Notes: generated from the letters alone by a model not told the origin. A stretch of DNA of 61,213 bases, filler included, from Porpidia crustulata (GCA_964255105.1; 6 parts of 6 records of this genome joined end to end with filler, not necessarily neighbours in it); one strand, 5' to 3'. Shown: positions 1 to 61,213, numbered from the whole stretch's first letter. Made by a program: numbers and translations.

Positions 1-245
1 GGGGAATGGTACCATGGTGGTGCGTCAGGGTGGGGGACCTGCTTTGACTGAGAGAGTGGCTGTCACGCTGTCAATTGAGGTGACAGCATGTCGAGGAAAA
101 GTAGCAAACGTTGGGGGAGAGATGTTCCGTCCCGCCGCTAGCGCATTGCCGCAATTGAAGACACCTTTGGGGGAAACCTACACCGTGCTCATCAATCTTT
201 GTCGGTCTTTCATCATCCATAATTGCCCAGTGAACACTCTTCAAC

Positions 246-1033
246 ATGGCAAACCTCCAGCGCGGCGTCATTTCTTTGCTACTCATCCTGACTGCCGCCT
301 TCCTGTTCCTTGCCCAGACGTCTCAAGCCGCCAAGGGGCCCAAGATCACCCACAAGGTACGATCCCCTCATGACCCTGAATCTTTACATCGCTGATGCAG
401 GTTTTGTTAGGTTTATTTTGATATTACGCATGGCGATGAGCCGCTTGGAAGGATCGTCATGGGCCTGTATGGAAAGACCGTGCCCAAGACGGCTGAGAAC
501 TTCCGGGCTCTTGCTACTGGCGAGAAGGGCTTTGGATACGAGGGCTCGGCTTTCCATAGAGTCATCAAAGGGTTCATGATTCAGGGTGGTGACTTCACCA
601 ATGGTGATGGTGAGATATGATGTTTTGTACGTGGAAGCTTTGGAGCATGCTAACGATGGAGTAGGCACTGGTGGAAAGTCCATCTATGGGGCTAAATTCC
701 CGGATGAGAACTTCAAGTTGAAGCATACCAAGAATGGAATGTTGAGTATGGCAAACTCTGGGAAGGACACCAATGGATCCCAGTTCTTCATTACTACTGC
801 TATTACCGGGTTAGTTTATATTGCCCACAAAATTTTCGGAAGTCCTGACAAGTGAATACAGATGGTTAGATGGCAAACACGTCGTATTCGGAGAGGTCTT
901 GGAGGGCTACGACATCGTCGAGCAGATCGAGAACGTGGCCAAAGGGGCAGGAGACAAGCCCTCGAAGCCTGTCAAGGTTGCAAAGAGTGGAGAGTTGGAA
1001 GTACCAGAAGAAGGTACCCACGCGGAACTCTAG
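246..1033 (+). CDS. cypB: ER cyclophilin B (peptidyl-prolyl cis-trans isomerase), soluble HAEL-terminated isoform
   Basis: Signal peptide [28 protein letters not shown]. Spliced exons give [97 protein letters not shown] introns at about 357-410, 610-664 and 810-861. Ends HAEL*. Confidence 0.97.
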
Positions 1034-1106
1034 ATCAGCTTTCTCTACCTCTTGCATATCCGTCATGATGCTCTGGAATTGCTGATGATTCGGTCCATTT
1101 ACAAAG

Positions 1107-1333
1107 AAATCATCGGGTCGGCGCTCCCAGCAATCGACGGCGACGAGTTGGACGTAACATTGCCTCAGGCTCTCAAGCAGCCAGAACACGCGGAGGCTGA
1201 GATGACTCCATCGACCGAAAATCATGGGTTTAGCTTGATGCAAAAGTTGATCTTTTTTGGTGTTATTGGTGGAGCTGTTGCGTTCTTCATCAGGACTCGG
1301 AAAAACAGCGTGACGGAGAAGAGTTTGGCTTGA
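1107..1333 (+). CDS. Putative alternative terminal exon of cyclophilin B encoding an acidic linker, a transmembrane helix and a basic tail
   Basis: Donor GTACCC at 1014, branch-like GCTGAT at 1081-1086, acceptor AAG ending at 1106 (or CAG ending at 1130). Both joins are in frame with ...LIFFGVIGGAVAFFI-RTRKNSVTEKSLA*. Confidence 0.7.
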
Positions 1334-2002
1334 GAGCATGTATCATTTCTGATTCTTTCTCATGTCTACTCTTATCCTTCGTGCTGGCACGTCTTCTAGC
1401 TAAATCTATAAATTTGGAGATATCTGGAAACTTTGCCAGGGCTGAAGCAATTAACTCAGTTCAAATCTTCCGAGTGAAGTAATTCACCTCCGTAAATGCC
1501 ACCTGCTTAACCCGGAGAAATCTTGATAAGGCTGAGGCTTAGCGCGGCTTCGCTTGCTAAGCGTAGAATTCTCGTGATAATAATTTTGCCTCACGGAAAA
1601 CTTCTTAAACCATCATCACCTCACTGCCTCATCCTACCCTTGTCATATCTCCACACGCCCGGTCCTCTGATCTGTCTTCATAGAGTTCGACACGAATTTG
1701 ACGTTCCTTTTCTTTCTTTGCTTTATGAAAGCGAGATAGATCTGTTAGATCAACTTCTCCCAGTCCTATATCTTCCGTCGTCACTACAAGGTTCTGTCGT
1801 TCAATTAGATTCCTGCCAAAGCTCCCCAAATCCTCCAAGGTCTTATTAGGCGTCTTCAAGATAATGTAAGCGGTCACTTCCAGGCCTCTAGTCCTACAGC
1901 AGCATAAAAACAGCCTTATCAGTCGGGGCTAATTGATTTAATACATCCAGATCATCATACGCAAAATTTCCGACCATCTACACAGCCGACTCATATATCA
2001 AC

Positions 2003-4176
<2,174 letters not shown>

Positions 4177-5623
4177 AGACTGCGTAACTTTATCCACAGT
4201 ATTTCGATGAAGTTTCAAAAACCGAAAGCCTTTTACGCCTACCTACATACTTGGGATTTTCTTTTCTGGTACTGGAACACAACCACTCGACCCTGATTTA
4301 CACCTTGTTGCCAGGCTTCTTTCATTTTTCATTATTTTTCAGGTGCAAGTCACCGACTCCAATTACGCTTCTTCAACGGCCTATCGGGTAAAGCACCCTT
4401 AATCTTCTCGGACCTTATTCTGGCTATGGAAATTGTCTTGCATGCAATAAGACGGTTGCCCTTATCTTTCTGCATACCATAGATTACGTTGGCTTATACC
4501 CGGTCCCGCTGTTGGCCTCAAGGAATCCTGCACCGCCTAACTCTTTACACAATGAAGCCGTCTACCAAAGGGTTGAACGCGGGCACTACGGCCAATACGA
4601 GCGTTCGTCATATGCGCTTCTTGCTATGGCTATTGTGGCACAACATCCAGTCTCTGGCATCTCGGCAACACAGCGACCGCACGGCATCCTCATAGATTTC
4701 TGTCCATCTTCAAGCGATATCCAATGCGCTTTTCTTCGACTCGGTCAATTGTCACCAGAGCCATGCATTTTTAAAGCGATACCTCTAGCCTTTGATCATG
4801 ATGATCCTTCGAAAGTCCTTGATACATCTAGACGATGTCCTTCGAGCCCATGGAGGGCTAGGTGGTTTTTCACGACTTCATTAGCGATAGACGGCATCTG
4901 CGATTGGCGTTCATCACGGGCATACCCCATGTTGCTCGGGTTTGAGCGCGCAATCGTATTTGATGCTTGGAAACGACTGCCAGCTGTTGCTTCTAAGCAG
5001 CCGGCGACGTAGATGGTGGCTTATAGACAGCAGGCAGCATGTCGCTTCACCAGATAAATCATAGGATTTGATGATCTGGGGCTTGGGCATTACCCAAAAA
5101 AAGAGTAATTTCAGGTTTGATAGCTCAATTAGCAATACAAGACTTCCATTTTACCTCTACTTCGGGCTTGACGTATTCAGTGACTGTTGATCCATAACCA
5201 TAAAGGTGCCAAATTGAGGTTCAGCGTACAATAGATGGGTATGTGAGGCTCTGGGGCAAGGCGCTACTCTGTAATCGTCGGCGCTCGGGCCAAGGGTTCT
5301 CACGATGGCTTTATCTACGGTCCCGGCCAAGCAAATGATTCCGGCCCTGCTGAGCGCACGCAACATTATTACAAATAATGACTTTACAGATTTCCGCTTC
5401 TCTAAGTGGAGTAGCTTCACTCTCACGCTTTACCACATCTCTCATACCAGCACAGCCTCGTCGATCAATACATTATCACAGCTTTCAGCAAAGATGACGA
5501 CCTTGAGATAATGCCCATCCAGGTATGATCGCAACGGTCAAGTCCGTGCAGAGTCCGCAGATTCAAGAGCACGGCGCTTTGTTCAATATTCAGTCAACAA
5601 GCTCCTTGTTCCCCAATCCCAAA

Positions 5624-7961
5624 ATGGAGGTTGAATCTCGAGGAAGACGGCACGCTGCCTCCGCCTCTTCGCCCGTACGCACAGACGAGCCAGATCCTCG
5701 ACAGAGCCTGCAGCACGTGCTTGCTGCTGCAGAACCTATACCGAGAGTGCGTCGCTCAACAGACGCACAATCCCACACCAAAACTAGCCCTGCACCAAAG
5801 GGTGGGATGATTTGGATACAGGAAGGCGGAAAAGAGCAGGTCGAGGACGAACCCAGTGTACAGAATGACTCCTATACTCGAGCGGCTGAGGTCAACCCTT
5901 CGCATACTATGACAGTCGCCCACACTCGACGCAACGCTAATGGCACTATTGGCTCTGTATATTCGGGAAATAAGATCAGACATTTGAAGAAAGAGGATGG
6001 CATCCCGCTTTGGCGGAGAGACATACAGTTCGCATTCTTGCGCTGTGTCTTCGAGGATCAGACGCGTGTATTTACGATGGCTTCCGATGGCTCAACCGGT
6101 CATACATTTGTGGATATATATATCGACGCAATGGCGAGAAGCAGCAAGACGAGTAGGATACTCAAGGATAAGCTCATGACGGACCGAACGGCTGCTCTGA
6201 ACATGGCAATGGTTTGCTTGTTGGTTAACGTTGGCAGAATGAATACTACTTTGAACTGTGAGCAACAATTATTCCTGAGTAACACTGTCCCTCCGCTAAC
6301 TGTGCGCAGTCTTCCCTGAAATGCGTGCACAACTTCGGACTTATCACTCCATCCCCTCCCTTCAAGCTCACCAGGATCCCAACGCATACAAGCAGCTGCA
6401 AGATGCGCCTCGACTAAAGTCAATTCTCAAAGGAGCCTCTGAGGATATGCATCAGCCGAGCACAATCGAAAAAATCAAGTCGTTTCCGGTTCCTCGAACC
6501 AATCCCGTCAATCTCATCTTCGTTCTCTCACAATATGCCCCTAAAATTTCGGAAACCCACTTCTTTCCGCCGAGGGATTTCTTCGATTTGGTCATGCGGG
6601 GTACGTTGAGTAGCCGGAGTAGAGCAAAAGCCTTCCTCTGGCTCATCTGGTACTACTTGGAGAGTGATTTTTCCGGTGAAGCGGCAGAGAATAACCCTTT
6701 TGGCCGAGGCCAGCATGGAGATGGTACTGGTGGTCTTCCGTTGAAAATCCCTCCCTTCGAATATTTGACCGAGGAGCAGGCAAATGCAGAAAACATAGAT
6801 ACCGAATCAGAAAAAGTGTACGGAGAAATGAAAAGACAGGAAAGGAAACGCATCTTAGAAGAGGATGAAACCGTTGGACCACCCCCTAAAAGAGGGAAGA
6901 AAGGTATATAATCAAAGATTATAGCATGTATCCTGCATAACAATCAGACTAACCGACGGATAGGTCAGGTTGCCTCGATTGACGAGGGCGGGGTACTGCC
7001 ACTGTCAGACACAGATCGTACGCCATCGCCTTCACCAGTGACGTTCTTGCCTCCAAAGCCGATAGAAGAGATGTATGAAGACAGAGAGATAAGGATGAAC
7101 GGCCATGTTCATGATCTATCACCTGTCGTACGTCGTGATACTAGCCACTCTGTAGGCGATAGATATGCGCCATCAAATCCACAACGCATAGTCCTCAAAA
7201 CACGAATGGATCATACTCCTAATCTATCGCCTGCGGCACCACCAGGTGTCAGCCACCCTGTCCTCCATTCAGGTAATCCGAATGGCGCAAGTCAGCGACG
7301 CCCTCGCCCGGAAACATCCCACCAGAAAGCAGTTAACATCAACCGAAAGATGCGAATCGATCATATTTTACATCGCCAAATCTCAGAGGAGCACAGTTTA
7401 GCTCGCAGAAGGAAACGAATAGCAAGTATTTCTTTTGGGTTCACAGCAATGAAGCGTATCAGGGATCTACCAGAAAATTATGACAGCGAAGACGAGCTTA
7501 GCGAGCACCGGTGGGGTCCCGGTGGCTTACTACCGAACCCGAATGAGGTGGAGGACTTTGGCGCCGAAGCGCTAAGTCAAAAGAAATCAATCGACCGAGC
7601 CATCCGAAGACTTGCTCGGGATGGGGTCGCAGGGCCTCTTGGAGGGCTTATCAAGGGTTATCGCAGACGGAAAAGAAAAGCTAAAGGCTACGGGGAGGAT
7701 GAAGAGACGGGCGAATGTATGCCACGGAAACGCCTCAAGCAAAGCGACCAAGCAGGTGCCCACACAGACCGAAGCCGGGATGGCGAGAGGCCGGAAGAGG
7801 GTCTGGATGATCTGGATCTGGATTTGCTTGGGGAGAGCCGTGACGACGACCAAATGACGGACGAGGACAGCGGCATGGACGACAGTGAAGGAGAAGGAGA
7901 GGACATGAGTGAGGAAGACGTATCGATGCCGGACTACAACCGACTTCTTTCCGGGGCGTAG
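5624..7961 (+). CDS. IES1: INO80 complex subunit Ies1 (DUF1708 family)
   Basis: KIRHLKKEDGIPLWRRDIQF, LLVNVGRMNTTLNFFPEMRAQLRTYHSIPSLQ, KQLQDAPRLKSILK, SRAKAFLWLIWYYLE. Introns at about 6258-6310 and 6904-6963. Start codon uncertain (5511, 5525 or 5624). Confidence 0.88.
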
Positions 7962-8631
7962 TTCATTATTCATTTCCAACACAGCTATGGTCATGGCTAG
8001 GGTAGGGGGTTCGGCACGGAGATGAGCACATTCAATGTGTTCTCGGGACACCGGCTGTTCTGAAGGAGCAATTTTGGTTATCCAAATCTAACATTACAGG
8101 TTAGGGAGTGCTGAAGATTCTCGGGACTTGCGCATGTTGTACAAAATGGAAGTTCTGTACAGAGTCAATTTGTACAAAGATTCCTTGTAGAGACCACTTG
8201 TAGTTGTGTTCAGTAATCGCGATAGCATGGATACCTCCCCACCGTGCCCACATTTGGTGCCTACTCACTGATCTACTGTAGGCGGTGGTATAGAGGTAGG
8301 TATCTATCCAATCTAGTTAGTCATGCATTTTCACATGCCTCGAGTCCCAGCCATCTTCTCCCTTTCCCTGTCCCAACAGTCTTACATTGACCACTCAACC
8401 CTCAACTGCATACTGCCTGCTGCATTGTTCCGCTCTCCAAATCCCCATCAAAATTGATCTGTCTTATATTCTCCATTCTCTGTTCCTATGTAACCGTCTC
8501 TTCCGAACCGATTGTGATGTGAGCAAACAATACGGCTGACACAATATATATAATTCGGTTGAAAATCAGGTGCAAGAATCATACATGCTTCCTAATTTCA
8601 TCTGAAATTATCCTTCAACCCTGTTCTAGCA

Positions 8632-9840
8632 ATGACGAATACGCCTCCCTTACTCCACCCCGAACCGCGTCGTCCCTTCCAACTCACACCCACCTCGACC
8701 GAGTCTTCATCCCCACCAACGCCCTCGAGGAAGTCCAGCGATGTATTCCGCCCAGTACCAGAAGCCGATAGCGAGCAGCCTGCAAACAGGACAAGCTCTG
8801 TTCTCAACCTCACATCCTCGACCCTATACGGAATATACTCGCCCGTCAACAATGAGATTGGTCAAAGCCAGTCGTCGACACCATGGCGCACGCGGACCCC
8901 ATCCTTGCGGAACAATGCGGAGGACTTAAAGCCACCGATAATCGGTGCGTATGAACGACCGCGACCAAAATTGCAGAGATCACCATCGTCACATCACCCT
9001 CGCGTATATCGAGACTATGTGAGACCGCTTACACTACGAACCATACTTCTCTTCATCTTCGGCGTGGGGTATGGACTTGTAGTTACACAAATACATGATA
9101 CGCAGCAGGTGGCACCGATCAAGGTTGAAGGCATCGAAGGATACTCATGGCCGTACCTGACGACTTGGGGCGTTGCCGGTATCCTTCTAGGAAGCCTGCT
9201 CCCATGGGTTGATGTCCTTTGGGACGAGGCGCTCGGCACAGAGGAGGATGGAAAGGAACAGCCGAAAGACACCAGACCAGCCACCGAGGATGACGAACGA
9301 CCTACCTCTACCTTCGGAAGCGGCCTACGCACAGACTGGAATCCCGTCGTCCGCAGCATCGGCGCCTTCATCGGCATCGCCTTTGCCATCGTAAGCCCAC
9401 CCCTCTTTCCATCCAGTCCCATCAAATTCCATCCAACTAACCCAAATCACCCTCCACAGCGCAAACTCCCCTGGCAATCCACCCTCCAAGTCTCCCTCAC
9501 CCTCGCCCTCGTCAACCCCGTCCTCTGGTACCTGGTTGACCGGTCCAAACCCGTGTTCTTCATCTACGCCCTCGTCGGCATCGGCGGCACCGCCGTCCTC
9601 CTTGGCGTCAACCCGGACATGGTCCCTGCGCCCGCCGCGGTGCCGTCGCCGCACGCCACCGCCAGAGGTGCGAACACGTCACATGAGGGTGGGACGATGG
9701 GGTACGAAGGCCTGGGCTTCAGCAACGAGAGCATCGGGGTGGGGACGTGGATCGCGAGCGTCTTGTTCTGCAGCAGCGTGTGTTTTGGCAATATCGGGCG
9801 GAGGTTGGCCGTGGGGCCGAGGAAAGGGGGCGGGGCGTAG
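8632..9840 (+). CDS. INSIG-family (Nsg1/Nsg2-like) ER sterol-regulatory membrane protein
   Basis: SVLNLTSSTLYGIY, WNPVVRSIGAFIGIAFAI-RKLPWQSTLQ, W.ASVLFCSSVCFGNIGRRL. In-frame 69-nt intron 9391-9459. Confidence 0.9.
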   Translation: MTNTPPLLHPEPRRPFQLTPTSTESSSPPTPSRKSSDVFRPVPEADSEQPANRTSSVLNLTSSTLYGIYSPVNNEIGQSQSSTPWRTRTPSLRNNAEDLKPPIIGAYERPRPKLQRSPSSHHPRVYRDYVRPLTLRTILLFIFGVGYGLVVTQIHDTQQVAPIKVEGIEGYSWPYLTTWGVAGILLGSLLPWVDVLWDEALGTEEDGKEQPKDTRPATEDDERPTSTFGSGLRTDWNPVVRSIGAFIGIAFAIVSPPLFPSSPIKFHPTNPNHPPQRKLPWQSTLQVSLTLALVNPVLWYLVDRSKPVFFIYALVGIGGTAVLLGVNPDMVPAPAAVPSPHATARGANTSHEGGTMGYEGLGFSNESIGVGTWIASVLFCSSVCFGNIGRRLAVGPRKGGGA

Positions 9841-10154
9841 AATATTTTGGTTGGGATGGTGTTGGATTGTTCATCGCCGCTTTTTATGATTGGGTGTGGG
9901 GAAAAAGGTATCCAGGGTGTATCTAGGGTGCGAAGACAGAATTCCCCGTGTTCTTGACTAGCGTTCGCATATGGCGTGATGTGCATTCTGCAACTCTGCG
10001 GCGGACTCGGCAACGGCGAGGAGGACCTGGTCCCCACTCTCCGGCCCGACCTCGTCCCACCCGGCTGGCAAAATTATTAGTTGAGGAAATGAGACGATGA
10101 ATGCAGCGAGATGGAAATATGTCATTTCTTTCATTTATTAGTGTGATGTCACAC

Positions 10155-10254
10155 NNNNNNNNNNNNNNNNNNNNNNNNNNNNNNNNNNNNNNNNNNNNTT
10201 AATTAATTAANNNNNNNNNNNNNNNNNNNNNNNNNNNNNNNNNNNNNNNNNNNN
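10155..10254. other. Artificial contig linker
   Basis: N44-TTAATTAATTAA-N44, with stops in all six frames. Confidence 0.99.
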
Positions 10255-10722
10255 CCCCCAAACAAATACAAAAATACCCTTCAACTTTCACGAGGAAATA
10301 AATTCTCGTCGATTATTTACGAGAACGAGGGTTTGTGGATTCAATGCTCATTTGGGGATTTGGGGGGATTTGGGGTTTTGACAGCTGCACAAATCCACCT
10401 GGGAAAATTGGAAGAGTTTTTTAAAAAAAAGAAACAATCATCGAAGCACCGATCATGTTCATCCGACGCACTTTCAGTTTCATCAATCGATTCACTTTAT
10501 TTCACTGAAGATGGAACTACCCTACTAGGACATAATCTAGCACACAAGCGCCCCCCCCGTCATCTACCAGGGTATGATAAAGTGGCCGTACCTGCTACCC
10601 ATCTGCCACCTGCCATGCCAAATCCATCCATCCTCACATACCTACCTATCTCGCAAAGCTCTCAAAGTCTCTTTCCCCTCAGATATACCTCCGATATTAC
10701 AGCATACCAACCATCATCACCC

Positions 10723-13689
10723 TCACATCTCATCCCCCAAATCATCACTCACGCTACCATTGCCAGACTCACCCTTCTCATCAACCTCCTCAGCCTCTGA
10801 TTCTTCCACCTCAACCTCGGAGTCCGACTGCCCGGCATCGTCGGAGACGTCCCCTGTCTGCAGATCTGGCATTTCATCATCGGTATTGGACGAAGAGGCA
10901 ACTTTGCTCGAATTCCGAATCTCATACTCAATGTCTGCCTCGGTACGTTCGTGACCGGTCTCGTCCCTATCGACGTCTTCGTCATCGCTGGGTAAAACGA
11001 ACTCCGCGCTTTTAGGCTTGACACCATTGGCTGCCCCGGTTTTTTTCGGCTTATCTCGCCCCTTTTTCTCTTGTTTCCTCGTCGGCTTTTTCGAGCCGGG
11101 CTGCTGTCGTACGTCTTCGTCCCTTTCCGGATCCCACCTGTCGTCCAGGCGCTCGTAATCTTCGGCCATCATCCTCGTGAGCAGTCGGTTGACCACATCG
11201 TGGTAATCCATCCCCTCTGGCGTCCGTGCCTCGTTCTTCATCATCTCCCAGGCCGCTACCCTCTCGAGTTTCGACCACTTCGCCTGGAACTCGGCGTCAC
11301 CCAGATATTTCCAAGGGATTTCGCTCTCCTCGGCGGCATTACAATTCGAAAGGATCTGCAGTAGATCGTACTTGTCACCATGTTTCATGTTGGCTACCTT
11401 CCTCTTGGCTTTCCGAAGTCTCCAACCATCGTTGGAGAGAGACGACTTCTTCTGCGGAAGCCCTTCCTCCAAACGTCTCATAGCTTCCTCTCCTTCTTTA
11501 ACCAGTCGCATGTACTTTCTCCGGTCGGCGGATTTGAGCTTGGCATATTTATGGCTGCACTGTAATCTTGACCTCCCACCTCCGTTTTCGCCCATTCGAT
11601 CGCTCACAGCTTGCCAATTGATCAACTTCATCTCCTCGGCCTCTTCATCTGTATCCGGCTCAGAGACAGGTACATCCCTCCCATCATACTTCGTCTCCTT
11701 TTCTACCCTACGCATCTCCCTCATAGTCTGTATGCAATCGTGTACAGCAATCACGAGGTTCTTGGTCTCACCGTCCGTCCACTTGTCTACATTGCGATTA
11801 TCACCGATGATTAGATAGTTTCTCCACCTATCCCTACAATCTTCGGGCAGGCGCTCCACTATGTCGCCCACTGCCTTCCAAGCCTTTCCTTTCTCCGCGA
11901 CGGCTTGCTTGAGCATCTCATCTTCCTCTTTCGTCCATACGCCTCTGGCTGAGCAGTTGTGGTAGCGACGACGGCAGAAACGCCGTATTGCTGTGGCTTT
12001 TCGGTACGGTAGAACTTCATACATATGGTGATAAAGCCTATGGACCTGATTGTTTCCCCGAAGGTTTCCGTGGATCAACTCGTTATACTTTCGTGTACTC
12101 ATATCGTTTTCTTCGCAATATCTATCACGAAAGGTGTCAAGCTTGACAACCTCAGCCACCGTAAATATACCCCCCTTTTCGGTGATTTCTTGGAGTGATG
12201 GCTGGTGTTTACTTCTCCCACGCTCAAAATTCCCCGGAACCGTACCCAAAGAGTTTGACCGTTTCTTCGATTTCGACGCTGTTTCCTTATGATGAGATCT
12301 TTTACCTGTGCTAGGCGGGCCATTGCTATCCACACCTACCGACCTAGAAAATTCAAGTTCTGGTGATGGGCGTCTCTGCGAATCTTCGGAGTATGGAGAA
12401 TTGCGATCGCGTTGATTTCCGTTGGATGCGTAAGGGCTAGTGTAGGCTGGGCTACTACCGTTGGCTCCCGGATGTTTTGATGCTCTTGGTTGCTTAGGCT
12501 TTGATGATATTCTTTTCTGCCCTTTTTTTCCGTTTGTCTGTGGAGCAATCTCATTATCCGCGTCTGTCAATTTACCATGCACTGGCTGTTCAACCACACC
12601 GCTTTCTCTGATCAGCTGGGGATCGATAGGCATCGCATGGCCTGAATCACATTCAAGTGAATTAGCTAGTTGCATTTCATCTTCGACCATATACCGATCA
12701 AATGCCTCATAGTCATGATCAAAAATATGCTGACCTGTATCACTCTGAAGCCCTTGATGCTCATTTGAATGATCATGTAATGCAGAACCAGTAGCCTTCT
12801 GGCGCTTCCGTTTGTGTGCTTCAGTACGGATAGAGGAATCATTAGGTTCATAAGATAGCCGAGAGGTTTCATCCGAAGGCTCATAGTTCCCGTCCCTAAC
12901 AGGCTGAACAAGCTGGTCAATTAGCCTTTTGCGTTTTCGATTCCCAGCTTTCATGATATAGACAGACGAGGGTGATCCGTGACCTAAGTGCCGCGAATCA
13001 TCCGGTGATCCCATGACATGTTTTGTAGTAGCCCGATGCTTTGAATACTTATGCTCCGAATTATCGATCTGAGTAAGATGTCCGCTTGCTCCATTCTCAT
13101 ACTCCTGAAGATACGAAGCAACGGCCTCGTCATTGCTGTCAATATCATCAAGGCTTAAGCTGGATCCAGGAAGATCTGACGGGGATATGAAAGGATGCCT
13201 GTGTCCATCCCGTTTGTATTGAGCATCTGGTGACCGCTCAACTTCTGGATCTAATGCTTTGACGGGTAAAGAGTCCGAGGTATCCCGTCGATACTTTTTT
13301 TTCCTAGACGTTGTTCCGTGCCCGTGCTTCTCATGATCTCCCGAGTAGGTCATTGCCTCTAAGCTTTTGGATGGGCGCACTGGGGAGCTCTCTCCTATTA
13401 GCTGTGCTGACGCAGCAAGATCGTCGTCATTGGAGGATCGTCTTGCGTGTAGCACAGCGTTAGCTCTCAGCTGCATTAAGGCATGTGCAGTTCCTTCCTC
13501 ATCCGCCTCTTTTTCCAACACGTCCATGCTCGTTCCCTTTTCAGCCCTTTTCCCACGCTTCTTGCTCTTGGATTTGCGCAGTGGTGTGTCCGTTTCTTTG
13601 ATAGGCTCCAATGGGGTCGCTGGACCCAACTGTGACGATGTCTGGCCCATTTCAGGTTCTTGTCGCCGAGAAACACGCGCTTTGGCCAT
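10723..13689 (-). CDS. Myb-domain DNA-binding protein, Reb1/Nsi1/TTF1-like
   Basis: 988-aa ORF with RGVWTKEEDEMLKQAVAEKGKAWKAVGDIVERLPEDCRDRWRNYL and a second interrupted Myb repeat (WTDGE...INWQAVSDRMG...RSRLQC). Confidence 0.85.
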   Translation of the reverse strand: MAKARVSRRQEPEMGQTSSQLGPATPLEPIKETDTPLRKSKSKKRGKRAEKGTSMDVLEKEADEEGTAHALMQLRANAVLHARRSSNDDDLAASAQLIGESSPVRPSKSLEAMTYSGDHEKHGHGTTSRKKKYRRDTSDSLPVKALDPEVERSPDAQYKRDGHRHPFISPSDLPGSSLSLDDIDSNDEAVASYLQEYENGASGHLTQIDNSEHKYSKHRATTKHVMGSPDDSRHLGHGSPSSVYIMKAGNRKRKRLIDQLVQPVRDGNYEPSDETSRLSYEPNDSSIRTEAHKRKRQKATGSALHDHSNEHQGLQSDTGQHIFDHDYEAFDRYMVEDEMQLANSLECDSGHAMPIDPQLIRESGVVEQPVHGKLTDADNEIAPQTNGKKGQKRISSKPKQPRASKHPGANGSSPAYTSPYASNGNQRDRNSPYSEDSQRRPSPELEFSRSVGVDSNGPPSTGKRSHHKETASKSKKRSNSLGTVPGNFERGRSKHQPSLQEITEKGGIFTVAEVVKLDTFRDRYCEENDMSTRKYNELIHGNLRGNNQVHRLYHHMYEVLPYRKATAIRRFCRRRYHNCSARGVWTKEEDEMLKQAVAEKGKAWKAVGDIVERLPEDCRDRWRNYLIIGDNRNVDKWTDGETKNLVIAVHDCIQTMREMRRVEKETKYDGRDVPVSEPDTDEEAEEMKLINWQAVSDRMGENGGGRSRLQCSHKYAKLKSADRRKYMRLVKEGEEAMRRLEEGLPQKKSSLSNDGWRLRKAKRKVANMKHGDKYDLLQILSNCNAAEESEIPWKYLGDAEFQAKWSKLERVAAWEMMKNEARTPEGMDYHDVVNRLLTRMMAEDYERLDDRWDPERDEDVRQQPGSKKPTRKQEKKGRDKPKKTGAANGVKPKSAEFVLPSDDEDVDRDETGHERTEADIEYEIRNSSKVASSSNTDDEMPDLQTGDVSDDAGQSDSEVEVEESEAEEVDEKGESGNGSVSDDLGDEM

Positions 13690-14311
13690 CGCAATCCTTG
13701 ATTATGTGTAAAGTGATGAATGCCGGGTAAGTGAAATTCAGAGCTGTCATTTGGCTTCACCGGCGGGATTAGCGAGGCGCTAACGGTGATCGCGCTAGTG
13801 TAACCAGCACTGAGTGGCTTTAGTGGCCATGAAAGAAACCGCAACGAAGATATTTAATTTGCTCAACTATCCAAAGCTACAATCACGTCTATCATACGGC
13901 CGACCTTCCTCAACTTCCCAGTGGATCCCCGGCCCATATCTATCGGCAGCTTCATATTCCTCCAGAACCCCTTGACCACTGTTGCCCAGATAAGCCTCAT
14001 GGTATCGCCGTTTTCTTCCCCAATTAATCCAATTTCGCTCTTGATATCCTCCCTGTGAGCTGGAAAATTCAAAAAGAAGTGACCACAGTCCTCTACAGTG
14101 AAACCACGTAGATCATTCGTGTCAATGCTGGCGAACCCCGAAATAATCGGCAATCCAGAAACCTCAATTCAATCAATCATGTCGCTACTTTTGGGTATTT
14201 GCGAAGATGTCAGCTGAATTTCAAACTTAAGTTGTGATTTGGTGAGTGCATCCTGACGATAGGTCGGGAAACAAATATTTCATATTCCTCCGATTGATCG
14301 TTCCACAGCGA

Positions 14312-14340
14312 AATGCCGATGTGCCCGGCACATCGGCATT
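14312..14340. repeat. Inverted repeat with perfect 14-bp arms and a 1-nt spacer
   Basis: AATGCCGATGTGCC-C-GGCACATCGGCATT. Confidence 0.9.
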
Positions 14341-14810
14341 GCACGACCTTGCCTTTTCGTGATTCCTATGGACGTGGGGCTATTTGGGAGAGGACGCAGC
14401 TATGGTTCTGAACGATTATAATGCCTATCGTGTGACTTGACCGGTGAGAACAATCCGTGACCCAGATGACCTAGATGCTTCAACGGGAGGAACCATTGTA
14501 ATGGGAGTAGCGACATTTCTTTGTTCAATCGAAATTCGCAATTCTCATACCCGATGAGCCCTTTGAGTGATGCTGAGGATGCAGCTGACTGGAAGATACC
14601 GGGCATGCACATCTTACATGATCAGGCCGGCCAGTAGTTACTCTGAAGAGTTATGATCCACTTGGATGCTTTACTGATAGACATTTATCTGTACTGGACC
14701 ATGTCGAGGTCGTAGTACGCTGGAATCTAATCCAGTCATTTCGAACCACGAGAGAAACCGGACAAAAAATAAATATGTGTATTACAGATGAATTACATGA
14801 GTTGCCGAGC

Positions 14811-16361
14811 TTAAGCCTTCCTTGCCTCGAGTAGGCATCTCCCGACGGGTTTTCCATCTCCGAATCCCTTCTCCTTATCGAATACTTTCCTTCCACGTAC
14901 CCAAGTTCCCCTGACCACACCCCTGAGCTTCATTCCTTCATACGCACTGCACTTGTTCCGAAATAGCATCTCCTCGCGCCCAACCACAAATTCCCCCTCG
15001 TCATCGAAGACGGTCACATCGCCATCCAGCCCCACGGCCAACTCCCCCTTTTGATGTTGCAGCCCGACCTGTTTTGCAGTGTTCTTACAGCACCAAATCG
15101 CCACTTGCGTGGCAGTGATATTGTACTTACGACCAGATGTCCAAAGGATACTCAGCCCAAGGCCGACAGAAGAGACCCCGCCCCAGGCGGTGAAGAAATC
15201 ACCATCTATAGCCGCTGAAGCGACTTTTGGCGCTAATCTACCTGGAATGCTTTGAGGTAAAATCTTGAGGTCCGGGGTGCAAGGGGAATGGTCGGAGACC
15301 ACGGTAGAAATTACACCATCGTCTCTGCGGAGGAGCTCCTCCCATAGACCAATCTGGTTCGCTTTGGTACGTATAGGTGGACAGCATTTATGTCGTGTAT
15401 CACCATTCTTGATGGCTTCAGCTGCGAGAGTCAGGTAGTGAAAGCACGTTTCTGCTGTGATCTTGATACCGCTGGCGCGAGCTTCCCGGATCAAGGGGAT
15501 GGCTTCGGTGGCCGAAAGATGAACGATATGAAGTGGCAAATTTGGGGCGAGGTGGGCAAGTGAAAGGATCTCCGAGATGGCATAGATTTCGAAGGAAGCG
15601 GGACGAGATGCCAGGAACGTCCTGTACTCATCCAAGGGGCCGATTGGTGCAAGTGGAGGTAATGACCATTGGACGTCGTCGCCGACGGAGTCCGTGATAG
15701 GAGGGATCATCTCGGCGTGGAACATCAACGTCGTAGACTCATTCGCCAATTCACACATGACTTGAGCAACATCGAGCGAAGAAACCGCGGGAAACTCGTC
15801 GACGCCGCTGTCGATCAAGAATCCCTTGAAGCCCTTCACGCCCTCTTTGATAAGGCCTTTCAGTTCCCCTACGTTCCCAGGCACAATGCCGCCGTAGAAA
15901 CCCACATCCACCCAGCACTGACCTTCGGCGGCCCTTACCTTCTCCCGGAGTCCGCGCACTGTCGTGGTAGGCGGTATGGCATTCAACGGCATATCGACCA
16001 CAGTGGTCACACCGCCGAACGCCGCAGCTCGGGTTCCGGTGTGGAAGCCTTCCCATTCCGTCCTGCCCGGTTCATTGAGGTGCACGTGCGTATCAACGAG
16101 ACCAGGTAGGAGAATGTAGGGGGAGTGGTCCACGTAGTGTGTTCCCACTGGAAAGCTAGAGGGTGGAAGAATCAAGTGGGATATGGAGATTATTTGTCCG
16201 GAATCGAGAGAAATGACAATTGTGGCTGGAATGATTTCATCTCCGACAACGGCTCTGGTGGACGCAAGGACGGTGATGTTCGAATGTTGCGCCGGCGGGG
16301 TGTTGGGCTCATTGGGAGGCGTGGGGGCCGGCGTTGGATAGCCGTTGATGTTCGAAGCCAT
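14811..16361 (-). CDS. DAL1: Allantoinase
   Basis: LPGLVDTHVHLNEPGRTEWEGF, GGVTTVVDMPLNAIPPTT, FHAE, HIVHLS, AETCFHYL, KCCPPIR, VVSDHSPC, AWGGVSSVGLGL; intronless. Confidence 0.97.
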   Translation of the reverse strand: MASNINGYPTPAPTPPNEPNTPPAQHSNITVLASTRAVVGDEIIPATIVISLDSGQIISISHLILPPSSFPVGTHYVDHSPYILLPGLVDTHVHLNEPGRTEWEGFHTGTRAAAFGGVTTVVDMPLNAIPPTTTVRGLREKVRAAEGQCWVDVGFYGGIVPGNVGELKGLIKEGVKGFKGFLIDSGVDEFPAVSSLDVAQVMCELANESTTLMFHAEMIPPITDSVGDDVQWSLPPLAPIGPLDEYRTFLASRPASFEIYAISEILSLAHLAPNLPLHIVHLSATEAIPLIREARASGIKITAETCFHYLTLAAEAIKNGDTRHKCCPPIRTKANQIGLWEELLRRDDGVISTVVSDHSPCTPDLKILPQSIPGRLAPKVASAAIDGDFFTAWGGVSSVGLGLSILWTSGRKYNITATQVAIWCCKNTAKQVGLQHQKGELAVGLDGDVTVFDDEGEFVVGREEMLFRNKCSAYEGMKLRGVVRGTWVRGRKVFDKEKGFGDGKPVGRCLLEARKA

Positions 16362-16570
16362 GCTGATTCTACTAGTGAGCCCCCAGAGAATTTTTTCTCA
16401 ATTCTTTGGAAGTTTATGTGAATCAAAATGCAAGATTTCAAGCCTTACCATACCGAGATAAGCATTTCGCTTCAATCAGGAGGCCTACAATTAAATTAAA
16501 ATAATGTCAAGATAGGGAGCAAGTCCAATGGATTTATGAAGGTTTTATAAGGTCTGTCATTCCAGCGGCT

Positions 16571-16616
16571 CCCCACAAAGCCCCACAACGCCCCACAAAG
16601 CATCCGGTACCGCCCG
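16571..16616. promoter_or_regulatory. Three tandem CCCCAC boxes (CreA-type SYGGRG on the minus strand) next to a CGG-N6-CCG site (UaY/Ppr1-type core), upstream of allantoinase
   Basis: CCCCACAAAG CCCCACAACG CCCCACAAAG followed by CGG-TACCGC-CCG at 16605-16616; GATAAG sites nearby (about 16456 and 16848). Confidence 0.5.
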
Positions 16617-17712
16617 GGGTTTGGGACGAAGTTGGTTAAGGGTGCAACCTGGAAAGGACAGTTGGGCTGCCATATTTGTTGCCGCTAGATACGCGATCAA
16701 TTTCTCTTACTCGATCAGCCTGGGTAGCTTATCGTAGTCATACGACAACCCTGACACGTAGTGAAGCGGTCCAAGCTGCGATTGTGTGGTTGAAGTCCGA
16801 GAAAGACCCTGATATCTTATCATCGTGCTGCTTTGGGATTAGCGCTGAGATAAGTAGCCGGAAACGACTTTTGATCAACTTCGTCATTCTGGTGCAAGTT
16901 CAACAATTTCAACAACCCACCGGAGAAGTCTGATGGAAGTCCAGCAAGATTGTTCCAGTGCGCTCGGCGTGACATGAGTGCTAGAACTTCTGAAAACTTA
17001 TTCAACCACATCGTAACGTGCAAATTGGTCAGAACGATGCCGAAGTTACTAGGGTCGAGTTCGGCATAGCCAGAAAGCTAAATCAGTCTATCGAGTAATG
17101 GTTACTCGATGAAATGCTCATTTGAACCTCGACTGTCGAGAAAGAGGCGTTCACAACCAGGCCACGTGTTGGTAGCTGAAGCCGACACATGAGTAAATCC
17201 GCCGTCATTTCTGCCACTTCGATTCACCGAGGATCCACATCCCGATAAGGTGCTGTGAGGATCGGTTTTTAGGATCCTTGAACCCCCTTACAACGCGTAT
17301 CCTCTGGTCTATCGGAGCAAATTTCCAGAATTTACGACTCGTCGTTGCAATAGACAGATCTTGGTGGGCTGTATGTTCGTTTCTTGGAGTAATCTGACCT
17401 TTAACGATGACTGCGTGTTAGCCTTACGGGGCAATTGACGTAAGTCTGCGACGCAAGATAGAGTCAAATATATACTTCGGCTTGTATGTCCGAATACTTG
17501 TTCCTTGACTCATGAGAAGTTGAGACTTGATCTGCTGATCTAGACCGCTTCGAGAAGGAATTCTGGGCCCCTGATACTCGTTTTCGACAGTACTGGGTGG
17601 GTATTTCCAATGTCGGACAGCGAGGAGAGTGAATCGGTTCAGGTTGGCCTTTATGAGCTTCAAAATTAATCTCATGCCTCACTGCGTTTCAGCTAGCTTA
17701 GAAAATCATGGA

Positions 17713-18602
17713 CTATCCTGCCTTGTTTCTTCTTTGCCGGATACTTTCGTCGTAACCCTTCTTTGTAATTATGAGCTTTGACCGATCCTGGCTCTGTTCC
17801 TGCTCTTCACTACTAATGACCCACGTTTTGATAATCTTCTTAATCTCAATCTCTTTCTTACCCTTCTCTCGAGCTTCTTTCAGCCTTCGTAGATAGCCGG
17901 CATAGACTACAGCCTCAGCCACACCAATCATGCCACTTCCCCCCATACTCAATCCAAGTCTTGTAGGGGTACTCCAGTGTCTTGCGGCCAACCAAATAGC
18001 AACGCTGCATGCAACGATAGATATTAGTATGTTTATAATCAGAGCCATTTGACGATTAATGTCTAAATATGTGACTTGGTCATCCTCATCAATATCTGCT
18101 TGAGTTGTAGCGGAGAAAAGCTTCGAATTTGATGAGGTAGGATATCTTTGGGCGAAGGTCTCGGCTGGTGTTGGAGGGTTAATCATACGCTCGTAAGCCC
18201 TGGTTTCTTCTTCTCGACGAAGGCGCGCCATGAGGACTTTATATTCCGAAGTCTGAGGGGATCAGCTGAAGAGAACGATCAAGTACACCTTATAGGCTTA
18301 CTTACCGGCTCCGCTTTGGGTTTTGGGGGTTCATTATAAATTCTCGCCCCTCGCAGAAGATCATCAAGGTGAGAAGATGGAAGGGGTTGCGAAGCTGATG
18401 AGCTATCACTCTCTACGCTGTGTTGATTGTGACTTAAAAGCTTCGACAAAGCAATTATTTGTCCGTGTGAGATTGGGTTTCCAACGGCTGGATTGTCTAA
18501 TGAGGGCTCAGATGTCTCACTGGTGCCCTTGAGATCCAGCTTGCTACGCTGAGCTTCTTCTATGGCTACCACGAGAGCAGGTGTCATTGTAAGCCGAACC
18601 AT
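17713..18602 (-). CDS. VPH2: V-ATPase assembly factor Vma12/Vph2 (TMEM199)
   Basis: MVRLTMT..ISHGQII..LDDLLRGARIY..EP|TSEYKVLMARLRREEETRAYERM..RQMALIINILISI followed by two TM helices. Intron 18305-18253. Confidence 0.9.
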
Positions 18603-18792
18603 CGTGATTGGATGGCGTGCTAAGGTACAGTCAAAGATGCGGGTGCTTCCCAACGAAATGGCTTTAGGTCAGGCCCGGCCTCGGTTGTCAATGATCCCTG
18701 CTGCAAATCCATTTGGGCCGTTGGATAGAAAGTCATGATGAATATCTCAATTCCACTCTGTGCCCAGTAGCTGATTGAGAACAACGATTAGC

Positions 18793-20187
18793 ATGAAAGT
18801 CCACCTGCCACCGACAAGAATACTTGCCAGCCCTCCAAGAGTTTCTGTACAGCAGCAGCAGAGCTACTTCTGTCCTAGATGTCTATGCCCCAGACCTAGC
18901 TCTACTGGACGCCGTCCCTCTAAAGCTCGATATCCTCCTGCGCGTAGGCGCAATCAATCAACATGGGCACAAGCCATTTCGACAGTGCAAAATGTGATAG
19001 ACGATGGAATTACCAAGAACAGCATCTTTACTGGTGTATCAGTCGATCCTTTGCGACTTGTTGGGAAAGAGATGAAATTCCTGACCAAAAACATTCAACA
19101 GCTCCTGGGCTCTGGGCATCCGATGCTCGATACCGTAGCTAAGTACTATACGAACTCGGAAGGGAAACATATAAGGCCGCTTCTGGTCCTTCTCATGTCT
19201 CGAGCTACGTCCCACACACCCCGAGGACCTGAACAAGCCTCTGGACGCCCAACTCCGAGCATCGACACACCGATATCCCCTATCTCAATACTCTCCGACG
19301 TAAATCCATCCTCTCCAGAGCATAATTCGCAAGAGTCTGATATACTTCCCTCCCAACGACGGCTCGCAGAAATAACAGAGCTTATTCACACTGCATCCTT
19401 ACTCCATGACGATGTAATCGATCACTCGGTTTCCCGACGATCGTCTCCCTCAGCAAACATATCCTTTGGTAACAAAATGGCAGTCTTGGCAGGGGATTTT
19501 TTACTTGGAAGAGCTTCGGTAGCGTTGGCAAGGTTACGGGACGCTGAGGTCATAGAATTACTAGCAACCGTCATTGCAAATTTGGTAGAAGGGGAATTCA
19601 TGCAGTTGAAGAACACTGCTTTAGATGAAGTAAAACCGGTGTGGACCGAGGAAACACTATCATACTATCTCCAGAAGACGTACCTGAAGTCTGCAAGTTT
19701 GATCAGCAAGTCATGTCGAGCAGCAGCGCTATTAGGTCAACACAGCCCGGAAGTCGTGGAAGCGGCATACTCCTACGGGAGGAATCTAGGACTCGCCTTT
19801 CAACTGGTAGATGACATGCTAGACTATACGATCGATAGGGAGGAGCTAGGAAAACCAGCAGGCGTCGATCTAGAACTTGGCTTAGCTACAGCGCCACTGC
19901 TATTTGCGTGGAAGGACAACGAAGACTTGGGAGTTCTTGTGGGGCGAAAGTTCTCCTTGGAAGGAGATGTGCAGATGGTAAGTCAAGCGAACGTCCTCAT
20001 CCCTGGGCTCCACTGATTGTCCCAGGCCCGAGAAATAGTATCACAAAGCAGCGGCCTACAGCAAACCAGAGCCTTGGCCCAGGAGTACGCCGACAAAGCT
20101 ATGCAGGCCATCAGCGGATTCCCCGATTCGGAAGCCAAGGAGGGTTTAAGAACGATGTGCACGAAGACGATGAAGAGGAGGAAGTAG
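18793..20187 (+). CDS. COQ1: Mitochondrial hexaprenyl/polyprenyl diphosphate synthase
   Basis: GKHIRPLLVLL, QRRLAEITELIHTASLLHDDVID, KTYLKSASLI, AFQLVDDMLD, GKPAGVDLELGLATAP. Intron 19978-20025; ends RRK*. Confidence 0.96.
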
Positions 20188-20376
20188 ACACAAAGAATGG
20201 AGGAGCAAAAGATGTACCATACCCTCACAGCGTTCTGTACAGAAAAAAGGCGCAGCATCCACTCATGTCCCAGTATAGATCATAGACTTGGCTCGCTCTG
20301 CCAACAATAGGCAATCTTATAAATGTACATAGAAGAATCGCTGTCCCGTAGCATCCAGCTTTTCCAAACACCTACC

Positions 20377-20476
20377 NNNNNNNNNNNNNNNNNNNNNNNN
20401 NNNNNNNNNNNNNNNNNNNNTTAATTAATTAANNNNNNNNNNNNNNNNNNNNNNNNNNNNNNNNNNNNNNNNNNNN
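20377..20476. other. Artificial contig linker
   Basis: N44-TTAATTAATTAA-N44. Confidence 0.99.
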
Positions 20477-20521
20477 GGGGGTGGGTGGGTTGATGGCGTT
20501 TTGAGGGTATGAGATTCTTAC

Positions 20522-21840
20522 CTTAGGTCATCGAATTCGCCGGTTTCTATGCCGGCGTCCTTGAGTAATTTGACGCCTTCGGCAAAGGTGATGCGGACGG
20601 CTTTGTCGCCTGGGGGAAGTTTGAAGTTGCCGGCGCCGGGGTAGACTTGGTCGACAACCTTGGTCAGACGTTGATATTCTGGTCGTTCCTGGAGAGATCT
20701 GATGATGAATATCATCAGGCTCTCACTAAAACCGAGAACTTCATGGTAGTGGTTCCGTATGACCATTTCAAAGTCAAGTCCTGTAAACTGCTGGAAATCA
20801 GTGTCATGAAAATATAAGTCATTTCCTAAACGTACCTCCGTAAGGTGCCTATGCGTATTTGAATTCTCCGCTCTAAATACTGGTCCAATTTCACACACCC
20901 TCTTCATATCCATCGCAATTGCCATTTGCTTAAAAAATTGCGGACTTTGTGTCAAGTAAGCTTTGCTATCAAAGTATTTAATCTCAAAAACACCAGATCC
21001 GCCCTCTGTGGCAGCACCGGCGATTTTGGAAGACTGTATCCACCGGAAATTATGCTTGTTCATGTACTCAATGAAAAGGTTGCTGACGCCACTCTGTAGC
21101 TGAAAGATGGCTTGGTTCGCTGCCGTTCGTACATCGAGGATGCGGTTGTTGAGACGGGCGTTGAGACTTACAACCGGGAGACCAGAGCTGTCGACCTCGC
21201 CTTCCTTTTCTTCTTGCCCATCGTCAACTACTGGTGGGGCTCGCATGCAATCTTTCACCTGTACGGGCAGCACTTCCGCAGCCTCGGAGATCATGTAGAC
21301 CTTTTCGACGTGTAGCTCAGAATTTGATATGCTCGTCGATGTGACCGGCTCTTTTGGCTGCTTGATAAGCCCGGTAACTCGAACAATGGACTCGGTATTG
21401 AGACCCCCACACCACTTTACCATCTTCCTCGAGATATTGTATTTCCCCCCCTCTGCGATAACAGCTTGTATAGTATGCGCTTCTTCCCGTAGAACAATAA
21501 ATGCCAGCTTGGCAGACTGGACGCGTGCATTGTGTATTCGGACGTCAACGGTGACTTCCTGCTCCCCTTTCGCATCATAGAGATCCGACAGCTCAGCATA
21601 GTCTTGGTAAGTTGTCGAACTTTCAGGTAATGGACCATAGAGATGTTTGGCGGTATCGTTGGCCTCGGCCTTTTCGCGCTCTTGTCTTTCTTGCTCCTGC
21701 CTTTGTGCTTGCCTCGCTGCTTTTTCTGCCTTTTCCTTCTCTTTCGCGGCCTTTTTCAGAGCACTTTTGCTGGGTGCTTCAGTACTAGACGGCCCCTCAG
21801 CAGGCCTTAATGGCAAATTTGACTCGCCCTGCGCGGCCAT
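20522..21840 (-). CDS. DPS1: Cytosolic aspartyl-tRNA synthetase (3'-truncated by contig end)
   Basis: [14 protein letters not shown] helix, [58 protein letters not shown]. One in-frame intron near 20835-20790; the next intron runs into the linker. Confidence 0.94.
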
Positions 21841-22264
21841 TGCTGGTAGTATTAGGTCGATGAGGGGGTGGTGGGGCAGGGGAATCGAGAAGATATTGCC
21901 AACCGAGTCATGTATCCCGGGCTTCAATAGGGCTGAGAATTGAGTCATGCTTCTGTATCTACGAAGGGATAGTTAAACAGACACAACATAAATTTGAATT
22001 CAAGATCACTAAGTCATGTAAAATGTGAAAACCTATTGTTGTCGAGGACGAAGTTCAAAAAGCAGCGTACAAGTGATTGTTGAAATAGGATTTGATTCAT
22101 TGGCAAGCTGCCTGCTAATACTATGTACAATCGTGATTCCATCCTGTCTCATCCCTGCTCTCTTGGTATCTCCCTTGCTTTTTTATCTTCGTCTCATAAC
22201 ATTGTCGTCATTGAATGGAATGCTTTTCGCTGTCATTGCTGGTTGTCGTCATCGCATATGCCAT

Positions 22265-24377
22265 TCAATAAGTGCGCTGATTGTTACCAGCGATTCTGCT
22301 ACCATCAAGGTCAGAGTCAACACGAGGATCCATTTTGTTCATGGTACTAGAGTTGTGGGGACCGGCAGTATTTGTGTTAGAGCCAATGCCAGTACCGGTC
22401 GTTCCAGATCCGATACCAGACCCAGTAGTTCCTGAACCAAGACCGCTACCAGTCATACCGGTGTTGCTACCAGTCACGCCAGATCCGCGGGTATTGCTGA
22501 GATCACTATCGACGCGGGGATCAGCTTTATTAGCCAAATTGGATGAATGAGGACCAGCAGTGGTCGATGTGTTTCCATAGCCTGAGGATCCCATGCCTGA
22601 GCCAGCGATTCCTGAGCCAGCAGTATTCGAAGTATTTCCGTAGCCTGAGGAACCCATACCAGTACCACTTGTTCCTGAGCCAACACCACTACCGGTCATA
22701 CCAGTATTACTACCAGTCATGCCAGACCGAGTATTACTAAAGTCACTATCGACACGGGGATCGGCTTTGTTGGCCAGATTGGAAGAATGTGGACTAGCAG
22801 TGGTTGAGGTGTTTCCATACCCAGTTGAGCCCATACCTGTGCCTGTCGTGCCTGTAGTAGACCCGGTACCAGTATATCCTGCACTAGTACCCGATCCTAG
22901 ACCAGTTGACGTGCTACTGCCAAGGCCGCCACCTCCCGAAACGTGGGGATCAAGTTTGTTTGCTGTCTCGGTGTGATGAGGACCGCCATGAATGATATCT
23001 TCGTGATGTCCATCTCCGGGGTGGTGGTGATGCTTGTGACCTTCATGGCCAAGAATGCCACCAGCTCCTTCACCAGCACCAGTCGCTCCAATTCCTGATC
23101 CTGTGTTGCTGCCAGTAATTCCAGATCCAGTGCCAGTCGTGCCTGAAGTATTGCTGCCATAACCTGAAGAACCGATACCGGTTCCAGCAGTACCGTGGCG
23201 ATACTTCTCAGCTTCGTAGCCAGCAGCGCCAACACCGCCTGCCACTGCAGCATCGCGGTCAAGATGATGGCCAGAGCCAGTGTTTGACGAGCCTAAGCCG
23301 GTACCAGTTGTTGAAGTGCCAGTATTGCTGCCCAATCCTGACGAGCCAGTATTTGAAGAACCGAGACCTGTACGGGAAGTGCGATTTGGAGGATCCTGTT
23401 GATTCTTGTCAGCTTCGTAGCCAGCAGTGCCTACACCACCAGCTATGGCCGCGTCACGACCAAGACGATGGCCAGATCCAGTATTTGACGAGCCTAAGCC
23501 GGTAGTGCCAGTATTACTGCCCAATCCTGACGAGCCAAGACTCGAATTGTTATTCGAAGAACCAAGTCCTGAACCGGTATTGCCGTGGTGACCATGATGG
23601 TGCTTGTCAGCTTCATATCCAGCGGCACCTACACCACCAGCTACGGCCGCATCACGGCCGAGATGATGGCCAGAGTCAATGCCCGATGAACCTAGGCCGG
23701 TGTCAGTCGTCGAAGTTCCAGTGTTGCTACCCAATCCCGACGAACCCAAAGCACCTCCGGTGCCTCGATGGGAAGAATCGAGACCAGGTCCGCCAAGGCC
23801 GGTAGCATCAGAAGTTCCGTGATGGCCATGACGGTGCTTGTCAGTTTCGTATCCCGCAGCACCCACGGCTCCTGCTGCAGTTGCATCGCGGCCAAGGTGA
23901 GAACCAGTCCCAGTCGTAGAAGTGTTTGAACCAGTCAGACCTGAACCTGAGGTGCCAGTATTGGACCCGAGACCAGTGCCAGTCGTACCATGATGACCAT
24001 GATGATGCTTCTCGGCCTCATAGCCTGCAGTACCAACGCCACCGGCGACGGCAGCGTCACGGCCTAAGTGAGAGCCAGCACCAGCAGTGCCCGTGGTGTT
24101 CGAGCTATTTAGCGGATCGTACTTGTCACCGACATGTGTGCCAGAGCTTGAACCGTGTTCAAGACCACGTTCTGGGGCTCCGGTGAGGCCACCGTGGGCA
24201 GCAGTCATGCCAGTTCCATGTGTATCACGGTTGTACTCTAGATAATCATCATTAGACTGAGCAGCAATTCAAGTGGGCCGGAAACTCACCATTGTTGCCT
24301 TGATTGGCAGCAACGGCTTCAGGTGTGTGCTTCTCGCCGGTGAGAGCGTCTTTGACTTTGTGCATAAGACCCGACAT
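22265..24377 (-). CDS. Gly/Ser/Thr/His-rich fungal dehydrin-like (DPR-repeat) hydrophilin
   Basis: Exon 1 MSGLMHKVKDALTG...; intron 24289-24238. Repeated PHSSNLANKADPRVDSD-type motifs and five HLGRDAAVAGGVGxAGYEAxKH-type repeats. Confidence 0.85.
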
Positions 24378-26011
24378 GTTGGATGAGTTTTTGAAGTGAG
24401 TATGAGGTGAGGTGGGAGTATTTCAGTGAATAGTATTAGATGTTTTGTTCAAGAGATTGAGGAAGATGTTGATTGAAAGAAGAGGATGAGGGATGGTGGG
24501 GTACTTGTAGGCAGATGGGAATTGTCAATTCGTGATCTGCGGCTATCCTTCAGTAAATAACTAGTTCACTTATGTTGAACGGAAAGTGAAGGCCCAAAAC
24601 CTGATCTGGACACCACACATGACAGGTTACAACTGACTTGCAAGCAGGCTACGGGAAGTGTCAAAGAGCACACAGTGATATCATCCGGCTTAACAGCAAA
24701 ATCTTCCCCGCCATTTTCGTGCGATGGTGTTGATCCACCAATCCAGGATCCGCAATGAGATCATCACTGTGGCTGATGACTGTGGCTAATGCAGCACAGC
24801 CACATGATCGACAGCGCTTGGGGCATCTTCCGAACACGGTCTATACTGGAGAGGGTAAAACGTCAGGTACGAGCACCCTCAAGCAAGCTTTTCAATCAAG
24901 TAGCCGACGAATGGTTCAGATCTGCATGTTCGAGACTGTGCTAGGCGACCAAACTCTTTCCCACTTACTTGTTCCCATCGTGGGTTTGGCAGGATAGTTT
25001 GTTATCGCCTGACCTTGGCTACCTATTCGAGCTCTTGTATAATTGCTCAGCGGAATAAAGAGGAATTTCATTGGATGACAGCCGTGATTGGAAATGCATG
25101 CGATGCATCAAATCCCAATTCTCGCCAACAGTATAACGCTATACGGATGTCCCAATTGCAGCGCAGAGATATTTTCACATCAGGGCCCGCAGCTACCACG
25201 CCGCTACTCCGACCAACTCCTCTGCTGGACACAGTGTTTCCATCATACCCGGGCGAAGCCTGGCCTACCGAAATTAAGTCTGTGGGAAGAGGGTCGAGAA
25301 TATTTTCTGCAAGACCTCCGAGGAAAGTGAACAGATAGACAACCGTTGAATTTCTCCAACGCACAGTCGCATCAGAGGATGTGAAGCTTAGCAGCATATT
25401 CCTGCAAGCCGACATCGAACGAAAATGTGATCAAATCGAGACTGTTAAAAGGGTGATCCTGATGAAATTGATAGCACGAACAATGGATGTTATTGGAGGT
25501 TCTGCAATGAATAGTGCCCCAGAAGCCATGGGGCTTGCTTGGTTTGCTGTCTAGCAAGTACTGAACGCTGTTCAAAACAATCAAAATTGTATGACTATTT
25601 CGGTAGGGTGGCCCATCAACACGTACTTCTAGCATCGTCGCCACAGCCCCACGCTCTGGCCACAAAGAAAAGACTCGGGTGGCCTATTCCCATATCCTAC
25701 AGGCCGTCAACACGAGCGAGAACTTCATCCACGAATCCAACGGTACGAGCATTAATGAGAATCTATATAATTGAGCTCTGGACGGATAGAATCGACCTCT
25801 TCATATATTTCGTACTAGTGACGTTTAAATTTCGGAGGGGCAGGATGGATTCGGAGATTAACATAGTAATGAATGAGCCTAGGATATATCAAGTCCTGTA
25901 TCCCGCGTGGACGCAGCAATGTAGTCTTGGCAAGATGGCCGCAGGCTCCCATCGAATTCAGAAGACCCGAGACGTATTGCGCAACACAAGCTGTCAGGAA
26001 ATACGCAGGTC

Positions 26012-26200
26012 TGGACCATATGTCGGTTGGTGGCCCCCATCTAAGGTTCAGCATTGCCTCAGGGCTCCTGAATATTGCTGCACCAATAACGTGACCTTCC
26101 TCCAAATAATTGGCCTTGGGATTAAAGCGATAGACATCACCGCAGTCGCCTGACTGAACTTCGCTGAAGCGGGCTGAATTGTTCCGATAATTGACGATCA
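26012..26200 (-). pseudogene. Isolated fragment of a fungal Ser/Thr protein kinase (about subdomains VIb-IX)
   Basis: IVNY..RFSEVQSGDCGD..GHVIGAAIFRSPEAMLNLRWGPPTDIWS, with no N-lobe and no C-terminus. Confidence 0.7.
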
Positions 26201-27821
26201 TCGAGACCGAAAGGTAGGAGGCGTGTTTGAAACGTATTTGGCCATACAACTACCCTTCCCTCCCTTAGAATGATAAAGCCCATTGTCTGGATTGCTGGGT
26301 CGCCATGCTTGACGCCGTAGATTTCAGGCAGATATGGAGGCGTACGGACCGCCCCTCTTGCAGCTATGGCTTCTTCTGTATTAACTGAGCAGCGGAAAGG
26401 GAGCTGAGGGGGAGATTGTGAGCGAAGGTTAGATATAGAGTATATGTAGCTTGCGGAGGCACAGATGCGCTCGTTCTACGAAGATGCATCAGCTTACGTT
26501 AGACCTGATATCGGCAGTCAGACAAAGAGAAGGGGAGTACCGTTTGGTCTTGGACATGCCACTCCTCGCCTTCGTATATAGGATGCTCGGGACAAAGGTT
26601 TATATCTCGAAGGTGGAGGACCATCTGCAGGCCAGTATTCCAGAATTCTTTCTTCAAATCAACAAACATGAAATTTTGGTACTGGCCATTGTGATTGAGT
26701 AAGCTTTCATCAGCTTGCTGCTCAGGAGGTCGAAAGTTGTCTGGGTCCCGCTGAATGAATGGATCACGCGCAAAGTCTACGAGATGTATTCGTTGATTTA
26801 AGTATCCTGGTGCTTTGAGATCAATAATTGTACGATTGAATAGTGGAACGAACGCGTCAATGAGACTTTCAGTGACGCTATACATAGTGGAGTGATGCAT
26901 TGGGTGGACATTATTGATGTAGCTTTTGACCCTATATTGGAAATGCATGTCAAAAGAAGTCAAATACAAAAGACCAAGGCTTGATCTTACCTAGAACGAC
27001 TGAGCCCGCCATGGTCAAAGACCACATCAAATGGAAGCCATTGGAAGCGTCTCGAGTACGCCATATCGTTGCGGTATCTCCCATGATCTGGTTCCTCGCA
27101 GTCATCTTCCGGAGGCATTTTGGCAGCCTCTCCCTCGCCGCACCTTGCCACGCAGTCTATCGGTGGTATTGATCCTTTCCGTAAAAGTCGTGTTTTCTCC
27201 CAAGCTAATGGGAATAGACATGGATCCACAACGTTTACCTCACATTCATAACCTCTTCCGTGGGTTCGGAGAACGGCTGTAGCTTCTTTGAATCCCATTT
27301 TGGTGGCAGCATCAACACAGGTATCAGATTTGATGACCCCACCATCGAGTACTGGAGTCACAGCAGTCTAATGTAGTCATGGAAATAATGCTGAACCTCT
27401 TCTACGCACTTTGATTTATCAGACATGTATTCGTAGAGACATAACTGAACCTACCTAACCGGCCATTGAGCGGGTAACGTCGTAGCCTGTCATGACCTTT
27501 GACCTTTTCCACTCAAATGTAAAGCCAGGATCGAAGACTTTCTGTAGCCAGTTGGGCAAATCTGTCAACTCGTTGATCCATGCTAGCATTGTGAGTTCGC
27601 GAACGGTATAACAATATGCATTATCATCTTGTAAGAGACATTCCAAATGTCAAGGGATGCAGCAGGACCCACGGATCTAAACTGTTGTCTAGAGCAGAAC
27701 GCAATAGCATATCTTCGTTGCCAATGGGATGAGGTTTGTTCTCCAGGTTTTTTACTCGTGGCCATTGCAGCGGAAGACCGAAACCAGGAACTCCCCAACC
27801 TCTCTGCCTGCGAGAAGCCAT
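26200..27821 (-). pseudogene. DUF4246-family gene, frameshifted and 3'-truncated
   Basis: VPGFGLPL, RELTMLAWINELTDLPNWLQKVFD, VVDPCLFPL, YSRRFQWLPFDV, SYINNVHP, GLQMVLHLRDINLCPEHPIYEGEEWHV, NERICASA, REGRVVVWPNTFQ. Frame breaks near 27365 and about 26410. Confidence 0.8.
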
Positions 27822-29091
27822 ACTTGATGATGCTGACGTCAAATTGGAAGACTTGTAACGTGAACTGGCGTTCAAATCAGGTGAGACATGAGCACTGCCT
27901 GCGCAGTGACCTCTCAGGTATGTGGGAAATAATCGCTCGCAGACGCGTGCCCTCCACTAGGAACCGTCCACACGGAACCCCTACAAGGCTGAAATAATTG
28001 TATCATGGAGGCTATTTGTACAACACCCACCCTGCTACATCAATGCCGCAGTGGCTGTAGTGGGCTGTGCTCAAGAGAAAAGAATTTCGCCTACTCTAAA
28101 TAAACCGTTGCTTTTCTTTTTGTCCGCATCTTCAAATACAGGATTTTACATCTAGTCGGCAACATTTACTTCATGGCCAATGTGCATACCGTCTGGTAAT
28201 CCAACAGGCTTACGCCTTTACCGCCATCAGACCATCAGTGGCAGCGAATCTACACGAGAGAGCCCCGAATTGCCCAAAAATAATTATAGCGGCACCAAAA
28301 GAACGCGAGGCTTCGTTCCATTCATCCTCTGTACAACTTCAAGGCAATCTCTCTAAAACTCTGAGGCGGCTTCGCAACGCAATGACGAATAATTCATCAA
28401 GTCGTACATGTAGTGTCGAGTTCCGACCCTCAGGGCTCAGTCTTACTTATGCTCCAGCAGAGACAGAGCTCTGGGAGCCAGCGCTGCATCTCTGTACTTG
28501 TATACACAATAGGCTACGAATCTCAGCTTGTCATGTATATAAAATACCAAGGTGTACCTCGGAAACATAGTTCTTCTATTCATCTTGTCAGTCTCTTTAC
28601 GATTGGGAAGCAGGGTTGTGAGGTGTCGAGATGGTACTGCTGAGTTTCATGTGACTGTTCGGTTGTTGTTATTCGTCTCGATTTATTCTCATCCATGATC
28701 TCAGGCCTAATTTTACTAACATCGCTATGCGTTGATTGATATCTTCTTTCTTGGACAGGGAGTTGCCTGATATATCTGAATCTCCTACAGTTGCGATATC
28801 TGATTTGTGAGCGGATCGTCTCCTATTCTCTTGTACTCTTGGTATGTTTCGTGTGCACATGTCTCGCCCCGAATAGAACAATATCACCTGAAGACTGTAG
28901 TCACGCAACAGAGTCGTCGCAGGTGAGGGCTATGTGATCTGAAATGGCTTCGGATATTCATGGACATGACTGCCTTGCCAGCGTTATAAGAAGATTCGAT
29001 AGCCCTAAGGTCCATCAGTCAGAGCCGTATGTTTATTATCTAGACCACGCCGGAGAAGTTCAAATTCAATAACGCTCAACTACCTGTCAAG

Positions 29092-30206
29092 ATGTTTTTC
29101 TCCAAGCGTTCCATATTCGTCATTGCTCCAGTCTGTACTGTTCTTTCCCCTTTATTGGTAGCAGGTATGCCAAAGGAGACTGGCCTACCATACCGCTCTC
29201 TTTTAGAAATACGCGAGGGACATGACATCGGTCCTTACGACGGGCCAGCACCCAATGTCCCAAATGGTGATCCTGAGCCCTACGCCGACACAGATTATAT
29301 CCGGGATGGTAAGCTTGCCCCAAACCTTCGATACATCTATGACTACTAACGAAACTGTCAGCTGTTTCCTATAGAGACAATTACTTCAAGAATAACGGTG
29401 TACTGACCTCTATGAAGGTGGGAGCCAAACCCACCGATGCCACAACGACCCGGATCAAAGATCCCAAAGCCCGCCGATTCCAGCCAAGGCTCTCAGTTTA
29501 AAGTTGATCATCTCCTCGAAATGCAAAACATCCACGGATCTTTCAAGCATTAAGCCAGACTATAAGCGTTCCCTCGCGGAATTCGTAACATCACCCATCA
29601 AGAACGACTCTCGCGCTAATTCAAGCCTAGCGACAAAATTCCCAAGGTGGATTGGGATGCCGTGAAAAAGGCACTCTTCTCAAAGCCGTCCAGCGGAGAT
29701 TCTCCGTGGGTACCCATCTTCCGTTAGCGTAAACCGAAACACATTTGCTGAACGCAGCCACACGCAGCCTGAAATCCATCGCCAGCAAAATCAGCGGCCC
29801 GCCCAACCTGGAAGCCATCCCCGCCGCCATTAACAACTTCGAAGGCCAAGTCTTCGAAGGCGTCATCAACAACGGCAAGAACGGCCCGACCAACAAACGC
29901 TACCCGACCGAATTCGGCCCCACCGCCAACAAACTCCTCGCGGACCGCAAACCCTCGTACGACGAGGTCATCGGCAACCTGGCCGACGCGATGAAGGCCG
30001 CCGGCAACAGCAATGCCGACATTAGTTCCTTCTTCGCCAGCTACGCCAGCTCCGTCTACACCTCCGCCACCAGTTTCCTCAGCTCGTGGACCGGTAAGAC
30101 GGGCGTGTACGCCACGGCTACTTCGTCGGCGACGGCCTCGAAGGCTAAATCGATTGCGTCTGCCAAATCTATTGCATCTACCAAATCCACTAGCTCGAAG
30201 GCGTAG
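29092..30206 (+). pseudogene. Secreted protein with DHxxE...NL...N motifs and a Ser/Thr/Ala tail; apparently frameshifted
   Basis: Signal peptide MFFSKRSIFVIAPVCTVLSPLLVAG; intron about 29308-29361. VDHLLEMQ (29503-29526) is out of frame with the upstream exon. Last exon contains NLEAIPAAINNFEGQVF. Confidence 0.55.
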
Positions 30207-30589
30207 AAACTGGAAACGGGGATGGGTGCGCGTCAGGATCGCCGGATTGCTGTGCAAAAGAGGATCTGGCGGGTCAGAATGGGTCGGGGCCATTGTACGG
30301 GATTTGAAAGAGGACGAGTTGAGTACTAGGTGGTGGTGTTGGTTGTATCTGATATACTCAGATCTCAACATTATTAGGTCCAAAAGTTTGAGATTGAATT
30401 ACTTACATACCCTTACTTATCAACTTACCCCTTTAACACCATCAATCCCACGCCTTGAAAACTCACATGAAAACGGAGCATCTGCAACTCCTTAACTTGC
30501 CTTCTCCCTTCCTCCTCCACCATTCTCCTTCTCCCTTCACTTCCTTCATTTCCCTTTCTCCTCTCTTCTTTTCCCTTCTTCATTCTTTC

Positions 30590-30689
30590 NNNNNNNNNNN
30601 NNNNNNNNNNNNNNNNNNNNNNNNNNNNNNNNNTTAATTAATTAANNNNNNNNNNNNNNNNNNNNNNNNNNNNNNNNNNNNNNNNNNNN
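30590..30689. other. Artificial contig linker
   Basis: N44-TTAATTAATTAA-N44. Confidence 0.99.
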
Positions 30690-30860
30690 CGAGAATGCAG
30701 GTACATAGTACCTAATCCAATTAATGGGTCTAACCCATCACATATTATAAGATTCTTCCGCACGGGATTAGTTTCTTCATCTTTGCACCTTCTTTCCACT
30801 GTTTACGACGGCTGAAAGCTCAATCTCGAATACAAGATGAGATACGATATCTTTCTACCT

Positions 30861-32276
30861 TCAGGGCTGTTCCCTACCGATAAGTGACACCTCATTTAGG
30901 CTATACCTAGGCAGATAGTGCTTCAGCGTTCTAGGAGAAACATGTTGCCATGGTGGTCCCGTACCCTCGCACCAAAAAGCCATACTGTTATATCCGTTGG
31001 ATATAGACATGCAGAACAATTTATCAAGTATTTTCTCGTCAGTACCATCGTAGAAAATCGGAGACCCTTTGCAATAAGACCACGTAAAAAATGCAACATT
31101 TGCTCTAGTGAAATTGAAGCATCTTGGGACTTGGAAGATTTCAAGAGGAGAGGATAGTTCTGAGTAGCAGCTGTCTGTAGCTAGTACTTCGAACTTTGGG
31201 TTGATGTACAGATCGTCTCGGGGACACATTTCTACCATGCCGACTAGGACCAGGCCTTTCTAGAAAGATACCCATGGTTTCGGAAGGAGCGGTACAGACT
31301 GCAGCTTCGGCGTTGGTTTGAGTAGTGTCATCTCCTTCCCCATTGTGGCCTCAACGATAACGTCTTCACTGGCAGGTCCATCACAGTAAAAGGCTATGCT
31401 TTCAAATTGCCGTGTCGTATAATTCAGGAATTGGCATGCATCCCAAGCCAAATCCCCGTCCTTGATATCGTTTATATCATGCAGGTCCTTGCAGTCATTG
31501 TCCCAGTATCGAGCCATTCGAGCTCGGGAATCATCGACGCATGTACCCGCTTTATAAAATCTGAGCCTCTTACCCCCACCTGTACTCTGGCAGGTATCGA
31601 TAGGAAGGCTGTATATCTTCCAAGAATCCAATGGCCTATTATCGCACCCTTCATATACAAGTCTAATCAAACCATCTGTGAGTCTGGGTGGCCCGTGCTC
31701 ACATGAGGCAAGAGGGTCCCGAGGCTTCAGTGGATCCTGAAGCTTTCCGCCATTTGTATATACCCTTCTAAAGGGATCCGCAACTTTGTCAAACGGCTCC
31801 GGATGATAATGGAAGATTAACGACCAGTACTGTGGGCTTGGGCGCGAGGGACAGGGAAAGGGAAAATCTATCGACCATCCAGGGCTTAGCCCCATATCAG
31901 ACGAAGGTTGGACCATTGAGGGACCTGTACACTTTTCGTCCGAATATGTGACGAGCATAGCAGGCCGGTTTTTTCCATCACAACCAACACATCTTGGCAT
32001 TTCCAAAAGTGTCAAGTAACCGCGTGGATCGTGGCCTGAAAGACAGACCTCGGGAGCCAGTGTGAAGTTGCTCGAGAGGTATTTACCGCTAAAGGGCGGG
32101 CAGGTGCTTTCAACGAGCAAGATTGTGGCATTTTGTTCTACTTTTATCTCATCGTCATTTGCAAGATTCCATCGATTTTCTAGCTCGTGGGAGGCAACGA
32201 GGCTGTGGTGTAAAAGAAGGACTAGGACGAGGACAATCAAACTTTGCAGCCAGCGGCTTTGCCAAATCAACGGCAT
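30861..32276 (-). CDS. Secreted Cys-rich protein with three tandem domains, interrupted by one in-frame TAG
   Basis: Signal peptide. Repeats LAPEVCLS/LPIDTCQS/LATDSCYS ... WSLIFHY/ESIAFYC/NSMAFWC. KPWVSF*KGLVLVGMVEMC reads in one frame across 31260-31262. Confidence 0.65.
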
Positions 32277-33444
32277 AAATACCTACTAAGACATGATTGA
32301 TGGACCAAGGCGCTTCTAGTTTAATGCTTCTTAGAACGAATTGAAAAGAAAAGGTGAGGAGGTGAATTAAATAGGTACCTTACGTGTCTTAGGTCTAGCG
32401 TGCTCGTATCTACGGTAAGTACACTTACCTACCTTACCGAGGGGACCCGCGTGGCGTCACCGGGTCGGGCCGGTAGCAACCTCGGTAGTAGTGTACTGGA
32501 GGCTTGTGCCGGCAAAGCGGAAACTCTAGCCGAAATCGAGGTTGAGAGAACAAGCTTTCTACAGCGCATTTCTTCTCCTTCCGCAAGAGAAAGAAATCAC
32601 ATGTATTGAGCTATTCTTGAGGTACATCCATCGTAGTTTGTGCAGGTCTTATTGAAATGACGTCGTCGTGCACAGCTTATGCAGAACTACCTTCCGCATC
32701 AGGCACTGCCTGTGCCGCATTAATACTTCGCTTCGAATTCGCCGAACGTTGCCCAGGGAATTACCTAAGATGCAACACGCCGGAGAGAATTTGGCATCTC
32801 TGTCCATTCCAATTATGGTGAAAATCACGATTTATTATCGAAGGTGTACAGAACTTCGATTGTGAATGCTAGGACCTTGAATGGCTTCTTCCAGCTAGAC
32901 ATGGCATCCAAAGTGAACGACTGAGCTTATATAGGAACAGGCAACGATCATCGACAAGCAAGCGAAGTGGGCTGCTTAATCTATAGACATATAAGATTCT
33001 GCTATCCATCTCTGATGACTCTGCACTATGCACCCTCTTGCCCCCAACGGTTTCAGCACATGGATCTGGTAAGGGTGCCTGCTGATAGGTCAGTATGGCA
33101 CATCACTCCCCGTTCCGACCTTTTTCTTGTCTTTCCATCGTCTTCGAAGCGTTGCAGTGCATACAAAGACAAAAGCTTCCTGCATCCCCCACAAGGAACG
33201 GCCCTCGCGCTCGCAACCAGACCATGGGATCTGACTACTGGAGGGAGGTCTGTAGGTACCCTTGAATCTACCACCTCCTTCTCTAATTGATCCTCTTATC
33301 AGGATAGTCATAATTTCATGGGCTGGTCAATGCCTGAAGTGGTTACATATGTAGAGCATATCTACTTCGACGCTTTCCTTTCTCAGGTGTAGGGCCTCAT
33401 TCTTTCTTCGCCAGTTTTGCTGTTCCTTTCTACCTTCGTTCATC

Positions 33445-34789
33445 ATGCCTTTCACAGATAGACAGAAGACTGCCCTGGAGGTAACAGAGAGAGTATCTTC
33501 GGTACTGTCCTTATTCGGTTCATGTTTCGTCTTCGCGACCTTTCTATCCTCGAAGACGTTTCGGAAACCTTTCAACCGACTGATCGTCTATGCCTCGATG
33601 GGAAACACCGCCATGAATATTGCTACTCTCACCTCACTGAGCGGTGTACGAGCAGGTCAGGGTTCGTCGCTCTGTCAATTCCAAGGATTCCTGGTTCAAA
33701 TGTTCGTACTGCATGTAGTCGCCTTTGGATACTCCTACTAAGATGTTCTTATGTCAAGGTTTCTTCCAGCCGACGCCTTCTGGAATCTCGTCATAGCCTG
33801 GAGCCTCTACCTTACCCTTTACCGTAATTACAACGCCGACCAACTCCACGCGCTCGATTGGAAATTCTTTACCCTCGTCTATGGTACCACCTTTGTCCCC
33901 GCCTTTGTCTACTGCTTCGTTGAGACTTCCGCCCGCGGCAAAGTCTACGGACCAGCCGGGCTCTGGTGCTGGATTTCTTTTGAGTGGGACTTTATTCGCC
34001 TTGTTACCTGCTACGGTCCGGCATGGTCAGTCTTCTTCTCCCATGTTCGTTTTTCCCCGTTGCCTTTCCCTTCTAAAATCCCTTCTCCCCGTCTCAGGTT
34101 CTGCATCGCCGCCAGCTTCATCATCTACATCCTTGTTGGGCGACGCATCCTCGCCAAGCGCTCCGAGCTTCACTTCTTCAACCGCCTCCCCTCGCAACCC
34201 AAGCCCCACCTCGAGCACCCTGCCAACAGCTTCAAGGTCGTTGACGTGCACATCTCCTACCAGCGCAACGCCTCCCTTGAGGGAGGCTCCTTAAACTTTG
34301 ATTCCCCCGGCTCCGGCTCCGCCACCACCGCCGCCGAAGATCGAGAAGCGAAGCGCGTGGCGGGCGTCCTGGGCTACGAACCGTACAGCGTAAAGATCGA
34401 GGGCCAGCGACCCAACGACTCGTCAAATCCAATATTGGGAATGGGCCCAAACAGGCAGCCGCTGGCGAGGAGCAATACAGTGAATCCAGGTATTGCGGCG
34501 CGGGCGTATATTCGGTGTGCTTTGTTGTTCTTTGTGACGTTGTTGATTACCTGGGTGAGTTTCGGGCCTTTTGGGCTTGCACTTACGCAATGCTGACATC
34601 TTTTGAAAGGTCCCCTCCTCCATCAATAGAGTCTACACCCTCATCAACCGCGACCCGGAGAACTTTGGCTTCAATTACTGCGCGGCGCTCGTACTGCCGC
34701 TGATGGGGTTCTGGAACTGTGTGATATATATCACGATCAGTTGGACCGCGAGTAAGGTTTTCTGTAGCCATATACTGTTCTTTAATTAG
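33445..34789 (+). CDS. cAMP-receptor-like (CRL) G-protein-coupled receptor
   Basis: ERVSSVLSLFG..FRKPFNRLIVYAS..CQFQGFLVQMFLPADAFW..VYGPAGLWCWI..YGPAW..AYIRCALLFFVTLLITWVPSSINRVY..LPLMGFWNCVIYI; three introns. Confidence 0.92.
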
Positions 34790-35675
34790 TGTAGAATATG
34801 CGGTTTGAGGGAGTTTGGGGATCGAGGGAATCTGGGGGATGGGAGGTGTCAAGGGCAACGTGTAGATTATGTATTGACGCAGTAGATGTACATGTTGTAC
34901 TCTGGGATGAATGGATATACATAGCATGCTTTCCGGACGCCGAACGCAAATACAGTGTGCGTGGTCCTTTACTGTGAAGCAGCGAGAGTCCAGCGTAGTC
35001 TACTGGCCGCCAACTGAATGTCGTTGAAAACGCCGGAATCGGTTCAACTGATCGAGAAATACACAACCACCGACCTAGAGCTTCCAGGACATAATCAAAA
35101 CCCCCCTAACATAGACAAGACATCTCAGTCCCTCCTCCAACCTCCCATTTCCGCCGTGCTTCTTTCTCCACTCCCACCATACACCTTGTCGCGACCTTTC
35201 GGCATCAACCCTCACATCAACACCCTCGCTATTTCTCTCAACCCTTTTCAAAGCCCTCTCTCTCTCTGTCGCGGCCCTCTCAAAACCTGGGGCGAGTGGC
35301 GAAAATCGAAGCGCCCTTTGTCATGCTGCAAGTCGCCTCGGAGATGCAGGCGCGAAGTTGGGGGATTTGAGATGAAGAAGATGGAGGGTTAGGTTTGTTG
35401 GGTGGAAATTTTCGATGCGATGGTCGACGCCACACGGGAATGAGATCCGGACGAGGGGAGTGGCCCCCGCTCAGGCCCCGGGCCGGCCCTAGAACTCTAT
35501 CTGTTAGTGCTGTTTCCTTGGCTGAGTAGCGAGCCTCTGATCGGTTGATGATATCGACCGTATGATCTCCCTACAACGAACAGTCAATAAATGACTGATA
35601 GCTTGATCGTTGTATTAAAAGCAAATGATGTGAATCCGTTTTGGCTGTACTTTCCCCATCTGGCCTAAAAACTAT

Positions 35676-36794
35676 CTAGTACAAAATATCTGTCGTCTCA
35701 CGATGAAATTGCCGTGCCGTGATGTTCGGATAAATGGCTGGCCTGACGAAGTGACCGAGAGGTCCCACCGAGGCTTCTCTATGGGCTTTGAAGAAAAACA
35801 CAGATGAGTAACGCTCTGGAATATATCCCGAGAACACCTAGACCATGCTCGAAGGAACGTTGACCTGATGAACGCCCGCTGTAACCCTTCCGTTCGTCCA
35901 GCGATTAAAGGTGTCGCTCGTGGTTGACTACCATTTCACTGTCGTCTGACGGCACCACGAGCTGAAAGATGAGGGATTTGCTCCTATCATTGCACTCGAG
36001 CCCATCAAGGCCATTTTGAAACAAGAGTGTAATGATCCCAAAATCCGTGTGAGGCCAAGCGCGCTTGATGATGCCTATTCTGAGTCACTCTACAGAGACG
36101 GGCGGATAGTAGAGTATTCGCAGTTCCGATGCAGCAGGTATGCATCGTCCCACGAGTGCGTCATGTTGTAGGCCAAATTCGACCTCGCATGCCCGCATGA
36201 TCTGTAGTGACACATTTTGCGTCATTTCAAAGTACTCCTCGATAAACTTTTTGAAGCCAGAGAGATGTTCCTCACTAGGGTATACGTTAGGAAATTCTTC
36301 GTCGTCAGAAGAACCGCAGTCGAAGTGCTCCTTACTTTATGTCAATCTTCACCTTTCTCGTTTGCGGTTTTCAACTTTCCGAGGTCTTAAATACCTTTTC
36401 ATCTAGTAGATCTCCCTTGTCCTTTGGTGCGCTCTCTGCGTTTTCTTTTCAGCGCTTAGAAGTCGTCTCGACCCCCTTTCTGTTCCAACCCCGTTGTGGA
36501 TCTGGACCGGGGTGGTGCAGAATCTTCATTTTCTTCTCTTCAGGCGTTTGAAAGAACAGTCACCCCTGCAGCATGGTTTCAATATCTGTTGTATTCACGT
36601 CTGGGAAACGGGAAAGAAATCCATACCCACTTCCATATCTCCTGGACGAATTCCTTGGAGACTCCATGGTTCTTAAGCCTGACGAAACCATGCTTCGAGA
36701 AGGAGTCGGCAAGTTGCATAACAGCTTGTTTCTGTTCGTCGGGTTTCTCATGAAGGAAGAGATCGAAGTCGATCAAAGAAAGTTCAAATATCAT
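35676..36794 (-). pseudogene. IPNS-like 2-oxoglutarate/Fe(II) dioxygenase pseudogene
   Basis: LIDFDLF..HGFVRLKNHGV, EHFDCG..FPNVYP, SELRILYYPP, WPHTDFGIITLLFQ, RWTNG..GVHQV, RYS. In-frame stops at 36449-36451, 36085-36087 and 35838-35840, plus frameshifts. Confidence 0.88.
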
Positions 36795-37453
36795 GATAGC
36801 TAATATATGTAGGGCGCGAAAGGCCAGCAATCAACCATCGAGAATGATTGCTTCGGTTTCTAGACGAAATATAGCTCAACACAGAGACACAGCGAATGTA
36901 GTCTTGAACAAGAAGATCAAGTGAGTGGTCACTCCTCTAACGCGAGGTTCATATTTACTAGTACCTTCAGACATGGTCGGTTTTAAGATGGCGACCAGGA
37001 GATATTTTAGTCAATCGTCGTTTAGACCTCGAGACTTACAACATACTCCTCAGGTTTCTGCACCTGATAGCTCATGCTGGAATACGGGCTGTAAGCTGAT
37101 CACCGCTTCAAAATACGAGCTGCACGCTGATCCCCACTCAGGGAGGAGTAATGGAAGGAGCATAATCCTAGATCCACAACAACCCAGTATCACGGAGGAC
37201 TTGAAGTTTTTGGCTGTATATTGACCCTTGAACTAGCAATCGTGTAGCGAAGATTTGCCTTCACTACGAACATAAATCCTAACATGACTCATAATTTGCA
37301 GAAAGGAGTTTCAGTTATTCATCGAATTTCTATTTCCTCTGCTTACTCATCTGCGAAAGCTTCAAGTTATTCCTGAATCAAAACAAAGGGGACGACGAGC
37401 TCACCGCCCATTCCCTCTTTATCCAGTTAAATAATCTACGAAGCAGGAAGACA

Positions 37454-38200
37454 TGAGTAGAACTACCATGGCAATACTACGCTGTGGAAACATGGGTACG
37501 GCCATCTTGGACGGTATTCTGTCAGCCCTGGAGCCGCAAAGTCATACTAAGCTTCTCTCTGCACATCTACAACCGTCAAAATTTATCGCATGCGTCAATC
37601 GATCAGAGTCAGTGGCCTTGCTAGAGCACCATTTCCGTGAGCACCTCTGCACAAGTATGAAAGCGGAATTTGGCTGCAAGAGCAAGAGCTGCAGCAATAG
37701 CGAAGCCTCAGCCGTGGTTCATGTCTGGCAGAACAACAACGCTCAGGCCGTCAGACTCGCAGACATCATTCTACTAGTCTGTCAACTCAGCCAGGTTGCA
37801 TGAATCTTCGCTGACCGCTTCTTGCGTCGTCATCTGTTAAACAAGCTATTTCTCAGTATCTGTATGGCCATTCCAGCGGCTCGAATCCAGGATATGATTT
37901 ATGGAGAACGGAACAAAAGACCCGGACCTTGGCATGCATGAGCCACGCGAGTGCCGCGAGTACGAAAGATGCTATATCATCCACGCGATGCCGAACACTG
38001 CATCCCGCCTCAGCGAGTCCGCGACTATACTTAGCACATCCACCGCTCCTACTGATAAAATCAACCCGTTAAAGGCTAAGGTAACGAGGCCGCTACCTCC
38101 TATGCTTGAGATGTTGGCTACGTGAGCCTTCTCGAGCATCGGCACAGTTACAAAGGTTCCTCCATCTCTAATGAACGCGGCTAGCGGGATGGGAGCTTCT
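37454..38200 (+). pseudogene. Pyrroline-5-carboxylate reductase paralog pseudogene
   Basis: MAILRCGNMGTAILDGIL (Rossmann G changed to R), PSKFIACV, ADIILLVC, AMPNTAS..ESAT, FSSIG. Stops at 37801 and 38123, a frameshift near 37900-37940, and a missing C-terminus. Confidence 0.85.
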
Positions 38201-38858
38201 CTATGCTCTCATGCGGATGACACAAAAGTCCCGATCGCGAACGTCGATTTTTCTTCTACATTATTAAATTTGTTACTGTATTTTTCAAAATAAATTCGAC
38301 AATATGATATCGAACTCTGATCGAGATCATAATACATTTACTAAAACTGAATTTCAAAGTGTCATGGAATTGGTGAGCGCATGAGCTTTCAAAAAAAATC
38401 AGGAATAAATCTGATGATGTAGGCGGAGGATCGCATTTGCGGTCGGGATTTTTCTGTTACCCGCGTGACTCCGTCGTGCTTCATCGTGCTCCCTCGCTGC
38501 TCTCTCTAATCGACTCTGCTTTAGTCTCAATTCTGAGTCTGAGATGTTTATATAATATATATAGAGCACTCGGTAAGTTCTCGTGCGCATTAGAAAATCT
38601 CTGAAAGTCTTTCGAAGTCTCTGATTGCTGTCGTTCGACCGGTTTCCTTGATTGGCAGGTCTTAGCTGAAAAGCGCCCCTCCTTTCGTCCCCCCGCCTCC
38701 GCCGCTACCGGCCCACGACTACTCAACACCTCTCTGACATCCATCAATCATCCTGTCACCTCACCTCTTCAAATCATCGGCTCTCCTCAGAGCAATTGAT
38801 CATCCAAACAAGTATACGTTAAACGTCAGCCGAACCAACGTCACCTTGTCCCGTCACA

Positions 38859-40503
38859 ATGGGCGCAGACGAAGGCCCGACCAGTACTCTTCGGTACGAT
38901 GAAAAGCCCATGTATACCACCTCTAATGGCTGCCCGATCATGGACCCCGAGTCATCGCAACGAGTGGGACAGAACGGTCCTCTTCTATTGCAAGACTTCC
39001 ATCTAATCGACCTGCTCGCTCACTTTGATCGCGAGCGTATCCCCGAGCGTGTCGTTCACGCAAAAGGCGCAGGCGCATATGGAGAATTCGAAGTAACTCA
39101 CGACATCAGCGATCTAGTATGTTCTGTCATCAAGATATGTCTGTACTCAAAGTCTCATGTGACTTAGACTTCACTGGACATGCTCCTTGGCGTGGGCAAG
39201 AAAACAAAATGCGTTGCTCGGTTTTCGACAGTGGGAGGGGAGAAGGGATCCCCGGACTCGGCTCGCGATCCTCGAGGGTTCTCGGTCAAGTTCTATACGG
39301 AAGAGGGCAATTGGGATTGGGTCTTCAATAACACTCCCATCTTTTTCCTTCGTGACCCTTCCAAATTCCCAATTTTCATTCATACCCAGAAGCGCAATCC
39401 TCAGACCAATCTCAAGGATGTGAGTCGTTTTTATTTTTTCCATCGTTCTAGCACTATCGTGATCTAAATATGTACCCTCGCAGGCCACCATGTTTTGGGA
39501 CTATCTGTCCACTCACCAGGAATCGGCCCATCAGGTGATGCATCTCTTCTCGGACCGTGGCACCCCGTATTCCTACCGCCACATGAACGGCTACTCGGGC
39601 CACACATACAAGCTCACCAAGCCCGATGGCACCTTTAACTACGTCCAGATTCACTGCAAATCCGACTTGGGTAGCAAAACCTTTACCAATGACGAAGCCG
39701 GCAAGATGGCCGCCGAAAACCCCGACTTCCATACCCAGGACCTCTTTAACTCGATTCAAGATGGCGACTACCCTTCCTGGACATGCTATCTGCAAGTGCT
39801 CTCGCCCGAACAAGCCGAGAAATTCCGATGGAATATCTTCGACCTCACCAAAGTCTGGCCGCAAGGCGAAGTGCCCCTCCGCCCGTTTGGCAAGTTCATC
39901 CTCAACAAGAACCCGGAAAACTACTTCGCCGAGATCGAACAAGTCGCCTTCTCGCCCTCGCACATGGTCCCCGGCGTCGAGCCCTCCGCGGATCCGGTCC
40001 TCCAATCCCGCCTGTTCAGCTACCCGGACACCCACCGCCACCGTCTGGGCGTCAACTACCAACAAATCCCCGTCAACCAACCCCTGCGGGCTTTCAACCC
40101 CTACCAGCGCGATGGCATCATGGCCGTCAACGGCAACTATGGCGCCAACCCCAACTACCCGTCCACCTACCGCAACATGACCTACAAGCCCGTCAAACCC
40201 AGCCAGGAGCATGAGAAATGGGCCGGCGCCGCCGTCGCGCAGCAGCTGCCCGTCACCGACGAGGATTTCGTGCAGCCGCGCGCGCTGTGGGAGGTCCTCG
40301 GCCGCACCGACGGCCAGCAGCAGAATTTCGTCGGCAACGTCGCCGGCCATCTCTGCGCGGCCAAGGAGCCGGTCCGTAGGCGGACTTACGAGATGTTTCG
40401 GCGCGTGGATCGCGCGTTGGGGGAGAGGATCGAGGAGGCGACGGAAGAGAAGGCGCCGGCGAAGGGGAGCCAGGCGGCGGGGAACGCGCAGGCGAGGTTG
40501 TAG
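38859..40503 (+). CDS. CTA1: Small-subunit peroxisomal catalase (PTS1 -ARL)
   Basis: [73 protein letters not shown]; ends QARL*. Introns about 39117-39168 and 39421-39483. Confidence 0.97.
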
Positions 40504-40801
40504 GCTTGGCTTTTACTTGGGGAAAGATGGGAGAGACGTGTGGGAGAGAGGTCAAGAGGGGGTGAACGCGAGACTGAAACCGGAAATTGGATAGCTCGAG
40601 GGATCTTTACGAGAAGGAGGAGATATGTTGAGCGTCAGGGGGCTTAGGGTTGCGTCTGTATATGCCGCGCTGTGCTTTCCGCCATCTGCAACGAATTTCG
40701 ATTATTCCCCACGCTGTTGAATATTGCCTGCTGTATGCGCTTATAGGCTCGCTTGTGCAGGGGTATGATAGGGAAACCGGGCCCCCTTCCCTGCCCTGCC
40801 C

Positions 40802-40901
40802 NNNNNNNNNNNNNNNNNNNNNNNNNNNNNNNNNNNNNNNNNNNNTTAATTAATTAANNNNNNNNNNNNNNNNNNNNNNNNNNNNNNNNNNNNNNNNNNN
40901 N
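40802..40901. other. Artificial contig linker
   Basis: N44-TTAATTAATTAA-N44. Confidence 0.99.
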
Positions 40902-41332
40902 GGGTAGGGAGGACGAGCTTGTACTGGCGGTTGGTGAGGGATTGGCTTCGGTGGGAAGTGGTGGAGATTCGGCTTCGATGGGGGCTTCATCATCATCGTC
41001 CTTGTAGTCGAGCTGGTAGAGGTACGATATCATGCGTTCTACCGCACTCACATCGTCGTCATCCAAGTTGATCGTCGCCGTTTGTGCCTCCTGCTGCGAT
41101 CAACGACCATACCATCGACGACCGAAGCGATCGCGCAAGCCAAACGTACCTGAAACCCTCCGTCGCATGCGGCAGCGAAGAAAGTCGATCGAGGACAAAT
41201 GATGTTGCGGTGCACCTTGAATTCCTTGCCGTTGCATCGGATGGTGAGGTCGGAATATTTGGAATTTTCGAGGATGCTCTTGAGCGCTGTCGCGAGGTTT
41301 TCTTGGTGCATGTCCATTTGGCGTTCTAGCAT
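40902..41332 (-). CDS. BTB/POZ-domain protein (3'-truncated by contig end)
   Basis: KYSDLTIRCNGKEFKVHRNIICPRSTFFAAACDGGFQ|EAQTATINLDDDDVSAVERMISYLYQLDY. Confidence 0.9.
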
Positions 41333-41831
41333 CGGAGCCAAAGGATTGCTTGTGGGCGCTGGTGGATCACTGCTGGGATCTCTGGTACCGCTGGGACGAT
41401 TTTTAATGTGTGATGCTTGGACGGAGTTGTCGTTGCTGAAGATGGACGTGGACTATAAGTGAAAGGATCAATGGATTGTGTTGGACCGTGTTGGATTGTG
41501 ATGGGGGTGGCGAAAAGTGTTGTGTTAATGTGAGGTTTGGAAAATTACTTAATGAGATTTGGCGAAGAGAAAAATTCACAAAGGGGCCGGGGGAAAGTAG
41601 AGCCGGACTGGGGGGATGATCTGATGGTTTGGGAGACAGAGACAATATACAAGGACAAAGATATGGAATCAGACTACCAAGCCAATAAACAAAATAAGGA
41701 TCAGGACATTTCAAAATCTTGGTATTTAGAGTAAGATAGAGAATGATTTCTGATCAAAATCAGCAAAAATCAGCAGAAATTCTCCTACAATTTGCCTTTC
41801 CCATCAGTGAGAGTACTAACCAGCTCGAGGT

Positions 41832-43660
41832 TCAACGTTGATGTACAAGTATCCCATCCACCCATACCTTTCTCGTATTTCTATCATCGCCACAAAACAC
41901 CCACTTCGCCACCTTTTCATCCCACGTTTCACTTCCCCACAATTCCACCAACCCTTCATCCTCCACTACCTCACCTCCCTCAAGACCCACATCAGGGCCA
42001 TCAGCGCTGGCCAGTTGCACCACTTGTGCATCCCATCGCATCCCAATCTCAAAAGCTCCAACCTTATCTTCCAACCCCAAGCATTTCGCCCCTCCCCTGG
42101 TGGCAAGATACAGACACTCCTCTACGCTCAGCTTCTGCCGGTCCTTTTCCTTTTCTTCCACGGTCAATGCGGCTATAGTGCGGCTCACCATCGCGGCCTC
42201 CCTTGCCGCTACAAGGATACTGGTGCTGTATCCACCGCTGACATCGGTACCAAGTCCTACATCAATTCCTTCGTCCAGTAGGGTGCGAACGGGACATAGG
42301 CCCGAGGATATGCTTGTATTGCTGACGGGACAATGACTGACTTTGCTCCCTCGGTGCTTGATAAGTATTCGCTCATCAGGCGAGAGATGTACGCCATGAG
42401 CGAGTACAGTGCGAGGGGTAAGAAGGCCATGGGTGTCATAGACGTGCGCATAGGATGTATTTTCGGGGAAAAGTTGCGCGACCATGGTAACCTCCGAAGG
42501 GTTTTCCGAGATGTGAGTCTGAATGGGATGATTAGTCTCCTTATGTAGAGCGCCAAGCCCAGAAAGCATAGCAGAGGTGCAGGAAGGCGCAAAGCGTGGG
42601 GTAATGATCGGAGCGATGAGTGAGTTCGAGGGGTCAATGGAGGCAATGTGGTCAATCGTAGATTGTGTGTCCGCTACGGCAGCTGCGGGGGAATCGTCCT
42701 TGTAGTACGATGGGTGGATATCAGAATCCATGTTACATCGCCCGATGAAAGCTCGCTGCCCATTCTCGAGGCAGACGTCGGCGAGAATATTCGTCGAAGA
42801 AACATGAGTCGTGGCAAAGTAGGCGGCGGTAGTGGTGCCATGAGATAAGGTACGGGATACACAGCGCGAGTAGACCTTACTCGCCAAGGCAGTGTCTGAA
42901 AGTGAGTTTTCAAGGGGAAATGTATACTTATTCAGCCAATCGAGGAGTGTCGTCTTACCGAAGACGCCACAATTGGGGTACTGCGAGGCGTGTATATGTG
43001 TGTCTAGTAGAAAATTCAGAACGTAGCTCGACTCAAATATGTGCCACATGAGGAATCAAGGTGGCTTACGTGTCATGGTCACAGCGAAATAATGAAATAG
43101 TATCGGAATATATATTGAGACGTCAAAAATATTAAATCAAACAAGATTCGCCACGCTAGAGGGAAAAGTCTAATGCGATGAACGATCGATTTTGAACACA
43201 GCTCGTTATGAGTCTATGATACACCTATAGCCATAGTATACTAACTGGTGACATTAGGTTGGAAAATCGAAAAGAATGATGCCCAAGGGAAAAAATTGAG
43301 GACGGCATCCGTTTGAGCCACTTTTCTCGACAGATGATAGACATCGCGTTACTTTTCGTTCAGCAAAAAGAGCTCCAACGTACCAACAAACCCCGGGAAA
43401 AACCAGCTTCGCCCACCCCTTCCACACTCCACAAGATCCCATTCTTCACCCTCCTCCCCCCTCTTCTTAACCCAGCCCCATACGTCAATAACGTCCTCCA
43501 TAGTCTTTCCCTTCATAACATCCTTCGTCTCCTTGAAAGAAATCTTGCCATCCCCGTCAACGCCGACAAGAGCATTCTCAAGGACTTCGATTTCACCGAG
43601 AGATGTGCAGCTGATAAAGGTACCGCTATAGACCGTGGGCTGGAGAGGAGCAGAGGCCAT
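41832..43660 (-). CDS. GUD1: Guanine deaminase
   Basis: FFPGFV|DTHIHASQY, LLDWLNKYTFPLE, GTTTAAYFAT, PIITPRFAPSC, IQTHISEN, LAHGVHL, HCPVSN, GLGTDVSGG, GDDRN. Single 380-nt intron 43383-43004. Confidence 0.97.
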
Positions 43661-43805
43661 CTTATTGCATGCGGATATAGATGGGAGATTTCACGATCAT
43701 ATAATAACTACGAGATCGAGATAAGGGGATTAGCTAGTGCTGATAGTACTACTCGAAGAGGCGGCTGTCGGCTATCGCCTATGGGCCAATAAATTATCAG
43801 CATCG

Positions 43806-44595
43806 CACCTAGGGTTAGGGCTAACCCCTTAGGTGGTGGCTCCTTAATAGGTACCAGAGACAAGTATGGAGGGACGGGAAGGTGTCTATTGCTAAGCCTA
43901 GGTATCTCTATCTTTGTAAAGGAAATATCAGTATAGAACTGTGTCACTGTGTGGGATGATGCAAGCTCGTGGGAGTAGTTCAGAATCATATTCTACAAGT
44001 TTTTGAATAAGCAATCGAGGGTCATAATACTGTTATCATTTTCCTCTCGTCATTTCCACTAACGTAAACGTGCTAATTGCCCTCGCCGTCCACATTCGCC
44101 ATTTGGCCCTTGTCGTGAGCCCCTTATGTGATCTGGCATCTTCATTTTCACCCAGACGCGCTGCTCTAGAAACCGTTCCTCTGCGCCTTCGAACTTTGGT
44201 CCGAGATTGACGGATATGTTCTTTAGGCTTCGATTTGAAAAGGCCAAAAATAGCGGACCGATGATATGATGAGCGTCTGTCGAGAGGATTGCGCATCACA
44301 AAGAATGATCTACAAGACCGATGAAGGTCGTTGGATTACAATAGGGAACTGTCCAAGTCAAATACTAAACGGATTACTTGCTGGTTTGCAGCCTAGTCAT
44401 TTGAATCATTCAACAAGATATTTGTTCTACAGTCAACAATGATTGTCTATAATACTCGTATTCATTATTCAAGGATTAAATAGGATTACTAGCGTTGCAG
44501 GAGAATGGAGGAGCATGGGCTGTTATGTTCGTTTTCATCCCCAGGGTTAGGGCTATTTCCACTAAAACGATGTGCGATACTTAGGGTTAGGGTTA
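43806..44595. promoter_or_regulatory. Interstitial TTAGGG-type boxes in the divergent promoter between GUD1 and the Myb/SANT gene
   Basis: CACCTAGGGTTAGGGCTAACCCCTTAGGTG (43806-43835, near-palindromic), AGGGTTAGGG (44543-44552), TTAGGGTTAGGGTTA (44581-44595). Confidence 0.5.
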
Positions 44596-44756
44596 TATCG
44601 ACAAGTTTTGATTTATGGACCGTTGAGGCATGAGAGTATGTAGGGTTCACGCTTCACCTGATCTGGTTAACGCCGCGCGTGCTAATCGCGATTTTTTCCA
44701 TCTGTTCAAATCAAAGATGAAATCTGTAGAGCTACACGACCTTTGAGCAGATCATC

Positions 44757-46920
44757 ATGACCTCGGACGACGCGGCGGCTACTCCATCCAATAGCCCTCC
44801 TCCAAATACCGAGTCCATCCCACCCATTGGAGTGGGTAGCGTCGAGACAAGCGAGTTGGACTGCGAAATCATTGGCGAATCCATCTTACCCAAGGTGTCA
44901 GCAGGACCGCCGCACACGGGAGGGTTCCCACAGAGAATTCTCCCGCCACCATTTCCGTCCCCACTCCCGCCCAAATATGACGCGAAACCATTAAAAAGCC
45001 CCCACCGGCATGAGTTCAGCGGAGCGCAGTCGAACTATCCTTTCGTCTATCACCACGAAAAGCCATGGCGTGCATCCGGGGCGTCGAGCGGAAAGCAGGC
45101 TTTGCCAATTGACCGACCGCACAAGAGAAAAAGATGTAATGGATTGACCAAAAGTGACAAGCTGGCCTTGATCACGATTTGCACCCGGCACAAGGCGGAC
45201 TACAAGCAAGGCGACAAGACCGGGTTCTGGGATCTGGTCAAGAATACAATGGCGGCGCAGACTGGCAAGGAACTGGCTCAACCTCGTTCGATGGTGGAGC
45301 GTTGGTGCAATTGGGAGATCGACCAGGTGTTGGATCGCCAAACTACCAACGACCAGCAAGACTTCCGCGATGCGGTAAAGGATTTCTGTGCCAAGTGGAA
45401 GGAGGTGAGACAGGAATACCTCAATCGAAAGCAATCTAAGGGGATTGCTGCGGATGACAGTGTTCGTACCTGGGCAGACACGCCTGTTAGAGACAGTCGA
45501 TCGAACCTGCAAGGAAATGATGTTAGACCTAAGGACATCAAGCATGTTTTATGTAATGTTGCGCTTGATAAAACTGCCGAGAAGAACCATTCCCTTGACC
45601 ACGGCTTCGACGGCAAAATTTTGAAGAGCCACTCTTCTCCCAGCAACGCAGATAGTCGTACACTCCCAAGCATTTTTGCAGCAGCTACCAGTGCTTCTAG
45701 CAAAAACGCTCCTGACAGGAGAGCGTTTAAAGGCAGCATGCTCAACGATAGTCCTTTCTCCTGTACTCAGTCTGTCAGCAGTCCTCACAACAGCGGCCCA
45801 CCTTTCCCCAGCGCTGCAAGCCGTGAACTACCAGATGGCAATACGTCTACTCGCACTATAACGCATGATGGCCAATTATACAAGGGCGACACTCCCCTCG
45901 AGCCTTTGGCTACAGGCAACTCCTTTGCATACATCTCTCCCTATCGGCGGGCGCAATATCGTGGTCCCACAGCTGGTAATGAGACCACTAGTGTTACCCC
46001 CAGCGGTGACGCCCTCAATGGTAGGACCGAGGGACCCATCACGTTTTTGCCCACTCCAAGAGCCAGTATATCAGGCTCCCAGAGCTCCACAAGTAGTCCA
46101 ATCACGAATGTAGACCTTCGCCAGTTCCCAAAACTCCCAATCGAAAGTAAACGCAACCCTGGTCCTATGTAAGTGATCTCCTTTATCGCGCTTAAGGAAC
46201 GCGCTGACTCTGCCCTTCAGTACTCCTCAATCATTGAGTCGGGTAACAAGTGCGGCTATAGATGATTTGGCCCAGGCGTACGTATCGCGAACATACGAAG
46301 CTTCCTTCGACATACTTCGCGAGATTATGTCAAAGCACGATGAAGTAGTGCGGCAAATTTCAGCATCCAGAGCTCTCGTGGAAAAGGATCTTGAGGTCAG
46401 CAAGCGACGCCTTGCATCCGTCGAGTATGAGTTGGAAATTACCAGGCGTGAGAGGAAGGAAGAAAAAGCGGCCTTGGCGGCGCAATTCCAGAAGTCCGAG
46501 TTACAAGATCCCACCACGCAACAGATTGCCAGTAGCTCGGAGCTACAGAAGACAGAGGCAGCGTTGACTATCAAGGAAAGCCATGTGGGCTCGCAACAGC
46601 CACATATTCATAGAGAATCTCCCGAACGGCAATTTGATGATAGCAAGCACCCAAGTGTACAGATGGAAGATGAAATTGAGACCTTCCAACCTCAAGTCAA
46701 ATCGTCATTGCAAAGGGCAAAAATGGAGAAAGAATTAGAAGCGTGCCAGCGCCAGATTGTAAGGATCAAGAACGAAAAGTCAGTTCTAGAACTGGAGCTC
46801 TCAGTGAGCAAACGACAGATACAGGAGCTGAAGGGGCTGAAGCCAGATTCGCAGGAAATGCGGACGATATCTCGGAGTTCTCATGATGGGACCGTTGCAA
46901 AATTACCCAAGATGACTTAA
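44757..46920 (+). CDS. Hypothetical nuclear protein with a Myb/SANT-like helical domain, a disordered linker and coiled coils
   Basis: NLS-like HKRKR, LTKSDKLALITIC..FWDLV..RW; intron about 46169-46220; C-terminal heptad-rich segments. Confidence 0.65.
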
Positions 46921-46998
46921 TATTTCCGTCACTGGGATGATCCATTTTTAGGTGGCTAAGAACAGTCTAGCTTTGCGCAGATAGTCTGCGTTGATGCG

Positions 46999-48096
46999 CT
47001 AAGAAGTGTTCATGGAATCCGCTATTATATTTGGATTTGCAACGAGACCGGGGGAAGTGGAGAGGTTCGTCGATGGTAGGGTAAGTTGTGGGGAGGAAGC
47101 ATTCCAGTTTCTTAAATTAAACCCAGGGGGCAACGAGTCGTTCCGAGGCGCATTGCTTGGCACCCATGGCGGCAAGTAAGGGTCCGGAGAATTGACGCAT
47201 CCATGCTCAAGCACTGGTCTTTCTGTCAGTCATAAACCTTAAACAACATGGTTAAGAAACAAAAGACGTGTACATACTAGCAATATAAACCTGATAATTC
47301 ATTGGATTGAGGAGACTATACACCACATCGAATTCTACGCATCCGTTGAGATTGTACCGTTCGGGCGGGATAGTGATCCCCGATAGCGAGGCGTGCTGCA
47401 GATAGAAGTGCACCAGCTCGTGCAGGATGGCGTAGGACTGGTAGAAGTAGACCTCGTAGCCGTGGCTAACCGTGTAAACGTTGTCCTTGACGCCCGGGCA
47501 CCGCCCTCGCGCTGGCGGCACCTCCGGGTCGGGGAAGCGCGGCATGTTCCAGAAGCGCGGGCAGAGAAAGATGTAGGCGGTGGGGATGACGTAGAAGTTC
47601 GTGATAGCGCTCAATTCGCACACGCTGAAAGGGTCCGTATCTACGACGGGGTACACGTGGACGGTGTTGCGGTGCACGCAGATGAAGCGGGGGCGTTGGG
47701 GGGTCCGAAAGTCGGGCAGAAGGTTCGGCATGGGCTTGAGGCGGGCCATGTCGCGCAGCAGCTGTACGACGGCGTCGGTGGTCTCGTTGATTTTGAACAT
47801 GGCTTTGTAGCCGTAGAGGCTGTTGGTGCCGGAGTTCTGGATGTCGCGGATTGCGGGTGAGATGGCTCTGAGGCTGGTACGGATGACTGTGAGGAGCGAG
47901 GCGCGTAATTCGGCCCTGCATCCTTCGATCAGGAAGTTGTCGTTGGTTGCCGTTTCATCTTGGGTAACATCTGGTATCTGTAAGCGTCGTTTGTTGGTTT
48001 GTAGGATGGGAAGCACTTACTTGGTTCTGCTGATGAACAGCTTGCTGTTTGGACGGTAGCAAGGAGAAACAAACAGAAAGCTGCAAGCGGTTTCAT
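46999..48096 (-). CDS. Secreted HEXXH zincin metalloprotease-like protein (M35-like)
   Basis: Signal peptide MKPLAAFCLFLLATVQTASC; YGYKAMFK; IFLCPRFW; ILHELVHFY; SLLNPMNY; two introns. Confidence 0.75.
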
Positions 48097-49264
48097 GGTT
48101 GTCTAAAGCGAACGGTGGCTCAAAATTTAACGACAGGAAGTCGCTGCATACAAATCCAGGAACCGCATTCAAGAGCCACTTAGGAATTGGAACTGACTGA
48201 GTGGCCGAGAGGCCAAAATAAGAGAAGCAAGAGCGAGAATGTGATGGAAAAATCGAGGTGGCCGCTGGCGTAGAAATCAAACAAAGGGGAAACATAATTC
48301 ATCAAATAGAGAAACTTCGTTCGAAGTTTTCAAACCCACACGTCGCATATGTATATGCCATCTCATAATCCAGCATAGTTTTCATATACGGCATCGTATC
48401 AATGGATCGTGAGTATGCGATAGTCGTAGATGCGCCTGAGCCGCACGCGGAATACACGACCACCTGCAGCAGCATGAAAGCGCAAAGATCACTCTATGGT
48501 TTTGTCCTAACGGTCCCTGTATCGATGAAGTTTGCCACCAACCTGCCTAGGACGTTGGAGATTTCGTTTTAATTCTCGAGATTCCCAGAGAGACCCACAT
48601 TGTATATCGCGGCAAACTCCACGCTTTGACATAATGAAATACACCCGCAATTCTTCTGGGAGCTTCAAACGTGAAAGATTTCTCATCAGACCAGTGTCCA
48701 GGGTGCGGACGGCGTAAGACATGGCATTGTCAATGGGCACTCAGTCAAGGAAACAGCCGATTTAAATAAAACCACGAGCCATGGAGTGACAAGACAACGG
48801 CCAACAACCAGATCGGCTTTGAAGAAAGAGTCTCGGTGCATGTCATATTTTATTACATTCCAAAGATATGAACATTTCAGCATTGCTGCTATCGTCGAGA
48901 CTTATTTTTCTCTGGTGATTCGAAACGGGACCTGCTTTGATCAAAGAGCAAGAGTCCTTCTGACGGCATGCATTGGGGAAGCTGGAGTAATCGAAGTAGT
49001 AGCTACTGGACACAACATATGGAGTTCTTGAACTTGGCTGACGATAGATCATGTAGTATGTTATCCATATCCAATGACAGCTAATTGTAAAGGATGTGAG
49101 GCACGAGTAGATGGCGGATAGGGCTGTAAGGCTGTAAGGCGTCACTAGGCTTGTCCGGCGCGTCGTCCTTCGAGTAAGGTGAGGGCATGGCTGGGATGCT
49201 TTGAGAAGAGTGATTGCATATATTAATTTCGACCTGTGCTTGAGCGTGGTTTGTTGATATCACG

Positions 49265-51008
49265 ATGCCTCCCTTCAGAGACGAGCATGTCCTGGTGCGT
49301 ATGCCAGAGCTTAGCTCCACTTCACACCTTACACCGCGCAAGGTCACCATGCGCCGATGAAGATGCCTAGCTGACCATCCAAACACATGGCAACTAGATC
49401 ATAGCGCCCGGGTCGCAAACAACACTCGCTCAGCTTGGCCTACCCGAGTCGTTTACGCCAGCTCGTGTACGAGTCTCAACGCGCATGTTCCCCGCTGAAA
49501 CGAAAGGTGAATGGGAGCCGTTGAAGATCCGGGAAAAGAAGGTTACGAAGCACCAGGTCGAAGACTTGAATAACATTCAGAGCAATGGCACCACAGAAAA
49601 CGCCGTCGAGACAGGTCAAGATCCGTCGCAGAATCTTCCATCAACAGAGGAAGCCGATGAGGAAACCTTGTATGAAGAAGATCCAACTACAGAGGAGGGG
49701 GCAGTGTTCCCTCTGCAAGACGGCAAAGTTGTCAATTGGTCATGTTTCTTTGCGCTCCTCACTCATGTCTACAATACGCTTAGCCCTCCCTTTCATACCC
49801 CGATACTTGTCATATCCCAGCCGACATGGACCGCTCAAGATCACGAAACCCTTACACAATTCTTCTTTGAAAAGTTCAAGACACCCGCCTTTTGTCTGAT
49901 GGATTCGGCCTTGGCGTTATGTTATGCTTTTGCAATCTCGACAGCGACCGTGGTCGATGTAGGATATGGAAAATGTGATATCACGGCTGTTAGTGATTTC
50001 TTGGTCAACGGTGTTGGAAGAGGAGTAGCTATACCTGGGTGTGGTGGGGAAGGAATGACGCAACGGCTCTTGAGCCTACTTGGAGAAAAGGGTTTTACCC
50101 GCGATATGTGTGAGCAGATGAAAAAGAGCAGCATTTGCGAGATTATCTTACCAGGTACCGCACTTCCTGGCGAGGAAGAGGCCGAAGAACCGGTGATCAA
50201 TCCTGCATCTGCCGCATCTACTGGTGCCTTATCTTCAGGAATTAGACAAAGAGGAAGTGTCTCTGGCCAGAGTGGCATACCAAGGGCGGTAATGGAAACA
50301 GATGCCGGCGACGACGGCCCAGCACTGGAGGCCGAAGACAACGAGGGGGTCTTAGATGTCGCCAGTATCGTTGCCAGTGGCAAGACAAGTGAATTCTTGG
50401 CCAAAAAAGAAAAAGAAAAGGCCGACAGGGCTGCTGCAAAAAAAGCTGCGGCTGATGCTGCCGCGGTTCCAAAGGCTAGACTGCCGAACTCGAAGCGGGT
50501 CAAGGCTACCTTTCACTACAGTGAGCGAAGGCCCATGGAAGATCTCCATGATCATGGAAAGCGAGCGGCAGATGTTGCGGACCCCAACGGCGAGGCTCCA
50601 AAGCGGTTGAAGACGCCCGAGCCGGTTGAGTCTACTGACCCTATCGTTGAACGAAAGGAGGAAAGGCGGCGTAATAAAGATACGACCGCATTCGTTCGCA
50701 AGGACATTGAAGTCGGTGTCGAGAGGTTTCAAGCGGGGAGTGGCGGTATAATAGACCAAATTGCAGACTCAATCCATCGATGCATCCTCTCCGTCCCTGA
50801 AACCAGCAAACGCAGCGAACTATGGGATTCCCTCGTCATTGTCGGCAACGGCAGTAAGGTCAAAGGTAAGTCAAATGCCTGATCATGAAATACTCTCTGT
50901 ACTAACTCCTGCCAGGCTTCAAAGATGCCATCCTCGCAACGCTAAACATGAAATACCTCATTCCCCCCTCCAGTGCCACGATCTTCACCTCCGAGCTCCC
51001 CTCCAACT
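49265..51008 (+). CDS. ARP9: Actin-related protein Arp9 (RSC/SWI-SNF subunit), 3'-truncated
   Basis: MPPFRDEHVL|IIAPGSQTTLAQLGLPESFTPA, LTQFFFEKFKTPAF, ATVVDVGYGKCDITAV, KRSELWDSLVIVGNGSKVKG|FK. Confidence 0.93.
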
Positions 51009-51108
51009 NNNNNNNNNNNNNNNNNNNNNNNNNNNNNNNNNNNNNNNNNNNNTTAATTAATTAANNNNNNNNNNNNNNNNNNNNNNNNNNNNNNNNNNNN
51101 NNNNNNNN
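51009..51108. other. Artificial contig linker
   Basis: N44-TTAATTAATTAA-N44. Confidence 0.99.
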
Positions 51109-51906
51109 ATGTTGTGATTGTTTCTAAACTCAAAGAAAATCTGCGTAGAAACATATCTTTAGTAATAAGCAATCATACACGTTCACTCAATCGTTTCTGT
51201 ATGATCAAGATTGTTGATTGCTCCATCTTGTAGCCTTAGCAGTCATAAGCGCCAGCGTATTGAGAAATAGTAGAAAACATTATTGGAATGTGGAAGATAG
51301 CGATCTGGTGAATCGTGGAGGGGATTGTTCATGAGTTCGTAAGTCGTTGAGGTTGTCATAATAGAGTAAGGATCATTTGAGCTGTTGGTTGGATTATGGC
51401 AAGTAAAGAATCGACCTGTGCGAGGAAAAGTGGTGGCGTTGATATCTTTAGATATAAAAATTTGCCAAAGGTACTGCACAATGGTGCACGGATGAATAAG
51501 GTCGTCCGTTGTGGAGAGAATATCGGAGCATTGAAAGGAATGCCGTTAAATCCAAGTTTGATGTAATTAGATAAAGTCTCCAAAACAGCTCCTCGCATCG
51601 CCAGTACCTTACTTTAACGTTTAGGAGCCACCACGGAGAACTTCAGATTCCGCTTTGTCCTGAAATGGATCGAGTATTGAAGTATACATCTGATCGTCAA
51701 AAGCCAGATCCGTCAGGCTGGCTCCAAACTCCGGTATGGGTTCGTTCGGTACAAGAAGACCGCTGTCTGAATCTAAGTGCATTGGAATGTTTTTACCAGA
51801 GTACGCGGTCTTGGGCGGAAGGGTCATTCTGGAACTGGGTCGGTTGCGTTGGTATGGCGGAGGAGTTCGGGAGGGGAGAGTGTTTTCGTGGTTACGCTGG
51901 CTGATG

Positions 51907-53959
51907 TTAGCTTAGGTACGAGATAATATTGGAAGGTTTATGAACCTTGTCTTGCATCTTCTGGTTCCGTTTCTGGATTCTATGGTCTAGCCTTTGGCGT
52001 TCGAGTTCTTCAATCTCGGTGTCTGCGTCTTTCCTTGTCTTCCAGGGTTCAGCAGCCTTTTCATTTTCCCTCATGTCGCGATTGCGTTGGATGAAAGGAA
52101 AGTCTTCTGCTGAAGAGCGATAGAGAGTCTCGATCGTTCCCTGTAATACATCCATATTCCTGGCTCCTTCCTTCCGAAAACAGAGACGAGCAAACACATT
52201 CCTGAGTGGTGTACATAATCTTCGCCGTGGCTTCAAGGAGATTGGAGGATCTATATCAGGATCGTGAAGAGGCGATGCGTTCATGACTGAATGCTTCGCG
52301 TCTCGTATATCTCTGGATTGCTCAAAGAGCATGTCTTGCACGTTTCGCGGTATCCAAGTCTTTATGATGATATGGTCCGGATGCTTTCGATCCCATTCCC
52401 AAATGAAGCCACGATCGTTCAAAACTCTTGTGCTCATGTGTTTACGGTGAACCCTGGTCCAAGGGTAGCGATTGAATGTATCTTTATGGTCTGGGGTATC
52501 AGACCACCGTTTGGTCTTAATGACCATCTTTACTCGTCGACCCGACAAGTCACCAAGAACCCGCTCGAGTTCATCCTCTGCTTTGATTAGCTCGACAGCG
52601 ACCGCCAACAGAATGATATGCTCTTGATGAGGGATATGAGATTTAGTAGGTAGCTGTGGCTCTTCAGCGATGAAATCTTCGATTGCGCAACGCTCTCTCC
52701 AAGCCAGACTGTCTAGTTGCTCGCAGACATTCTTCGAATCAGCTTTCTGAAGTCGCTGGAGCTCCTTCTTGACCTCGGATTCTTGAAGCGGCATCACACT
52801 TACTCTCCAAGTAACGTTATATCCCCGAGTAGTCCACTGAATCGTTGGCATAACGGTGCAGGCCTCAAGCACGAAGTCTTCACCCGAGTTTTTTAATCCA
52901 CTCAGTCTAAGTCCCTGACTAGATTCGTGGGAGATGGTTTTCGTAGCTTGCTTAGGCATGATATCGTGGTCATCGGTAGCGTTTGAATGTAACGCACGGG
53001 GAGTGTCTCCAGAAATCATTGAATAACCGTTGCCTTTAGGTGGATGAGTATCTGAGCCTGTTGCACGGTGTGGCCCATGTTGGATAATAGTGGTGGGGAA
53101 TTTTCGAGGTAAAACCTTCTTCAACACAAATGGGTTTGCCGTAGGCTCGTCAGTTTTCCATTCCAATGTATCAACACCAACTTCACGTGCTGGTAATTGG
53201 CTGCTATGGACATACCGAATCCCGAAGCCCGAAGGCGGAGATTTTCGTTCAGACATTCATTGATTTTGGCATCGTCCCTGAACCGCACACCTTCTTCCAC
53301 TCCGCTGCTGATACGTTAGCGAATGCTATGAAGACCATTGTAAATTCAAATACACACATCTTGTCAAGGGTCTTCGAATACTGTAGACCGGATTCTTTCA
53401 CGATGCGCTCAAATGTCTGCCTCGCTTCACTGAGAGAGTCTTGTAGCCTATCCGGACGTATCAAATGATCTTCAGAATCCTCACGTACGACGAAGGAACC
53501 AAGACAGTCTGTCCGGTCGACGGTTACACTTCGTTCTCTTGACAAGCTGTTCGCCCCTCTGAAGCATACTTCTATAATGTCCAAGGCGTTTTCATATGAC
53601 CTAGCCGCATTGTGTACCGCGAAGATTCTTTCTGGTGTGATCAATCTAATGGACTCAGCGCCTTCATGGTTCCATGACATCTCGTTGATGAGCCTTTGCA
53701 ACAAAGCCGATGTGGAAGCGACATCGGCACAGAGTTGGTCGGGTTTTATATGCCCGATTACGAGTTTAACGACGAGAGATGAGAGCTCAGTGGAGAGCAT
53801 GAGACCTCGAGTTGCCACACGCTGGAGAAACTCAGTATTCAATGGTGAGTCCATGCTTACGGATTGGATGCAACCAGTCCGACCGTTGAACAGCAAATCA
53901 CGAATTATTTGATAGTCATCAAGCACTGAGTGATAATCTACTTCCTTGTGTAAGCTCAT
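51907..53959 (-). CDS. Hypothetical multi-exon protein with an N-terminal helical domain and a conserved fungal domain (DUF8035-like); exon structure unresolved
   Basis: Two long ORFs with splice signals between them; TRVHRKHMS..WEWD..HIIIKTWIP..QDMLFEQSR motif. Possible degenerate continuation to about 51243. Confidence 0.5.
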
Positions 53960-54703
53960 CGAAAGAACGATTTTTCACAGGAGCAGATTTAAATGACAAA
54001 GACGTCAACTTCTGCCTATAACAGTTTGAAGTCATTGGGGGTGCACGTGACTTTAGGCTGTAGTGCGACTATCCCCTGTGAGTTGCCTCTTAAACAAGAA
54101 ACGTAGCATCTTGCCACTAGAAATAAGAGAGCAACGAGACGTCAGAACTACGTATTGCCTACGGCATCAAACGATGAGAAAGAGCAGGTTCGCGGTAGCG
54201 CTTTTCGATCTAAAAATGTTGCTTTATCGTTGCTATATATTAACAATATCATGATTATTTTATTAACAAGATCGAATCTGACATATCTAGTGAGTGATAT
54301 GCGATGCGACGGCCCTCTTCGGGTTATTATCACTACTTATATATTTCAAGCTTGTTTTCAACTTTGACATATTGTGGGGCTTGTGGCGATCAAACTGCAG
54401 GTATGAAAACCGAAGGATTGGGCTGTTGGAAATGATTTATTGAGGGTCATCTTTGAGGGCTATGTGGGATAGGAGTAGTACTAATGGTCGTTTAGGGATG
54501 TTGCAGAGTCAGTCATTTCTAGTGAAGATACGAGCGGAGAAAATTGAAGTAGTATATTTGTGGAATCCTATCTTGATCAATATAGCACCTCAGCATACTC
54601 ACCTGTCGAGGGATTAGCGCTTGGCATGGGGTAGTAAGCCTTCCATGTGGTGTCCTGTTAACTATAGCTATTCGCACAAAGGTCATTCGCCCACCTAAGC
54701 GGC

Positions 54704-55901
54704 CTAGGTACCGATGCTTGCGCTTTTCTCGGTCGTCTCGTTCAAGCCATGCTTATTTGCGTCCTCAAAGGTGGCCATTCTGAAATCATACAGCAACTCG
54801 AAACTAGCTTTCGGGTCGTCTTTACGGGGAAGGAAATCGACGATAAGGGATGATTTGACAGCGAACACGGTGTCATCTTGGATGTGTTTGTCGCGACGGT
54901 CGAATATTTGGGTTACTATGGGTTTGTAGCTTGGGGCAGAGATCTTGAACGACAATATTGTCATTAAATAGGAATTATCTTGCAGAAAGAAAGATGAAGA
55001 TGAAGGTGGGCTCACAATGAAATGAATGTGGGCAGGGCGTATTGGATGACGGTCCAGTAGCTCTAGTAATTTACCAGCAGGGCCATCGTTTGGAATGGGA
55101 TAGCTTGTTGGTCGGAGGCAGTACAGGGAGTATTTCCCATCCTTCCCGGTGGTGAACTTCCCCCTCAGGTTGTAATCTACCTGTTTGTTGTCCTGCTGCT
55201 CATACAGCCCGTTCGGCGCCGTGTGCCATATGTCCAATTCAGCGCCCTCGATTGGGCTACCAGTCAGGTAATTCGTAACAGTTCCATACATGAGAGTGTG
55301 GTCCCCATCGGGAATGTTGTGGACAATACTGGAGCCCATTTCCCGGTGGGGAGCATTTGCACGCCAGAAGGGGCCTAGAATTGCAGTAGATGTTGGGCCA
55401 GATGTGGCCGCTGAAGCTAGAGAGTAGGTAATCTCATCAACGAGGGATTCAAGACCTATAACGTCCCAAAGAAGCTGGCCTTCGTTACGGACATCAGTAG
55501 ACATGCGCCCTGCTTGATTCATCTATAGCGGTTGGGAAAATAAGCGTCATGCTTCTTCATATGGAGACCCCGTTTGCTTTTGCATGGGGGCGTTTCACCA
55601 TTTCCACTCCAGCCATCCACTCATCAATTGTGACTTCGTTCTCTCTTGCAAAGTCATGTACATGTTGTATCAGGCTCGCCATTACTTTCCGCATGCGGGG
55701 TGATGCCTTCGGGCCAATGGCATCGATTACCGTTCTAGTGAAATCTGGATCGAAGCGGTGGGTTGGTGGACTGGTGATTGAGGGCGCGTTGGTTTCTCCA
55801 TTGGATTGCCCGCTGAGATTCTCGCTGTCGGTTTCATTTGCACGGGCTGTACTAGACTTGATCTCTTCAGGGACTAGCTCCAACGGCTGTACTTCCGGCA
55901 T
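54704..55901 (-). CDS. Intradiol ring-cleavage dioxygenase (catechol/hydroxyquinol 1,2-dioxygenase)
   Basis: LIQHVHDFARENEVTIDEW, DVIGLESLVD, AILGPFW, DIWHTAPNGLYEQQD, PTSYPIPNDGP, RPAHIHF, DDTVFAVK; two introns. Confidence 0.95.
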
Positions 55902-56261
55902 TGCGAGCAATTTGATTGACAATTGGCTTTTGAGAATTGGAAAAACAGGAAATCAAATACCAGTGATCACAGTGAAATCGAAGTCGTGGGGCAAACGAAA
56001 AACGCTCTATACGGAAAGATGGCGAATGCATAATGCGGGGTTGAAAGCAGCCTACGAATGGGTACTCCTTAGCACTCCCCATGACATCCTCTTAGTCTTC
56101 TAATTGCATCGGATCACGTTTCTCTCGGTAGGTATGAGAACATTGACGGCAATCTGTATTCTTAACGAGATGATCAAATCTGCCGGGCTTACGATCAGAT
56201 GAAATTGGGGGATACCAACAAGGCTGTGACGCCAGCGGATATTGCCGCGATTACCCGTATT

Positions 56262-56355
56262 TACCCCTAGTTCGGCCACATCCCTAGTTCGGCCACCCTA
56301 CCAAGGGTTAGGGTTACAGTATCCAAACTAGGTGAGCGTGGCCGAACTAGGGGTA
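56262..56355. mobile_element. Putative 90-bp MITE with 16-bp terminal inverted repeats flanked by TA
   Basis: TA-CCCCTAGTTCGGCCAC...GTGGCCGAACTAGGGG-TA, with an internal direct copy CCCTAGTTCGGCCAC (56282-56296) and AGGGTTAGGGTTA. Confidence 0.6.
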
Positions 56356-56475
56356 TATACGTGTAGCTCGATAAGCGACGTGCGCACCCGCGGAGCTTTC
56401 GAGGTGAACCGACAAGCAGGAGATCTACATGTTTTTATAACTATTCCTCAATCTTTCCTGGGTGATTTCATAGCG

Positions 56476-56968
56476 ATGGCATCGGGATACGGACTTGGAG
56501 GTGGTGCGTATGCTTCCAACCGCATACGAGCAATCGCGAAAGCTTTCTAGCCTTTCAATGGTTCTCGAGGCATTGGCGCAGCTAACTTGCTTGCAGGTCC
56601 CTCTCGCTGCTTTCCATTCTGGCAGGAACTCCTAGCCTGCTACGTCGTCAACACCAACACCGATGATATCTCCGGAGGCAGGAAATGCTTGCCCGTACTG
56701 GAGGACTACTACGAATGCCTACACCATAAGAAAGAGGTATACACGTCCGCCGCTACTAGATTGCTTGATTCGTTGCCTCTAGGATCAACACAGACGGCTA
56801 ATTTTATTTCTGGTGACACAGGCAGCGAGGACCAGGGCACTACAGCACGCATACAGGAAGGCGGAGGCTGCAAATCCGAGGGATAATGCACCGAAAGCGG
56901 GGCAAATAAGGAATCTGGGATTGCTGGATGGAGGTGATGATACGAAGGCAGTTTTAGGGTCAAAATAG
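56476..56968 (+). CDS. NDUFS5: Mitochondrial complex I accessory subunit NDUFS5/NIPM
   Basis: MASGYGLGGG|PSRCFPFWQELLACY...KCLPVLEDYYECLHHKKE|AARTRAL...; twin CX9C pattern; two introns. Confidence 0.93.
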
Positions 56969-58559
56969 GATTCATGCTCTGTCAAGAATATTTTCACAAG
57001 TGCACATCGGAGCTCTCGTGCCTAAATGTCTGCCATTGATATGGATTCTCCCACTCGAGCGACCTTAAAAGACACGCCTCACCTCCTGCCTCATGGTCCA
57101 TCGCTCGCACCGGGTGAGCTCCTGGCTTTCGAAGCCATTGCGTCCGCGTCAATGTTCCGTTGTATTTTTCCTCCTCCTCGCCACCCTTCACAAAATTTGA
57201 GAGGGCAAGGCTTAAGCGTTTCTAACGTAATTACAGAACGCTTGGATTATTGGGCTCAGCTCGGCTCAGATTCACTCCTTATTTCCAGCATTTCGAATTA
57301 TCCCCATGACTTGGTAATAACTTATGTAGTTTCTCTTTGCCGAACGTCGACGCTGCAATGTCCTGCTTGCCCCCACTGCTTGTCTTCACCTTCTCTTACC
57401 TGCTAAGACGATAAAGGTCATCACATACATGTCCCCAAAAAGCAATCTCGCGCGTACCTCGCAAGTTTCAGAAGCTTTGACACATGGAGTAGCGCCGACG
57501 CAGATCAGTCATTTACTTCGCCATGCCTATGCGTATCACTGTGTTCTTCCTCCTTACCACTGCCGAATCCGGGAAAGTTGACGCTGTTCAAAGTACCCTT
57601 AAATCTGTCGCGTGCCAGAGAACCAGACTTATTATACATGCGAGACATCGTCGCGGGGTGAAGATTCAAATCTTGCGCAAGTACTTCTCCTCCAGGCTTG
57701 CGAAACAATCGCGAGTTTTTGGATTCAGAAGGCGACTGGGGAATATAAATGGTGCTTTGCAACCCGCGTGGTTTACAGATGTGCTGCGATGCGGGCAGGT
57801 GTATTTTCAACCGCAGCTTTATGAGTACATTATAGCACGGATTTGTGGAATCGAGCTACTGCTGAGTGACCTGGGTCGAGTTGGCGGATCTAGGCCTGCG
57901 AGTTGCAACATATCGAGCAATCTGCAATGCTATTACTTGTCGTCCCATCGTACCTAGTGTTCACTTTATAATTTTCTTTGCTGAAGACAGCATATCTTCA
58001 CAAATGAAGATACAAATACATCGGCTTTCGCTCAGCACCAGCTAAGGATTCCTATCGCTTCTTGTATCGACAGTTTTTTTGGGCACAGGCGCTGATGTAG
58101 CAAGCACATGTAGTGATGACTGCTTGAGACACTTTTTACGAGCCATTTCTAAGCTGCTGCTAGGACGACTACATTAGAACCCAATTAGAACTAAGGTAGA
58201 AATGTTCCTCTTTGTGTAAAGCTGATGGCCCATTCTCCGATAGCTGCACTGACCGTCTGCTGTAGGAGAACAGCTTTGACCAGTGACTCTCTTTCTCAGG
58301 ATGAATTCTCTCGCATCTCGCATCTCGCATTAAATAGCCGAGACCTGCATAAGCTATGGCACTTTGATCGGGGGTTGCATAACTGTGCATAAATATGCAA
58401 GCATGACCCCGACCTTCCCCACGTTTGTCAGCCTTGAACCGCGGGACAACCTCCGTCAGCTGCCCTTTTATTTCTCATGACATTGACATATGACAGACAT
58501 TCTGTCCGTGTTTCTATCCCATCCACTTCTTCTGTACTGTTGTCAGTGTCGCCGTTATC

Positions 58560-61186
58560 ATGCGATTTTGCTTCATTGCTGCAGCCGCTGGCTCGGTGCT
58601 TTTAAATCTCTCGGTAGAAGCCTCCAGGCTTACGCCTCCGGTTCTGCCTCTGATCGTCCGAAACCCATACTTGAGCGCATGGCTTGGAAATGCGAGAGAG
58701 AACCCATGGAGCAAGTGGCCCATGTTTTGGACTGGGGAAGAGGTATGCGTCATGCTTTAGTGGCGAGTTCGCATCTAATATCATCGCTGCTGTTATACGC
58801 TGCAGTTCGATATCAATAGAATCAGCTAACTCTCATCGCATAGATCGGCTTTGGGGTGCTGGCTTCTGTTCCCGAATCTGGAGTCGTTTATCCCCTCCTG
58901 GGCCGGCCCCATGATTCTCTTCTTCCCGTTCATGAAGATGACGCGTGAGGTGACTGTTGCATGTACTGGTACTATATGGCTAACAGCGTGGCAGCTACAA
59001 TGTCTCATTTCCTACCTTTGTCGGCGCCAAGTATGATGCATCTACAACTAACCTCACATACTTGATCCCGAGTCCTCCTTCCTACAATGATGCCGAACCT
59101 CTCGAAGTGACCATATCCTTTCTATCGCCAATTACGCCGACCTCGACCTTACGCCAAGCTATACCGGCTTCCTACATTACAGTGCTGGTCAAAGGGGGTT
59201 TCAATGTCGACATATACATGGATATCAATGGTCAATGGGCTAGCGGCGATAGAGGAAGTCAGATCATTTGGGAATTGGCTCACGTACAGCTTGGAGATGG
59301 CCACGAGAACTTGAAAACGTGGAAAGTCAAGAGGCGGACGGAATTATTATTGTCAGAAATCCGGGACCAGGCCGAGTGGGGAACTTTACACTTTACTGGT
59401 CCATCAGTAAGCGTAGGATACCCTCATGAGTAAACAATTGTCTAACGAGCTTAGGACGTCCGTCACGAGTCTGGAACGTCAGGTTTACTGCGTCAAAGAT
59501 TCTCTCGAACAGGCACATTACAGAACACGGTCGATGACGATTACCGTGGTATCATGGACGAAGAGCCTGTCTTTGCATTTGCAAAATCTTTCAATCTCAA
59601 CTCCTCATCCTCTTCCGCCGCTCCTGCTAGCGATAGCGTGTTGTTCACCATTGCGCACATCCAAACTCCTGTAGCACAGTTCGCTGCAGCTCGAGGCTTG
59701 ACCTATATGCGGCCATTATGGGCTTCATGGTTTGATGCCGTAGAGAAACTTCTGGTCTTCCATTATATGGACTATTGGAATGCTTTCAACCTCGCTGGGA
59801 ATTATTCTGCACAATTGCACAAGGACGCTTACGAGTCTGGGTCCGATGATTATGTCGACATCGTTGCGTTGACAGCTCGCCAAGTCTTGGGTGCAACAAG
59901 CTTCGCCGGTACACCAGACAACCCAATACTATTTATGAAAGAGATATCATCAAATGGAAATTTCCAGACGATTGACGTGATCTACCCGGCGTTCCCATTT
60001 TTCCTTTACACCAATCCTCGCTGGTTGGCATACCTCCTCGAACCGATCCTCGAGTATACTTTGAGCGGACAGTACCCGAACAAATACGCACTCCATGACC
60101 TAGGTGCTCACTTTCCGAATGCGACTGGTCATCCAGACGGAAGAGACGAGTACATGCCTGTTGAAGAGTGTGGAAATATCCTCATAATGGGTCTTGCGCT
60201 CATCAACAGTCTGAAATACGATACGCACGCCGCTGCCGGATCAGCTTGGTCCAGTCTAGGGAGTGATAGCTTTGATGCAAATCCAGAGACTAGTGCCTTT
60301 TCCTTGAATAACCTCGAGACTAGAGATGAAATATTTGGATTAGACGACAGTTGGGGTGGATCTACCAAGGGCGCGAAGCAGGCGAAAAAATGGGTCGACC
60401 GAAGTTACAGACTGTGGAAACAGTGGACTGGATACTTGGTCGAGTTTTCCCTCGAACCCTTTCATCAGTGTACGTACCTCCCAGTCCTCGAATCCCAGAA
60501 AATAAGCTGACCCTCTCAGTATCAACCGACGACTTCGCCGGCCCACTCGAGCTTCAAACGAACCTAGCCCTCAAAGGCATAATCGGCATCAAAGCCATGA
60601 GCGAAATTGCAAAAATCGTCGACAACCACGATGACATGCAAAACTTCAAAGTAAACCCTTCTTGTCCCCTCACCTCTTACGCCTCCGTCACAACCCACTA
60701 ACCCTCACCCACCCCCAGAACATATCCGAAACCTACATCTCCGCCTGGCAAGACTTTGCCGTCTCCCGCGACGGCACCCACGCCAAACTCGCCTACAACT
60801 GGTACGGCTCCTGGACAACCCTCTACAACCTCTACGCCGACCGCGAGCTCGCCTTCAACCTCGTCCCCCAGCCCATCTACGACATGCAATCCGCTTTTTA
60901 CCCGTCCGTCGCCAACCGCTACGGCGTCCCGCTCGACACCCGCCACACCTACACCAAGGACGACTGGCAGATGTTCGCCGCCGCCATCGCGGGCACGTCG
61001 ACCCGGACCGCCATGATCCGCAGCCTCGCGGCCTGGATCAATGAGACCCCGGCCGGCCGGGCGTTTCCGGATCTTTTTGATACCGTGACGGGCGATACCA
61101 ATAATATGCCGCAGTTTGTGGCGAGGCCGGCGCAGGGAGGTACGTTTGCGCTACTGGCGTTGCCGAAGCAGAGCGGTTGGGTGTGA
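58560..61186 (+). CDS. gtaA: Secreted glutaminase A (GtaA family)
   Basis: Signal peptide, PPVLPLIVRNPYLSAW, FLSPITP, FMKEISSNGNFQTIDVIYP, HDLGAHFPNATGH, MPVEECGN, STDDFAG..QTNLALKGIIGI, LYNLYAD, GVPLDTRHTYTK, ARPAQGG; multiple introns. Confidence 0.95.
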
Positions 61187-61213
61187 TGGGTTTGGGGTTG
61201 TTGTGTGTTAGGT

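What the first reader, a model, noticed from the sequence alone, without database searches (positions are those of the whole stretch)
1007..1333. Cyclophilin B: ER-retention signal and stop codon lie inside a retainable intron, a possible soluble versus membrane-anchored switch
Seen: unspliced, the gene ends ...EE-GTHAEL*. The codon GGT at 1013-1015 contains a donor (G|GTACCC), followed by a branch-like GCTGAT (1081-1086) and acceptors ending at 1106 (AAG) and 1130 (CAG). Both acceptors join in frame to an exon encoding an acidic linker, a hydrophobic segment (LIFFGVIGGAVAFFI) and a basic tail (RTRKNSVTEKSLA*). Established: HDEL-like tetrapeptides retrieve lumenal ER proteins, and a signal peptide plus C-terminal TM plus basic tail gives type I membrane topology. 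Inference: one splice decision converts a lumenal foldase into a membrane-tethered one with no canonical KKxx signal, which could leave the ER. Whether this has been described in other fungi needs a literature check.
Basis: partly seen in the sequence, partly recalled or inferred. Interest (0 to 1): 0.72.

Follow-up and report, generated by a model that had tools for sequence, protein, structure and literature searches.

The report
Two-ended fungal cyclophilin B gene
This fungal gene for an ER protein-folding enzyme can probably end in two ways, as a soluble ER-resident form or as a membrane-anchored form, depending on whether its last intron is removed, and the arrangement is old and conserved in filamentous ascomycetes but hardly studied.

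Summary
Window 246-1033 (+) is a cyclophilin B gene: signal peptide, PF00160 domain, three short introns, ending ...[12 protein letters not shown]. The G of the Gly codon at 1013 is followed by GTACCC. A branch-like GCTGAT (1081-1086) and the first AG after it (1105-1106) define a 93-nt intron. That intron joins in frame to an exon (1107-1333) encoding an acidic linker, a 15-residue hydrophobic core and a basic tail ending EKSLA.

Comparative evidence shows this is not chance:
- The tail exon lies downstream of cypB in 18 of 23 loci examined.
- Its frame relative to the stop varies 6/6/6, so splicing, not readthrough, is what is conserved.
- The donor Gly codon is GGT in 23 of 23, against 21% for other Gly codons.
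- dN/dS of the TM and tail is 0.04 in the only unsaturated pair.
- The HxEL-stop inside the intron is also conserved, so both products appear to be selected.

Long forms are annotated in five other fungal genomes. One, Phialophora macrospora, carries long and short variants of the same gene. No RNA data exist for this organism. I found no paper describing the switch. Where the membrane form resides is unknown. It is a new member of an annotated but unstudied kind, of moderate interest.

The parts
246..356 (+). Exon 1: ATG at 246, hydrophobic N-terminal signal sequence ([28 protein letters not shown]) and start of the mature protein
   Evidence: Colinear with the 208-aa cyclophilin B proteins.
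357..410 (+). Constitutive intron 1 (GTACGA ... GCTGAT ... TAG), 54 nt
   Evidence: with protein colinearity to P0003/P0005.
411..609 (+). Exon 2, cyclophilin domain part 1
   Evidence: Pfam PF00160, E 1e-17.
610..664 (+). Constitutive intron 2 (GTGAGA ... GCTAAC ... TAG), phase 1 in a Gly codon
665..809 (+). Exon 3, cyclophilin domain part 2
   Evidence: Pfam PF00160, E 1.6e-11.
810..861 (+). Constitutive intron 3 (GTTAGT ... CTGAC ... CAG), 52 nt
862..1013 (+). Exon 4, common part: end of the cyclophilin domain up to ...GELEVPEE plus the first base of the Gly codon
   Evidence: Pfam PF00160, E 2e-10. 1372 relatives found.
1014..1033 (+). Start of the retainable intron. When retained it completes Gly, encodes THAEL (an HDEL-type ER retrieval tetrapeptide, HAEL) and supplies the TAG stop at 1031-1033. 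This is the short, 208-aa isoform end.
   Evidence: An HxEL/RxEL + stop is conserved at this place in 23 of 23 loci.
1014..1106 (+). Alternative (retainable) intron, 93 nt. It has a weak donor G|GTACCC, a branch-like GCTGAT at 1081-1086 and the acceptor AAG at 1104-1106, which is the first AG after the branch.
   Evidence: L014 has the same 93-nt length and AAG acceptor. Donor GGT in 23 of 23.
1128..1130 (+). Not supported by conservation.
   Evidence: Using it would remove the conserved IIGSALPA exon start.
1107..1246 (+). Exon 5, lumenal linker: conserved start (E)IIGSALPA, acidic GDELDVT, a variable stretch, and the juxtamembrane GFSLMQK
1247..1291 (+). Exon 5, hydrophobic core LIFFGVIGGAVAFFI: 15 uncharged residues between Lys and Arg
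   Evidence: A core of exactly 15 residues in 59 of 65 tails.
1292..1333 (+). Exon 5, basic cytosolic tail RTRKNSVTEKSLA and the TGA stop at 1331-1333. This is the long, 277-aa isoform end.
   Evidence: The C-terminus is EKSLA in 21 of 65 tails, and 49 of 65 fit the wider pattern (see the full report).

Best explanation
Window 246-1333 (+) is one cyclophilin B (ER peptidyl-prolyl isomerase) gene with two alternative 3' ends, chosen by whether the last intron (1014-1106) is spliced.

If the intron is retained, translation runs into it, adds G-THAEL and stops at TAG 1031. This gives a 208-aa soluble lumenal enzyme. I infer that the HDEL receptor retrieves it to the ER.

If the intron is removed, the HAEL signal and the stop go with it. 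Exon 5 (1107-1333) is then joined in frame. This gives a 277-aa protein with signal peptide, lumenal cyclophilin domain, acidic flexible linker, one membrane-spanning segment and a short basic cytosolic tail ending EKSLA (type I topology).

The donor (no G at +5) and the acceptor (AAG) are weak, and they are conserved as weak. That fits partial splicing, so that both products are made.

Shown here: the sequence features, their conservation across filamentous ascomycetes, purifying selection on the tail, and conservation of the in-intron HxEL-stop.

Inferred: that both mRNAs are made in this organism, that the retained form is the major one, the type I topology, and that the membrane form stays in the early secretory pathway.
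For: - Gene identity. The three exon translations hit PF00160, and the closest proteins are 208-212-aa cyclophilin B of Lecanoromycetes.
- Tail exon homology. There are 49 hits at E<=1e-3 in 1.84e9 representatives. tblastn places the tail just downstream of the cypB stop in metagenome loci.
- Tally over the window plus 22 loci with an HxEL-type end. TM tail present in 18. One is cut in the linker (L021). Two have too little downstream DNA (L009, L016). Two lack it (L018, L024).
- Tail frame relative to the stop is 0/+1/+2 in 6/6/6 loci, so only splicing can join it generally.
- Donor Gly codon is GGT in 23 of 23, against 27 of 126 other Gly codons in the same exon. Fisher p = 1.7e-13, not corrected for relatedness.
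- A CTGAT/CTGAC/CTAAC branch motif, followed by an acceptor directly before the conserved exon start, is seen by eye in 18 of 19 loci that carry a tail or tail start. The exception is L011.
- dN/dS for L012 versus L013 is 0.04 for TM + tail, 0.35 for the linker and 0.18 overall. It is 0.26-0.27 in the four other pairs where dS could be computed.
- Fused gene models with the same junction (PEE|D/E-LIGSALPA...) are annotated in Loxospora, Pycnora, Psora, Cryoendolithus and Phialophora macrospora.
The black-yeast genome paper, which I take to cover this annotation, says alternative transcripts were predicted from RNA-seq with PASA (PMC5358931, passages read).
- Short-form mRNA is seen. 37 of the 120 listed hits are 200-227-aa uninterrupted ORFs on contigs of at most 1261 nt from JGI or Logan, which I read as cDNA-like.
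- L011 is an intron-free cyclophilin ORF followed by the retained intron and the whole tail ORF. The retained-intron transcript therefore runs through the tail exon.
Against: - There is no RNA evidence for this organism.
- Among Pezizomycotina-like hits, no cDNA-derived ORF joining the cyclophilin domain to the tail was seen. The fused forms are 2 of the 120 listed and 2 of the 49, and all four are NCBI gene models. Most come from MAG or draft annotations that may be ab initio. The spliced form may therefore be rare, condition-specific or, in some species, unused.
- L018 has the donor, branch and acceptor, but only a 22-aa frame without a TM after it.
- Synonymous sites are saturated in 7 of the 12 pairs for the TM + tail block. 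Only one pair gives a clean dN/dS, and the codon alignments were guided by the protein alignment.
- I did not check whether P. macrospora was one of the seven species with RNA-seq.
Confidence: 0.85

Rival explanations
1. Programmed readthrough of the TAG at 1031, not splicing, makes the extended protein. In the window the tail is in the same frame as the stop.
For: Frame 1034..1333 is in frame with TAG 1031, with no further stop. Fungi do use readthrough to add C-terminal targeting signals (PMC4207609, search listing and abstract only).
Against: The tail is in frame with the stop in only 6 of 18 loci, the share chance gives. Annotated long forms lack the HxEL and the intron-coded residues. A readthrough product would carry about 25 unconserved intron-coded residues. 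The conserved GGT donor, branch and acceptor are unexplained by readthrough.
Confidence: 0.03
2. The intron is always removed. The only real product is the membrane-anchored form, and HAEL-TAG is fortuitous intron sequence.
For: Some annotations give only the long form (Loxospora, Cryoendolithus, Pycnora).
Against: HxEL/RxEL + stop is conserved at the protein level inside the intron in 23 of 23 loci across distant classes. 37 of 120 listed relatives are cDNA-like uninterrupted short-form ORFs. L011 is a transcript-like contig with the other introns gone and this one retained. The donor lacks G at +5 in 23 of 23.
Confidence: 0.04
3. The intron is never removed. The tail frame is a separate small membrane-protein gene or a decaying relic in the 3' UTR.
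For: Gene callers on metagenome contigs list the tail as stand-alone ORFs of 58-142 aa. No spliced cDNA was found among Pezizomycotina-like hits.
Against: Those ORFs start at unconserved Met codons inside the intron. The conserved part begins exactly at a splice acceptor. There is purifying selection on the TM and tail and the GGT donor is fixed. The tail always lies 50-400 nt behind cypB on the same strand. A stand-alone tail would have no signal sequence. Long and short variants of one gene are annotated in P. macrospora.
Confidence: 0.06

Closest known systems
Annotated long and short cyclophilin B products of other Pezizomycotina. NCBI: Phialophora macrospora KIW72655 (291 aa) with variants KIW72656/7 (212 aa); Loxospora ochrophaea MCJ1376875 (295 aa); Pycnora praestabilis KAI9818098; Psora testacea KAL9127336; Cryoendolithus antarcticus OQO07496.
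   Same: The junction is the same, after the first base of the Gly codon that precedes [TI][HR]xEL. The exon start (D/E-LIGSALPA..GDELDVT in Lecanoromycetes) and the K-15-K/R hydrophobic core are the same. The basic tail ends EKS[LM]A in Loxospora, Psora and Phialophora macrospora, but Pycnora ends GKSDV and Cryoendolithus ends KVGGV.
   Different: The linker is highly variable in length and sequence, with 40-60% identity overall in the tail. For the window's organism no annotation or RNA was available. From memory only, unverified here: Swiss-Prot lists 'Long' and 'Short' splice isoforms for some fungal PPIB entries.
C. elegans CRLD-1 (CRELD). Alternative last exons give CRLD-1A, which is transmembrane, or CRLD-1B, which ends in KDEL (PMC6245729, passages read).
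   Same: One gene for an ER folding factor. The lumenal catalytic part is shared. The splice choice at the 3' end decides between membrane anchoring and a KDEL-type soluble form. There, both forms were ER-resident and not redundant.
   Different: The protein family is unrelated (a PDI-like EGF protein). It uses mutually exclusive last exons rather than a retained intron that carries the signal and the stop. It has two TM segments.
Drosophila NinaA, an integral-membrane cyclophilin of the secretory pathway that chaperones rhodopsin. Only titles in the reference list of PMC4006722 were seen; the architecture is recalled.
   Same: Signal sequence + lumenal cyclophilin domain + C-terminal membrane anchor, the architecture predicted for the long isoform.
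   Different: NinaA is a dedicated gene, not an isoform, and is tissue-specific with a known client. Orthology of the tails was not tested, and no client is known for the fungal form.
Cryptic peroxisomal targeting by alternative splicing or stop-codon readthrough in fungi (PMC4207609 and PMC3798809, search listing and abstracts only).
   Same: In fungi, a C-terminal sorting signal is included or excluded by a choice at the 3' end of the message, giving dual localisation from one gene.
   Different: There the signal (PTS1) is added by the rarer event. Here the default retained form carries the signal and splicing removes it and adds a membrane anchor. The organelle is different.

Membership tests
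Cyclophilin-type peptidyl-prolyl isomerase (Pfam PF00160) | Match to the Pro_isomerase profile above the gathering score | tested here: met
   Exon translations 411-608, 667-807 and 863-1030 score 65.3, 45.1 and 41.6 bits against a cut-off of 21.7, covering profile positions 1-157 of 159.
ER-lumenal cyclophilin B (short isoform) | N-terminal cleavable signal sequence | tested here: inconclusive
   A hydrophobic N-terminus, [28 protein letters not shown], is seen and conserved in relatives. No signal-peptide predictor was available.
ER-lumenal cyclophilin B (short isoform) | C-terminal H/KDEL-type tetrapeptide directly before the stop | tested here: met
   HAEL-TAG at 1019-1033. [HRQK]x[ED]L + stop in 23 of 23 loci. 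Actual retrieval by the receptor is not testable here.
Alternatively spliced soluble/membrane isoform pair (as annotated for P. macrospora cypB; mechanistically like CRLD-1) | Canonical intron signals (GT donor, branch, AG acceptor) joining the two frames | tested here: met
   G|GTACCC at 1013/1014, GCTGAT at 1081-1086, AAG at 1104-1106. The same layout appears in 18 of 19 loci with a tail.
Alternatively spliced soluble/membrane isoform pair | Both mRNA forms observed in the organism | not testable with these tools
   No RNA run is listed for this DNA. The one holder is a DNA-like contig without joints. No genome is held.
Alternatively spliced soluble/membrane isoform pair | Alternative exon under purifying selection and conserved in orthologous loci | tested here: met
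   Tail present in 18 of 23 loci. dN/dS is 0.04 for TM + tail and 0.18 for the whole tail in L012/L013. 49 library hits.
Type I membrane protein with a NinaA-like membrane-anchored cyclophilin architecture (long isoform) | Single C-terminal hydrophobic segment followed by a net-positive tail | tested here: met
   LIFFGVIGGAVAFFI (Kyte-Doolittle mean 1.98 over 19 residues), then RTRKNSVTEKSLA. The K-15-K/R pattern is seen in 59 of 65 tails. Membrane insertion and topology are inferred, not shown.
Dilysine (KKxx / KxKxx) ER membrane proteins | Lys at -3 together with Lys at -4 or -5 from the C-terminus | tested here: not met
   The window ends E-K-S-L-A, with Lys at -4 only. 0 of 65 tails have the motif.
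Programmed stop-codon readthrough extension | Extension conserved in frame with the leaky stop | tested here: not met
   In frame in the window but in only 6 of 18 loci.

The most novel reading that the evidence does not exclude
The spliced product may be a dedicated, NinaA-like membrane-tethered escort foldase. On this reading, it lacks both HDEL and KKxx and cycles beyond the ER with membrane or cell-wall clients. Its invariant features would form a previously unrecognised sorting or partner-binding module of filamentous fungi. Those features are a Lys-flanked 15-residue core preceded by QK and the near-universal C-terminal -E-K-S-hydrophobic-Ala. The deliberately weak, conserved splice sites would make the soluble/anchored ratio a regulated variable, for example under secretion stress.
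Probability: 0.2. Interest if true: 0.7.

Novelty: new member of a known kind. Interest (0 to 1): 0.5.

Why it matters
Cyclophilin B is a standard component of the fungal secretory folding machinery and a target in strain engineering for protein production. If every filamentous ascomycete makes a second, membrane-anchored version from the same gene, then knock-outs, over-expression constructs built from the short cDNA and localisation studies have been looking at only half of the gene's output.

The locus is also a compact example of dual coding. The first 20 bases of an intron carry a sorting signal and a stop, which are conserved at the protein level. Both splice sites are held weak over hundreds of millions of years.

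The conserved C-terminal EKS(L/M)A and the fixed-length, Lys-flanked hydrophobic core are ready-made handles for asking how the anchored form is sorted.

Tried and rejected
- RNA evidence. The look-up of sequencing runs listed no RNA holder. The single holder X1, laid, is one near-identical contig without joints and is probably the DNA's own source. It says nothing about expression.
- Own genome: not held.
- Word-indexed protein searches with the tail alone found nothing beyond the query. These were 66-aa tail, longer proteins, E<=0.01; Loxospora tail region, E<=10. The tail is too short and too variable for that index at a 5.8-billion-sequence E-value. The exhaustive phmmer search then found 49.
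- Literature. Nine searches were run, of which seven were aimed at the switch and two were for NinaA and the black-yeast annotation. I also did term look-ups in PMC1618848 (main text and 8 supplements), PMC8192932, PMC13162259 and PMC9801653. None describes a fungal cyclophilin B splice switch. Subscription papers on Aspergillus cypB, which I recall, are not in the library.
- Earlier notes of this scan: nothing.
- Rejected readings: stop-codon readthrough, a stand-alone small gene, and constitutive splicing or retention (see the rivals).
- Second acceptor at 1130: rejected as the main site.
- Internal DEL in GDELDVT. I considered that it might become a retrieval signal after cleavage. It is not conserved outside the Lecanoromycete/Eurotiomycete-like sequences, so I treat it as an acidic patch.
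- The hydropathy threshold missed the Gly-rich tail of L002. It was recovered by eye.

Full report
WHAT IS THERE

Window 246-1033 (+) is a cyclophilin B gene.
- Exon 1 (246-356) starts with a hydrophobic signal-like N-terminus.
- Exons 2-4 (411-609, 665-809, 862-...) encode a cyclophilin domain. Their translations hit Pfam PF00160 at 65, 45 and 42 bits and cover profile positions 1-157 of 159.
- The three constitutive introns are 52-55 nt. Their donors are GTACGA, GTGAGA and GTTAGT, all with G at +5.
- Read without further splicing, the gene ends ...[17 protein letters not shown] (1031-1033). This gives 208 aa, the length of most relatives.
- The closest proteins are from lichen-forming Lecanoromycetes: Protoblastenia, Lepraria and Villophora, at 88-89% over the last exon.

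THE OBSERVATION

- The Gly codon GGT is at 1013-1015, and G|GTACCC is a phase-1 donor.
- GCTGAT lies at 1081-1086. AAG ends at 1106 and CAG ends at 1130.
- The downstream frame reads (E)IIGSALPAIDGDELDVTLPQALKQPEHAEAEMTPSTENHGFSLMQK / LIFFGVIGGAVAFFI / RTRKNSVTEKSLA-TGA (1331-1333).
- The 1106 acceptor gives a 93-nt intron and a 277-aa product. The 1130 acceptor gives a 117-nt intron and a 269-aa product.
- Because 93 is a multiple of three, the tail is also in frame with the TAG.

IS IT MORE THAN CHANCE?

Yes, on several independent lines.

An exhaustive phmmer search with the 74-aa tail against 1.84 billion representatives gave 49 proteins at E<=1e-3, four of them at E<=1e-10.
- Most are 58-142-aa stand-alone ORFs that gene callers placed on metagenome or Logan contigs. 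They begin at unconserved Met codons in what is the intron here.
- Some are fused to a cyclophilin domain exactly as predicted. These are Pycnora praestabilis (236 aa) and Psora testacea (142 aa, partial), and Loxospora ochrophaea (295 aa) and Cryoendolithus antarcticus (297 aa).
- In the three Lecanoromycete models the junction reads PEE|DLIGSALPA... or PDE|DVWGFAEP..., matching the window's PEE|E-IIGSALPA via the 1106 acceptor. The P. macrospora junction (PPE|E-SPIY...) lies at the same position and phase.

ORTHOLOGOUS DNA

A scan of metagenome contigs with the last cyclophilin exon returned 80 loci. Of these, 22 keep an HxEL-type end. I did not analyse the tails of the other 58, which are more distant cyclophilins matched only up to about residue 45-52.

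Tally over the window plus those 22 loci:
- 18 have the TM tail downstream on the same strand. L002 is included; my hydropathy threshold missed it and I found it by eye.
- L021 breaks off within the linker.
- L009 and L016 have only 51 and 155 nt after the stop.
- L018 and L024 lack a TM tail. L018 is a cDNA-like contig with donor, branch and acceptor but only a 22-aa frame behind them. L024 is AT-rich, ends in KDEL and looks yeast-like.

The frame of the tail relative to the stop is 0, +1 and +2 in 6, 6 and 6 loci. Readthrough therefore cannot be the conserved route, and a phase-1 splice fits all of them.

In 18 of the 19 loci with a tail or tail start, a CTGAT/CTGAC/CTAAC motif is followed by an acceptor directly in front of the conserved exon start [DEVG]-x-[YIEQ]-G-[ST]-A (judged by eye). 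The exception is L011. L014 has the same 93-nt intron and AAG acceptor as the window.

SPLICE-SITE CONSERVATION

The Gly codon that holds the donor is GGT in 23 of 23. Other Gly codons of the same exon are GGT in 27 of 126 (21%). Fisher p = 1.7e-13, not corrected for shared ancestry.

Position +5 of this donor is never G (C 10, T 8, A 5). The window's three constitutive donors all have G there. Four acceptors, including the window's, are AAG.

So the sites are conserved and conserved as weak. That is what one expects if both outcomes are needed.

SELECTION

In the only pair whose synonymous sites are not saturated (L012/L013), dN/dS is 0.04 for the TM + cytosolic tail, 0.35 for the linker and 0.18 overall. 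In the four other pairs where dS could be computed for the TM block, it is 0.26-0.27. In the remaining seven pairs dS was saturated. The codon alignment followed a protein alignment, which can flatter dN.

Inside the intron, the short isoform's [TI]-[HR]-x-[ED]-L + stop is also kept in all 23. This argues that the retained form is translated and selected.

TRANSCRIPT-LEVEL HINTS FROM OTHER ORGANISMS

- 37 of the 120 listed relatives are uninterrupted 200-227-aa short-form ORFs on JGI or Logan contigs of at most 1261 nt. The gene has introns in the window and in genomic loci. I therefore read these as cDNA assemblies of the retained-intron message.
- L011 (1040 nt) has an intron-free 208-codon cyclophilin ORF, then the stop, then the whole tail ORF. 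That transcript therefore runs through exon 5 with only this intron retained.
- Conversely, no cDNA-like contig of a Pezizomycotina-type gene showed the spliced junction. The long forms I have are NCBI gene models.
- For P. macrospora, the black-yeast genome paper, which I take to cover this annotation, states that alternatively spliced transcripts were predicted from Trinity/PASA RNA-seq assemblies for seven species (PMC5358931, passages read). I did not establish that this species was among the seven.
- Two cDNA-like contigs of a more distant fungal lineage (L023, L025) encode signal peptide + cyclophilin + Ser/Thr-rich linker + TM + basic tail in one ORF.
- For the window's own organism, no RNA run is listed. 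The one holder is a DNA-like contig without joints.

ANATOMY OF THE TAIL

Across 65 tails, made up of 49 library proteins and 16 loci including the window:
- The hydrophobic core is exactly 15 uncharged residues between a Lys (usually QK) and a Lys or Arg in 59. My regular expression picked a 13-residue stretch in four. Two have no such core: P0169 looks frameshifted and L001 ends the core differently.
- None has a dilysine signal.
- 49 end in x-[KR]-[SNHTG]-hydrophobic-[AV], and EKSLA occurs 21 times.
- The linker varies from about 20 to 70 residues and is acidic near its start.
- The tail matches no Pfam family.

MECHANISM

The retained intron gives a soluble lumenal isomerase ending HAEL. 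The spliced message gives a type I membrane-anchored isomerase without HAEL.

The positive-inside rule and the upstream signal peptide put the enzyme domain in the lumen. This is an inference from established topology rules. I rate the two-isoform reading at 0.85 and use of the 1106 acceptor at about 0.8.

Where the anchored form lives is open.
- It has neither HDEL nor KKxx.
- Its very short, length-invariant core fits the early secretory pathway rather than the plasma membrane. This rests on the TMD-length rule for fungal organelles, which I recall and did not check.
- The conserved C-terminal pentapeptide is unexplained.

COMPARISON WITH WHAT IS KNOWN

- The same gene structure is already present in public annotation of at least five ascomycetes, once with both variants.
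- From memory only, Swiss-Prot lists Long/Short isoforms for some fungal PPIB entries.
- Mechanistically, the nearest described case I read is C. elegans CRLD-1. There, alternative last exons give a transmembrane or a KDEL-ending ER folding factor with non-redundant roles (PMC6245729, passages).
- Architecturally, the long form resembles Drosophila NinaA, an integral-membrane cyclophilin of the secretory pathway. I saw only titles in a reference list.
- Fungal use of 3'-end choices for C-terminal sorting signals is known for peroxisomal PTS1 (listing and abstracts).
- Nine literature searches and four term look-ups in papers found no description of the cyclophilin B switch. Older subscription papers on Aspergillus cypB are outside the library.

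VERDICT

- The conserved acceptor is 1106.
- The 1130 site is unsupported.
- Exit from the ER is untested.

For this genome, it is a new member of a kind that exists in annotation but has not, as far as I could find, been studied. Interest 0.5.

Noticed in passing
window 1247-1330, and 65 aligned tails: The hydrophobic core is exactly 15 uncharged residues flanked by Lys and Lys/Arg in 59 of 65 tails. 49 of 65 end in x-[KR]-[SNHTG]-hydrophobic-[AV], with EKSLA 21 times. This looks like a conserved but unexplained sorting or partner motif. None has KKxx.
   Followed up: partly
L023:1-975 and L025:20-1000: Two cDNA-like metagenome contigs of a more distant fungal lineage encode signal peptide + cyclophilin + Ser/Thr-rich linker + TM + basic tail as one uninterrupted ORF of 325 and 327 codons. 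A membrane-anchored cyclophilin B therefore also exists outside the group that shares the EKSLA tail.
   Followed up: no
L018:609-1110: This is a cDNA-like contig with the EGTRDDL-stop end and the GGT donor, a TTGCTGAT branch and an AAG acceptor. Only a 22-residue frame without a TM follows the acceptor. It may be a lineage where the tail has decayed or where splicing gives a secreted form without a retrieval signal.
   Followed up: no
window 1140-1160 (GDELDVT): The acidic start of the tail contains an internal DEL, conserved as GDELDVT in Lecanoromycete/Eurotiomycete-like sequences but not in other classes. It is probably just an acidic patch. A cleavage-exposed retrieval signal was considered and not pursued.
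   Followed up: partly
P0105: A 227-aa cDNA-like cyclophilin B carries a 20-residue Pro/Glu/Thr-rich insert between ...PEEGIQ and a final HEEL. This is a third way of ending the protein.
   Followed up: no
window 2003-4050 (+): The next gene downstream is a DEAD-box RNA helicase of the Ded1/DDX3 type. It has a Gly-rich C-terminus and an intron near 2207-2275. It starts about 670 nt after the cyclophilin tail stop, so the tail exon is not part of it.
   Followed up: no
window 866-1342 (-): A 158-codon open frame lies antisense to the end of the cyclophilin gene and the tail exon. It has no known relatives checked and is probably a by-product of the codon composition of the sense strand.
   Followed up: no
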